Below are positions 1 to 59,807 of a DNA stretch of 59,807 nucleotides, piece by piece. This stretch comes from Octopus sinensis (lineage: Eukaryota), in the NCBI RefSeq assembly GCF_006345805.1, contig NW_021832543.1:1-59807 (forward strand), written 5' to 3'. The notes beneath the pieces are model-generated. The model was not told where the DNA came from. It saw only the letters and a program-made list of their open reading frames with translations, and did no database searches. Both the position numbers and the translations under genes were made by a program. Numbering within the stretch: the first letter of the stretch is position 1; every line of letters starts with the position of its first letter.

Positions 1-138
1 AATGAAGAGTCCACCTCTCGATCTATCAAAAGCATGCTGGTGTGAGGATGGGGACAGAGGAGAGAGGAGTGGGTAGGTGTGTGTGTGGGAAGGGGGGCAG
101 GTGGGGGAGATGACGAACAACCCACTGATTAATTACTT

Positions 139-140
<2 letters not shown>

Positions 141-171
<31 letters not shown>

Positions 172-423
172 CATTCATAACAAGCAATGTTGAAGTCACA
201 CACACAAACACATGCATATCCACCACGTGTACTGATCTATATACATAAATGTGTGTATGTGTATGACTATATATATATATATATATATATACATACACAC
301 ATATGCATAAATACACACACACACACATTTGTACATTATTTCTGTGTAATTTCATGAACAAAATTAAGAGTATTTCAATATTTCAATACATTGTGTAGAG
401 TGGGTATATACATACATATATGC

Positions 424-466
<43 letters not shown>

Positions 467-490
467 ATATATATATACATACATACATAT

Positions 491-556
<66 letters not shown>

Positions 557-557
557 C

Positions 558-620
<63 letters not shown>
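141..620. repeat. Compound (CA)n/(TA)n/(TACA)n microsatellite tract
   Basis: Direct reading; it generates the YI/CV-repeat pseudo-ORFs at 137-672. Confidence 0.95.
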
Positions 621-623
<3 letters not shown>

Positions 624-830
624 TTTATTTTCACTTTATTTGTGGATTAACACTGCTACCCATCGCAGGTGATTAACCATCATTTTTAAGTGGATTGCTC
701 GAAAATTAAGGAAATTCTTTCCACATAAAACCATTCGTAGCACTGTTAATCCAGAAATAAAGAATATTTTATCCACCAAATGCAGTGTTGATCTCTCATT
801 CTCACTGTTCAATGCTATTGTGTATATACA

Positions 831-871
<41 letters not shown>

Positions 872-949
872 GCATACCCTTTTTGCAATCCAAACAGGAT
901 AAATGATACATCACTATCCAAGTTTGTATATTGCCATATTTCATTCCAT

Positions 950-1056
950 ATCAGCGATCTCTGATGAGTGCAGGGTTACATAATTAGATTGCTACCTAAC
1001 ACGCCATTTAAATCCCTAGCACGAAACTGATTTGTATGATTGGTCATAATGGATAT
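950..1056 (+). ncRNA. Hammerhead-ribozyme-like motif (type I), probably decayed
   Basis: CTGATGA at 961-967; stem II GTGC(968-971)/GCAC(1019-1022) extended by AGGG/CCCT; GAAAC at 1023-1027; wobble-rich stem III ending in GTC at 1043-1045; stem I pairs poorly. Confidence 0.35.
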
Positions 1057-1381
1057 CTAATACTGTACACTTCAGATAATATATATATATATATATATCG
1101 TAATATAGTTGATAAATAATACTATATTTCCATGAATTTGCAGTTTCCTACCATCTGGAGTATTCACCTGACGGAAGTTTGGTGAAACTTTTCTCATGAC
1201 GACAATCTTGACTTGTATTAAGCGGTTCTGTTTGGCATTAAACTTAGTCATGAAAATGTAGTAATATTTATTTCACATATTGTGTCTGTATGTCTGCATG
1301 AGTATAACAAGTGTGGGTCTTTTGTTTTTTTTGCATGTGAATATATACATACATTTTGTATATATGTGTGTATACACACAT

Positions 1382-1413
<32 letters not shown>

Positions 1414-1448
1414 TCGTGTATATATATATATATAATATATATATATAT

Positions 1449-1580
1449 ACAAAATTTAGAGGATTGACCACTAAAAGTGGACAGCCTGTATGCTAGATAT
1501 AGATGTCAAAATCGCTATTTTGACATTTATATCTAGCATACAGTCTGTCCACTTTTAGTGGTCAATCCTCTAAATTTTGT
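1449..1580. repeat. Near-perfect palindrome, 64-bp arms, 4-nt loop
   Basis: 1449-1512 is the reverse complement of 1517-1580 with 2 mismatches; loop CGCT. Confidence 0.95.
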
Positions 1581-2072
1581 TTGTAAAAAAATTTTTAATC
1601 GTCAGATTTTTTTAAATATGCTAGGCCACTGGTTTTAATTGATTAATATCAATTTCTACCCTTATTTAATTATATATATGTATGTATGTATATATATGTA
1701 TGTATATATTTATATGCACACATGCATATGGAAGAGTAATCAAGACAAATGAGTTAATAATAATTAAAGAGATAAAAAAAGTGATGTTTTATATTGTTAC
1801 TACTCTGAGTTTTCTGTTCCTGCTTTTTGTCAGGATAAACTCCTCTTTGATATTGGTGTTTATATAAGCATTATATTGTAACATTATGCATAATGATGTT
1901 GAAAAGGAGGAAGATAATACTTTGGGTAACAACAGTGTAAAATGTCAGAATCAGTTGCTGATATATACAATTTGTATTTCCACATACTGCTGAAGACACA
2001 TATCTATCTATATATATATCCCTACATTCATATATATATATATATAAGACCAAAAAGGGTACGGGCGCCACT

Positions 2073-2264
2073 ATATATATGTATATGTAGAAAAATACAA
2101 ACTGGGACAAGAACGCAAAACATTTAGAAGACGATACAAAAAACACGGACGGGACATTCGAAGCCTTCAATCTTCAGTCAAGAACCGGATCATCCTCGCA
2201 ATTTCGGCTGAAATTGTTTTGCGTTCTTGTCCCAGTTTGTATTTTTTTACATATACATATATAT
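2073..2264. repeat. Inverted repeat, 50-bp arms, 92-nt spacer
   Basis: ATATATATGTATATGTAGAAAAATACAAACTGGGACAAGAACGCAAAACA (2073-2122) vs reverse complement at 2215-2264, 1 mismatch. Confidence 0.9.
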
Positions 2265-2463
2265 ATATCGATGTAAAATTGTGTGTTTGTGTGCGCATAT
2301 CTGAATGTGTGTCTCAAGGCATACATATGTAAAAGATTGTGTGTGTCTGTGTATCCATGCACATATTGTAAATGCTTTTGAGACAGACATTTATATGCAA
2401 ATACACACATACATCTGCAAACATGGATACATTCACTGCTGCAATAGTCTTCTTTCATCATTG

Positions 2464-2658
2464 CCACAACCACCACCACAACCACACCACCACCACCACC
2501 ACCACCACAACCACAACCACCACCACCACCACAACACCACCACCACCACCACCACCACAACCACCACCACCACACCACCACCACCACCACCACCACAACA
2601 CCACCACCACCACCACCACAACCACCACCACAACCACCACCACCACCACAACCATCAT
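2464..2658. repeat. (CAC)n/(CAA) trinucleotide microsatellite
   Basis: Direct reading; source of the poly-H/T/P and poly-W/V/G pseudo-ORFs. Confidence 0.95.
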
Positions 2659-3018
2659 CCTACCCATTCCCTCTTTGTCTTCTCCTTCCTTATCTGCAAT
2701 ACCCTAACCCACCCCTCTCACCCTCTTAATTGTCTTCTTCTAGACTTTCTTCTCATGCGTCTATGTACACACACACACACACACAACACCATATATATAT
2801 ATATAATATATATATATAGAAGATATATATACATATATACACAATTTAGGTCAGTTGAAATATATTTGTCACATATTTCAACTCCTAAAGGCAAATACAC
2901 TGTGGTTATCGTGGAGAAAACATCTCTCTTAGGTGTGAAAATATCCCATTTGTTCAGTGTTGCCCTCTCTCGGGAATATAGACATACATATACAATATAC
3001 ATACATACATATACATAT

Positions 3019-3073
<55 letters not shown>

Positions 3074-3075
<2 letters not shown>

Positions 3076-3422
3076 AGTGGCTGTGTGGTAAGTAGCTTGC
3101 TAACCAACCACATGGTTCTGGGTTCAGTCCCACTGCATGGCATCTTGGGCAAGTGTCTTCTGCTATAGTGGATTTGGTAGACGGAAACTGAAAGAAGCCC
3201 GTCGTATATATGTATGTGTGTGTGTCTGTGTTTGTTCCCTTCGCATTGCTTGACAACCGATGCTGGTGTGTTTACGTCCCCGTCACTTAGCGGTTCGGCA
3301 AAAAGAGACCGATAGAAGTACTGGGCTTACAAAAGAATAAGTCCCAGGGTCGATTTGCTCGACTAAAGGCGGTGCTCCAGCATGGCCACAGTCAAATGAC
3401 TGAAACAAGTAAAAGAGTAAAA
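3074..3422 (+). mobile_element. Octopus-type tRNA-derived SINE, family A (small internal deletion)
   Basis: Head GGAGTGGCTGTGTGGTAAG...GGTTCAGTCCC (A/B-box-like); tail GGCGGTGCTCCAGCATGGCC...GAAACAAGTAAAAGAG; matches copies at 10397, 21241 and 46953. Confidence 0.85.
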
Positions 3423-3661
3423 TATAATGAACACACACACACACACACACACACACACTACTCTCCGCTCCCATCCACATTACTTTCTTCTCCCCCACCA
3501 CCACAGACCCTTCCCCTTCTCTTCAGGTTTATACTTTGCACCCTGCACTAGCCTACCATTCATCAAAACCATTTTTTTAATATTTTTCGTTGTTTTGTGT
3601 TTTACTAAAGATCCTTAGTTCCCTCACACATTCAACCACACATTTTAACTTCACCATTGAT

Positions 3662-3686
3662 TTATTATTATTATTATTATTATTAC

Positions 3687-3719
<33 letters not shown>

Positions 3720-3758
3720 CATTATTATTATTATTATTATTATCATTATTATCATTAT
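3662..3758. repeat. (ATT)n microsatellite
   Basis: Direct reading. Confidence 0.95.
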
Positions 3759-3962
3759 GGCAACGAGCTGGCAGAGTTGTTAGCATGCATAGCAGTATTT
3801 TGTCCGTTTTTACGTTCTGAGTTCAAATTCCACTGAGGTCAACTTTACCTTTCATCCTTTCGGGGTCAATAAATTAAGTACCAGTAAAGCACTGGGGTCT
3901 ATTCCCCTCCCCACAAATTTCAGGCTTTGTGCCTTTAGCAGAAAGAATTATTATTATTATCC
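3759..3962 (+). mobile_element. SINE-like dispersed repeat, family B
   Basis: GGCAACGAGCTGGCAGA...TTCTGAGTTCAAATTCC...CAAATTTCAGGC...ATTATT tail; more than 10 related copies in the window. Confidence 0.8.
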
Positions 3963-4488
3963 TTATTATTTCAGGCTATCAGACTTAACGTAGCATTTGA
4001 TCAAATGTGTAAGAGTTTTCTGTTTTTATTTTCCCCTCCCATATGCGTCCTGGGTTCATATCCTGCCATGGTTAATTTTCTTTCATTCTTCTGGAGTAGG
4101 GGTTGGGCTCACTAAAATATATACATCTGTATGTATGTGGGTATGTATGTAGGTATGAACTAATGAGGGAACCTTTTCTTAATAGCAATAGCAGCCAAAT
4201 CTCCCTCAAATCACCATCTGCTGTCTCGTTTATGTATTTATATATGTATAAGCCAACACTGGAACTTCTATATCAAATCAGATGCGTGGGAAAATACTTT
4301 GAATTAAATAGTCTGAGATTTTGCTAAAATCATAGATGAGATGGTCATAACTGGAGTGCTTTTGATCATTGGTCTGTTCAGCCATAGGCTAAATAACAAG
4401 AAAATCACTAAGGATGGCCTTTTTGGTTTTAAAAATATGAATGTCCTCAATGACAAGCTTCTCAACCTTTATATTTAAGTATTTCCCC

Positions 4489-4660
4489 TTTTATCTGTTG
4501 GGGTACTTCATCTTTTATCTGTTGGGGTACTTCATCTTTTATCTGTTGGGGTACTTCATCTTTTATCTGTTGGGGTACTTCATCTTTTATCTGTTGGGGT
4601 ACTTCATCTTTTATCTGTTGGGGTACTTCATCTTTTATCTATTGGGGTACTTCATCTTTT
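4489..4660. repeat. 24-bp minisatellite, 7 copies
   Basis: Unit TTTTATCTGTTGGGGTACTTCATC starting at 4489, 4513, 4537, 4561, 4585, 4609 and 4633; one substitution in the last unit. Confidence 0.95.
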
Positions 4661-4699
4661 GCTTAAGTCCTAAGGTACGTTGCCCCCTTTCACACTAGT

Positions 4700-4945
4700 A
4701 AGTACAATCCTGTGGGTCTCAAGACTCATGGGGCTAGTTATCCAGTTTCCATGGTGTATAAGTAACGAAGATACCGACGTTCCCTCTGAACAGGTCCTCT
4801 GTTCCTTGCTGCTCCCTTACAGCTGAGTGGATTGAAACAACAGAAACGAAGTGTTTTGCTCCAGAACATAAGACATCACGCTGCCCAGTCTGGGGATGCA
4901 AACCTCAATCTTGCGACTGCAAAGGCAACACCCTAACCCTAACCA
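4700..4945 (-). mobile_element. Degenerate tRNA-derived SINE, family C
   Basis: CCTTACAGCTGAGTGGATTGAAACAACAGAAACGAAGTGTTTTGCTC is the degenerate reverse complement of the central domain of the copy at 26089. Confidence 0.55.
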
Positions 4946-5289
4946 CTAAACCACAAACCCCATCCCATATATAATAGGAATTGATGTCTGTTATAAAGCA
5001 CATGTACCCCATGTCTTATCTGGGTTGGATGCCAAAACCCTTTACCCTTCAGTCGACTTTTCTTCTAAGTCCCCTTACCTGCTCCCAAATATTTTGCTTA
5101 ATCCTTCCCAAACTTAGGCAGTGACTTTTATTTCTGTGAAAGCTCTCTATCCTTTGTAGAACTTGCAGTAGTTGCCAACCCCAAAACCACCACCAGCACT
5201 TCAGTAGCCCTTCACTAGGATTAGGCGATCCCTCATAAAACCTCCTCTTTGCTCAAATTAAAGCAGCCCTCTCTGGCTTGGGTATATAC

Positions 5290-5505
5290 TATTTAAACCG
5301 GCCATATCCAACAAGAATAATCAACCTGTTTTATCTTCAAACCAACCAGATCAGACCTCTCACACTTACTCTGCAATATTATTCTAAAAATAAACAATCA
5401 CATTGTTGAAATCTTAAAGCTACAAGGTAATCCATGACTAATTCAGATCAATATGAATAAATAGGGATTACATTTGACAGGGTAATCTGAATGCTAAAGC
5501 CTTAA
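5290..5505. mobile_element. Short non-autonomous DNA-transposon-like repeat ending in TTAA (piggyBac-like MITE?)
   Basis: Right end AATCTGAATGCTAAAGCCTTAA; left end partial; recognised by resemblance only. Confidence 0.35.
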
Positions 5506-6122
5506 GTGGCTGCAACTCCTTTCACACCATTTCCAGCTTCGTCTAATCTCCATTTTCCAAGCCAGAGTAAGCGTGTTGATACAAATTGCTGTGAAAAGAA
5601 ACAGAAGCAAAATATTTACTACTGTAGTCCCAGATACCTAAAACTGGTGGAATGGTAATGACTGGAATCCCTTTAATTATAGGGTTTGCTAGATCAGAAA
5701 TGACCTCAGGTTAAACAACAAATGCCACGTGTCAGGGTTTAGGGGTCATTGATCTACTAAAAAAACCAAAAAAAAACAGTCAAATTTTCCTCTTAGTACA
5801 ATGATGACTTGGAGAAAGGAAGAGAGACGATAGATTGGGTACCTAGAATGACGAGGTGGTCACAGCTGGACTCTTTTTTGATTATAGGTCCTAACCCCAT
5901 CAGGGTTGATTAGGGTTAAACAACAATCCCTTTCCACTCTGAGCTGCATTTAAGGAGGGTAGTTCTTCTAGGATGATCCCATTAACCACCACTACCATCT
6001 CTTTTAAAAACTTGTTCTGCCCATAACCTTGCCCTCATAAACATCATAACATAAGCACCACACAAAAAGCATGTCTATATAATGTGTATGTATGCACATA
6101 TACGTATGTGTGTGTATATATA

Positions 6123-6202
6123 TATAAACAACTTATAAGTAAGGGCTAAAGAAAATTATTTAAAAATAATTTTCTTTAGCCCTTCTTTATAAGTTGTTTA
6201 TA
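6123..6202. repeat. Palindrome, 38-bp arms
   Basis: TATAAACAACTTATAAGTAAGGGCTAAAGAAAATTATT vs reverse complement at 6165-6202, 2 mismatches. Confidence 0.92.
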
Positions 6203-7049
6203 ATTTTAACCTTTAAAGGTTTTTTAAGATGCTGCCACATTTCTTGATGGAATTCTTTTCTGTAGAGAAAAAAACCTCATCCTATATTAGTACTATATAT
6301 ATATACATGTATGTATATATATGTGTGTGTGTGTGTGTGTATTTTGTGCACACATTTGTAGTATTCAGACATTTATGAATATATACGTACGCAATCATAT
6401 ACAGCATGTAATAAAGCAATATAGCATGCATTCATATTTTTATTCTACTCACACAAACATGCATATAGCATTATACACTCACATTATGATTCCCATAAAC
6501 ACACAGACCACACGCTGAAACTTGCATAAAACACCAACATAAATCCTACACACACTACATTTCAAGCCTATCTCTCTATCTAACAATCTATATTTTTTTA
6601 TCTCTCTATTTATTTGTCTTTGTATATATATATATATATATAACATAAACTTGGATATGTTTCGACCAATGATTGGTCCAGGCCATGTCTAACTTAATAG
6701 CACCACCTGATAGGATTATTTGAGTCCTGTTTAAGTCAAGTTTTGTTTATGGTCCAAACATATATATATATATATATGTGTATATATATACATATATATA
6801 TAACATACATTTATACCTCTTAATACTCTCACAGACACATAACATCTTCACATAATTTTCAACACACACACACACACACACACACATGAAATGAAATACA
6901 AACTTCTTCCCACCTCCTGCTCTACATTCCATCATGCTCTCTCCTAGCCACACATGATCACGCTTATACTATCACATCATCACACACACTACTCATTCCA
7001 CACACACACACACACACACACACATACATGTAATGTCTGTTTTAGTGCA

Positions 7050-7265
7050 GGCATAATTGTGATTATAAAGTTCGCTTTGTTACCACAAGGTCGCAAGTTC
7101 CATCCCAGTGCATGGTACCTTTGGCAAATGTCTCCTACTGTAGACTTAAACCAACAAGTACCGCATGGCCGGAATTGGTAAATGTTATCAGTATGGAAGC
7201 CTGTCATCTATGTAAATGTGTGTGTGTGTGTGTGTGTGGTACACATGTGTCTGTGTGACTGAAAG
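7050..7265 (+). mobile_element. Degenerate SINE family A copy
   Basis: CCTTTGGCAAATGTCTCCTACTGTAG...GGAAGCCTGTCATCTATG followed by (GT)n. Confidence 0.5.
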
Positions 7266-7799
7266 TCTGCAGTTCTTATGAAAGGTTTCAACTAATATAT
7301 GTATATAGAAATAAGAACAGTAATCCTTGGTTGGAATTTATTAATTAGTACAGCTCAGTTCAACCCCTAAAAACTGGTTCACCTGTCAGCATCATTGGAC
7401 TGTGGCCAGCAGAACGGAAGAGGAGTTTTACTGGCATATTTAAAATGTTTTCCATAAACAAATTTAAAAGATATATGTATGTATAAACCAATGATGTCTG
7501 TTGGCATTACTTGGCCAAAAAAAGAAGCAGAAATGAAAAAAATCGTCCTTTATAGCTGTGCACTTTCAAAGCTGAGTGAAATAAACAATTCTTTACTTGA
7601 AGAAACACTTTAGGGCTTAGTGACCAGAAGAGCCTCTGGCAGTAACACAATGAAATGATTGGACAGACACACACTGCTCACATACGCTTGCATACACACA
7701 CAAACTTGTACATACAATAACTTCTTAACACACACACACACACACTGATTAATATTTTATTACTATTTTAGTGTTGTTTCCCTCATTCTGCAATTCAAG

Positions 7800-7999
7800 T
7801 AATCTGTATCTTATATGTATATGCATGTATGTATATATACACACACATATAATCTATATACATATTTGTATGTATATATAAAATGTGTATGTACATATGT
7901 GTGTATAGAAATATATATATATACACACACATATAATCTATATACATAGTTGTATGTATATATAAAATGTGTATGTACATATGTGTGTATATATACGTG

Positions 8000-8033
<34 letters not shown>

Positions 8034-8157
8034 TATAATCTATATACATATTTGTGTATATATATACATTTACATATATGTGTGTATATATATATATGTG
8101 TATATATATGTGTGTGTGTATATATATATATATATAAACACACACACACACACACTT
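7800..8157. repeat. Compound TA/CA microsatellite with higher-order re-duplicated blocks
   Basis: CACACACATATAATCTATATACAT recurs at ~7840, ~7925 and ~8027. Confidence 0.85.
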
Positions 8158-8499
8158 TTGCCTAAACACTCTCTCTATATCCAATTATTTTGCCTCCACT
8201 TTTTGATATTTTCATTCTTTCTTAAAAACAGTAAAATGTCTTTGTTTTTTGTTTTTTGTTCCCCCTTCCTTTTTTGTTGTTTGTTTTTGTCATTATTGTT
8301 GTTGTTTGTTTTTGTTGTTTTTTTTAATAGTTGATCTTTTTTCTTGGGGTTTATATATATATTTTTTTGATATGTAAGAAATTATTTTTATTATCATTAT
8401 TATTATTATTATTATCATTATTATTATTATAAGAGTACCAGTGAAGTACTGAAATCCGTTTCAATCTGCTCTGTCTCTCTCTCTCTCTTCTCTCTTCTA

Positions 8500-9560
8500 C
8501 CCTGGCACTTCAAGAAACCTTGGCCTTGTATCAGTGTTAGGTTTCATTTGTTGTGAGTTCAAATCTCACCAATGCCAAGTTCCCACAAAATTTCAGGCCT
8601 TATGCCTATGGTAGAAACAATTATTATTATTATTATTATTATTATTATGGCAGCAAGCTGGTAGAACTGTTAACACCCTGGACAAAGTGCCTAGCGGTAT
8701 TTTGTTCATCTTTACATTCTGAGTTCAAATTCTGCCAAGGTCAATTTTGCCTTTCGTCCTTTCAGGTTTGATTAAATGAGGACCAGTTGAACACTAGGGG
8801 TCGATGTAATTGACTACCCCCTGCCTTCCCCAAAATTTCAGGTCTTGTGCTTATAGTAGAAAGGATTATTATTATTATTATTCTATAGGTAGTGGATTAG
8901 CAGAATCGTTGGAGCATTGGACAAAATGCTTTGTGCTATTTATTCCAGCTCTTTACATTCTGAGTTCAAATCCCAATAAGATCAAGTTTACCTTCTATTT
9001 CCCTTGGCTTGGTAAAACACCAGTTAAGTATAGGATTTGGTTTATTCCCCTAAACCCTTCCTTCCAAGTTTGTGGCTATCTTAGAAACAATGATTATCTT
9101 GGGAAAGCCCCAGACCAAATCAGTATTCATTTTTACTTTGCCCTCCATCCCCTATTTGCTGGGTTCAAATCTCACAGAAGTTAAAATTTCCCTTTCAGTC
9201 TTCCCTAGAAAGTTGACTGATTAAATACAAATAAGATACCAGTTATGTGCTGGGTCGATTTTCATAGAATCTATCCCTCTTTTTCTCCTCCTATTCCCTC
9301 TCTACACAATTGATGGCCTTTTCCCTTTATTCAAATCATTATCATTATTATAATTATTATTGGTGCGATAATTAAAATGCTCTTGGGGCATTTACTCATT
9401 TCCCGTTTCGTTCCAATTTGAAATCCTCTCGAAGCTGAATCTGCCTTTCTGAGGTCAATAAAATTAAGTACCAGTCATGTACTAGGGTCAATGGTATTGA
9501 TTAATCTGCCTCTCTAAATTTCAGGCCTTGTGCCCATGTTAGAGACTTATTATTATTATT
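8500..9560 (+). mobile_element. Cluster of four same-orientation, variably degenerate SINE family B copies
   Basis: Repeated GAGTTCAAAT...AATTTCAGGCCTT...ATTATT motifs at ~8500-8620, 8648-8880, 8890-9100 and 9360-9560. Confidence 0.7.
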
Positions 9561-9774
9561 ATTATCATTATTATTATTGCTGTTGTTATTCCTGGTTTAT
9601 CTTTTTATTTTCTTCATCTTTTTCCTTTTAAAACTTTATAAAAGATTTAGACACCAAAAGAAATGCTTTTGTTATTATTATTATTATTATTGAATTGTTT
9701 GCATTGATTGATAGAGACAGCAGTTACTACATCTGCAAAGACTTTAAAATTTCTTGTTTCTTTTTTTTTCAAGA

Positions 9775-10180
9775 ACTTTGTCAGAAGAGGGCGGGTAGAG
9801 AGCCTAGCATATCTCAAGGTTTCCAGGCCCAGCAGAAGGACGGAATGATGATACCTTCATAGCAGAGACCTAACCTGAGTGTTCTAAACCTAATCCTCAA
9901 AATGTAGCAAGGAATATCTCATTCCTGTTCAGCAAACGGTTCTCAGTCGTAGACATATCACAAGCTTTATAACCAGAACAACTTCCAGGTCAAGTGTAAT
10001 GGCTCAGATAGCATTGCTTCTCAGCTCTCATATCATAGTTGAAGTCTGCAACTTCAGAATCACACACACGTGTCCACTTTAAAGATCTCATCTCTTTAAG
10101 GTGGTCGGATATAGAGCAGGAGAAGAATGCTATGGGATTATGGGAAATATCTTCATCAGATACAATCAGTTTGTAGATTA
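9775..10180 (-). pseudogene. Highly decayed LINE endonuclease C-terminus/linker remnant (CR1-like?)
   Basis: One minus frame reads IYKLIVSDEDISHNPIAFFSCSISDHLKEMRSLKWTRVCDSEVADFNYD... with several stops; SDH resembles the terminal APE motif. Confidence 0.35.
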
Positions 10181-10396
10181 ATTTAGGTTAAAAGTTCCAC
10201 AAAATGTCAGGAATGCAAAAGAAAATGAAATGGAAAATATTGTTGTAGTTGTAATATATATTTTGCCATTATTTGTTTGGTCTTTACCACTGAAGAGGTG
10301 CCAAGAGAGCTTACACAAAGACACTAAAATAACAATAAAACTGAAGGGAAGACCAAATATATAGTGTGCGTGTTTAATTGGCAAAACATATGGCCA

Positions 10397-10798
10397 GGCG
10401 CAGGAGTGGCTGTGTGATAAGTAGCTTGCTTACCAACCACATGGTTCCGGGTTCAGTCCCACTGCGTGGCATCTTGGGCAAGTGTCTTCTGCTATAGCCT
10501 CGAGCCGACCAATACCTTGTGAATGGATTTAGTAGACGGAAACTGAAAGAAGCCCGTCATATGTATATATATAATATGCATGTGTGTGTTTGTGTATCTG
10601 TGTTTGTCCCCCTAGCATTGCTTGACAACTGATGCTGGTGTGTTTATGTCCCCGTTACTTAGCGGTTCGGCAAAAGAGATCGATAGAATAAGTACTGGGC
10701 TTACAAAAGAATAAGTCCCGGGGTCGAGCTGCTCGACTAAAGGCGGTGCTCCAGCATGGCCGCAGTCAAATGACTGAAACAAGTAAAAGAGTAAGAGT
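10397..10798 (+). mobile_element. Full-length SINE family A
   Basis: GGCGCAGGAGTGGCTGTGTG head, central domain, internal (GT)n and AAGTAAAAGAG tail. Confidence 0.9.
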
Positions 10799-11085
10799 AT
10801 CCCCCAAGTTTAACAATATCTGTTTCAAGACATGATTCCACATCAAGAATCTTGCCAAACAAATCCATAAACGTAAGAAATTGAAAGTGTTACTGCTACA
10901 AACGTAGAAGCAAATAACGATTTTGTGCTCAGATAATGATTTTATTAATGAACAAAAGATGTTGCAATAATTTCAAAGCAAAGTGTAAAAGGGTCAACTT
11001 ATTCCAGTTGTCCACAATGAAACTGAACAGAACTGTACTAGAAAGAAGCGTCCTTGATGTGAAAAAGAATAACTCCATAAAAAAT

Positions 11086-11933
11086 GTCACCTGATTGTCA
11101 AAGTGTCACCCGATTGGATGAGGAGGTGAAAGCTAGTCACCTGATAGTCAAAGTGTCACCCGATTGGATGAGGAGGCGAAAGCTAGTCACCTGATTGTCA
11201 AAGTGTCACCCGATTGGATGAGGAGGCGAAAGCCTGTCACCTGATAGTCAAAGTGTCACCCGATTGGATGAGGAGGCGAAAGCTAGTCACCTGATAGTCA
11301 AAGTGTCACCTGATTGGATGAGGAGACGAAAGCCTGTCACCTGATAGTCAAAGTGTCACCCGATTGGATGAGGAGGCGAAAGCTAGTCACCTGATAGTCA
11401 AAGTGTCACCCGATTGGATGAGGAGACGAAAGCTAGTCACCTGATAGTCAAAGTGTCACCCGATTGGATGAGGAGACGAAAGCTAGTCACCTGATAGTCA
11501 GTGTCACCCGATTGGATGAGGAGACGAAAGCCTGTCACCTGATAGTCAAAGTGTCACCCGATTGGATGAGGAGGCAAAAGCTAGTCACCTGATTGTCAAA
11601 GTGTCACCCGATTGGATGAGGAGACGAAAGCCTGTCACCTGATAGTCAAAGTGTCACCCGATTGGATGAGGAGGCAAAAGCTAGTCACCTGATTGTCAAA
11701 GTGTCACCCGATTGGATGAGGAGGCGAAAGCTAGTCACCTGACAGTCAAAGTGTCACCCGATTGGATGAGGAGGCGAAAGCTAGTCACCTGATAGTCAAA
11801 GTGTCACCCGATTGGATGAGGAGGCGAAAGCCTGTCACCTGATAGTCAAAGTGTCACCCGATTGGATGAGGAGGCAAAAGCTAGTCACCTGATTGTCAAA
11901 GTGTCACCCGATTGGATGAGGAGGCAAAAGCTA
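11086..11933. repeat. 50-bp tandem satellite, 17 copies
   Basis: Unit GTCACCTGATAGTCAAAGTGTCACCCGATTGGATGAGGAGGCGAAAGCTA; period 50 (CGATTGGATG at 11161 and 11211); one 2-bp deletion near 11500. Confidence 0.95.
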
Positions 11934-13341
11934 AAAGATAAAAGCTGTGCGAGTAGGAAAGCCTCATGAGATTGGATGAATAAAAACAGACAATGTCTCG
12001 TGTCGAGACAACTGGGGTCGTCTCAGTTCCTCCGGCCATGAACACTACGTATAGAAATGCCTGGTTCATCAGTGGAATAAGAAATATGCATTTTATGTAT
12101 ATCTGAAAATTACTTTTTGTGATGCAGTCAAACAGATTGTTGAATAAGAATTAGGTCGCTTTTTGTTTTCCTGCCATAAAGTGAAATCCACATTTGTCAT
12201 TCAAGATTGAGACAAGATAGCCTTCATTGTAATAGGTCACATGACTGCAAGCCTTTACCCAATCCCTGTTGACCTTTGAATATCTAGCTGATGTTTCTTA
12301 TTAGCTCACCACCAAGTTCACCTCATCTTTTTATTACTTTGAACGATGACAGGGAGTTAGAAACTTTCGTGACAATGAATCCTCTGCTGCATCCGTATAT
12401 ATCGATTCTACAACTTGTGCATTGGATGCTCTTCGTTCTAGCACCAAATACCTTTTTTCTGCTTCTCTATCTTCTTCATGTCTGTCTAGCTATCGTTTTG
12501 GTTGTCTATTTTGCTGTCAGTCCGTCTGTCTGTTTATCTGGCTGATTGTCTGTCTCATGTCCGAGCACCACTCTAGTTCCACCCTCGACATTCTTTTGGC
12601 TAACTAATCATAATAGTCAATCTGGTTGAGATTCCATGCCATCTGGTTTAACACCACATCTCCTTTGGGTGCCTTTAAGTGGGGTTCACTGGCAAACTTT
12701 CAGATCAGACTTCTGGTTTGCTGGGTTCATGGCCTATCCAGGCATCATCAACTTCTACACTTCTACACCATGACAAAATATCGATGAAAACCACTTGGTC
12801 AGTTCTCTCTTCTCATACAGCCAAGGATTTTCGCCAACCAAATGTGGCACATCACCTTTTTACACACACACACTCACACACCATAACCTATTTCTCTTTG
12901 AGACATAAACTTCACGACCCTTAACTTCAGCTTATCTCTACGATTCAAGATACTCTCTGCTTCACTTCGGAAGGTAATATCTGCAAATACCTAAACTCCC
13001 CTTAGCCTTGCCTTCCTCTCTCCTGACTAGATCTCAGTTGCAATAACCTAGAGTGGCTCTGGTTCAGAGTCTCTCTCCCTCCGTTTCCCTCTCAACTGCT
13101 CGTCCCACCAATAACTCTAACTATACGATATCTTTTCATGCATTAACATATCTCACCTCTGGTGTCTCCGAAATTGTCATCAGTGGCTTCGACCCAACTC
13201 TTCATCACTCTCGTTCACATCTCCAACGGATGCTATTGGTAACGATTATTTAAGCCGGGTCTCACAGCCACAGAGAAAAATCGTTCGGACAAGCTCCCGG
13301 TAAATACGGCATTTCGTCGCGAGGCGGATCTCCCGACAACT

Positions 13342-15398
13342 TTATGCTCGGTGTGGTCTCACCTCTTGAGGGAACTCTTCCGACGAGAAGACTAGAGTGG
13401 TTTGGTCACTCGTCCGGAAGGCAATAGCATCCGGTATGATACGTAAAGATCCAAAAATATCCAGCAGTATCATCATATTTTGTTTGGAAATGTTTGCTTT
13501 AGCCACAAGTTCAGACAGCAAGGCCGATTTATCGCAATTAATTAAATTGCTCAAAGGTTTTAAAGTATCAAAATCCAAAAATGTCTCAGAGATTGGTGGT
13601 AGACTTGCCAAGGAAGAATCTTTGCTGTCATTTTGCTCTGAAAATCTATATCTAGCTCTCCCAAGCTTTCATCGATGATAGCGAAATAAATTTTGCGGTG
13701 AAAGATTATCCAGTCATCTTGTGATGGTACCAGGGCTTCAACAACATAATCTGAAAATTGTTGGGACCCGCAAGCTTTTCGATCTATGCGTTCCTCAATA
13801 ACATTTAATTGACTAATTTGTTTCAGAATCTCATCAAATATTGAAGAGTCTCTTAGTTTGGTTATTTCACTCTTGATAATCTTAAGAAGCTCAAGGCCAT
13901 GGTGTATATCACAATTGTTGACTCTGAAGCTGTTTGTCTACTGGCCTAACTATATGCAAAATTTTTCTAAGAACAAGGGCTAAAAAAACAAACCTTTTGG
14001 AATGAATTTCATGTAGAATTCCAGTTGTTTCAATCCACGTTTTTGAATTTGACGAATCTGTGCACTCGGTTAGCAAACCAACAATCTCGGACCGATTTTC
14101 TTTTACAGAAGCAATGGCACTGAGATGCTCCATAAGACGTGACAATTTTAGTCCTTTGCAGAGATTAGCTATCCTTGGCTATTTAATAAAATTATGAAGA
14201 ATATGGCTAACTCCGGAACCCGCTTCATTGTGTTAACCACATGATGCAACTGATGACTAAGACGATGAACATAGGGTGTATGTTTTTCAAGTCGATTCTC
14301 AATCTTTCTTTGAACGCCACCTATTTTGCCAGACATCACAGAAGCACCATCGTAGCATTGTGACAACATATGCTTTGGGTCAATGCCGAGGTTGGTTAGT
14401 TCCTTAATTAACAAGTCGACCCAGTTTCAGCATCATATGGTTGAGGAGTTGGCATCGCAGCTACGTTTTCCAGAACCCTGCCGTTTTTCAAGTCCCTAAT
14501 AACAATTGCAATATTTTCAGTATTACTCAAGTCATGCGTTCTGTCACATTTCAGCGTAAAGTAAAGAACAGCGGAACATTTTATTTCTCGACAACAAGAT
14601 ATCTCCTCAAAAATTCCATGATTTCGTTTTGTATTGCTGCCGAGGTCGCATTTCGGGGATTTGTGCTGGAACATTCCATTAGCTTTGAGTCTTTCTCTAA
14701 TGTGTATTGGAATCATTTCATAAAACGACCGCAGGGCTGCGTCTCACCTTCCGAATAAAGATCCTCGAAAACTTCATTTTCGTTTCCCCGAAAAGGCAAT
14801 TCGTTTGCGCAAAGTAAAATGCACAAGATCAATTGAATTGATATAGTAACGGTTTTTGCTTAATTGGCCATTTTGCAAAATTGAAGACACGGATATTAAG
14901 GATAAACGCTGTTGGCCTTCCCTCCATGTTGCCATTGCTTGGATATGGACTCAAGAGCTAACCTTTGTTTTTGTTTTGTTTTGTTTTGTCTTTTGCGTGA
15001 TGCCAGTTGGAATATCCATCTTTAATAAAGCAAGAATCCACTTGAGCAGAAGTGTTAAAGTACAGACAAGGGAAACAACATTGCTTCCCCTGAAAGAGGA
15101 ATACACTGACCATGGACGACCTGTATCTCAGTTTGACGAGAAGTCACGTTTCTGATTTCTATAAATCTTTGGATCAAACTTTGCTAGAACTGGCTGCACT
15201 GGTTGGCAGTCGACCGGTCCTAGATCATCCAAAGACTTTGCAAAACTAATACTACCTTCGTTGCGCTGCGAAACTTGTTCGTTTGCAATTCTCTTCTGTT
15301 TAGCATTAGATAAATCCGATTGAAAATTCAGCAATGATCGCTTCAGTTCTCGTTTTCGGTTGTGATTCATTATTGTACCAACACTCCGTAGTACACTG
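13342..15398 (-). mobile_element. Decayed hAT-superfamily transposase (ZMYM1-like/TTF zinc finger, DUF4371 type), multiple frameshifts
   Basis: Collinear ORF pieces: DLGPVDCQPVQP...RDFSSN; YFTLKCDRTHDLSNTENIAIVIR (first catalytic D); QCYDGASVMSGKIGGVQ (second D); YVHRLSHQL (CxxH-like); FVFLALVLRKIL...QLQS. Confidence 0.85.
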
Positions 15399-15495
15399 GC
15401 TTTAAGGTATACTTCGTTGAGTGATCTTACACTAATGTCGCTTGAATAAAAACGATTTAACCAACACCTTATACTGATTTATGTATATGTAACGA

Positions 15496-15860
15496 CAGGG
15501 CGAGTCGTTTGTGGCTTAAGAAACCAGTTCCCTGGCTACTTCGTTGCCCGGATGTCACTCCTCTGAACTTCTTTCTTTGGGGTTATGCTAAAAACATGTC
15601 TCGAACAAAGATACGGGACGTCAATGACATGAAGCGAAGGATCACTGATGCCATTGCTACAATTTATGGGGCCATGCTACAGCAAACCTGGCAAGAAATT
15701 GATTACCGTCTCGATGTGCTTCGTGCAACTAATGCTGCCCGAATAGAGATGTATTAAATGAAGGAAAAAAACCTTCAGTATCTTCTCATTTTGTAATAAT
15801 TTCCACAGATTTATCGAACTATTTGCTTTTGTAAATAGATCTTTAAAATTGTGTGTGTAT
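15496..15860 (+). mobile_element. Tc1/mariner superfamily (maT/DD37D-like) C-terminal fragment
   Basis: WLLRCPDVTPLNFFLWGYAKN...QQTWQEIDYRLDVLRATN resembles the WPPRSPDLTPLDFFLWG family; CAGGGCGAGTC at the left resembles a TIR start. Confidence 0.8.
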
Positions 15861-17304
15861 CATTCACCTACGACAGTGGCTCAATATATTCTTACGGTCA
15901 ACTTTCAGTTACTCGCGTGCACTCCTAGTCTTCATTATTAATTCAGTCCCCAACCAAATTGAATGCATTGTTTTTAGCAATGATGCTTTTAGCAAATAAG
16001 CCACATTTTTAGATCAAGTGATTGAAATTTAGTTCATTAAGCTAGCTCAAAATACGTGAGGTCAAAAATGAGAGACTAAGACAAAAAATTGAATCTGAAA
16101 AAAATTATATATAATTAAAAAAAAGTAAAAAATAGTAAAATAAAATTTCGAAATGAACAAAAGAATTGATTTCTTTAAAGCTTGCAGCACTAGATAGCAA
16201 AGCATTTTCTATTTACAGTTTTAAAAAAATATTTAAACAAATGAAAGCTGATGAACAAATTGAGTGCAAAATTTAGAAATGACCCTATAGCCTTTTTTTT
16301 TTTTTTTTGTAAAAAAAAAATTATGGGTCGTTATTATCAATTTTGCTCATATTACTATTTTGTGGGGTTTTTTAATTACAATATCAAATTTATGTGCAAA
16401 CTGACAGACTAGTCTTTTCATTAAAATGGGAAATAAATAGCGCTTTGAGTATTTTAGTTGAAACTTTTAAGTAAAAATTAAAAAATTAAAAAATAAGAAA
16501 GGGATTTGTTATTTTAGTTTTAAAATTCTAACTTAAGCAGCAATATTTAAATGTTCTTCTTCTTATCCTCCGGTTACCAGGTCTGGTGACTCTCCCATAT
16601 TGCTAGAACAATTTCAACGGTAACTTTCTGACCGTCCTTAACCAACGATCCCATAAAATATAACAGCTCCCTAATTTTACTTAGTGTGTTTATTTTCGAA
16701 CTTATGAACAACTGACCGATATAGAGTGCCCGAGATGGCAATAATAACGAAGTTATTATTGACTTGAAAAGTTACCCGATGAAAGCTGATAATAAAAGGA
16801 TGAGAAAGTAAATAAGAATGTGAAAATAACAGGAAAATAAGAAAATTATATTTATCACTCCCAAAATACTATACAGGTATGATTCACTGCAGATGTTCAT
16901 GAAGAACTCATGGAGACACGAGGAAGCACGGACACACCTTTGCATTCCGAATTTTCGTTCTGTAATTTCAGTGTGTTGCAAACCCTAACCCCGAACCAGA
17001 TCAGGGGATTTCATAGCGTAGACAACAGACCCTGCGGTAGGCGGCACGCTAAAGTAGCATTGAAATTTCTTCTGTCAGTCGCAGTACCGGATGCATTATT
17101 CTGAATTTATTAACATTTTGAGACAATGAAGATAGCACAATGGACTCCCGAATACAAAAAGATCAACAGAAAAACTCCAGCAATTAAGCGGAGACCTTAT
17201 TTGAAGGTTTATCGAGATTGCTTCAAACGCTAAAGTGTTACTCACAATCAAAAATATATATACAAAGACATGTAGCATATTTTTCTTGTGTGTGTGTGTG
17301 TGTG

Positions 17305-17775
17305 TACAAAGGTGGACCCAAAAGTAATCGGAAACCTTCTCTGTGGGATCAGCCCTTTGTAGTTGGGGTTTCCGCCACTTGATGCAACCCTCAGGCATCA
17401 GCCTGCCTGCCGGCATTATCCTCTGGGCTCATACTGCCACTTGCTACGTCTTTACTTTGCAATGCTTCTCCCTGTTCGTCGATTTTCGCTGTGGCTGAAA
17501 AAAAAAAGAACAGTGTGCTTCCGTGAAATTGTTTTCTGCTGGGAAAACGGTGGCTGAAACAGTTGTCATGCTTCAAACAGCTTACAAGGACGTTGCCATG
17601 AGCAAAACACAGGTTTACGAGTGGTTTCCACGCTTTAGGGATGGTTACTTGTTGCTTGAAGACCAACCTCATTCAGGACTACCGTCGACCCGAACGAATG
17701 AATAAAAAATATCATGAAAATTCCTGAACTGATCTTGGAGAACCGTCACCGAACAACTGACGTATTTTTTGATAT
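17305..17775 (+). mobile_element. mariner element, 5' part (TIR-like end and HTH region), interrupted by Gypsy
   Basis: GKTVAETVVMLQTAYKDVAMSKTQVYEWFPRFRDG...EDQPHSGLPST...KIPELILENRHRT. Confidence 0.88.
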
Positions 17776-17829
17776 TGTAAGAATTAGCACTTCCTTCTCA
17801 AAGCTTGGATTCGAAATCAGACCCAAGAA

Positions 17830-19693
17830 ATCTTCTCGGACGAAGAGCATAATCAACACCTTCACCTGCTTTTCGGACGACTACGTCAATTTGGAATTGT
17901 TATCAACCCTACCAAATGTTTGTTCGGAGTTGCTTCCCTTCATTTTCTCGGCCATATAGTCGATAAAAATGGAATTCGTCCCCTTCCCGAGAAAGTCAAG
18001 GCCATCGTGGATTTTCCACCACCCACATCTCTCCGCAAATTAAGGGAATATCTCGGTCTAGCGAATTTCTATCGACGGTTCGTGCCCCACCTCGCTGAAA
18101 TAGCGCAACCGCTCACGGATTTGCTACGTCAGCGAACCTGCAAAAATGCAGATATAGCTCTGACCGAAGATCAACTCGTTTCTTTCGCTGCCCTGAAAAA
18201 AGCGTTATCTAGCGCTACCATGTTGGTTTATCCAAAACCAGACGCCCCACGATGTTTACTCGTTGATGCATCCGATTCCGGAATCGGAGGTGTGCTACAA
18301 CAGCTTGTTGACGGTATATGGCAACCGTTGTCTTTCTTTTCTAAGCGGTTAAAACCCGCGGAAACCAAATACAGCACATTCAGTCGGGAATTATTGGCGG
18401 CATACCTGGCCGTTAAGCATTTCCGTCATATGCTAGAAGGTACCAATTTTGCCATATACACCGACCACAAGCCATTAGTATACGCATTTAACACCAAACC
18501 GGATCGCCATTCGCCAAGAGAAATACGCCACCTCGACTTCATATCGCAGTACACGACGGATATACGCCACATCAAAGGGACGACCAACGTGGCAGCCGAT
18601 GCACTTTCACGTGCGCAGATCAATGCTATCCACACCACGTCTACAATTGATCTGGCACGTATAGCAGCTGACCAGGAGAATGACGAAGAACTTCTAAAGC
18701 TCCGGAATTCGTCATCTCTGAAATTTCAGCATGTTCCGCTACCATCATCCACAGCCCATATTTGGTATGATATTTCCACTGGTTACCAACGCCCTTATGT
18801 ACCACAGAAATATCGTCGAGAAGTTTTCTCCGCTCTACATTCTCTGTCACATCCTGGTATTCGCTCCACTCAAAAGCTAATATCGACCCGTTTTGTGTGG
18901 ACCAGTATCAACAAGGATATCAGAGAATGGACCAAGTGCTGTGTTGCGTGCCAAAAAGCGAAAATCCACCGGCACATAAAATCACCAATCGGTTCATTTT
19001 CGCAGCCCGATGCACGATTTCAGCACGTTCACATTGATATTGTTGGACCCCTGCCACCTTCGCAGAACTATTCATATTTGCTAACTTGCGTAGATAGGTT
19101 CTCGCGATGGCCCGAAGCCTGGCCCCTATCTGATATATCAGCAGAAACGGTCGCTAAAACGCTGATATCACAATGGGTTTCGCGTTTTGGCACACCCGCA
19201 ACAATTACCACCGACAGAGGACGTCAGTTCGATTCCCACCTTTTCACCGAGCTGACTCGTCTCCTCGGGTGTAAACACACCCGCACTACAGCTTACCACC
19301 CTGCAGCAAATGGCATGGTGGAACGCTTTCACCGCCAACTCAAGGCATCTATAAAAGCTGCTCCAGACAGTTCTCACTGGTTGGAACATCTCCCTCTCAT
19401 CCTCCTTGGGGTCATCCTCCTACAAGGTCATCAAAAGAGAACCCAAATATTTCGTCCTCGATATTGGAGGTAAACGAAATACGGTCTCGATTGATCGTTT
19501 AAAAAAAGCTTTCATCGAGGAGGACTTACATTCAGTCCCCTCTTTTCCTCAAACAGACTCGGCAACTCCAGCGAACACCACAGATTCTGCACAACCCCGA
19601 CACACCAAATCAGGAAGAACAGTTCGATGGCCAGCAAGGTTTGTGCAAGTTTTTCGGGTAAGTTCTGAACTCCTAACGTATCCATCTTCCTAA
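17830..19693 (+). pseudogene. pol: Gypsy pol remnant (RT C-terminus, RNase H, integrase; GPY/F tail in a shifted frame)
   Basis: [40 protein letters not shown], zinc-binding [34 protein letters not shown]; [28 protein letters not shown] at 19406-19693. Confidence 0.93.
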
Positions 19694-20195
19694 TGAACAC
19701 ATAACTGCATCACCCACCCAGAGAAATCAAAGAACATTTGTGTACGTAAAGAAAAAAAAAATGAAAACAAAAAACTGTCTGTATGAACTTTTACGGAACA
19801 TTTCAAAATCGAACTTTGCCGATGAACATTTCTTTCATTTTTGCATGTACATATTTTTTTGTTTTCTCTTCAAAATGTTTGCTTTCTCATAAATATATTT
19901 TTTTGCTAACTGTATATCCACACACATTTACAAATCTTGTTCTCATGCGTGCTATCACTCGATTTTTTTTCGCCACTGAAAGATACCTTGTCTCTATTAG
20001 ACCTCTAGTAGGTCGAGTAATCAATAGACGCACATCTCTTTCAACGCGCCAACATAATTCTGCCTGGGCACATATACATATTGCCCACCATATAGCACAT
20101 ACAAATTGTAAACCTTACATGCACACAATCAAAAAAAAAATAATAATAATAATGATACATTTCCAATATCGTTCGATCTCTGTGGCTTTCTCACT

Positions 20196-20208
20196 AGAAG
20201 GGGGGTAG
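20196..20208 (+). promoter_or_regulatory. Polypurine tract of the Gypsy element
   Basis: AGAAGGGGGGTAG immediately before the TG of the 3' LTR. Confidence 0.85.
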
Positions 20209-20793
20209 TGTAAGAATTAGCACTTCCTTCTCAAAGCTTGGATTCGAAATCAGACCCAAGAATCATTGGTCGTAAAATACCAATGCACAAAAAGGCGCGA
20301 AATCAGAATCTCTTTGTTCTGACAAAAAAATGATGGATCGTCTCCCTTCGACCTCTGACCCGAGCAGGTCAGACGAAGTTTAACAGGACGACCAGCGACC
20401 TACTTTAATGATAACTCTCTTGCGGTATATCTATTTTTCTGGCTATTTGAGATGTTATAAATAGAACGGAGAAATAGGTATCTGCAGAGAACCCGAACCA
20501 ACGCTATTGAGAACGCCACGCATTTATGAGGACGACGAAAGAATATTCAGAAAGGTGACTCTGTACTGCATGATTTACACATACACACACACACACACCA
20601 TCAAACATATTCTGCTTTAATGTGTATCATGTATTATGCATTCCTTTAATATGTATTATTTGCAACCACTATTTAATATGCATTTTGTACAAGCGATGTG
20701 TAGCATTGCTTACAAATTGATGTAGTGATAATAAATCTTTAATTTATTACAAAACACTTATGTATTTATTAATACATCCACGCATCCACTACA
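20209..20793 (+). repeat. Gypsy 3' LTR (585 bp)
   Basis: Starts TGTAAG, ends ACTACA; TATAAATA at 20456-20463; AATAAA at 20730-20735. Confidence 0.9.
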
Positions 20794-21215
20794 ATATGAC
20801 TGGTGTGTCCTGGAGTTCCTGTCAACGAATTTTGGGAATGAAAAGAGTTGCAACCAAATTTGTGCCTCACTTCTTCGTGGAAGATCAAAAGCAGTCATGA
20901 CTGAACGTGTGTCAAGAACCGAAGGAACGGTTGGAAGTTGATCTGGACCTTTTTTTTCGAAGGTCATCTCCGGGGACAAAAACTGGTGCTAGGGAATTTG
21001 CAGATGTGGAAGAGGTGAAGAAGAAAAAATGAGGGATGCGTTAAAGGGCAACACTTGGCAAGAGTTCCAGCACTGCTTCCAACGGTGGAAAATGCATCCG
21101 GACCGAGGCATTGGTTCAAATGGAGAATAAGTTATGTGAAGGCGATAAAAGTGTAAACACGTAAAACTAAGGGAATAGAATAACATTGCGAAATTCCGGC
21201 TCCTTCTGGATGTCT
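20794..21215 (+). mobile_element. mariner element, 3' part (catalytic core deleted)
   Basis: MTGVSWSSCQRI...KRVATKFVP...KVISGDKNWC joined directly to ADVEEVK...QEFQHCFQRWK; removing the Gypsy restores GAT ATG ACT GGT (DMTG). Confidence 0.85.
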
Positions 21216-21240
21216 GTGTGTGCGCGCGCATGTATGTATA

Positions 21241-21643
21241 CTCTTTTACTTGTTTCAGTCATTTGACTGCGGCCATGCTGGAGCACCGCCTTTAGTCGAG
21301 CATATCGACCCCGGGACTTATTCTTTGTAAGCCCAGTTCTTATTCTATCGGTCTCTTTTGCCAAACCGCTAAGTGACGGAGACGTAAACACACAAGCATC
21401 GGTTGTCAAGCAATGCTAGGGGGACAAACACAGACACACAAACATATATACACACACACTTATATATATATGCATATATACGACAGGCTTCTTTCAGTTT
21501 CCGTCTACCAAATCCACTCACAAAGCATTGGTCGGCCCGGGTCTATAGCAGAAGACACTTGCCCAAGATGCCACGCAGTGGGACTGAACCCGGAACCATG
21601 TGGTTGGTTAGCAAGCTACTTACCACACAGCCACTCCTGCGCC
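21241..21643 (-). mobile_element. Full-length SINE family A
   Basis: Reverse complement of the 10397 copy. Confidence 0.9.
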
Positions 21644-21654
21644 TATTTGGACAA

Positions 21655-23850
21655 ATATTTTTGAAATCTCCCAACTGCATCAGGGTAGAGAGATTTCAGG
21701 GTGCTGTGTGTGTTCTGTGTTCTGTGTAGGATTTTAATGTGTTGCGGTGGTGTTGTGCGTTGGTGATTCTTTGTTTTGGTATCATTTTCGGTTATGTTGG
21801 TGTTTCACCTAATGTATTCCATTAGGTCGGCGTTGTTGGTGTTTATGGCTGTCAACATTGTTGGGGGGGGGTGTTTGTGTTGATATGCTTGTTTTCTGCG
21901 GATGTTTTAGTTTCGGGAGTGGTAAACCTCCCTGCTTTGCTTGTCTGCTTCTCTATTCATTTTTCCCCCTTTTCTCCCCCCCCCACCCGTGGCTATTTGC
22001 CAATCCTCTGTGTCGTCTTCATCTGATGACATGTCAGAGGAATCAGAGAGTGGGAGGGGAAGTGTATTGTGGTCTATTTCTTACTGTATTGACTTTGTTG
22101 TTGGCGTTGGTGCTGGTTGGTGACCGTTGGGGTGTGGTGTATGGGTTTTGGGAGGTGGGGTATGAGTATTTTCTGTTTGTGTGATTGTAGGTATTGTTGT
22201 GGGGTGTGTGTTGTTGGGGGATTGGGAGTAGTAACTGTCTCTTCTTCATTCATTGTAGTTGTTCTTGGTGTTGCAATTGGTTTATCTTTAGTTGGTGGTG
22301 GTGGTGGTGTTGTTTCTGTTCTTGGCGCAGGTGGTGGTGTTGTTTGGTTGGGTTGGTTCGTTCGTTGTTGCTTTTCTTGCATTTCTGCGTATAACTGCTT
22401 GATCAGTTGTGCATATTGTAGTGTGCGAAATAATGCTGTTTTTTTTTTGGTTTTTCCTGCGGTTGTTGTTGTTGCTGTTGTTTCGCGGAAGATTTGCAAT
22501 CCTTTTTAAGGTGTGCTTCACTGCCGCATATATAGCAGCGTGGTCTTCTGCCCTCGACTACTACATACAATTTGTGGTCCTCCGATAGATGTATATGGGT
22601 GGGTATTTTATTAATGGCGTCTTGGTTTATGTGGAGAAGAATCTCCAGTCTCTTTTCCACCCAGTTTTTGTGTGCAGAAACAGCGATTTGTAGGATATTT
22701 ATGTCCTCCATTTCGACACATATGGCTGATGTTACCCAGAGTCTGTCTGCTATTTGAGGAACATTGTTGATTATGACTTTTGTTACCTTCTGGCCAAGGT
22801 AGCTGGGTATCATTATTAGGTCGTCTGAATGAAGAGTTAGCGTTGAGAATTGTTTTGCTAACTCTTCATTTTGAAAAACCACTTGTACATGGGCAAACTT
22901 GTTCCACCATGTCACATACTCTTTATATCCCCAGATAGGGCGTAGGTATTTTTTATTTTTGTCTGTGTTTGCTTTTTCTGGACTTTTAGTTGTACTGTTT
23001 GTTATTTTATATATAATTGTTTTTTTTTTTCGTCATCTAGTATATGTTGTGGTATATTTAGTTGCACTTTGCCATTTTCTTTGGTGACTAATGCTTTAGT
23101 ATCTTTTATCTGCTGTGCAGTAAAAGATACTATTGTCTTTTTTCTTTTATCGCCTCGGCGAAATTTGTTGTTGTTTTGTTGTTGTTGTTGTTGTTGTTGC
23201 TGGTGGTGGTGGTGGTGGTGGTGTTGGTGTTGATGGCAGAGGTGACAGTTGTGGGTATATCCCGTGTATGGCTGTTGATTATGCAACTAGGAAGAGGTGG
23301 AAAATTGTTTGCATAATTTGCCCCTGCATTTGAGCAGATTTCGGCAATTCGTTTGGTGGTCGTGGCTTTTTCTTTCTCTCCTTCAGTTGTTGGTGGTGGA
23401 GGGAGCAAGGGCTGAAGGGAATTGTTGTTGTTGTTGTTGTTATTGTCGTTCTTGGTGGTGTCAATGGCAGGGGAGGCAGCCGTAGCAGCAGATATTGAAG
23501 TGGTGGCGTTGGTATTGACGGCATGGTCTTTGGTGGCGGTGACGGTGAATGGCCTAGCGACCTTGGTTTTGTTGTTGTTGGTGGTGGTAGTGGTATCGTT
23601 AGCACAGGAAGCAGTTATAGTAACCGGAAGCCACCGTGGTGGTGGTGTCGGTGTTGATGGTGGAGTCATTGGTGGCGGTGACGGTGAATGGCCTTGCGAC
23701 CTTGGTTTTGTTGTTGCTGTTGTTGTTAATGCTGATGGTGGTGGTGGTGGTGGTGTTCAAGCTGTCAGGTTCAGCTAAAAGTGGCGGGAAATCTTGCTCG
23801 TTTGTTCCGGCGTCACGCTTGACTTGCGCCTTGGCCTGAACCAATCAAGA
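21655..23850 (-). mobile_element. L1/Tx1-like non-LTR retrotransposon ORF1 (gag-like, CCHC knuckle), frameshifted; no ORF2 attached
   Basis: 22403-22915 ORF ends VVVEGRRPRCYICGSEAHLKKDC (CX2CX4HX4C); flanked by T/N/Q/P low-complexity ORF pieces in the same orientation. Confidence 0.65.
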
Positions 23851-24059
23851 AAAAGAAAAAGGGGGCAAAGCAGCGGAAGTCGTAGGGGGAGGTGTGATGG
23901 TCTACGTCCCCCAGAACAAATTATGTGCTAAGCTGCGCTCCGCGGTAATGACAGCGATGGCGTTGCCAGGGAGGATGACCGGGCAACACACGTTGGTTCC
24001 ACATTGAAACATTCATCGAACGTGAAGGCACATCCATAGAGTAATCGCTATAGAAGTAG

Positions 24060-24352
24060 AAAAAGCTGCACCAAATGCTTAGCATTTCGTCCTTTGCGTT
24101 CTGAGTTCAAATTCCGCCTTTCCTTCCTTTCGGAGTCGATAAATTAAGTACCAGTGAAACACTGAGGTCAATGTAATCGACTAGGCCCCTCCCCCAAAAT
24201 TTCAGGCCTTGTGCCTCAAGTAGAAAGGATTATTTATAGATTCTAGTCAGGCAGCGAACTGGCAGAATGTTTAGCGGCATTTCGGCCGTCTTTACGTTCT
24301 GAGTTCAAAGTCCGATAAAATCAGTCAGCTACTAGGGTCGAAGTAATCGACT
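24060..24352 (+). mobile_element. Two adjacent SINE family B copies
   Basis: TTCTGAGTTCAAATTCCGCC...AAAATTTCAGGCCTTGTGCC; a second GGCAGCGAACTGGCAGAA start at ~24250. Confidence 0.8.
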
Positions 24353-24964
24353 TCCATAAACAATCTCGATTGTTCACAAATAGGATAGGAACTATAACAA
24401 GTCCACTGCTACTTCAGTTTTTCAACCCTTGAAGAACTGATTGTAAAAATGAATAAATTCAACGGGATTTGAACGCAAAACGTTCACAGTATATTGCATT
24501 CTCATCAAACCAGATTTCTTTAATAACCTTGAATGGCTGTTGATTAGATTCGTCAAAAAATTCTTGAAATTACGTCATGAAGGTTGACGGCAGACATTAT
24601 GACGTTGGATTCCTAAAGAAACAAACTGAAGGTTTTTCTCACTTCTACTTGGCTTTCTTTAGAATTGGTGCTTCAAGTTAGTCACGGGTTGATTTATTAT
24701 ATTTCTTATTGGTTTATTGGCTTTGAATTAATCCCTGTCTTATTTTCATAATTTAACTGATAACTTAATCAACCAACTCTCTTTTCCTTTCTTTTCTCCT
24801 TTCGTCTTAAAGACTTTCCTTTCTCTATTTCCGTCTTTAACACTACTTCTCTTTGTATTTTTGCCTGCTTCATTTGGTCATTAATAACCGACTGATTCAA
24901 ATATAGCATTTATCATTCATTTTATTACAATTGAATTCACTGCCTTTATACAATGTCTCCTTTG

Positions 24965-24966
<2 letters not shown>

Positions 24967-25010
<44 letters not shown>
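24967..25010. repeat. (CT)n microsatellite
   Basis: Direct reading. Confidence 0.95.
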
Positions 25011-25013
<3 letters not shown>

Positions 25014-25305
25014 ACCTTCCTTTCTCTGCATTTAAATATTTGGTTGATTGATTTCTAATTAATCAAACAACAAATTAGAATTATTTCTATTTAATTTACT
25101 GATATCATTATCAATCAATTCTTTCTTTCTCTTTCTATTTTCCTTTCGTTTGTAAGTTTACCTGTTTGATTAATTGTTTAATTACCTGTCTGGGCTTTTG
25201 CTTGTTTTGTTTTTAATCAATCTATTTCTTTTCACTTTAATTAAATAAGTAAAAGCGGCGACCAGGCAGAACCGTCGGCACGCCGGACAATAGTGCTCAG
25301 CGTGA

Positions 25306-25611
25306 CTACTTCTTCTTCTTTGCTCCTTCTCGAGCCATGCCTGGCTCATAAGGGCCGGTTTCCCGGTTTCCTTGGCGTATAGGTTCCCCACCTGGACGGG
25401 ACACCGGTCCGTCGCAGGTGAGCTGCAAGATGCAGGAGGAAAGAGTGAGAGAAAGTCGTGGCGAAAGAGTCAGCAGAAGTTCGCCATTACCTTCTGCCGG
25501 AGCCGCGTGGAGCCTAGGTGTTTTCGCTCATAAAAACACACATCACCCAGACTGAGATTCGAACCCCGACCGCGAGTCCGCTGCTCTAACCATTAGGCCA
25601 TATGCCTCCAC
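25306..25611 (-). mobile_element. tRNA-derived SINE, family D (V-domain-like), nested inside a broken family B copy (~25250-26010)
   Basis: Minus strand: GGAGGCATATGGCCTAATGGTTAGAGC...GGTTCGAATC head, TGCGACGGACCGGTGTCCCGTCCAGG domain, (GAA)n tail; family B head at 25253 and body resuming at ~25865. Confidence 0.8.
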
Positions 25612-26088
25612 GTGATTTCTTCCAGAAGTATGAGGCGCAGTGTCGACTTTGCAGCTGGATTACATCCGAAAGGCGATCTACCCAGCGAACCTCTGGCCAA
25701 AACCTAACGGCCAAGATCCCTCTAGCTCGTAGGTTCACGCGCGCCCGTCGGCATCCGCAGCCACCGAGGAAAAGGGCCCTACGTTGGTCCTACTTCTGTC
25801 CATCCCACGTGACCTTCCTCACTTCTGCTCTTCCGGTAGAACCCTTCAGCCGTTGACATCACTGACCCTTTACCAGCTTTATGTTCTGTATCAAAATATC
25901 TGCCGAGATCGAATTTGCATTTCGTTCTTTCGAAATCGATAAAATAAGTCGATGTCAGCGAATAACCTCCCTCCCAGAAAATTTCACGCTTTGGGGCAAA
26001 GAGTAGAAAGAAGAAGTAATTAAGCGCAAACTTATCAGTCAGTCGTTGTTTTTCTGGTTGAAGCCCTCCATACAACCCGTCGAGTGAA

Positions 26089-26395
26089 GGCGCATGGCCT
26101 AGTGGTTAAGATATTCGGCTCACGACCATAAGGTCATGAGCTCAATTCCCGGCGACGCGTTGTGTCATTTGAGCAAGACACTTTATTTCACGTTGCTCCA
26201 GTCCACCCAGCTAGCAAAAATGAGTTGTACCTTTATTTCAAAGGGTCAGCCTTGTCACACTCTGTGCCACGCTGAATTTCTCTGAGAACTACGTTAAGGG
26301 AAACACACGTCTGTAGAATGCTCAGCCTCTTTTGCACGCTAATTCCACGAGTAGGCTGTTCCGTTGATCGGATCAGCAGGAATCCTCCTCATTGT
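26089..26395 (+). mobile_element. tRNA-derived SINE, family C
   Basis: GGCGCATGGCCTAGTGGTTAAG (A box), GAGCTCAATTCC (B-box-like), TTGAGCAAGACACTTTATTTCACGTTGCTCCAGTCCAC domain. Confidence 0.8.
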
Positions 26396-26397
26396 AT

Positions 26398-26500
26398 ACA
26401 CCCCTCATATTTTTTTTCTCCATTTTTAGGAATTTTCAGGAAACGTTTCCGAATTTGTGTTCTACGATTATGAAAAAAAACAACAACTTAAAATCCACCC

Positions 26501-26548
<48 letters not shown>

Positions 26549-26912
26549 TCATCGTAAATCCTAAAAGTTCCACTCCTTTTCAATTATTTTTTGATCACGA
26601 TTTAAAATATGGCCAGTCCGAATTTTTTGCTTAAATCCCAGCAATGGACCCCTCTTGGGGTGCACCCTCATTCCATCAAATGTATTCCTGGGGAGGAAAA
26701 CATTGAAAGTCATCGTTACGTGTCAGAGTGACAAAGAAAAGAGAACATGGAATGTGCTAAAACCAACAGCTAAACCGCCCTTAAATCACACACTATTTTT
26801 TTCTATTGTTTTTTTCATAGTTGTATCAATTCCCAGGTGTAGAACACAAATTAGCAAAAACTTTCTGAAAATTCCTAAAAATAAAAACATTATGGCGGCT
26901 TATGTGGGGTCA
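26398..26912. mobile_element. MITE-like element with subterminal inverted repeats
   Basis: ATTTTTAGGAATTTTCAG (26422-26439) and AATTTGTGTTCTAC (26452-26465) mirrored at 26865-26882 and 26839-26852; related copy at ~58620-58985. Confidence 0.6.
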
Positions 26913-27260
26913 TAAACCAGAATTCCAATTTTTTCTTTTCTTTTTTTCTTTGTTTTTCATTATTTATTTATTTGATTCCATTAATTCTTGTATTTTAGGG
27001 TTTTTAAGCGAATAAATTGATGTCTTCATTGTTGTCAACAGGTACTGAGAGAACGTGTGACGTTCTGAGAGAACGTGTGACCTGCTTCATTTCCCCGGCA
27101 ACACTTTCTTTAACCAAGTTCTTCACAGAGTAAACTCTGTCAGACTTCATTCCAATTTCACAGATGAAGCACCGCTTCAACGTTTTCCTTGTAAGAAATA
27201 TCCCTTGATAAGCTACCCAAGCAATTCACTTTGAACGAACTTTTCGCAGAGGTGGTGAAT

Positions 27261-27809
27261 ATGAGTCATGAAGATGAATTAGGGAAGGACGAAACTATGG
27301 TGCAGGTGATAGATGAATTAAAAAGGGAGGAAAAGCAGATATCACAGGAGTTGAAGGAACTGAAGGAACTGGAAAAACAGATGAATAAAGATCTAAAGGC
27401 AGGTATGAGCAAGTTAGAAGAGTTGGAAATACCCGAGCTAAAGGAACTGGAAACTCTGGAGCTGAAAGAACCTGAAGATCTGGCGATAGCTGAATTGGAT
27501 GATCTAGAAGAACTGGAAGAACTGGAAGAAATGGAGATACCTGAGCTGAAGGAACTGAAGGAAGATTTAGAGGCAAGTGAGATGAAGGAACTAGATCTCG
27601 AAATACCGGAGCTAAAGGAGCTGGAAGATCTGGAGATAAATGAGTTGAAAGATCTGGATGATCTGGAGATAAATGAGTTGAAAGACCTGGATGATCTGGA
27701 GATACCTGAGCTGAAAGAACTGGAAGATTTGAAGATAATGGATGACACCGAACTGAATAAAGAGATAGAAGACTTGGAGTGTTTGAAGAATTGGCGGCTC
27801 CACTGTTGA
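27261..27809 (+). CDS. Candidate 182-aa acidic, Leu/Glu/Asp/Lys-rich protein with 11-residue repeats (function unknown)
   Basis: ATG at 27261 after an in-frame TAA at 27192; uninterrupted to the stop; 33-bp units encoding DLEI(P/N)ELK(E/D)L(E/D); not microsatellite-derived; no TE motif recognised. Confidence 0.4.
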   Translation: MSHEDELGKDETMVQVIDELKREEKQISQELKELKELEKQMNKDLKAGMSKLEELEIPELKELETLELKEPEDLAIAELDDLEELEELEEMEIPELKELKEDLEASEMKELDLEIPELKELEDLEINELKDLDDLEINELKDLDDLEIPELKELEDLKIMDDTELNKEIEDLECLKNWRLHC

Positions 27810-28104
27810 AAAAGAAATGTCAAATCTGTTTAAGTTTGCAATGGCAGTGTTAAAGTAATATCTTTGGTTTCATCCAAAGATTGGTTTCGTCAGAAAATAT
27901 AATTCGGAATGTGAAAGTATATTCATTGTTCAAGATGTATTTCAGTCGATATAAAAGTTATAAAGATTAGATTTGCGCATAGCTGTTTGCTTATCATTTG
28001 CTATCATAACATATTATCTTTTTAACACACGTCATATGAATGTTTCTCACATGTATTTATAGACATTAGCTTAAATAATTTTGCAATTATTTGATTTCAC
28101 TCCA

Positions 28105-28260
28105 AGGCGGCGAGCTGGCAGAATCGTTAGCACACCGGACAAAATGCTTAACCGTACTTCGTCCGTCTTTACAGTCTGAGTTCAAATTCCACTGAGGTAC
28201 ACTTTGCCTTCGACTTAACCCCTCCTCACGAACTTACTAACCTTTTGCCAAAGTTTGAAA
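28105..28260 (+). mobile_element. SINE family B, 3'-truncated
   Basis: AAGGCGGCGAGCTGGCAGAATCGTTAGCAC head. Confidence 0.8.
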
Positions 28261-28914
28261 CCGTTATTTTATTTCACTTTGCGGCATGTACTGAAGATCG
28301 AATCAGTATTATTTCTGTAAGTATAAACTAAAGGAGAAATGGAGGTGCAAAACAGATAACAACTGATGGCTTTATTAAGCTACATCAGACCTCTTTCCTC
28401 CACGCTAAATATTAGCATGGAGTTAACAGTGCATAGGAATGTCTGGAAATTAGTAGCTAATAGGGAACCTATTTCGTTACTAGCAACTCGATATAAACAA
28501 GAGTGCATTTTGCACCAAACTCCAGCTTGAGCGTTTCTCTCACGTTATCTGCCACAGTATAGTTTGTTCTAAGAGAACATCCACATCTAAGCAGAAATAA
28601 ATATTATTTCTCAGTACAAATACTGCCTCTGTCGCTTATACACACACACACACATATATATATATATGTACTTAACTCATATAATATACATACATACATA
28701 ACTATATATATATACATATACATATATGTGTGTGTGTGTATTTGTATTTATGTGTGTATATATATGTATATGTATATATATATATAATACATAGCTTTAC
28801 AGGCTCTAGCTACCATACTACATTATAAAAATTACCGTAGATGTAATGCCATACTAAGACTTACGGATTATGTACTTCATGGTACATATGTACACAATGT
28901 CACTGTTTACCTTC

Positions 28915-29465
28915 CATATCAATTTACACATAAGGCAAGGTCTCGTTGCAAACTACATATATCAACTAGACAAGGTCTAGCTACAATATTAAACGAATCA
29001 ACTAGGTAAAGTATAACTAACATAATACATAACTGAGATCTTCCAATGGATGTTATAGTTGACACCTTACTGGATAATTTGGTTGTTTTTCTTTTTTCCC
29101 AGTGTCTGAAACTGAAGTTGTGATTGTTGAACCTGGCTTTGAAATTCCCCTCTGTGAGACCCACATATTTATTTGATGAAACAATGTCCTTAGTGGTTGT
29201 AGAGACTACAGTGGCTTCATAAATGATGGTCTCGGACATGCAGGCTCCATTTTCGCGGGCACAAATTTTTATCCCTGCATGAACAGCTGGTGGTCATTGT
29301 TGTTTTTATGTGTTGTGTGCAATTATATTTTTAAAATTAGTAATTGAGCTAAAACTAATTTTTAAGTTATGCCTATTAAAGAGCTTTCTGTAATTATGAT
29401 TGATTGGAAAATGCCTATCTATAAGTGATAACGGTTGAAAAAAGAACAAAATAATTAAAAATGAC
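28915..29465 (-). mobile_element. Penelope-like element fragment (post-RT linker and GIY-YIG endonuclease)
   Basis: LSLIDRHFPINHNYRKLFNRHNLKISFSSITNFKNIIAHN, then IIYEATV...KYVGLTEGNFKARFNNH (GIY-YIG pattern). Confidence 0.8.
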
Positions 29466-29483
29466 AGAGAATACTGGAAGTAT

Positions 29484-30605
29484 TTAATATTTAGCTTCAA
29501 TCACACTCTGACATCTTCGACTGCATGGGGAAATTAAATTTTCAATTTCTTGCTGTGTGATCTTATTCCATTCTTCCCGAAGGGCATTCCATAATTGCTC
29601 GGTTATTGTAGGATTTCTGGCATTCGAACGTTCTCCTAGAATATTCCACACATTTTTAATAGAATTGAGATCTGGGCTTTGAGCAGACCAATCCATAGCA
29701 ATAACTTTTTCAGCCTTGAGGAAGTTCATGACCACCTTAGCCTTGTGACATGGGGCATTGTCCTGCATGAATATGGGTGGTCGCTTAGTTGAATTTCTTA
29801 GCACAGGCAAGACATGATCTTTTACAAGTTGTTTATAAACTCCTGCGTTTACCTTTCCATGTAATCGCACCAAAGGGCCCACAACATCTCCAGATATCAT
29901 CCCCCAAACCATGACACTTCCTCCACCAAATTTAACACTAGTCTTAAGGCATTTAGGCGACAATTTTTCACCTACTTTTCTACGAACGTACCTTTTCCCA
30001 TCTGAGCCAAATTACATAAACTTAGATTCATCACTGAAATGCACCGTTTGCCATTTTTCTTGAAACCACAACACATGTTCGGTTGCAAAGGTAAGGCAAC
30101 ACTTTTTATTCTTGGAGCTGATCAGTGGCTACACTGCAGGTGCTCTTGCTTGTAGGTCATGTTCAACTAAACAACGAGACACAGTTTTTCGAGATAAAGT
30201 TTTCTTCAATACAATGCTCATTTTCCGAGAAACAGCAGCAGCAGTTTTAAATCTGTCCTTTTTAACCAACTTTACCATAGCACGATCTTCTCTCTTGGTC
30301 GTTTTTCTTGGCCTACCTGTAGACTTTCTTGCTTCACACGAATACCATGAACAACATTTTTTGACTTGTTAACAATCTTTGCAATAGACCCAATACTTAA
30401 ATTATCCTTCTTTCGAAGCTTAATAATCTGCTGACGAATTAGTAACGGAGTAAGTGGCATTATATTAAAGTGCACTGCAGATATTCTTACTAATGTTTAG
30501 TAAACGAACCGTCACGTAAACAAATTCAAAACATTTGAGTTCGCCGGTTAAATATACTAAAACACGGAGTAAAAGCAACCGTTCTGATCATTTTGGCTGC
30601 CATGG
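29484..30605 (-). mobile_element. Tc1 (DD34E) transposon, inactivated
   Basis: FSDESKF (~30030); VKFGGGSVMVWG; QDNAPCH (29760); SPDLNSIKN with the catalytic E mutated to K, 34 residues after the second D; paired/HTH region at 30272-30475 is frameshifted. Confidence 0.92.
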
Positions 30606-30806
30606 GTTTTGCAGTAAATCACTAAATCATCCATAACTTTTGTATTATCCTCTCAAATTACACCAAAATCGCAGACAATAACAAATAATGTCGTATTTAT
30701 TGTCTGTGAAAATTATAGAAGATAAAACAACTTTGATAAGAAATTATACTTACTTTTCTGATGAAAACAATGCCGTTCTGAACATTTTGACCGTAACTGT
30801 ATATAC

Positions 30807-30834
<28 letters not shown>

Positions 30835-30837
<3 letters not shown>

Positions 30838-30945
30838 GCCATGCTGAAGCACCGCCTCGAAAGGGTTAAGTCGAACAAATTGAGCTCAGTACTTTTTTAA
30901 GCCTGGTACATATTCTCTCAGTCTCTTTTGCCGAACCGCTAAGCC
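30835..30945 (-). mobile_element. 3' part of a family A-related SINE
   Basis: GGCCATGCTGAAGCACCGCC...TCTTTTGCCGAACCGCTAAG. Confidence 0.7.
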
Positions 30946-32052
30946 CGGTTTCACCCGGTCGGTTTGGATGATGTGGTTGTAAAACCTGCTCTGTGTAAGC
31001 ATTCGACTTGCTTGGGCACGCTTACGTTAAAAAATCAATTTTAGAATGACTTTTTGTTTTGTCAAAACGCTAAAAATAACTGACCAACAAAAAACAACAA
31101 CCAAGATTCACCGAAATCAAAAAAATAAACCCAAATACTAAGCGAACAAAGATGCAAAACAACAGAAACAAACATAAAAAAATAGAACAAAAATTAAAAG
31201 AAATAAAAAAAATAAGTAAAGAAATCTTTTAAATTTTCAAAGGTCAAAAATCAACAAAAAAAATAATAACTGAAAAACATTAAATACCGCAAACTCAATG
31301 CGAAATATTACACAAAATTTAAAACGAAAAGAAAAAAACCCATTTGAAACTGAAAACCAAATAACTGAAACACTACAAAGGAAAACTTCACAAAAAATCC
31401 CCCCCCCACACACACACACACATTCACATACCCCCCTTTTACATACACACATATATTCACACAGAGTTGAAACGCTGTTTGATTTATTTTTCCAGCGCAC
31501 AATTTTCATCCTCCCACTACCAAGTGTCACATCACCCCTTCCTTCCTTATTCATCTATCACTCCTTCCTTTCTCATTCATAAACGCAAGAGTATTATTAT
31601 AGTAGATTATCTCAGTAACCATGGGAGCTATGAAAAAATACAAAGCCCAGCAACACCACCTGATCTTTCTACACATCGATGAGTAATTTTTCGCGCAATT
31701 CCACCCAGCCGTTTGACCGTGAATCCCAAGACAAGAAAGAATCGCCCATGTCATATTTATATGTATAGATTTTTAAACTATCATACAAAATACATCCACA
31801 TCATATCTCTGGCCGTTTGGTCCAGTGCAGGTTTCCTTACAGCTATTGTGCTTTTGTTCACATCGGTGTTGTTACTAATATCAGCCATGATCGTGCTAGC
31901 GGAATAGCACATGGTGTAAGATATATTTTTTTCAATTCGATCTGAACACCCTCATTTATAACTGAAGAAATAAGTCAGTTACTGACTTGGGCAGGAAGAA
32001 TTGGCATAATCGTAGAAGAAAACGTTCAAAGGGGCAATTCGAACATTTCCTT

Positions 32053-32225
32053 TCATCATCATCATTGTTCGACCGTGGTCGAGACAATGGAATTTACTAT
32101 GTTACGCCAGGCCTCACGGTCCATCATAGCATTACGGAGGTCCTGTTGCTGGATGCCTGTATCCCTGGAGATTACATCAGGGTAGGAGAGTGTGCACCCT
32201 CTGGTATCGCAAGCAATTGCTTCTG
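32053..32225 (-). mobile_element. RTE LINE 3' terminus with (GAT)n tail (different subfamily from 38478)
   Basis: Minus strand reads TRGCTLSYPDVISRDTGIQQQDLRNAMMDREAWRNIVNSIVSTTVEQ* followed by TGATGATGA. Confidence 0.75.
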
Positions 32226-33385
32226 ACAGAGCGACTTCTCAAACATCTTTCCAAGACATTTAATCAGATTTTCCTCTGTTGATGGTATGGCTTCTCCTTG
32301 CACTTGTAGCTTAATTTTGTTTGTTACTTTACCTCTTCTGGTTACCATACCCCTATATTTGGGAGGCTTAAACTTCTTTCTAACGAATATTACCATGTGT
32401 TCAAATGAGGTCAGCACCATTTCTGCCTCCACATGGGTTGTAGTTGTTACCGTGATATCATCCATGAAACCCCTTATTGGCTGCTGACAGCTGCCTGATT
32501 CCATTGTTGGTCCTTGGCCTTCATTTTCAGCAGCTGACACGAGGAGATTCATAGCCATGATGAAAAGAATGAGGGAGATTGTGCAACCAGTATGATTCCT
32601 TTCTCAAGGTCTTGCCACTGACTTGTGAAGTGGGCTGTTCTGAAACATAACTCGATGCCTCCAAAGTGATTGCTGATTATTCCCTCAACAGGTGAGGAAT
32701 ATGGTAACAGTCAAGGGCTGCTTGGATGAGGCTGTGAGGAATTGATCCACATGCATTTTCCAGATCCAACCAAGCCACTGTCATGTCACCTTTACTTCTT
32801 TTGGCCTCCCGAATCAGCTGGTTGTGTTCCAGACAGCCCGAGAAACCCGAGACCCTCACTTTCTGGATAGAGGTGTTTATATACTCATTGTATGAGGTCA
32901 CCCTTTTGGTCAGTACAGAAGGTTTTTCCCTCAACACTCAGGAAGGAGAATGGTCCTGAATTTGTTAATGGCTGATGAGTTTTCTTCCTTTGGCAGCACA
33001 AAACTTCCTTTCGGTGGAATGATACTATTTGTCCAGATCTTTCAGAATAGTGTCCACAGCCTCTGAGGGAGCCATGGGCATTTCTTGTATACTTTATAAG
33101 GTACACCACTTAGACAGGAGCTGATCCTGATCTGGCCCCTTTCACAACCACTCGTCCCACTTCTTTCCAGAATGGACAACTGACGTTGAACTCATTTCCT
33201 GGTATTTCAGCTCTACAGACTTTTGGGTTAACATTAGGAGCTTGATTTCTGAGGTTATGGTTGTAGATCTCTCCCCCTCCACCCAGAAAAGCTTCTACCT
33301 TTTCTCTGGAGCTGGTCCATTTCCCTGATTTCGTCCTCCCATGTCCCAACACTGTTCAGGTCAGCCTGAAAGGGTCCACCTGTCA
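32226..33385 (-). mobile_element. HERO/NeSL-type (restriction-like endonuclease clade) non-LTR RT remnant
   Basis: KGARSGSAP; SIQK...GFSGCLEH..QLIREAK..KGDMTVAWLDLENACGSIPH; QPIRGFMDDITVTT; IKCLGK; several frameshifts. Confidence 0.75.
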
Positions 33386-34054
33386 TGTGCGTGTATATGT
33401 ATGCGTTTGTGTATGTGTGCATGCGTGTGTGTGTGTATGTGTGTCTACAGACGAGGGAGTATTGAAATGTTTCTGGCTTCAGGTAAAACAAAATAGAGAC
33501 GAATCACTTCATTAGCATTCTATTCAACATATTCTCCCCTCTCACATTCACACACTTGTTGCAGTGGCCCTTCAGTTTTTCTAAGCCCTGGGAAAAAGAA
33601 CACAGCTGGTTCGGTCTCCAGCCAGTCCTCTGCAGCAGTGGTCATGCCGGGTACTTTTCATCAACCCCTGTATACGCATACCTACCCACCTAACTACACA
33701 CACGGATGGATTAACGTAGAGACATTCAACTAAAGGGAGATAACCATTCATATACCATTAACAGAAAATTAGCTCGGTCAAGACAGCATATATACACACA
33801 CACACACACACAGATGGATGGATAGAGAGAGAGACAGATAGATATATCGATAGGTAGATAGACAGAGAGGCAGATAGACAGATAAATAGATAGACTGTTT
33901 GTAGTGATGTACAGATTTTATGCTTTAAAAATGGGAGTTTGCGAGAATTTTGGATAATTCGTTATTAGTGTTTTCATCTCATTCATTGGAACTTGTCAGA
34001 TTTGAGTTTTACAGGAAACTTTGTCTTTTGTTGAAATCTGTTTTGCTTTGTTAT

Positions 34055-34085
<31 letters not shown>

Positions 34086-34651
34086 AGAAAAAGAGGAAAG
34101 ATGCGATGAGAGAAGGTAAGAGAGAAAGAAAAGAAAAGAGAAAAAAAGGGATAAAGAAAGGAAGAAGGGAGATAGAGAGACAAGCGATCTTTTTTCTTGT
34201 TTTGTTTAGAAGAAATGTGGGGACTTCAAGGGGGGGGGGACTATATCGGAAAATAAACCCCATTTGGTCACCTTCCGTGAGAGAATCTTGGTCAGCCTAT
34301 GGACCTTTCAGCCGACCCCCGTAAAAGGCATTCTATAAAAATACTTTTTACATATATGGTTTCATATAATGCTCGAAATAACAGCTAAGTCGTCACAAAT
34401 TTGTGTTGTTCTTCCCCTTATGCAATATTTAGATGGCGAACACACATAATCTCTCTCTCTCTCTCTCCCTCCCGACTTTACTCCACCTCTCTTGCTTTTT
34501 CTCACTCTCTTTATCATTAGCTCTCTCTCTCTCTCAGCTTTTCTCTCTCTTTTACTAAACATTTTTCTTTCATCTTATGTCCCTCCCCCTCTCGCTATCC
34601 CTCTCTGACATATTTTTCTTTTCCCTCTCTTCTTCCCTCCCACCACGAATG

Positions 34652-34688
<37 letters not shown>

Positions 34689-34949
34689 GCAGCCCCTACC
34701 GCCCAGTCAAAAATCTCGTAGTTCCAAGGGAGGCTACAACTGTCTTCGAAAGGTATAGAATTACCTCCCTTCAATCAGTTATAAATTTGGATTCGAAAGA
34801 AAATTAATTAATTTTGTAGTTCATAATTCATATAATTAAATACTGTGGGTATTGAACAAGAATTTAAGAAAGATTTACGGAAAGAAATTCGCGACATGTG
34901 ATTTTGCGTCACGCTAGGAATAACAGTCAACTACCCTAAAATTTGCGTT

Positions 34950-35400
34950 GATTTTTATACAAATTGGAAGGACACCTTAAGAATTTGTGCCATATATGGT
35001 CATTCTTCATGCTAGACTACATTAAGCAAGAGCCTTCAAATTGGTTTCGATTTCTCGTATGAAAATAGGACACTTAACCATTTCTAAAATATAATGAACA
35101 ATATATGGTCCCACATATTGCGAGAAATAGCAACCACATGGCCTTAAATCTGTGATGTGATGTGTATCAAAATTGAAGGACAGTTGAGGACGAAGCATCT
35201 GTAAGAATATTGTACTACAGGTGGGGTCTCACATCATGGTAGACATAACAAACAAGAACCTTTCAATTTCCGTGTAGTGTTTATGTGTATAAATATGAAG
35301 GACACTTTTAGAATTATTATAAAATATTATCCTATAAGTAGACTCACATCATGCTAGAAACAACAACTAAATACCCACAGAATTGCATTGTTTCTCATAT
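34950..35400. repeat. Four degenerate ~110-125-bp tandem units
   Basis: AAGGACAC-like motif at ~34968, 35067, 35176 and 35298; CATCATG(C/G)TAGA-like motif at ~35007, 35232 and 35347. Confidence 0.45.
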
Positions 35401-35499
35401 GAAACAAACTGTCTTTCCGTCTCTTAACAAACATGTTATTCCGGGGCTTCTTTTGTTTATTCCTATCCTAAATGTTGAGGGCCGGGAAACAAGGACGCG

Positions 35500-36040
35500 T
35501 GAACCCTCCATCGGTTCCTACCTACCCGCGCTAGAAAGAGTAGCCAAGTGCCTTGAAGCCTAATAAAAAGGCTGAGGAAAAAATAATCCTTAACTGGTCA
35601 GGCGGATTTGGCGAACACTTACATTAGCTCCATCATATATTACTGCCTGACCGTTGTGCCTCGCCTCATTTCAAGTCTAACCGACCTGGAGCGCTTGCCA
35701 TTCCGCTCTCTGTGCGATGGATGAATTCCACTGGCCAAGCGCTGCATTTGCAGTCAACACCTGCTCAACGAACGACTGGACATGCTGTAGCTGATTACAC
35801 GCAGGTATGCACTGAGGCTGCGACCTCTCTCCATCGATTCCTTGACGGTGAACATGTGTGGTCGCTGTTTCCCCCCAGTTTCTCTCAATCGGAGGCCGAA
35901 ACAGCTGGAATATGGTCGAGCCCTGGCGATCCTCTACCAGTGGGATAATGTAGCTGTTGGAAGTTCTATATTGGATTTTGACAGAGGATTTGTGGCGAGC
36001 AAATGGGATTTGATTCTCTGGGAAACGGAGGACATCGTCG
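35500..36040 (+). mobile_element. Decayed L1/Tx1-like ORF2 fragment (post-RT region)
   Basis: Frames read YISSIIYYCLTVVP...DLERL..., HRFLDGEHVWS and EYGRALAIL...SSILDFDRGFV; resemblance only. Confidence 0.55.
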
Positions 36041-36042
36041 GC

Positions 36043-36710
36043 GAGTTAGCAGAATCATTAGCACGCCATGTAAACTGCATAGCAACATGTAGTGAATCTC
36101 TACGTTCTGAGTTCAAATCCCGCCGAGGTCAACTTTGCCTTTTGCTCCTTTCTGGATCAACGAAATAGTAACCAGTCAAGTACTGGGGTCGGTGATACCA
36201 ACTAGACCCCTAAACCAAAATTTCAGGCCTTGAACCTATGCTAGAAATCATTTTTATTGTTCTGTTTTGCTCAATGGGATAACTGAGTAAATATATGAGG
36301 TAAAGGGGAACATCTCTAAACTGAGCGAAAATGAGAGAGAGAGAGAGAGTGAGTGAGGGAGAGAGAGAGAGTGAGTGAGAGAGAGAGAAAGAGAGAGAGA
36401 GAAGTGGCACTAATTGCAACTCGGACACTGAAAGATTCCAAGTGATAAGTTGACAGAGATTCGCTCGGATATATCTTAATAATCCGTTTAAATCATAGAT
36501 TTCTTTATGTGAACTTATTAACGCTACAGTAATTCTATCCAAGTAGAAACCCATAAAAAGTTTAAAAAGTGAAAAAAAAGGTCAATTTTGCCTTTCATCC
36601 TTTGGGGATCGATAAATAAAGTACCAGAGAAACACTGGGGATCAGTGTAATCAATTAATCCCCTCCACCAAAATTTCAAGCTTTGGGCAAACAGTGGAAA
36701 GGGTTGTTAC
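36043..36710 (+). mobile_element. Two SINE family B copies (36043-36250, ~36580-36710) around a (GA)n tract
   Basis: GGCGAGTTAGCAGAATC head; AAATTTCAGGCC/AAATTTCAAGC tails. Confidence 0.75.
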
Positions 36711-37284
36711 ACAGCGAAAAGGGATTGCTTCGAAAAGGGATTGTATCTTTGAAGAAACGTAAATATCGGAAGAGTTTATATTCCAATTAACGAAGAGGAT
36801 GGAGGGAGCAACTGGTTTCTCTTGCATAATTGCACAACGGTTTCACAAACACTTTATCAGTATTTTGGGGGTTTTTTGTATACGTATCTGCATGCATGTA
36901 TATGTATGTGTGCATGCACGTGTGTGTGTGTGTGTATGTGTATATATAAATATATATATATATAAATAAAAACTTGGAGAAGAGAAACGACGCGTGCGTT
37001 CGGTCATATAATAACAATAGAATAAATAGATAAAATATATGCATATATACATACATATATGTACGTACTTACATCTACATGTATATATACAAGCATATAT
37101 AGATATATATGAGTACAGGACACCACAAATATACGTAGAACACAACGAGAAACAAAAACATAAAATCAAACAAGGAAACGGACTTTTTTTAACAACGAAA
37201 AAACAGAGTACAGGACAAACAAAACAAGGAAAATTCCACTTCATCAGCTGCCCCTGGTTCGATTCAATGTGTGTGTCAAAGGTA

Positions 37285-37295
37285 ATATATATATG

Positions 37296-37374
<79 letters not shown>

Positions 37375-37488
37375 ATATATATATATATATATGTATATAC
37401 ATATATATATGTATCTATCTAGCTATCTCTCTCTCTCTCTCTCTCCTCTATATATATATATATATATATATATGTATCTATCTATCTA

Positions 37489-37520
<32 letters not shown>

Positions 37521-37553
37521 TAGTATGTATGTATGTATGTATGTATGTATGTA

Positions 37554-37609
<56 letters not shown>

Positions 37610-37642
37610 CTATATACATATATACATATATTATATATACAT

Positions 37643-37701
<59 letters not shown>

Positions 37702-37710
37702 GTATTATAT
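37285..37710. repeat. Compound (ATCT)n/(TA)n/(CT)n/(ATGT)n microsatellite
   Basis: Direct reading. Confidence 0.95.
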
Positions 37711-37783
37711 ATAGGAGCTGGCAGAATCGTTTGCATGCCGGACATAATGTTTAATGGTATTTCGTGTGTCTTTTCCTTTTATA

Positions 37784-37945
37784 GGCACAAGAGTGGCTGT
37801 GTGGTAAGTAGCTTCCTTACCAACCACATGGTTCCGGGTTCAGTCCCCCTGCGTGGCACCTTGGGCAAGTGTCTTCTACTATAGCCTCAGGCTGACAAAA
37901 GGCTTGTGAGTCAATTTTGTAGACGGAAACTGAAAGAAACCCGTC
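37784..37945 (+). mobile_element. SINE family A, 5' half
   Basis: Head and central domain; ends in a TA tract. Confidence 0.8.
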
Positions 37946-38016
37946 ATATATATGCGTGCATATATATATATTTACACATTATATATATATACATAATATA
38001 TATATATGTATATGGA

Positions 38017-38070
<54 letters not shown>

Positions 38071-38108
38071 CATATATATATAGATATATATATATAACAT
38101 ACATACAT

Positions 38109-38324
38109 ATCATCATCATCATCGTTTAACGTCCGTTTTCCGCGCTAGCACGGGTTGGACGGTTTCGACCGGGGTCTGGGGAGCTCGGGACTGCCCCAGG
38201 CTCCAGTCTAGTCTGGCAGTGTTTCTACAGCTGGATGCCCTTCCTAACGCCAACCACTCCGCGAGTGTAGTGGGTGTTTTTTACGTGCCACCTGCACAGG
38301 TGCCAGAGGGGTCTGGCATCGGCC
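38109..38324 (-). mobile_element. Short RTE 3'-end copy, inverted relative to the long RTE
   Basis: Diverged reverse complement of 41880-42087, including the (GAT)n tail and one partial 63-bp unit. Confidence 0.85.
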
Positions 38325-38331
38325 ATATACA

Positions 38332-38417
<86 letters not shown>

Positions 38418-38477
38418 TACATACATACATACATACATAGATACATATATACATACATACATACATATATATATATA

Positions 38478-41400
38478 TGGGTAGGTAAGGTAATCGAGGT
38501 AGTCAGAGTAAGTGACAGAGTAATTAAAATTAGATTAGTCCTTCACCATAGGACAGCTACCATCATCTCGGCATATGCCCCTCAACCAGGGCTACCGGAA
38601 GGACAAAAAGACCAATTCTATGACACCCTATTGCGGACTACCTCATTGACAAATGACAGTGACCTTCTCTTCGTGGCAGGTGATTTCAATGGACATGTTG
38701 GACGACATGTCGGGGGCTTCCATGGCGTCCATGGAGGCTACGGTTTCGGCTCTCGTAATGAGGAGGGAACCAGGCTGCTGGAGTTCTGCGATGCAAATGA
38801 CCTTATGGTCTGCAATACCAACTTCAGGAAACCCACCTCTCACCTAGTCACCTACCGTTCTGGCAGATACACCAGCCAGATTGACTACATCCTTGCCAGA
38901 AAAAGGGAAAGAGGGCTGATTATAAATGCCAAAACCTTTCCAGGCGAAGAATGTACTCCCCAACATAGATTAGTGGCTAGTGACTTCAGGATCAGAGCTA
39001 AATGGTTGCCCAGAAGAAGACCAGCTTGGAGGAGAAGGGTCTGGAAGCTTAAAGATCCTGCAAATGGACAGAGATTTAGAGACATACTACTCTAGGCCTT
39101 TGACGAAATAGAAGGGGATATAGCTTCACTTAATGTGGAAGACAACTGGAGATTCCTTCGGGACAATCTGCTGACAGCCACTGACCAGATCTGTGGATGG
39201 AGCAAAGTACCATCTCGACCCAGAGTAACATGGTGGTGGAACACTGTAGTTGACAGGGCTATTAGACAAAAGAGACAGGCTTGGAAGGACTGGAAGAACG
39301 GTGGTAGCAGGGAATTGTATCAGACAGCCAGAAGGGAAGCTAGGAGACAGGTTTATCTCGCCAGAGGGGAAGCAGATAAGAAAAAATTTGCCAATGTTCT
39401 GAGCCGTGAGGATGAAAGACTTGAGGTATTTCGTGTTGCAAGACAGTGTGTAAGAGAGAATCGTGATGTGGTAGGAGAGAAGTGTGTTCGCATGGATGAT
39501 GGTTCACTTGCGCTAAATGAGGATGCAAAGAGAGAGGTTTGGAGATGCCACTATGAAGGGTTGCTGAATAAAGAAAATGAATGGGATAAAGAGAGTCTGC
39601 CAAATGTTGACCCAACAGAGGGACCAGCTATCCGAGTTGATAGTTCCGTGGTAGCTAAGGCAATTAGAAGCATGAAGACAGGGAAAGCCCCAGGCCCATC
39701 AGGAATTACTGCAGAGATGCTCAAAATATCTGGCAGTGTCAGCTGTAACCTAGTCACCCGTATAGTCAACCAGGTGATACACGAAGGAGTCATACCCAAT
39801 GACTGGTGTAGCAGCATACTAGTCAACTGCTACAAAGGTAAAGGTGATGCCCTGGATATAAATAATTACAGAGGTATCAAGCTGTTGGATCAGGTAATGA
39901 AGGTTACGGAGAGGGTCATAGCCCAACTAATTAGAGAGAGAGTTAGTTTAGATGAGATGCAGTTTGGGTTCGTGCCAGGGAAAAGCACCACTGATGCTAT
40001 ATTCCTGGTAAGGCTACTGCAGGAGAAATACCTAGCCAAAGATAAGCCCCTGTACCTGGCTTTCGTTGACATGGAGAAAGCCTTTGATAGGGTCCCCCGA
40101 TCCCTCATCTGGTGGTCAATGAGGAAACTAGGGATAGATGAATGGCTGGTGAGGGCTGTGCAAGCCATGTACAGAGATGCCGTAAGTAAGGTTAGGGTTG
40201 GCAAATGTACACAGAAGAATTCAAAGTAGAGGTTGGGGTCCACCAGGGTTCAGTACTCAGCCCCCTCCTATTATCATAGTCCTCCAGGCAATTGTGGAGG
40301 AATTCAAGACAGGCTGCCCCTGGGAGCTCCTCTATGCTGACGACCTCGCTCTAATTGCTGAATCACTATCAGAACTGGAGCAGAAGTTCCAGATGTGGAA
40401 GGAGGGTTAGAATCGAGGGGCCTTAGAGTCAACCTAGCTAAAACCAAAGTACTAATAAGTAGAAAGGTAGACAATCCACAAATATCCTCAGGAAGATGGC
40501 CCTGCTCGATCTGTAGAAAAGGTGTAGGTAGAAACTCTATAAGATGTACCCAGTGTAAGCTATGGACACATAAGAGGTGCAGCAATGTCAAAGGTAGGCT
40601 AACTGGGAAGATAGTTTTTGTATGTGGCAGATGCTCGGGAGCATTGACCTCCGAAAATCTGCAGAAACACAACTTCCGTCACTTTCCGGGGGGAAAAGCT
40701 AGAAGTAGTTGATAGCTCCCAATATCTAGGTGACCAAGTCAGTAGTGGGGGTGGGTGCGCTGAAAGTGTAACTGCTAGAATAAGAATAGCCTGGGCAAAG
40801 TTTAGGGAGCTCTTACCTCTGCTGGTGACTAAAGCCTCTCGCTCAGAGTAAAAGGCAGACTGTATGATGCATGTGTACGAACAGCTATGCTACATGGCAG
40901 TGAAACATGGGCCGTGACTGCTGAGGACATGCGTAAGCTCGTGAGGAATGAAGCCAGTATGCTCCGATGGATGTGTAATGTCAGTGTACTTACACGACAG
41001 AGCGTTAGTACCTTGAGAGAAATGTTGTACCTAAGAAGCATCAGTTGTGGTGTGCAAGAGAGACGATTGCGCTGGTATGGTCATGTGGCGAGAATGGATG
41101 AAGATAGGTGTGGGAGAAAGTGCGAATCCCTAGCAGTTGAGGGAACCCGTGGAAGAGGTAGACCCAGGAAAACCTGGGACGAGGTGGTGAAGCACGACCT
41201 TCGGACGTTAGGTCTCACCATGGAAATGACTAGAGACCGAGACCTATGGAAGTATGCCGTGCGTGAGAAGACCCGGCAAGACTAGTGAAGCCATAACCCG
41301 TGGCCCCTACCTGGGACGTAGTCAGTCCACCTGTGCATACCTTCCTTATTGTGGCACTTGAGAAGACCTGTTGAGGCAAGTGAAAATCAAAATCAAAACC

Positions 41401-42087
41401 AAATCAAAATAGATGTACGTCAATGGAATTTGTATCCTTTATGGTACCAGTGCCAGTGGCACATAAGAAAACCATCTGAACGTGACCGTAGCCAGTACCG
41501 CATCGACTGGCCTCCGTGCTGAGGGCACATAACAAACACCATCCGAGCGTGGCCGTTCGCCAGCCCCGTCTGGCACCTGTGCCGGTGACACATAAGAAAA
41601 CCCCATCCGAGCTTGGCCGTCTACCAGCCTCGTCTGGCACCTGTGTCGGTGGCACATAAGAAACACCATCCGAGCGTGGCCGTCTGCCAGCCTCGTCTGG
41701 CACCTGTGTCGGTGGCACATAAAAAACACCATCCGAGCTTGGCCGTCTGCCAGCCTCGTCTGGCACCTGTGTCGGTGGCACATAAGAAACACCATCCGAG
41801 CGTGGCCGTCTGCCAGCCTCGTCTGGCACCTGTGTCGGTGGCACATAAAAAACACCATCCGAGCGTGGCCGTCTGCCAGCCTCGTCTGGCACCTGTGTCG
41901 TGGCACATAAAATCACCCCTACACTCTCGGAGTGGTTGGCGTTAGGAAGGGCATCCAGCTGTAGAAACACTGCCAGATCTGACTGGCCTGGTGCAGCCTT
42001 CGGGCTTGCCAGACCCCAGTTGAACCGTCCAACCCATGCTAGCATGGAAAGCGGACGTTAAACGATGATGATGATGATGATGATGAT
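38478..42087 (+). mobile_element. 5'-truncated RTE-clade LINE (APE, RT, PHD-like C4HC3 insert, C-terminal domain, 3' UTR, (GAT)n tail), inactivated
   Basis: [25 protein letters not shown]; premature TAG at 39093; KAPGPSG, NYRGIKLL, MQFGF, FVDMEKAFDRV, YADD at 40333-40344; several frameshifts; RWYGHVARM...RGRGRPRKTW; stop at 41285. Confidence 0.95.
41458..41910 (+). repeat. 63-bp tandem repeat in the RTE 3' UTR (6 conserved + 1 degenerate unit)
   Basis: Unit GGCACATAAGAAACACCATCCGAGCGTGGCCGTCTGCCAGCCTCGTCTGGCACCTGTGTCGGT; starts at 41651, 41714, 41777 and 41840. Confidence 0.93.
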
Positions 42088-42272
42088 ATATATATATATT
42101 ATATATATGAGGGTTTTTTCTTCATTTTCTTCTAACAAAAGGATCACAATTTTCTGATCAGCCAAAGGCATAATATCAATGAATGTGTGTGCATGTATGC
42201 ATGTGTATGTGTGTATATGTATGCGTATGTGTGTGTGTAGAAATATATATATATATACATACACTCCTTACC

Positions 42273-42335
<63 letters not shown>

Positions 42336-42375
42336 CATACACTCCTTACATATATATATATACATATATATATAC

Positions 42376-42466
<91 letters not shown>

Positions 42467-42469
<3 letters not shown>

Positions 42470-42690
42470 TGGCGAGCTAGCAGAAACGTTAGCTCGCCAT
42501 GCGAAATAAGTAGCCGTATTTCGTCTGTCGTTACGTTCTGAGTTCATATTCCACCGAGGTCAACTTTGCCTTTCATCCTCTTGGGGTCGATAAATAAAGT
42601 ACCAGTTTCGCACTGAGTTGATGTAATCGACTTAATCCCTTTGTCTGTCCTTGTTTGTCCCCTCTATGTTTAGCCCCCTGTGGTTAGTAA
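42467..42690 (+). mobile_element. SINE family B variant
   Basis: AGGTGGCGAGCTAGCAGAAACGTTAG head...TTTAGCCCCCTGTGG tail. Confidence 0.8.
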
Positions 42691-42706
42691 AGAAATATAT
42701 ATATAT

Positions 42707-43025
42707 AGGCCGTGACTGCTGAGGATATGCGTCAGCTCGCAAGAAATGAAGCCAGTATGCTCTGATGGATGTGTAATGTCAGTGTTCATACTTGACAGAG
42801 TGTAAGTACCTTGAGGGAAAAGTTGGACCTAAGAAGCATCAGTTGTGGTGTGCAAGAGAGACGTTTGCGCTGGTATGGGCATGTGGCGAGAATGGATGAA
42901 GATAGTTGTGTGAAAAAGTGCCACACCCTAGTGATTAAGGGAACCTGTGGAAGAGGTAGACCCATGAAAACCTGGGACGAGGTGGTGAAGCACGACCTTT
43001 GAACTTTAGGTCTCACCAAGGAAAT
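42707..43025 (+). mobile_element. RTE ORF2 C-terminal fragment
   Basis: Homologous to 40910-41225 (LRWYGHVARMDEDSCVKKC...RGRPMKTWDEVVKHDL). Confidence 0.9.
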
Positions 43026-43463
43026 GGTGTGTGTATATCTGTGTCTCTGTCTGTTCCCCAATCCCAACAGTTGCCATCTGGTGAGTGTGTGTTTATGTCC
43101 CCATAAATTAATGGTTTGTTAAAAGAAACCCTTAGAATAAGTCCCAAGCTTTATAATATTAAGTCCTTAGGTTGATAAGTTGGGTGGTGCCCCAGCACGG
43201 CCACAGTCTTAAAAAAGTAAAGAATGATAACATATACACAAAAATGTTTGTATGTGGGTGTATATAAATGGGTGTATGAATGTATATGTTTAGAAATCCC
43301 AAAACTCAAATAGGTTTGATGAATGCGAAGTAAAAACTGTCAATTCTTGTTATTTACACTTGGGTAAGCATTCTCATAAAACACTTTCTTAGAAAGCTTT
43401 TGTTGGATTCTCAACCAAATAGCGTGGGAAAATTTTTACTAGAAAAGTATTACTGTGCATGTA

Positions 43464-43494
<31 letters not shown>

Positions 43495-44039
43495 TTGTAT
43501 ATATATATGTGTGTGTGTATATATATGTATGTATATGCATATATATATTTACTGTAACTGTGTGTGTGTATGTATTTACGTGTATATATATATATGTTTA
43601 ATTATATATGCATATATAAGGGTGTATACTTGTGTATATTTATACCCCTGTACATGTGTGTTTGTGTCTGTGTGTCTGTGTGAATGTGTGGATGCACATT
43701 TCTAGTGTGTTGCACTCATGATACTAAGATTAAGGTTTCAATTCCTGGATTGGGTGATAGATTGTTTTCTTGAGCAACACTCTTCATTCCACTTCCCCCA
43801 ATTTATTCGGCTAGTAAAAACAAGGAATCCAATGATGGCCCACCTTCCTCTTCATTGGGGGAAATATATACATGACAGAATAAGGGAAACCAGCCTTATG
43901 AGTCGATAATTTGTGCAGGAAAGTTTTGATACGGTTTCATAATACACACACGCACAGATATATTATTCTTTTACACGTTTCTTTACACATGTAGCTGTGG
44001 TCATGCTGGAGCACCATCATGGTCTTGCAGCTTTTCTCA

Positions 44040-44165
44040 GTCGTTTGCCCCAGCTGTAATCTTGCGATGTCATCTTTGATTTTTTTATTGCCTCTGATAA
44101 TTTTGTATCGTTAGCATAGCTGGTAACTATGGCTGTCTGAGGGGCCACTGGCATGTCTAAGAGGG
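44040..44165 (-). mobile_element. CR1-like RT fragment around the YADD motif
   Basis: TAIVTSYANDTKLSEAIKK parallels [15 protein letters not shown] of the 46608 copy. Confidence 0.6.
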
Positions 44166-44198
44166 CTACAAATGCATACATACATATAGACATATATG

Positions 44199-44460
44199 TA
44201 TCATCATCATCGTCGTCGTCTTTAACGTCTGCTTCCATGCTGGCATGAATTGGACGGTTTGACTGAGGGCTGGCAAACCAGAAGGCTGCACCAGGCCCCA
44301 ATCTCATCTGGCAAAGTTTCTGCAGTTGGATACCATTCCTAATGCCAACCACTCCGAGAGTGAAGTCGGTGCTTTTTATGTGCCACAGGCATCAGGGCCA
44401 CTCAGGCAGTGCTGGCATCAAGCATGTTTGAATGATGCATTTTACGTGCCACCGTCACAT
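44199..44460 (-). mobile_element. RTE 3'-end copy
   Basis: CATCATCATCGTCGTCGTCTTTAACGTC...GGATACCATTCCTAATGCCAACCACTCCGAGAGTG. Confidence 0.8.
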
Positions 44461-44633
44461 ACGTATGCAGTATACATTTATGTATGTTTTTTGTATGTAT
44501 ATAAATATATATATATATATCGGTAAATGTAATATGTGACAATTATTTGGTATATATTCAATATATATATGTATGCACTATATATATATAACCCGTGCTA
44601 GCACGGAAAACGGACGTTAAACGATGATAATGT

Positions 44634-44684
<51 letters not shown>

Positions 44685-44744
44685 TGTATTTTATATATAT
44701 ATATTTGTAAATATAAAAACATCCACATACGTATTATATATATT

Positions 44745-45121
44745 TTATTTCTGTAGTTTCAGCTCAGAGCTGCGGCCATGCTGGAGCGACTGCCGTTTTG
44801 CTACACTGTTATTACTGAGTGCCTCCTCCAATATGTGGCACTTGGTAAAGAATGGAGTTTGATGTAGCCACCCTTATTTACACCTCTTGACGTGAGGGAG
44901 GTTCATCTGAGACTCTCAACAGGAAGAGGTCCAGCTTTGATTTAAAATCTCCTACATTTACTTTGTGCAAGTTCTTCAGGTTCTTTAAGAGGATATTAAA
45001 AAGCTGTGGGCCCCTGAAATCCAGACTGTTGCAGTAACTGGTCCCGAAGTGCGATGGCATTGCTGGAATCTTTGGCACTATGCAGTGTCGTCCTGTTCTG
45101 GCATTGGTGTAGCTTTCAATG
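44745..45121 (-). mobile_element. CR1-like LINE 3' fragment with tail
   Basis: [14 protein letters not shown]...[10 protein letters not shown]...KSKLDLFL.RVSDEP; tail GTTTCAGCTCAGAGCTGCGGCCATGCTGGAGC. Confidence 0.85.
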
Positions 45122-45384
45122 ACAAAATTTATATATATGTATATATATATGTGTGTGTGCGTATTATTTATATATATATATATAAATATAAACACACACA
45201 CACACACACACGCGTATTATGTATATGTATACATATATATATATATATATGTATTATTTATTTATATATATATACGCACACACACATATGTATGTATGTA
45301 TATATATGTGTGTGTATATATATATTTCGATTTTGGATTTGGTTTGCAAAATTCTTTATGTGAGTTCGTGTGTTGAAGCACATT

Positions 45385-45543
45385 CTGTTGTGTCTGGGGA
45401 GAGTCATTCACTTTTAGTGCCTAATTATTTAACACACTCACCGGTAAAATTTCCACTTATTTCTTATTTTTATTTTCTAAAATTTTCCTTGCCTCTTGCA
45501 ACCTTTTCAATAGTCTTGACGCAATCACTCTCCCCAGACACAA

Positions 45544-45546
<3 letters not shown>
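45385..45546. repeat. Inverted repeat, 24-bp arms
   Basis: CTGTTGTGTCTGGGGAGAGTCATT (45385-45408) vs AATCACTCTCCCCAGACACAACAG (45523-45546), 1 mismatch. Confidence 0.9.
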
Positions 45547-45585
<39 letters not shown>

Positions 45586-45595
45586 GTATATGTAT

Positions 45596-46608
45596 GATTG
45601 ATTGATTGATTGATTGATTCTAGTTTCAGCTTATGAGCTGTGGCCATGCTGGGCACCGCCATTTGGTGTTGCTACTTGGTTTTACTTCACGAAAGCTTTT
45701 TAGCAACTGCCATTTGGTGCATGAGAGAGTTCGATGCAGCTGCCCTCATCTGCACCTCCTGCCGTGAAGTTGGTTCATCTGGGACACCTGACAGGAAGAG
45801 ATCCAGTTTCATTTTAAAGACATCTGCATCCACCCCATGCAGGTCTCTCAGGTTCTTCGGGAGGATATTGAAGAGCTGTGGGCCACGGAAGCCCCGGCTA
45901 TCACAGAATCTTGTCCTACATCTTGATGGCAAACTTGGAGTCCTAGGCACCACGCAGTGGCGCCCAGTTCTGGCATTTGCGTAACTCCCGATGCCAAAGT
46001 TTAGGACACGTCCCTCCAGGATCTTCCAGATGTATATTATGGCATATCTTTCCCGCCTACGCTTCAAGGAATATAGTTTTAATCTCTTGAGTCTTTCCCA
46101 GTAGCTTACATTCTGCATAGAGGCTATCTTCTTCGTGTAGCTGCGTTGGATCGCCTCGAGCTCTGTGATCAACTTGACACTGGATGGTGACCATAACTGA
46201 GAGCAGTAGTCAAAGTGGCTTAGGACAAGTGTCCTCCAGAGGACCATCATGGTTTCTTGTTCTCTTGTTCTAAAGGTTCTGAGGATCCATCCGGCCAGTC
46301 GTCTACATTTCATTGCCAATTTAGCAACATGTACATGAAAGGTTGCGTTGTCACTCATGTAAATACCCAGGTCACGCACTGATTGTGCCTCTGGGATTGC
46401 TATTCCTCCGGGTCCAGTGTATTCATTGGGTATTGCATTTAGTTTTGCATGCTGATAGTATAAAGCTTGAAACTTTTCAGCATTGAACTGCATGCTATTC
46501 TTTTCAGCCCACTTGTATATTTTGTCCAGCTCACATTGCAGGCGTTTAGTGTTCTCAGGGTTCTGTATTGCCTGTGAAACTTTTGTATCATCTGCATAAC
46601 TTGTGATC
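45596..46608 (-). mobile_element. 5'-truncated CR1-clade LINE (open from YADD to stop; 3' UTR; (AATC)n tail)
   Basis: SYADDTK (YADD at 46587-46598), [38 protein letters not shown]; stop at 45687; (GATT)n at 45596-45619. Confidence 0.92.
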
Positions 46609-46952
46609 GTATATATATGTATATATATGTATATGTATATATATGTATATATATGTATATGTATATATATGTATATATATGTATATATATGTATATGTAT
46701 GTATATATATGTATATGTATGTTTATGTATGTATAATATATAATATATATATATATTATATATATATATGCACACACACGCACATGTATTTGATGGGTAG
46801 AGTGAGTGAAAGTACAGCATGAACATTTCATCACTGTAAAGGAATTGTTTCTGCAGACCTTTGGGCAAAAGATGGATGCTCGTATGTTGTTTTCAATTGG
46901 AGTGTCCATCACACATACATATGCATATATACACACACACATATATATATAT

Positions 46953-47338
46953 GTAGAAGTGGCTGTTTTGTCAGTAGATTGCTTACCAACCACATGGTTC
47001 TGTGTTCAGTCCCACTGCGTGGCACCTTGGGCAAGTGTCTTCTGCTATAGCCTCGGGCCGACCAAAGCCTTGTGAGTGAATTTGGTAGACGGAAACTGGA
47101 AGAAGCCCGTCGTATATATGTATATATATGTATGTGTGTATATGTTTGTCCCCCCACCATTGCTTGACAACCAATGCTGGTGTGTTTATGTCCCTGTAAC
47201 TTAGCGATTCAGCAAAAGAGACTGATAGAATAAGTACTAGGCTTACAAAGAATAAGTCCTGGGGTCGATTTACTCTACTTGAAGGTGGTGCTCCAGCATG
47301 GCCGCAGTCAAAAGACTGAAACAAGTAAACGAGAGAAA
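46953..47338 (+). mobile_element. Full-length SINE family A
   Basis: Matches the 10397 copy throughout. Confidence 0.88.
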
Positions 47339-47575
47339 AGATATATATAACACACATATATTAACATATGTGTGAACATAACCATGTAAATATATTTACT
47401 TGTATGTGTATGTTGATCTTTTACTGGATCCTGCAGTCATTAAATTGCGGCCAAGCAATTTTTTATATATTTTATATTTTATATATTTTGTATATTATTA
47501 TTTTTATTTGTCTTGGTTTATGTTTTACTCTGTTTGATTTGCCTAATAGTGCTTTTATCTCTAATTTAATTATTT

Positions 47576-47674
<99 letters not shown>

Positions 47675-47770
47675 ATATATATATGTAGGTCCCGGGTTGA
47701 TTCGGGGTTAACCACAGTAAATAAGGTACTCAATACATAGCAGAGTAAAATTAATTTATTATATAGAAGG

Positions 47771-47821
47771 AGCTTCTACAGAACTAGAACTGTTTCATTC
47801 AAGAGAAATCATCAGGAAGCT
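47771..47821 (-). ncRNA. Type-I hammerhead ribozyme motif, copy 1
   Basis: Minus strand: AGCUUC CUGAUGA UUUCUCUUGAAU GAAA CAG UUCUAGUU CUG UA / GAAGCU; 6-bp stem I, 4-bp stem III, GUA triplet; the 10.1-11.1 pair is U.U rather than the usual G-C. Confidence 0.7.
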
Positions 47822-48124
47822 AGTTAACAAGAATTGTATTGGCATTTATACATTTAGGCAGGTTTAAAGGGGTGGTGGTGGGGGACTTTTTGGGGGTAGG
47901 CATAGCGCAAAAATATCATACTTGGGGGGAGTGGTCAAGGAGTCAGTGGTAAATTAGATAAAAGAATAAATAAAAGAATAAAAAATATATAGAAGAATAG
48001 AGTTTTAGGTAAATAAGGAGATTCTCACTTATACATATACACATGTATATATACACACACACACACATATACATACACACATACATACCACACCACACTA
48101 TATATACATATACATATACAACAC

Positions 48125-48164
<40 letters not shown>

Positions 48165-48334
48165 CATATATATGCACATATATATACACACACACATGTA
48201 TATATACACACACGACCACACATACATATACACACAAAAATATATACATACACACACATGCACATACACACATACACACACATATCCACATACACACATG
48301 CACACACAAGTCCCTATATACACATATATACATA

Positions 48335-48368
<34 letters not shown>

Positions 48369-48770
48369 CATATGTGTACCTATACATACCTACACATACA
48401 CACATATACATACAAATACAAACCCATTCCCTAATTTTAATTTTATTATTATCTTCATTTATTACTTTTGTTATCTTTGACCGCGGGTCACAGGCATCTT
48501 GGCTACGACAGCAAGTCCATTATCTTTCTACTTGAACACAAGCACTCACTCACGCACACACTCATTAGCACGCACACTCACTCATTCGTACACTCATACA
48601 CATACACGCACGCACGCGTTATATTCATACATACATACATCTACATACATTCACATTTATACACATACGTACGCGTACCTACAGATTCATGTCTACACGC
48701 TTAGAAGACTAGTCCGTACATATACACCAATAAATATATATACAACATACATATACACACCTACATACAA

Positions 48771-48824
<54 letters not shown>

Positions 48825-48965
48825 GTATATATACATACATACATACACCCATACATACATACATATATACCATACACATACCCACACACATATACATATA
48901 CATACATATACGTGCATACATACACATACATATACATACATATACACATACATATATATATATAC

Positions 48966-49018
<53 letters not shown>

Positions 49019-49378
49019 CATACATGTACATACATACATATACATATATACACACACACATACATACACATATACATACACACACATACACATATACATG
49101 CGTACCCATACACACACACACGCGCATCCATATATACTCATAAGTACACACATGCGTCAAAGTATACATATATCTATACATATGCTTACACATACACACA
49201 CACACACGCACCTCCTTATGTTCATATACTTGCATGCATACTCAAAAAATAAATAATAAAATATATATACGTGCAGTTATACATATACATACATGCATAC
49301 TCAAAAAATAAATAATAAATATTAAGTATATATACGTGCAGTTACCTATTATACAGACGGATACATACATATAAACTT

Positions 49379-49423
<45 letters not shown>

Positions 49424-49554
49424 CTTACACATATGTACATATACATACACACATACATAACTCTACGTACCTACATATACATAAACACACGAGCGTACAC
49501 GTATATGTACATATACACATACACATACACACACATACATACATACATATACAT

Positions 49555-49590
<36 letters not shown>

Positions 49591-49872
49591 CAACAATTGA
49601 GGGTAAAGTTAATTAGTTATTAATCAATTTCACCAAGTATTCAGTATGTAAAAGGACCATTATTTTTGAGTAAACATTGTCTGAGAGAAATTTTCTTTAA
49701 GTAGTGGAAATGGCTAAAAAACTTTTTTGGCTGCTATTTCTAGAAAGTTCAGTATGTGGCAAAGTAATTTATTTTACTAAGCCCTAATTATATAATATTT
49801 TATATATACATACATATATATACACACATACATATACACATACATATGCATACACACATATATATACATATA

Positions 49873-49906
<34 letters not shown>

Positions 49907-50052
49907 TACATATATATATATTTTTACATATACATATTGTGTATATGTGTGTATGTATATGTATGTGTGTGTGTGTATATATATATGGTGTGTGTGTATG
50001 TGTGTATATGTTATATGTATGTATCATCATCATCATCATCATCATGTTTACG

Positions 50053-50095
<43 letters not shown>

Positions 50096-50756
50096 TGTGT
50101 GTATGTATATGTATGTATGTATGTGTGTGTATGTGTATGTGTATATGTACATATACGTGTACGCTCGTGTGTTTATGTATATGTAGGTACGTAGAGTTAT
50201 GTATGTGTGTATGTATATGTACATATGTGTAAGTATGTATATATATATATATTATATATATATATATATATGTGTGTGTGTAAGTTTATATGTATGTATC
50301 CGTCTGTATAATAGGTAACTGCACGTATATATACTTAATATTTATTATTTATTTTTTGAGTATGCATGTATGTATATGAATAACTGCACGTATATATATT
50401 TTATTATTTATTTTTTGAGTATGCATGTAAGTATATGAACATAAGGAGGCGCGTGTGTGTGTGTGTATGTGTAAGCATATGTATAGATATATGTATACTT
50501 TGACGCATGTGTGTACTTATGTGTATATATGGATGCGCGTGTGTGTGTGTGTATGGGTATGCATGTATATGTGTATGTGTGTGTATGTATATGTGTATGT
50601 ATGTGTGTGTATATATGTATATGTATGTATGTACATGTATGTATGTGTATATATATATATATATATATATGTAGGTCCCGGGTTGATTCGGGGTTAACCA
50701 CAGTAAATAAGGTACTCAATACATAGCAGAGTAAAATTAATTTATTATATAGAAGG

Positions 50757-50807
50757 AGCTTCTACAGGACTAGAACTGTTTCATTCAAGAGAAATCTTCA
50801 GGAAGCT
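50757..50807 (-). ncRNA. Type-I hammerhead ribozyme motif, copy 2 (CUGAAGA core)
   Basis: Same fold; N7=A; stem III loop UUCUAGUC; predicted cleavage after 50763. Confidence 0.7.
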
Positions 50808-51097
50808 AGTTAACAAGAATTGTATTGGCATTTATACATTTAGGCAGGTTTAAAGGGGTGGTGGTGGGGGACTTTTTGGGGGTAGGCAAAGCGCAAAATA
50901 TCATACTTGGGGGAGTGGTCAAGGAGTCAGTGGTAAATTAGATAAAAGAATGAATAAAAGAATAAAAGAATAAAAAAATAAAAAAATATATATAGAAGAA
51001 TAGAGTTTTAGGTAAATAAGGAGATTCTCACTTATACCTATACACATATGTATACATATATATACACACACACACACATATACATACACTCATACAT

Positions 51098-51142
<45 letters not shown>

Positions 51143-51471
51143 TGTACCTATACATACGTACACATACACACATATTATTACATACAAATACAAGACCCAT
51201 TCCCTAATTTTAATTTTATTATCTTCATTTATTACTTTTGTTATCTTTGACCGCTGGTTACAAGCATCTTGGCTACGACAGCAAGTCCATTTATCTTTCT
51301 ACTTGAAAACAAGCACTCATTCACGCACGCACACTCACTCATTCGGACACTCATACACATACACGCACGCGTTATATTCATACATACATACATCCACATA
51401 CGCGTACCCACAGATTCATGTCTACACTCTTAGAAGGCTAGTCTATGTATTGTATGTAGGTGTATATGCAG

Positions 51472-51527
<56 letters not shown>

Positions 51528-51873
51528 ATATATATTTATTGGTGTATATGTATAGACTAGCCTTCTAAGAGTGTAGACATGAATCTGTGGGTACGCGTAT
51601 GTGGATGTATGTATGTATGAATATAACGCGTGCGTGTATGTGTATGAGTGTACGAATGAGTGAGTGTGCGTGCTAATGAGTGTGCGTGTGTGAATGAGTG
51701 CTTGTTTTCAAGTAGAAAGATAAATGGACTTGCTGTCGTAGCCAAGATGCTTGTGACCAGCGGTCAAAGATAACAAAAGTAATAAATGAAGATAATAAAA
51801 TTAAAATTAGGGAATGGGTCTGTATTTGTATGTGTATATATATGTGTGTATGTGTACGTATGTATAGGTACAC

Positions 51874-51919
<46 letters not shown>

Positions 51920-52208
51920 ATGTATGAGTGTATGTATATGTATGTGTGTGTGTATATATGTATACATATGTGTATAGGTATAAGTGAGAATCTCCTTATT
52001 TACCTAAAACTCTATTCTTCTATATATTTTTTTTTATTTTTTTATTCTTTTATTCTTTTATTCATCCTTTTATCTAATTTACCACTGACTCCTTGACCAC
52101 TCCCCCAAGTATGATATTTTGCACTATGCCTACCCCCAAAAAGTCCCCCACCACCACCCCTTTAAACCTGCCTAAATGTATAAATGCCAAATACAATTCT
52201 TGTTAACT

Positions 52209-52259
52209 AGCTTCCTGAAGATTTCTCTTGAATGAAACAGTTCTAGTCCTGTAGAAGCT
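52209..52259 (+). ncRNA. Type-I hammerhead ribozyme motif, copy 3 (CUGAAGA core)
   Basis: AGCTTC CTGAAGA TTTCTCTTGAAT GAAA CAG TTCTAGTC CTG TA GAAGCT; predicted cleavage after 52253. Confidence 0.7.
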
Positions 52260-52453
52260 CCTTCTATATAATAAATTAATATATATATATATATGTATAT
52301 ATATATGTATGTATATATATATATGTATGTGTATATGTATGTATATGTATGTGTATGTATGCACGTATATGTATGTATATGTACATGTGTGGGTATGTGT
52401 ATGTGTATATATATGTATGTATGTATGGGTGTATGTATGTATGTATATATACG

Positions 52454-52486
<33 letters not shown>

Positions 52487-52904
52487 TATATATATATGTA
52501 TTTGTATGTAGGTGTATATGTATGTGTGTATATATATTTATTGGTGTATATGTATGGACTAGTCTTCTAAGCGTGTAGACATGAATCTGTAGGTACGCGT
52601 ACGTATGTGTATAAATGTGAATGTATGTAGATGTATGTATGTATGAATATAACGCGTGCGTGCGTGTATGTGTATGAGTGAGTGTGCGTGCTAATGAGTG
52701 TGCGTGCTAATGAGTGTGCGTGCGTGAGTGAGTGCTTGTGTTCGAGTAGAAAGATAAATGGACTTGCTGTCGTAGCCAAGATGCTTGTGACCCGCGGTCA
52801 AAGATAACAAAAGTAATAAATGAAGATAATAATAAAATTAAAATTAGGGAATGGGTTTGTATTTGTATGTATATGTGTGTATGTGTAGGTATGTATAGGT
52901 ACAC

Positions 52905-52984
<80 letters not shown>

Positions 52985-53143
52985 ATATATGGACTTGTGT
53001 GTGCATGTGTGTATGTAGATATGTGTGTGTATGTGTGTATGTGTATGTGTGTGTATGTATATATTTTTGTGTGTATATGTATATGTATATATGTGTGTGT
53101 GTGTGTGTATATATACATGTGTGTGTGTATATATATGTGCATA

Positions 53144-53186
<43 letters not shown>

Positions 53187-53495
53187 GTGTGTGTATATGT
53201 ATATGTATATATGTGTGTGTGTGTATGTATGTGTGTATGTATATGTGTGTGTGTGTGTGTGTATATATATACATATGTGTATATGTATAAGTGAGAATCT
53301 CCTTATTTACCTAAAACTCTATTCTTCTATATATTTTTTTATTCTTTTATTTATTCTTTTATCTAATTTACCACTGACTCCTTGACCCCTCCCCAAAGTA
53401 TGATATTTTTGCGCTATGTCTACCCCCAAAAGTCCCCCACCCCACCCCTTTAAACCTGCCTAAATGTATAAATGCCAATACAATTCTTGTTAACT

Positions 53496-53546
53496 AGCTT
53501 CCTGATGATTTCTCTTGAATGAAACAGTTCTAGTCCTGTAGAAGCT
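53496..53546 (+). ncRNA. Type-I hammerhead ribozyme motif, copy 4 (CUGAUGA core)
   Basis: AGCTTC CTGATGA TTTCTCTTGAAT GAAA CAG TTCTAGTC CTG TA GAAGCT; predicted cleavage after 53540. Confidence 0.7.
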
Positions 53547-53557
53547 CCTTCTATATA

Positions 53558-53616
<59 letters not shown>

Positions 53617-53935
53617 TATATACATATACATGTATATACATTCATATATATATATATATATACACGCACACAATGAAAATTAAAATATTGCAAAACAAAT
53701 GTCTTACTTTCCAGTCAAATAAAACACCAGGTTAAGGTAGAAGAATAAATATAGATTAGTGGTACAACAAGGCACCAATGTTTACTGGAAATAGCAGTCA
53801 ATAGATTTACGACCCTGTAGTAAAGCTTCACTGTGTATATATACTGGGAAAGACGCGTGAAGGCTGGGAACATAAAGACTTCCATCTTACCTCTAGGAAG
53901 AACATTAGATAAATGAACAACCCGGAATCGGATAA

Positions 53936-54000
53936 TCTAGTACCTAGGTTTCAGACCCTTTAAATACGTTTGTAAATTTGATTAGTCTTCTTCATTTAGA
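53936..54000 (-). ncRNA. Decayed minimal hammerhead motif of a second family
   Basis: Minus strand: UCUAA AUGAAGA AGAC...GUCU GAAAC CUAG GUA CUAGA; two substitutions (C3, stem I 2.1) from a perfect fold with palindromic stem III ACCUAGGU. Confidence 0.45.
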
Positions 54001-54147
54001 TATACCTGGACAATACTTCAAATGTATATATATATATATATATATATATACGTAATAATGAAGGGTGAAATTAATTAATTTGGAAAAATTATCAATTACA
54101 CCAAGTAGTCTTCGGCATGTAAAAGCCTCATTCGAGGAAAATTTAAG

Positions 54148-54293
54148 TAATACTAAGCAATAAGGGTTTAGCAACGAGTTGCCTTACCACATACCGAATT
54201 TAGAAATAGAAATAGCTATAACCCTTTGACTGCTATTTCTAAATTCGGTATGTGGTAAGGCAACTCGTTGCTAAACCTTATTGCTTAGTATTA
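54148..54293. repeat. Palindrome, ~61-bp arms, 23-nt loop
   Basis: 54148-54209 vs 54233-54293, identical except for one G indel. Confidence 0.95.
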
Positions 54294-54306
54294 TATATAT
54301 ATATAT

Positions 54307-54387
<81 letters not shown>

Positions 54388-54812
54388 TATATGTATACAT
54401 ATATACTATTGTTTTATTGTTTTCTTTTACTCATTTCAGTCATGCAGCTGTGGTCATGCTGGAGCACCACCATATATACATATATAGACAGATAGATAGA
54501 CAGACAGACTGAGTTTCTTACTTAAAAGCAATTTCCAAAGTCTTCTCCTTTCTTCCGTGGGGTGGAGGGTGGAGGGTGTATCAGATTTCTTTTCACACAG
54601 TCTTCATGTCTGCCCAGGTCTTGAGGGGTGTGGCACATCCCTACGCACACACATTAGCATGCAGGTGGTTGCACACACGCATACATATATACACACACAT
54701 ACACATGAATAGAAATTGCAAGAGGTCAAAATAATAAGCAAAAAAAAAAAAGAGAAAAAGGAAAAAAAAAACCGGTTGTTGTGCATTATTGAATGAAAGG
54801 ATTAATACCTGC

Positions 54813-55031
54813 TGAATAGAAGAATCAGGTGAGTTTTATTTGAAAAGATGAGATTTAGGCCAGCTACAATGTCACCTGTGTTTATGTCTAAGTAAAAACA
54901 TACGTAAGAGTGAGTGTGTGTGGGCAGATGTGCTTGGGTACACATTTACTTATACATAAATACAGATATATTTATGACCTTACCCGAAAACAATTGTTTG
55001 AAATAAAACTCACCTGATGTTTCTCTATTCA
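54813..55031. repeat. Imperfect inverted repeat with an 18-bp perfect core
   Basis: ATCAGGTGAGTTTTATTT (54824-54841) vs AAATAAAACTCACCTGAT (55001-55018), with TGAATAGA/TCTATTCA flanks. Confidence 0.75.
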
Positions 55032-55409
55032 AGAAGATTTAGTCATTTCACTCAATAAACCTATTTTTTAGCTTTGAGTTTGTTTTCGCAAGATTATCCA
55101 TGTTTCTGGCCCAGTCAACTGAAAACAGGTAGACACCCTACCACCACCTCAATGGCCAAGAATACCCTTATGGACAGATGGATCAGAGGCATAAGGACCC
55201 CTGAAAAAAATGTCACCTGATAGCTGCGAGTACCAAAGTTAATTTAAAGGGTCAAATGTTTTAAGTTCAATAAAAAAATATATGGCTCCTTGTCAATGAA
55301 TGCCATGTATGGAGACTATCTTTGACTAGATATTTCTCCTACAGCTGTCTTACCAGAAATATAGCATCAATAGTGCTTCTCCCTGGCACAAACCCAAACT
55401 GCATCTCAT

Positions 55410-56200
55410 CTAAACTAACTCACTCCCTATTTAGTTGGGCTATGTCCCTCTCCGTGGCTTTCATCACCTGGTCCAACAATTTCATACCTCTGTAATTAGT
55501 TTTGTCTAATGCATCACCTTTACCTTTGTAGCAATTGATTATGGTGCTGCAACACCAGTCATTGGGTATGACCCCTTTGCACATCACCTGCTTGACTATA
55601 CATGTGACTAGACTACAGCCTACACCACCAGATATTTTAAGCATCACACCAGTGATTCCTAATGAGGCAGGAGCTTTCCCTGCTTCCATACCCTTAATTG
55701 CTTTATCTACCAAGGTACTGTCAATTTGAATAGCTGATCCCTCTGTTAGGTCAACATTTGGCACACTTTTTTCCATTCAGGAACCATTTATAGTGGCATC
55801 TCCAAGTCTCTCTCTTTGCAGCATCATTAAATGCAAGTGACCCATCATCCATGCAGACACATTTCTCTCTTTTGACATCACAATTCTCTCTCACACACTG
55901 TCTTGCAATATGAAACACTTTGAGTCTCTGGTCCACACAAGAAAGAACATTGGCATCTTACCTGCTTCCCTTCTGGCTAAGTAAACCTGTCTCCTAGCTT
56001 CCCTTCTGGCGATCTGATACAGTTCCCTGCTTCCACCACACACAGTCCAGTCCTTCCATGCCTGTTTCTCTTTCCTAATGACCATGTCAACTACATTGTT
56101 CCACCACCATGCCACCTTAGGTCAAGTGGCCTTTGCATCAGCCACAGATCTGGTCAGTAGCCCGCAACAGGTTGTCCCATAGGAACCTTCAATTGTCCTC
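55410..56200 (-). mobile_element. Older decayed RTE ORF2 fragment
   Basis: WWWNNVVD...ARREARRQVYLARREA; RQCVREN; KAPASLGITGVMLK; NYRGMKLLDQVMK; homologous to 39230-39950. Confidence 0.9.
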
Positions 56201-56204
56201 CAGA

Positions 56205-57296
56205 AGTGGTGTCACACTTCTCCTGTCTCTTTTATGCAGTTGTGTATCCCTCATCTGTAGAAGTTGGTAGGCTGCATCTAGAGTCAAGGCTTTACTTCAG
56301 AAATAAGTTTGTCATCTGAAAATTTCTTCCCTTTCAAAAAAGATTTCATGGTTGGAAAGAGGTGGAAGTCAGATGGTGCGAGGTCAGGAGAGTAAGGATT
56401 TCATAGCCACAGGAGTGTGCTTTCATCTGGGCAACGTGTGTTTTGTGAACTGAGTTGTTGTCTTTGAGGAAGCAGACTCCTTTGGTCAGCCCTTTGCCAG
56501 AAAATTCATCATCACTAATCTGTGCTGGTCTAAAAAGATTGAGCATCACCTTGCCTGGTTAGGGCTGGACGCGACTCTTCTTTGGAGGTGATGAGTTATC
56601 ATACTTCCATTGTTTTGACTGGACTTTAGTCTCAGGACCATAGTGATGGACCCACGCTTCATCCTGTGTGATAGGTCTGCTGAAAAAATCCTCCTCATTT
56701 TCTTGACACATTGCCAAAAGGGCCTTGGAACAATTGACCCATTCCTGCTTTTGAAAAGATGTGAGCATCTGGGGAATCCATTGTGCTGATAACATGTACA
56801 AATGGTTGTCAATGAGTTTTTTCCCACAGATCCTAAGCTTATCTTCACTTTTTGGGTTAGTTGCCATAAAGTTCTGTGGTAATCCTCCAAAATGGCAGCT
56901 TCCACTTTATGGATGGCATCATCATCAATGGCAGAATGTGGTTGTCCAACAGTTTCCACCAATGTCCAGCCCCATTTGAACAGGTGATGCCAGTGCTTGA
57001 CTATGTTGTATGATGGTGCATCGTCACCATAAGTGCTTCTTTCATCTCATCAAAAGTCCCATTTGTTGTACGACCTTCCAAGTATAAGAACCTGATCCCT
57101 GATCTGCATTCAACTGCCTCCATTATAACAGCTTAGTCCACTTCAGCAGCCGCAAAAGACAAACGAATCCGAGTGGAAAGCTGCAATTTACAATGGGACA
57201 TGGGGAGACAGGTATGACTATACCTGTACGAGTTCCGTTTCCTGCAATAACTGGAAGTGGGTGGGTGAGGGAACATCTTTAATGAACACCCCTCAT
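56205..57296 (-). mobile_element. Decayed mariner (DD34D-type) transposon
   Basis: ITQDEAWVHHYGPETKVQSKQW; LKDNNSVH; 5' TIR-like TATGAGGGGTGTTC (reverse complement at 57283-57296); multiple frameshifts. Confidence 0.85.
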
Positions 57297-57934
57297 ATTT
57301 TTGTTAAGCCTTGTATTTATTCCAGCGATCCCTCCTTCTTTCTCACTCAATCATTATATGTCCTCCTCCCTCTCTCACTCTTTTCTCTCTCATTCTGCTC
57401 TCTCTCTTCATCTTCTATGTTTAATTTCAGAGGGAGATTTGGATGTTATTTCTAACAAGCCGAGTCACAATGCTAATATTTCAGTATAATGTGTGATTTA
57501 AAGGGATTTGACTGCTATTTCTACAAGAGAAAATATCAATACAACTATATACACAGATATACAAAAAGCGACTCCCTGCCCTCAGAAAGAATAGATTTTT
57601 TTTTCCTGATTTATGGAGAATGCTAGAAATTTTAAGGGGAGGGGTTTAATCAACATTTACTAAAAGTGATCTAGCTACCAGATAGAGATCCTGTATGACC
57701 TCATATATATGCATTAGAAATTACACTGTAATTAGAGCTTTAATTGGCTGGTAATTCCAACGAGCCTTCCTACAATGCAGTTAATTTCTTCAGACATAAC
57801 ACAGCATGGTGTGTGATTTTAGGAGATTTGACTGCTATTTCTAAAAGCATATATGTATTAATATAACTATATATGATATATATTATTGTAGTTATAGTAT
57901 GTGTGAGTGTGTGTGTGTGTGTGTGTTCATAAGG

Positions 57935-58340
57935 CAGCGTGTTGGCAGAATCCCTCACACGGCAGAGGAAATGATTCACGCCATTTCGTAGTTTCACATT
58001 GAGTTCAAATTCTGGTGAGGGTTGCTTTGCATCTAATCGTTTCAGGGTCATGAATTGAGCACAAATCAACTAATATGGTCAATGTAATCGATTAGGTGCC
58101 CACAATAATTGCAGTCCTTGTGCTAAATGTAAAATGTGAATTATTACATAATTAATAGATGAATAGAAAGATAGAGAAGGAGAGAGTGACAGAGAGAGAG
58201 AGAGAGATGTTACAGTATGTGTATGTGTATAAGCCAGTGAGGTGGAAGAATCGTTCACACACAGGGTCGATGGGGTCAATTAGCTGCCTCTACTAGAATT
58301 CCAGGCCTTGTGCCAACAGACAAAGAATAATCATATATGT
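57935..58340 (+). mobile_element. Two degenerate SINE family B copies
   Basis: AAGGCAGCGTGTTGGCAGAATC...TTGAGTTCAAATTC; a second head at ~58235. Confidence 0.6.
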
Positions 58341-58619
58341 GTATGGTAGAAAATGGTGCTCTCTGTGGGTGCCCTGGGACTGAATGTCTATACGGATGAG
58401 GGTTGCAAGGAAGGTATCTGATCCTAAAATGCTCTGAAGAAGAGCTGATAATAGATAGACAGACACACAGAGAGACAGGTCTGTGATTTAGGGAGACTTG
58501 GCTGCTATTTCTTGCAGCAGGTCTAGTGTCCATTAAGCATTGATACATGAGATATTTAAATATTTTTCTTTCTGCTTCTTTCTATATTTTGTCCATGTCG
58601 GAATTCTGATTGAAGCATC

Positions 58620-58985
58620 CCATATAATCACTCATAACAGTTTTGTGTTTTTCAGTTTCCAGGAAATTTTGTTTTAATATTTTGAAATTTAAAAAATGGA
58701 CAGTCTGGACTTTGTGCTTAAATCCCAGCAAAAGACCATAAAAGGAATTTATTGAAAGATAATGAAAACATCAATATGTAAGAGTGAGAAAGAAACAAGG
58801 AGGGTATCAAGTGGTCATGCGATATGTTAAAAATAACAGCTAAATAGCCCTTAAAAAGAACAAAAACTATCTTTTCTTTTCACTTTTGCATAACTGTATC
58901 AATTCCTGTGTTTAGAACAAATTTACAAAACTCTTCTAAAAATTCACAAAAAGGAAAAAGTTTTGAGGGGTTGTTTGGGGTGATT
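58620..58985. mobile_element. Second copy of the 26.4-kb MITE-like element
   Basis: Shares GCTTAAATCCCAGCAA, AACAGCTAAA...CCCTTAAA and TGTATCAATTCC...AGAACAAATT with 26398-26912. Confidence 0.6.
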
Positions 58986-59807
58986 ACATCAAAATTGCCC
59001 CTTCTCTTTCTCTGTCTTCATATACATGTTTGCTAAAGTCTTGCTGTTGTTTCTAGCATATGAAGTGCTGCAGTTAAATGGACCTGTTGTTCATTTGTTG
59101 AAAGACAGCCATAGAATTTATAAACTGCAGTTAATTTCAGTAGGTTGGAGGGGCATTTGGCTGCTATTTCTAACAGCTCTAGCCCTCATGTACAATTCAA
59201 CTGTCACTGGTCACATACATAAATATGTATGAAGTTATGTTAAGACACAATGGTGTTGTTAGAAGGGGATTTGGCTGCTATTTCTAACAGCTCTAACATT
59301 CTTTAACCTTTTATACATCATGAATTTAATTTTCTTTCTTTGGTCTTGATGGTTGTGGTGGTGGTGGTGGTGGTGGTGGTGTGTGTGTGTGTGTGTGATA
59401 TTGTTGGTGTTGTTGTTGCTGTCATGTCATTTCCCCCAAGCTTGTTGATCAAGTCAGTGAATGCCAGCTACAAATTTATTGTTCCACATGTGATTTGGGT
59501 GAGGTTTACCTACTTTCTCTAATAGTCCATGCTAGTGGTGGTGGTCATGGTGCCTGTCGGAGGGAGAGGATCGTATTATTGTGGTTATAGCAGTTTAGCC
59601 CCAACTCAACCCTGATCCATCAAATCTAGAAGCCAAGACATTCCAGCCATGACATACTATTTAGACTAACAATACACAGCATCTCGCCAGACAGTGAAAA
59701 ACATCAAATACCAGCAATACGTTGTTACCATTCTGCTCACGTAATTATAAGGTTTTGGGCAGTGAGTAAGTTATGGGCACTGCGTTACACTCTCTCACTA
59801 ATTAATT

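What the first reader, a model, noticed from the sequence alone, without database searches (positions are those of the whole stretch)
47685..53560. Triple-nested ~5.9-kb foldback built from a hammerhead-carrying non-coding module
Seen: the whole interval is palindromic at three levels, A+B+C+ [D+ spacer D-] [A+B+ spacer B-A-] C-B-A-. Diagnostic variants link copy 1 with 4 (CCGCGGGTCA, CTGATGA core, GCGCAAAAAT) and copy 2 with 3 (CCGCTGGT, CTGAAGA core), so two separate inversion events are recorded. Arms differ by scattered substitutions and microsatellite lengths. Known: Penelope-like elements carry hammerheads in their pseudo-LTRs and often leave inverted partial pLTR copies. Inference: this is a non-autonomous, ORF-less, ribozyme-bearing element that propagates by foldback/template-switch retroposition and carries microsatellites with it. 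I do not know of such a nested architecture being described in Octopus.
Basis: partly seen in the sequence, partly recalled or inferred. Interest (0 to 1): 0.88.

Follow-up and report, generated by a model that had tools for sequence, protein, structure and literature searches.

The report
Nested inverted repeats with hammerhead-like motif
A 5.9-kb non-coding stretch is really two inverted-repeat structures, the younger one inserted inside the older at a TA microsatellite, each arm carrying a hammerhead-ribozyme-like motif near its outer end; this looks like the known insertion style of Penelope-like retroelements, not a new kind of element, but a purely local DNA rearrangement cannot be excluded.

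Summary
The inverted-repeat architecture is real and far beyond chance.

It is better read as two palindromes than three nested levels:
- **P1** has about 1.9-kb arms (47685-49590, and 50066-50670 plus 52281-53568).
- **P2** (50671-52280) is a discrete 1,610-bp insertion in a (TA)n tract of P1's right arm. With P2 removed in silico, the two P1 arms align end to end.

Other findings:
- All four A-B copies point their hammerhead-sense 3' ends outward, and each palindrome is flanked by (TA)n.
- In both palindromes only the left arm carries a 65-nt terminal extension.
- The region has no Pfam-recognisable coding capacity and is about 44% microsatellite.
- The hammerhead-like motif has an intact core, a 6-bp helix I and a 4-bp helix III. 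It is rare by chance (0.023 per shuffled window). Helix II is weak, and no Rfam hammerhead model matches it.
- A and B have no other copy in the remaining ~54 kb, so mobility is unproven.

Best reading (about 0.47): insertions of a non-autonomous Penelope-like element, primed on both DNA strands. Main rival (about 0.33): fold-back duplication at hairpin-prone (TA)n. This would be a new member of a known kind, of moderate interest. The organism could not be verified.

The parts
47571..47684 (.). (TA)n tract flanking the left end of P1 (putative target tract)
   Evidence: TRF, period 2, 59.5 copies
47685..47749 (-). 65-nt terminal extension ('tail') of copy 1. It is present only on the left arm of P1 and is the 3' end in hammerhead-sense orientation. 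It can form a CCCG/CGGG stem-loop.
   Evidence: Alignment of the four A copies. 100% identical to 50671-50746. Fold.
47750..48030 (-). Module A, copy 1
   Evidence: BLAST and nhmmer find four copies only
47771..47821 (-). Hammerhead-like motif, copy 1: AGCUUC-CUGAUGA-U-UUC-UCUU-GAA-U-GAA-ACAG-UUCUAGUU-CUGU-A-GAAGCU. Predicted cleavage lies between 47777 and 47776.
   Evidence: Descriptor search. Energy of the hammerhead fold is -7.9 kcal/mol against an MFE of -8.2. No Rfam match.
48031..48414 (.). CA/TA microsatellite block between A1 and B1
   Evidence: TRF
48415..48735 (-). Module B, copy 1
48736..49590 (-). Modules C and D of the P1 left arm. They are mostly microsatellite, with a unique core at 49110-49407.
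   Evidence: Single collinear HSP with the right arm once P2 is removed. D arms are 1.0-1.7% divergent.
49591..49799 (+). Segment X, unique to the left side of the P1 centre. It is a diverged relative of 54057-54281.
   Evidence: nhmmer E=1.2e-8; BLAST
49800..50065 (.). Degenerate CA-to-TG microsatellite around the symmetry centre of P1 (about 49890-49935)
   Evidence: Local inverted alignment scores 43.5 against shuffles of 14.8 +/- 3.3. GC-skew flip.
50066..50670 (+). D-, the inner part of the P1 right arm
50671..52280 (.). P2, a 1,610-bp inverted pair inserted in the (TA)n at the C/D boundary of the P1 right arm. It consists of tail 50671-50735, A2 50736-51033, microsatellite, B2 51187-51444, an extra 5' segment of copy 3 at 51445-51553, B3 51554-51826, microsatellite, and A3 51982-52280 (no tail).
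   Evidence: Self-palindrome 50736-52280 at 93.6%. Empty-site alignment. Alignments.
50757..50807 (-). Hammerhead-like motif, copy 2 (core CUGAAGA; only the free position N7 differs)
52209..52259 (+). Hammerhead-like motif, copy 3 (core CUGAAGA)
52281..53568 (+). Outer part of the P1 right arm: C- 52281-52535, B4 52536-52863, microsatellite 52864-53288, A4 53289-53568 (no tail)
53496..53546 (+). Hammerhead-like motif, copy 4 (core CUGAUGA). Predicted cleavage lies between 53540 and 53541.
53552..53662 (.). (TA)n tract flanking the right end of P1
   Evidence: TRF

Best explanation
The locus holds two insertions of one ORF-less, hammerhead-bearing retroelement family of the Penelope-like (PLE or pseudo-LTR-derived, retrozyme-related) kind.

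Proposed mechanism for each insertion (inferred):
1. Both strands of a (TA)n tract were cut.
2. Each 3'-OH primed reverse transcription of a template RNA.
3. The two cDNA copies therefore point inward, with their 3' (hammerhead) ends at the outside and their 5' ends meeting in the middle.
4. Unequal 5' truncation left the 109-nt asymmetric centre of P2.
5. Use of two alternative reverse-transcription start sites left a 65-nt 'tail' on one arm only.

The older event made P1, with arms of about 1.9 kb. The younger event, from a template about 3-5% diverged, put P2 into a (TA)n tract inside P1's right arm. The microsatellites were already in the template and were copied with it.

Shown: the anatomy, the nesting, the tree of the copies, the (TA)n junctions, the motif and the lack of coding capacity.

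Inferred: the RNA intermediate, use of PLE enzymes in trans, and ribozyme activity.
For: 1. P2 is a discrete insertion. With 50671-52280 removed, P1's right arm aligns to its left arm in one HSP of 1905 columns (93.8%, 27 mismatches), and the junction lies inside (TA)n.
2. P2 is made of the terminal part (A-B-start of C) of the same unit that ends P1. All four copies share the A end and differ at the other end. That is the pattern expected from target-primed reverse transcription with 5' truncation.
3. In hammerhead-sense orientation every copy has its 3' end outward. In both palindromes the left arm has the 65-nt extension and the right arm lacks it.
4. The tree is ((1,4),(2,3)) with 12 supporting sites and none conflicting. 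Between-pair divergence exceeds within-pair divergence (86/2143 against 19/1148, Fisher p=1.6e-4). Taken at face value, P2's source was neither copy 1 nor copy 4 after P1 formed.
5. The hammerhead descriptor hits only these four sites in the window. It is expected 0.023 times per dinucleotide-shuffled window under loose settings, and 0/300 at the motif's own strength. The only differences among copies fall at free position N7 and in loop 3.
6. Published PLE traits match:
- Inverted 5'-truncated copies, a one-sided 30-40-bp tail and (TA)n bias (PMC8557442).
- Cleavage and extension of both strands, AT-rich targets, and two reverse-transcription start sites that define the tail (PMC11167929).
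- Hammerheads on opposite strands 100-700 bp apart (PMC4209133).
- A U.U mismatch at the base of helix II in axolotl retrozyme hammerheads (PMC7229834).
- Retrozymes proposed as non-autonomous PLE derivatives (doi 10.64898/2026.07.22.740005).
Against: - There is no copy of A or B in the other ~54 kb. A ~400-bp interspersed repeat next door has six or more copies there.
- No PLE reverse transcriptase or GIY-YIG ORF is in the window. The neighbouring reverse-transcriptase fragments are LINE and Ty3/Gypsy.
- No Rfam hammerhead model matches, even at E<=10.
- Helix II is only 3 A/U-rich bp plus a U.U mismatch. Helix III (4 bp, 8-nt loop) is unlike the minimal PLE hammerheads.
- In 81-nt context, another fold is preferred.
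- The tail is 65 nt, not 30-40.
- About 44% of the unit is microsatellite, which is odd for a retroelement body.
- Arm-to-arm gene conversion could create the (1,4)|(2,3) tree without any outside source.
- P1 is nearly spacer-less at its centre, which also fits a DNA hairpin origin.
Confidence: 0.47

Rival explanations
1. This is a purely DNA-level rearrangement. (TA)n tracts are self-complementary and hairpin-prone. Breaks or stalled forks at them led to fold-back priming or microhomology-mediated template switching, which made first one inverted duplication and then another from nearby sequence. The hammerhead-like motif is either a coincidence or a relic of an old element that merely sits in the duplicated DNA.
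For: - Every junction lies in or next to (TA)n or an AT-rich run.
- All copies lie within 6 kb, with none elsewhere in the window.
- P1's centre is almost spacer-less and sits in a CA/TG microsatellite.
- P2 has the short asymmetric spacer typical of fold-back inversions.
- The truncated ends of copies 3 and 4 fall in the run TTAATTTATTATATAG, which offers microhomology to (TA)n.
- Within-pair divergences of P1 and P2 do not differ significantly (p=0.17 and 0.68).
- Palindrome arms are known to homogenise by gene conversion (general knowledge), which would explain the tree.
Against: - It needs several coincidences. P2 would have to reuse exactly the same left terminus as P1, and the same truncation point on the right to within about 8 nt.
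- All copies share the hammerhead-side end and vary only at the other end.
- It leaves unexplained a motif expected 0.023 times per window, placed near the outward ends in the orientation that the retroelement model predicts.
Confidence: 0.33
2. P1 and P2 are non-autonomous foldback-type DNA transposons. They have long terminal inverted repeats that share outer ends and vary internally, and they inserted at TA sites.
For: - Two units with long inverted arms share outer sequence (A-B) but differ in arm length and loop.
- One sits inside the other within (TA)n.
- Neither has coding capacity.
Against: - The termini are not symmetric. In both units the right end lacks the 65 nt present at the left end.
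- No target-site duplication can be read in (TA)n.
- No transposase is in the window.
- No other copy is in the window.
- It does not explain the hammerhead-like motif.
Confidence: 0.07
3. This is an assembly artefact. A fold-back chimeric long read, or a mis-join in microsatellite-rich sequence, created inverted copies that do not exist in the genome.
For: - Palindromes centred on microsatellites are a known failure mode of long-read assemblies (general knowledge).
- Several arm differences are homopolymer-length changes.
- PLE-type structures are reported to trouble assemblies (PMC8557442).
Against: - The arms are not mirror images. P2 (1,610 bp) is private to the right arm and X (209 bp) to the left arm.
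- P2 has a 109-nt asymmetric centre.
- There are 1.1-2.2% substitutions, with transitions and transversions both present, and two distinct sequence versions each occur in both orientations.
Confidence: 0.05

Closest known systems
Penelope-like elements (PLEs) and their pseudo-LTR insertions
   Same: - A hammerhead motif lies near the terminal repeat.
- Insertions occur as inverted, 5'-truncated head-to-head copies.
- A terminal extension is present at one end only.
- Insertion goes into AT-rich or (TA)n DNA.
- Hammerheads sit on opposite strands a few hundred bp apart.

   Different: - There is no reverse transcriptase or GIY-YIG ORF here or elsewhere in the window.
- The extension is 65 nt, not 30-40.
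- The hammerhead has a 4-bp helix III and a weak 3-bp helix II. The minimal PLE form has a long helix II and almost no helix III.
- The body is about 44% microsatellite.
- Homology to any known PLE could not be tested.
Animal non-LTR retrozymes (type I hammerhead tandem repeats; proposed non-autonomous PLE derivatives)
   Same: Both are ORF-less elements with a type I-style hammerhead. A U.U mismatch at the base of helix II is seen in the axolotl HHR_Amex2 motifs. A link to PLEs has been proposed.
   Different: Retrozymes are head-to-tail tandem arrays of short units. Here the copies are in inverted pairs, and same-strand motifs are 1,287 and 2,986 bp apart. No circular RNA evidence is available.
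Fold-back inverted duplications and palindromes formed at hairpin-prone AT-rich repeats
   Same: Both show inverted arms with a short asymmetric spacer, junctions in self-complementary (TA)n, and arms kept similar to each other.
   Different: Such events have no reason to reuse the same unit termini twice, or to carry a ribozyme-like motif near each outward end.
Foldback (FB-type) DNA transposons
   Same: Both have long inverted arms rich in simple repeats, shared outer ends, variable inner parts, and mostly no coding capacity.
   Different: The ends here are asymmetric (65 nt missing on the right in both units), and no readable target-site duplication or transposase is present.

Membership tests
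Hammerhead ribozyme (type I) | Conserved core: C3-U4-G5-A6-N7-G8-A9, G12-A13-A14, the A15.1-U16.1 pair, and H17 not G | tested here: met
   All four copies read CUGA(U/A)GA ... GAA-A ... U-A. The only core difference is at the free position N7.
Hammerhead ribozyme (type I) | Three helices around the core, with helices II and III closed by loops and helix I open | tested here: inconclusive
   Helix I is 6 bp and helix III is 4 bp with an 8-nt loop. Helix II is only UUC/GAA with a U.U mismatch at 10.1/11.1. The hammerhead fold is -7.9 and -7.3 kcal/mol, within about 1 kcal of the MFE for the isolated 51-mer. It is not the MFE in 81-nt context.
Hammerhead ribozyme (type I) | Match to the curated covariance models (Rfam hammerhead families) | tested here: not met
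   No hit at gathering threshold. No hammerhead family appears at E<=10 on 131-nt and 61-nt stretches.
Hammerhead ribozyme (type I) | More frequent than chance | tested here: met
   A loose descriptor gives 0.023 hits per dinucleotide-shuffled window, and 0/300 at the motif's own helix lengths. The real window has only these four sites, which are one family and not independent.
Hammerhead ribozyme (type I) | Compensatory changes in helices, or self-cleavage | not testable with these tools
   The stems do not vary among the four copies. Cleavage needs a bench assay.
Penelope-like element (autonomous) | ORF with a telomerase-like reverse transcriptase plus a GIY-YIG endonuclease | tested here: not met
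   All region ORFs of 120 aa or more are microsatellite-encoded and have no Pfam hit. The largest window ORFs scanned are Ty3/Gypsy pol and LINE APE/RT fragments. Not every window ORF was scanned.
PLE-type insertion / non-autonomous PLE derivative | Inverted or tandem 5'-truncated copies that share the 3' end | tested here: met
   The four copies share the A (hammerhead) end and differ at the inner end. The 3' ends point outward in both pairs.
PLE-type insertion / non-autonomous PLE derivative | Optional terminal extension ('tail') present at one end only | tested here: inconclusive
   A 65-nt extension is on the left arm only, in both P1 and P2. Published tails are 30-40 bp.
PLE-type insertion / non-autonomous PLE derivative | AT-rich or (TA)n target | tested here: met
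   Both ends of P1 and of P2 abut (TA)n. The whole region is rich in (TA)n, so the test is weak.
PLE-type insertion / non-autonomous PLE derivative | Dispersed multi-copy family, and sequence homology of the terminal region to an autonomous PLE | not testable with these tools
   No other copy is in the window. The source genome is not in any collection I could search.
Non-LTR retrozyme | Head-to-tail tandem repeats with a hammerhead in each unit | tested here: not met
   Copies form inverted pairs. Same-strand motifs are 1,287 and 2,986 bp apart and are separated by other sequence.
Foldback DNA transposon | Symmetric terminal inverted repeats and a target-site duplication | tested here: not met
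   The right termini of both units lack the 65 nt found at the left termini. A target-site duplication is unreadable in (TA)n.

The most novel reading that the evidence does not exclude
This is an uncatalogued family of ORF-less, hammerhead-bearing elements that borrow Penelope-like enzymes and integrate as inverted dimers by priming on both strands of (TA)n. This locus would then be a natural footprint of two behaviours so far reported from a single in vitro study of one PLE protein: both-strand cleavage and extension, and dual reverse-transcription start sites. The family would also carry and spread long microsatellite blocks.
Probability: 0.3. Interest if true: 0.55.

Novelty: new member of a known kind. 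Interest (0 to 1): 0.35.

Why it matters
If the retroelement reading holds, the locus gives a clean, datable example of one inverted-pair insertion nested inside another. The example shows that the PLE insertion style (both strands primed, alternative start sites, (TA)n targets) can operate on a non-coding passenger sequence, and that such passengers can move kilobase-scale microsatellite blocks. It also offers a hammerhead variant with a stable helix III and a minimal helix II that current covariance models miss. If the DNA-level reading holds, it is an ordinary example of palindrome formation at AT-rich microsatellites. Either way, one locus cannot carry a general claim.

Tried and rejected
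- **Rfam.** I scanned at gathering threshold and at E<=10 on the region and on short stretches. No hammerhead family appeared. The many sub-threshold miRNA hits (mir-297, mir-3149, MIR4208 and others) are CA/TG/TA microsatellite or palindrome hairpins, and I disregarded them. A SNORD102 hit (17 bits, E about 1) reflects only UGAUGA plus a terminal stem, and there is no D box.
- **tRNA-derived SINE head.** ARAGORN finds no tRNA. The tail has only a degenerate B-box-like T-arm. In that orientation the copies would have variable 3' ends, which does not fit retroposition.
- **Coding capacity.** All six frames of A are stop-ridden. ORFs of 120 aa or more in the region have no Pfam hit.
- **PLE ORF next door.** The 393-aa ORF at 45687-46868(-) carries a reverse-transcriptase fragment with a YADD motif. 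From its C-terminal sequence I judge it LINE-type (CR1/L2-like), not PLE.
- **Independent copies of the locus or family.** Two exact-protein look-ups found nothing. Two metagenome pattern scans found nothing. No supplementary PLE consensus sequences were held.
- **Organism check.** The Ty3/Gypsy pol ORF has best hits at only about 63% identity and no cephalopod names.
- **Single fold-back of a tandem pair (1+2+ to 1+2+3-4-).** I rejected this because D and the tail are missing from the right arm. Removing P2 restores perfect collinearity of A-B-C-D with its mirror.
- **Selection on the motif.** Zero changes fall in the 37 constrained positions. Given roughly 5% variable columns in A, I estimate that about two would be expected, so this is uninformative.

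Full report

Yes. A dust-filtered self-BLAST of 47000-54500 finds two inverted matches: 50736-52280 against itself (93.6% over 1572 columns) and 48990-49590 against 50670-50066 (97.7%). An unfiltered BLAST with a periodicity filter recovers all module pairs.

Searching module A (47685-48030) and module B (48415-48735) against the whole 59.8-kb window gives exactly four copies of each, all inside the interval:
- A at 47685-48030 (+), 50671-51033 (+), 51982-52280 (-) and 53289-53568 (-).
- B at 48415-48735 (+), 51187-51443 (+), 51534-51826 (-) and 52536-52863 (-).

Profile searches with nhmmer --max find nothing further.

On ungapped columns of A+B, substitution divergence is as follows:

| Pair | Divergence |
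|---|---|
| 2 v 3 | 1.1% |
| 1 v 4 | 2.2% |
| 1 v 2 and 1 v 3 | 3.3-3.4% |
| 2 v 4 and 3 v 4 | 4.6-4.8% |

Twelve sites and three indels of 16-24 nt support (1,4)|(2,3), and none supports another split. Between-pair divergence exceeds within-pair divergence (Fisher p=1.6e-4). About 44% of 47685-53568 is microsatellite.

**2. A simpler anatomy**

Copies 3 and 4 lack the first 65 nt of A (GTAGGTCCCGGGTTGATTCGGGG...), which copies 1 and 2 share at 100% identity.

When 50671-52280 is removed in a script and the rest of the right side is reverse-complemented, it aligns to 47751-49590 in a single HSP. That HSP has 1905 columns, 93.8% identity, 27 mismatches and 91 gap positions. The deletion point falls inside a (TA)n run that is uninterrupted in the left arm.

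So the interval is two palindromes, not three nested levels.
- **P1** is [tail-A-B-C-D] | centre | [D-C-B-A], with arms of about 1.9 kb.
- **P2** is [tail-A-B] | 109 nt | [B-A], 1,610 bp, inserted at the C/D boundary of P1's right arm.

The 109-nt centre of P2 (51445-51553) is the start of C in minus orientation, contiguous with copy 3. Copy 3 is therefore simply longer than copy 2 at the inner end, and the two abut at 51444/51445.

P1's centre (49591-50065) has two parts:
- A 209-bp segment X that is private to the left side. It has a diverged relative at 54057-54281 (nhmmer E=1.2e-8).
- A degenerate CA-to-TG microsatellite that is itself weakly palindromic about 49890-49935 (score 43.5 against shuffles of 14.8 +/- 3.3).

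Each end of P1 and of P2 abuts (TA)n.

**3. The hammerhead claim**

On the minus strand of copies 1 and 2, and the plus strand of copies 3 and 4, the sequence reads AGCUUC-CUGA(U/A)GA-U-UUC-UCUU-GAA-U-GAA-ACAG-UUCUAGU(U/C)-CUGU-A-GAAGCU.

- **Core.** It has the full hammerhead core, a 6-bp helix I, a 4-bp helix III starting with A-U, and A at the cleavage position.
- **Chance rate.** A descriptor search finds only these four sites in the window. In 300 dinucleotide shuffles a loose descriptor gives 0.023 hits per window, and the motif's own helix lengths give none.
- **Folding.** The isolated 51-mer takes the three-helix fold at -7.9 and -7.3 kcal/mol, within about 1 kcal/mol of its MFE.
- **Weak helix II.** Helix II is only three A/U-rich pairs with a U.U mismatch at its base.
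- **Competing fold.** In 81-nt context a competing hairpin (GUAGAAGCUCCUUCUAU) is preferred, and the fold is no better than shuffles (z about -1).
- **No Rfam match.** No Rfam hammerhead model matches at gathering threshold or at E<=10 on 131-nt and 61-nt stretches.
- **No stem variation.** The stems do not vary among the copies, so covariation cannot be tested.
- **Precedent.** A U.U mismatch at the base of helix II is reported for the axolotl HHR_Amex2 motifs (PMC7229834).

I rate it a plausible, non-canonical type I hammerhead, not a demonstrated one.

**4. What is around it**

The region has no coding capacity. A is stop-ridden in all frames, and the long ORFs in the region are microsatellite translations with no Pfam hit.

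The window is rich in transposable elements:
- A Ty3/Gypsy pol ORF (17920-19473).
- A LINE with endonuclease and reverse-transcriptase domains (38274-40229).
- A reverse-transcriptase fragment just to the left (45687-46868, minus strand), which I judge LINE-type and not PLE.
- A ~400-bp interspersed repeat at 46955-47356 with at least six copies in the window.

That last repeat is a useful control. High-copy repeats are easy to see in this window, and A/B is not one of them.

I could not verify the organism. The Gypsy ORF's best database hits are about 63% identical and carry no cephalopod names.

**5. Mechanism**

Read in hammerhead-sense orientation, all four copies share the same logic:
- The hammerhead side is a common 3' end that faces outward.
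- The inner (5') end varies. Copy 2 stops at the end of B, copy 3 runs 109 nt further, and copies 1 and 4 run through D.
- There are two alternative 3' ends 65 nt apart, with the long one on the left arm in both palindromes.
- The short ends fall in the run UAUAUAAUAAAUUAAU, which can pair with a (TA)n primer.

This is what published work describes for Penelope-like elements:
- Insertions are 5'-truncated, often with an inverted truncated copy alongside. A 30-40-bp tail occurs at one end only, and some clades show a (TA)n bias (PMC8557442).
- The purified Anolis PLE protein cleaves and extends both DNA strands, prefers AT-rich DNA, and starts reverse transcription at two internal sites whose interval is the tail (PMC11167929).
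- Minimal hammerheads occur on opposite strands 100-700 bp apart (PMC4209133).
- Animal retrozymes have been proposed to be non-autonomous PLE derivatives.
- Octopus vulgaris is reported to have Penelope families (PMC13282606), which matters only if the window is from Octopus.

I therefore favour two PLE-type insertions primed on both strands, of an ORF-less hammerhead-bearing element, the younger nested in the older (confidence 0.47). The RNA intermediate and the enzyme source are inferred, not shown.

**6. Rivals**

*DNA-level fold-back duplication (0.33).* A break or stalled fork at hairpin-prone (TA)n could explain several features:
- All junctions lie in (TA)n.
- All copies are local.
- P1's centre is nearly spacer-less.
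- P2 has an asymmetric spacer.

Arm-to-arm gene conversion could produce the (1,4)|(2,3) tree. It could also explain why the P1 and P2 arm divergences do not differ significantly (p=0.17 and 0.68).

This rival needs coincidences. The left terminus would have to be reused exactly, and the right truncation point to within about 8 nt. It also ignores the motif.

*Foldback-type DNA transposon (0.07).* This fits the shared outer ends and variable inner parts. It fails on the asymmetric termini.

*Assembly artefact (0.05).* This is unlikely for three reasons:
- Each arm has a private insertion (P2 of 1,610 bp, X of 209 bp).
- P2's centre is asymmetric.
- Two sequence versions each occur in both orientations with 1-2% substitutions.

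**7. Novelty and verdict**

The architecture is already described for PLEs. What would be new is:
- A non-coding, microsatellite-laden passenger family.
- An unusual hammerhead variant.
- A cleanly nested pair of insertions.

That amounts to a new member of a known kind, resting on one locus.

The decisive tests need the source genome, reads and a cleavage assay, none of which were available here. They are copy number and termini genome-wide, a PLE partner, empty sites in relatives, spanning reads and self-cleavage.

Noticed in passing
46955-47356; copies at 3076-3437, 10402-10791, 21241-21638(-), 37792-37971, partial 30834-30943(-) and 43087-43208: A ~400-bp interspersed repeat (80-87% identity between copies) lies directly left of the structure. 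It is SINE-like in size and abundance and is unrelated to modules A and B.
   Followed up: partly
54057-54293, with a hairpin at 54148-54293: A ~230-bp element includes a 146-nt near-perfect hairpin (88% complementary). It sits next to a (TA)n run and is a diverged relative of segment X (49591-49799) at the centre of P1. It may be a TA-targeting MITE-like family. Rfam gives only sub-threshold miRNA-like hits there (mir-299, 47.9 bits against 67).
   Followed up: partly
45687-46868(-), 44878-45207(-), 44017-44352(-): These are reverse-transcriptase and C-terminal fragments, which I judge LINE-type (CR1/L2-like). A TA/CA microsatellite lies inside the longest ORF.
   Followed up: partly
17920-19473(+): This is a Ty3/Gypsy pol ORF (RNase H, integrase zinc finger, integrase core). 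Its best database relatives are only about 63% identical, so the source genome seems absent from the protein collection.
   Followed up: yes
38274-40229(+): Two adjacent ORFs carry LINE endonuclease (Exo_endo_phos_2) and reverse-transcriptase domains.
   Followed up: partly
47688-47708 and 50674-50694: The 65-nt tail begins with a degenerate tRNA T-arm / B-box-like sequence (TCCCG-GGTTGATT-CGGGG). ARAGORN calls no tRNA, so its meaning is unclear.
   Followed up: partly
48001-52000: GC skew flips from -0.50 (48001-50000) to +0.29 (50001-52000). This reflects the CA-rich to TG-rich microsatellite switch across the palindrome centre.
   Followed up: yes
49223-49340 and the mirror at 50320-50440: A ~59-nt tandem duplication (GCATGCATACTCAAAAAATAAATAATAAA...CGTGCAGTTA) lies inside module D and is present in both arms.
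   Followed up: no
50024-50052: An (ATG/CAT)6 run plus GTTTACG is present only on the right side of P1's centre, at the position where the left side carries segment X. The centre is therefore not a clean insertion/empty-site pair.
   Followed up: partly
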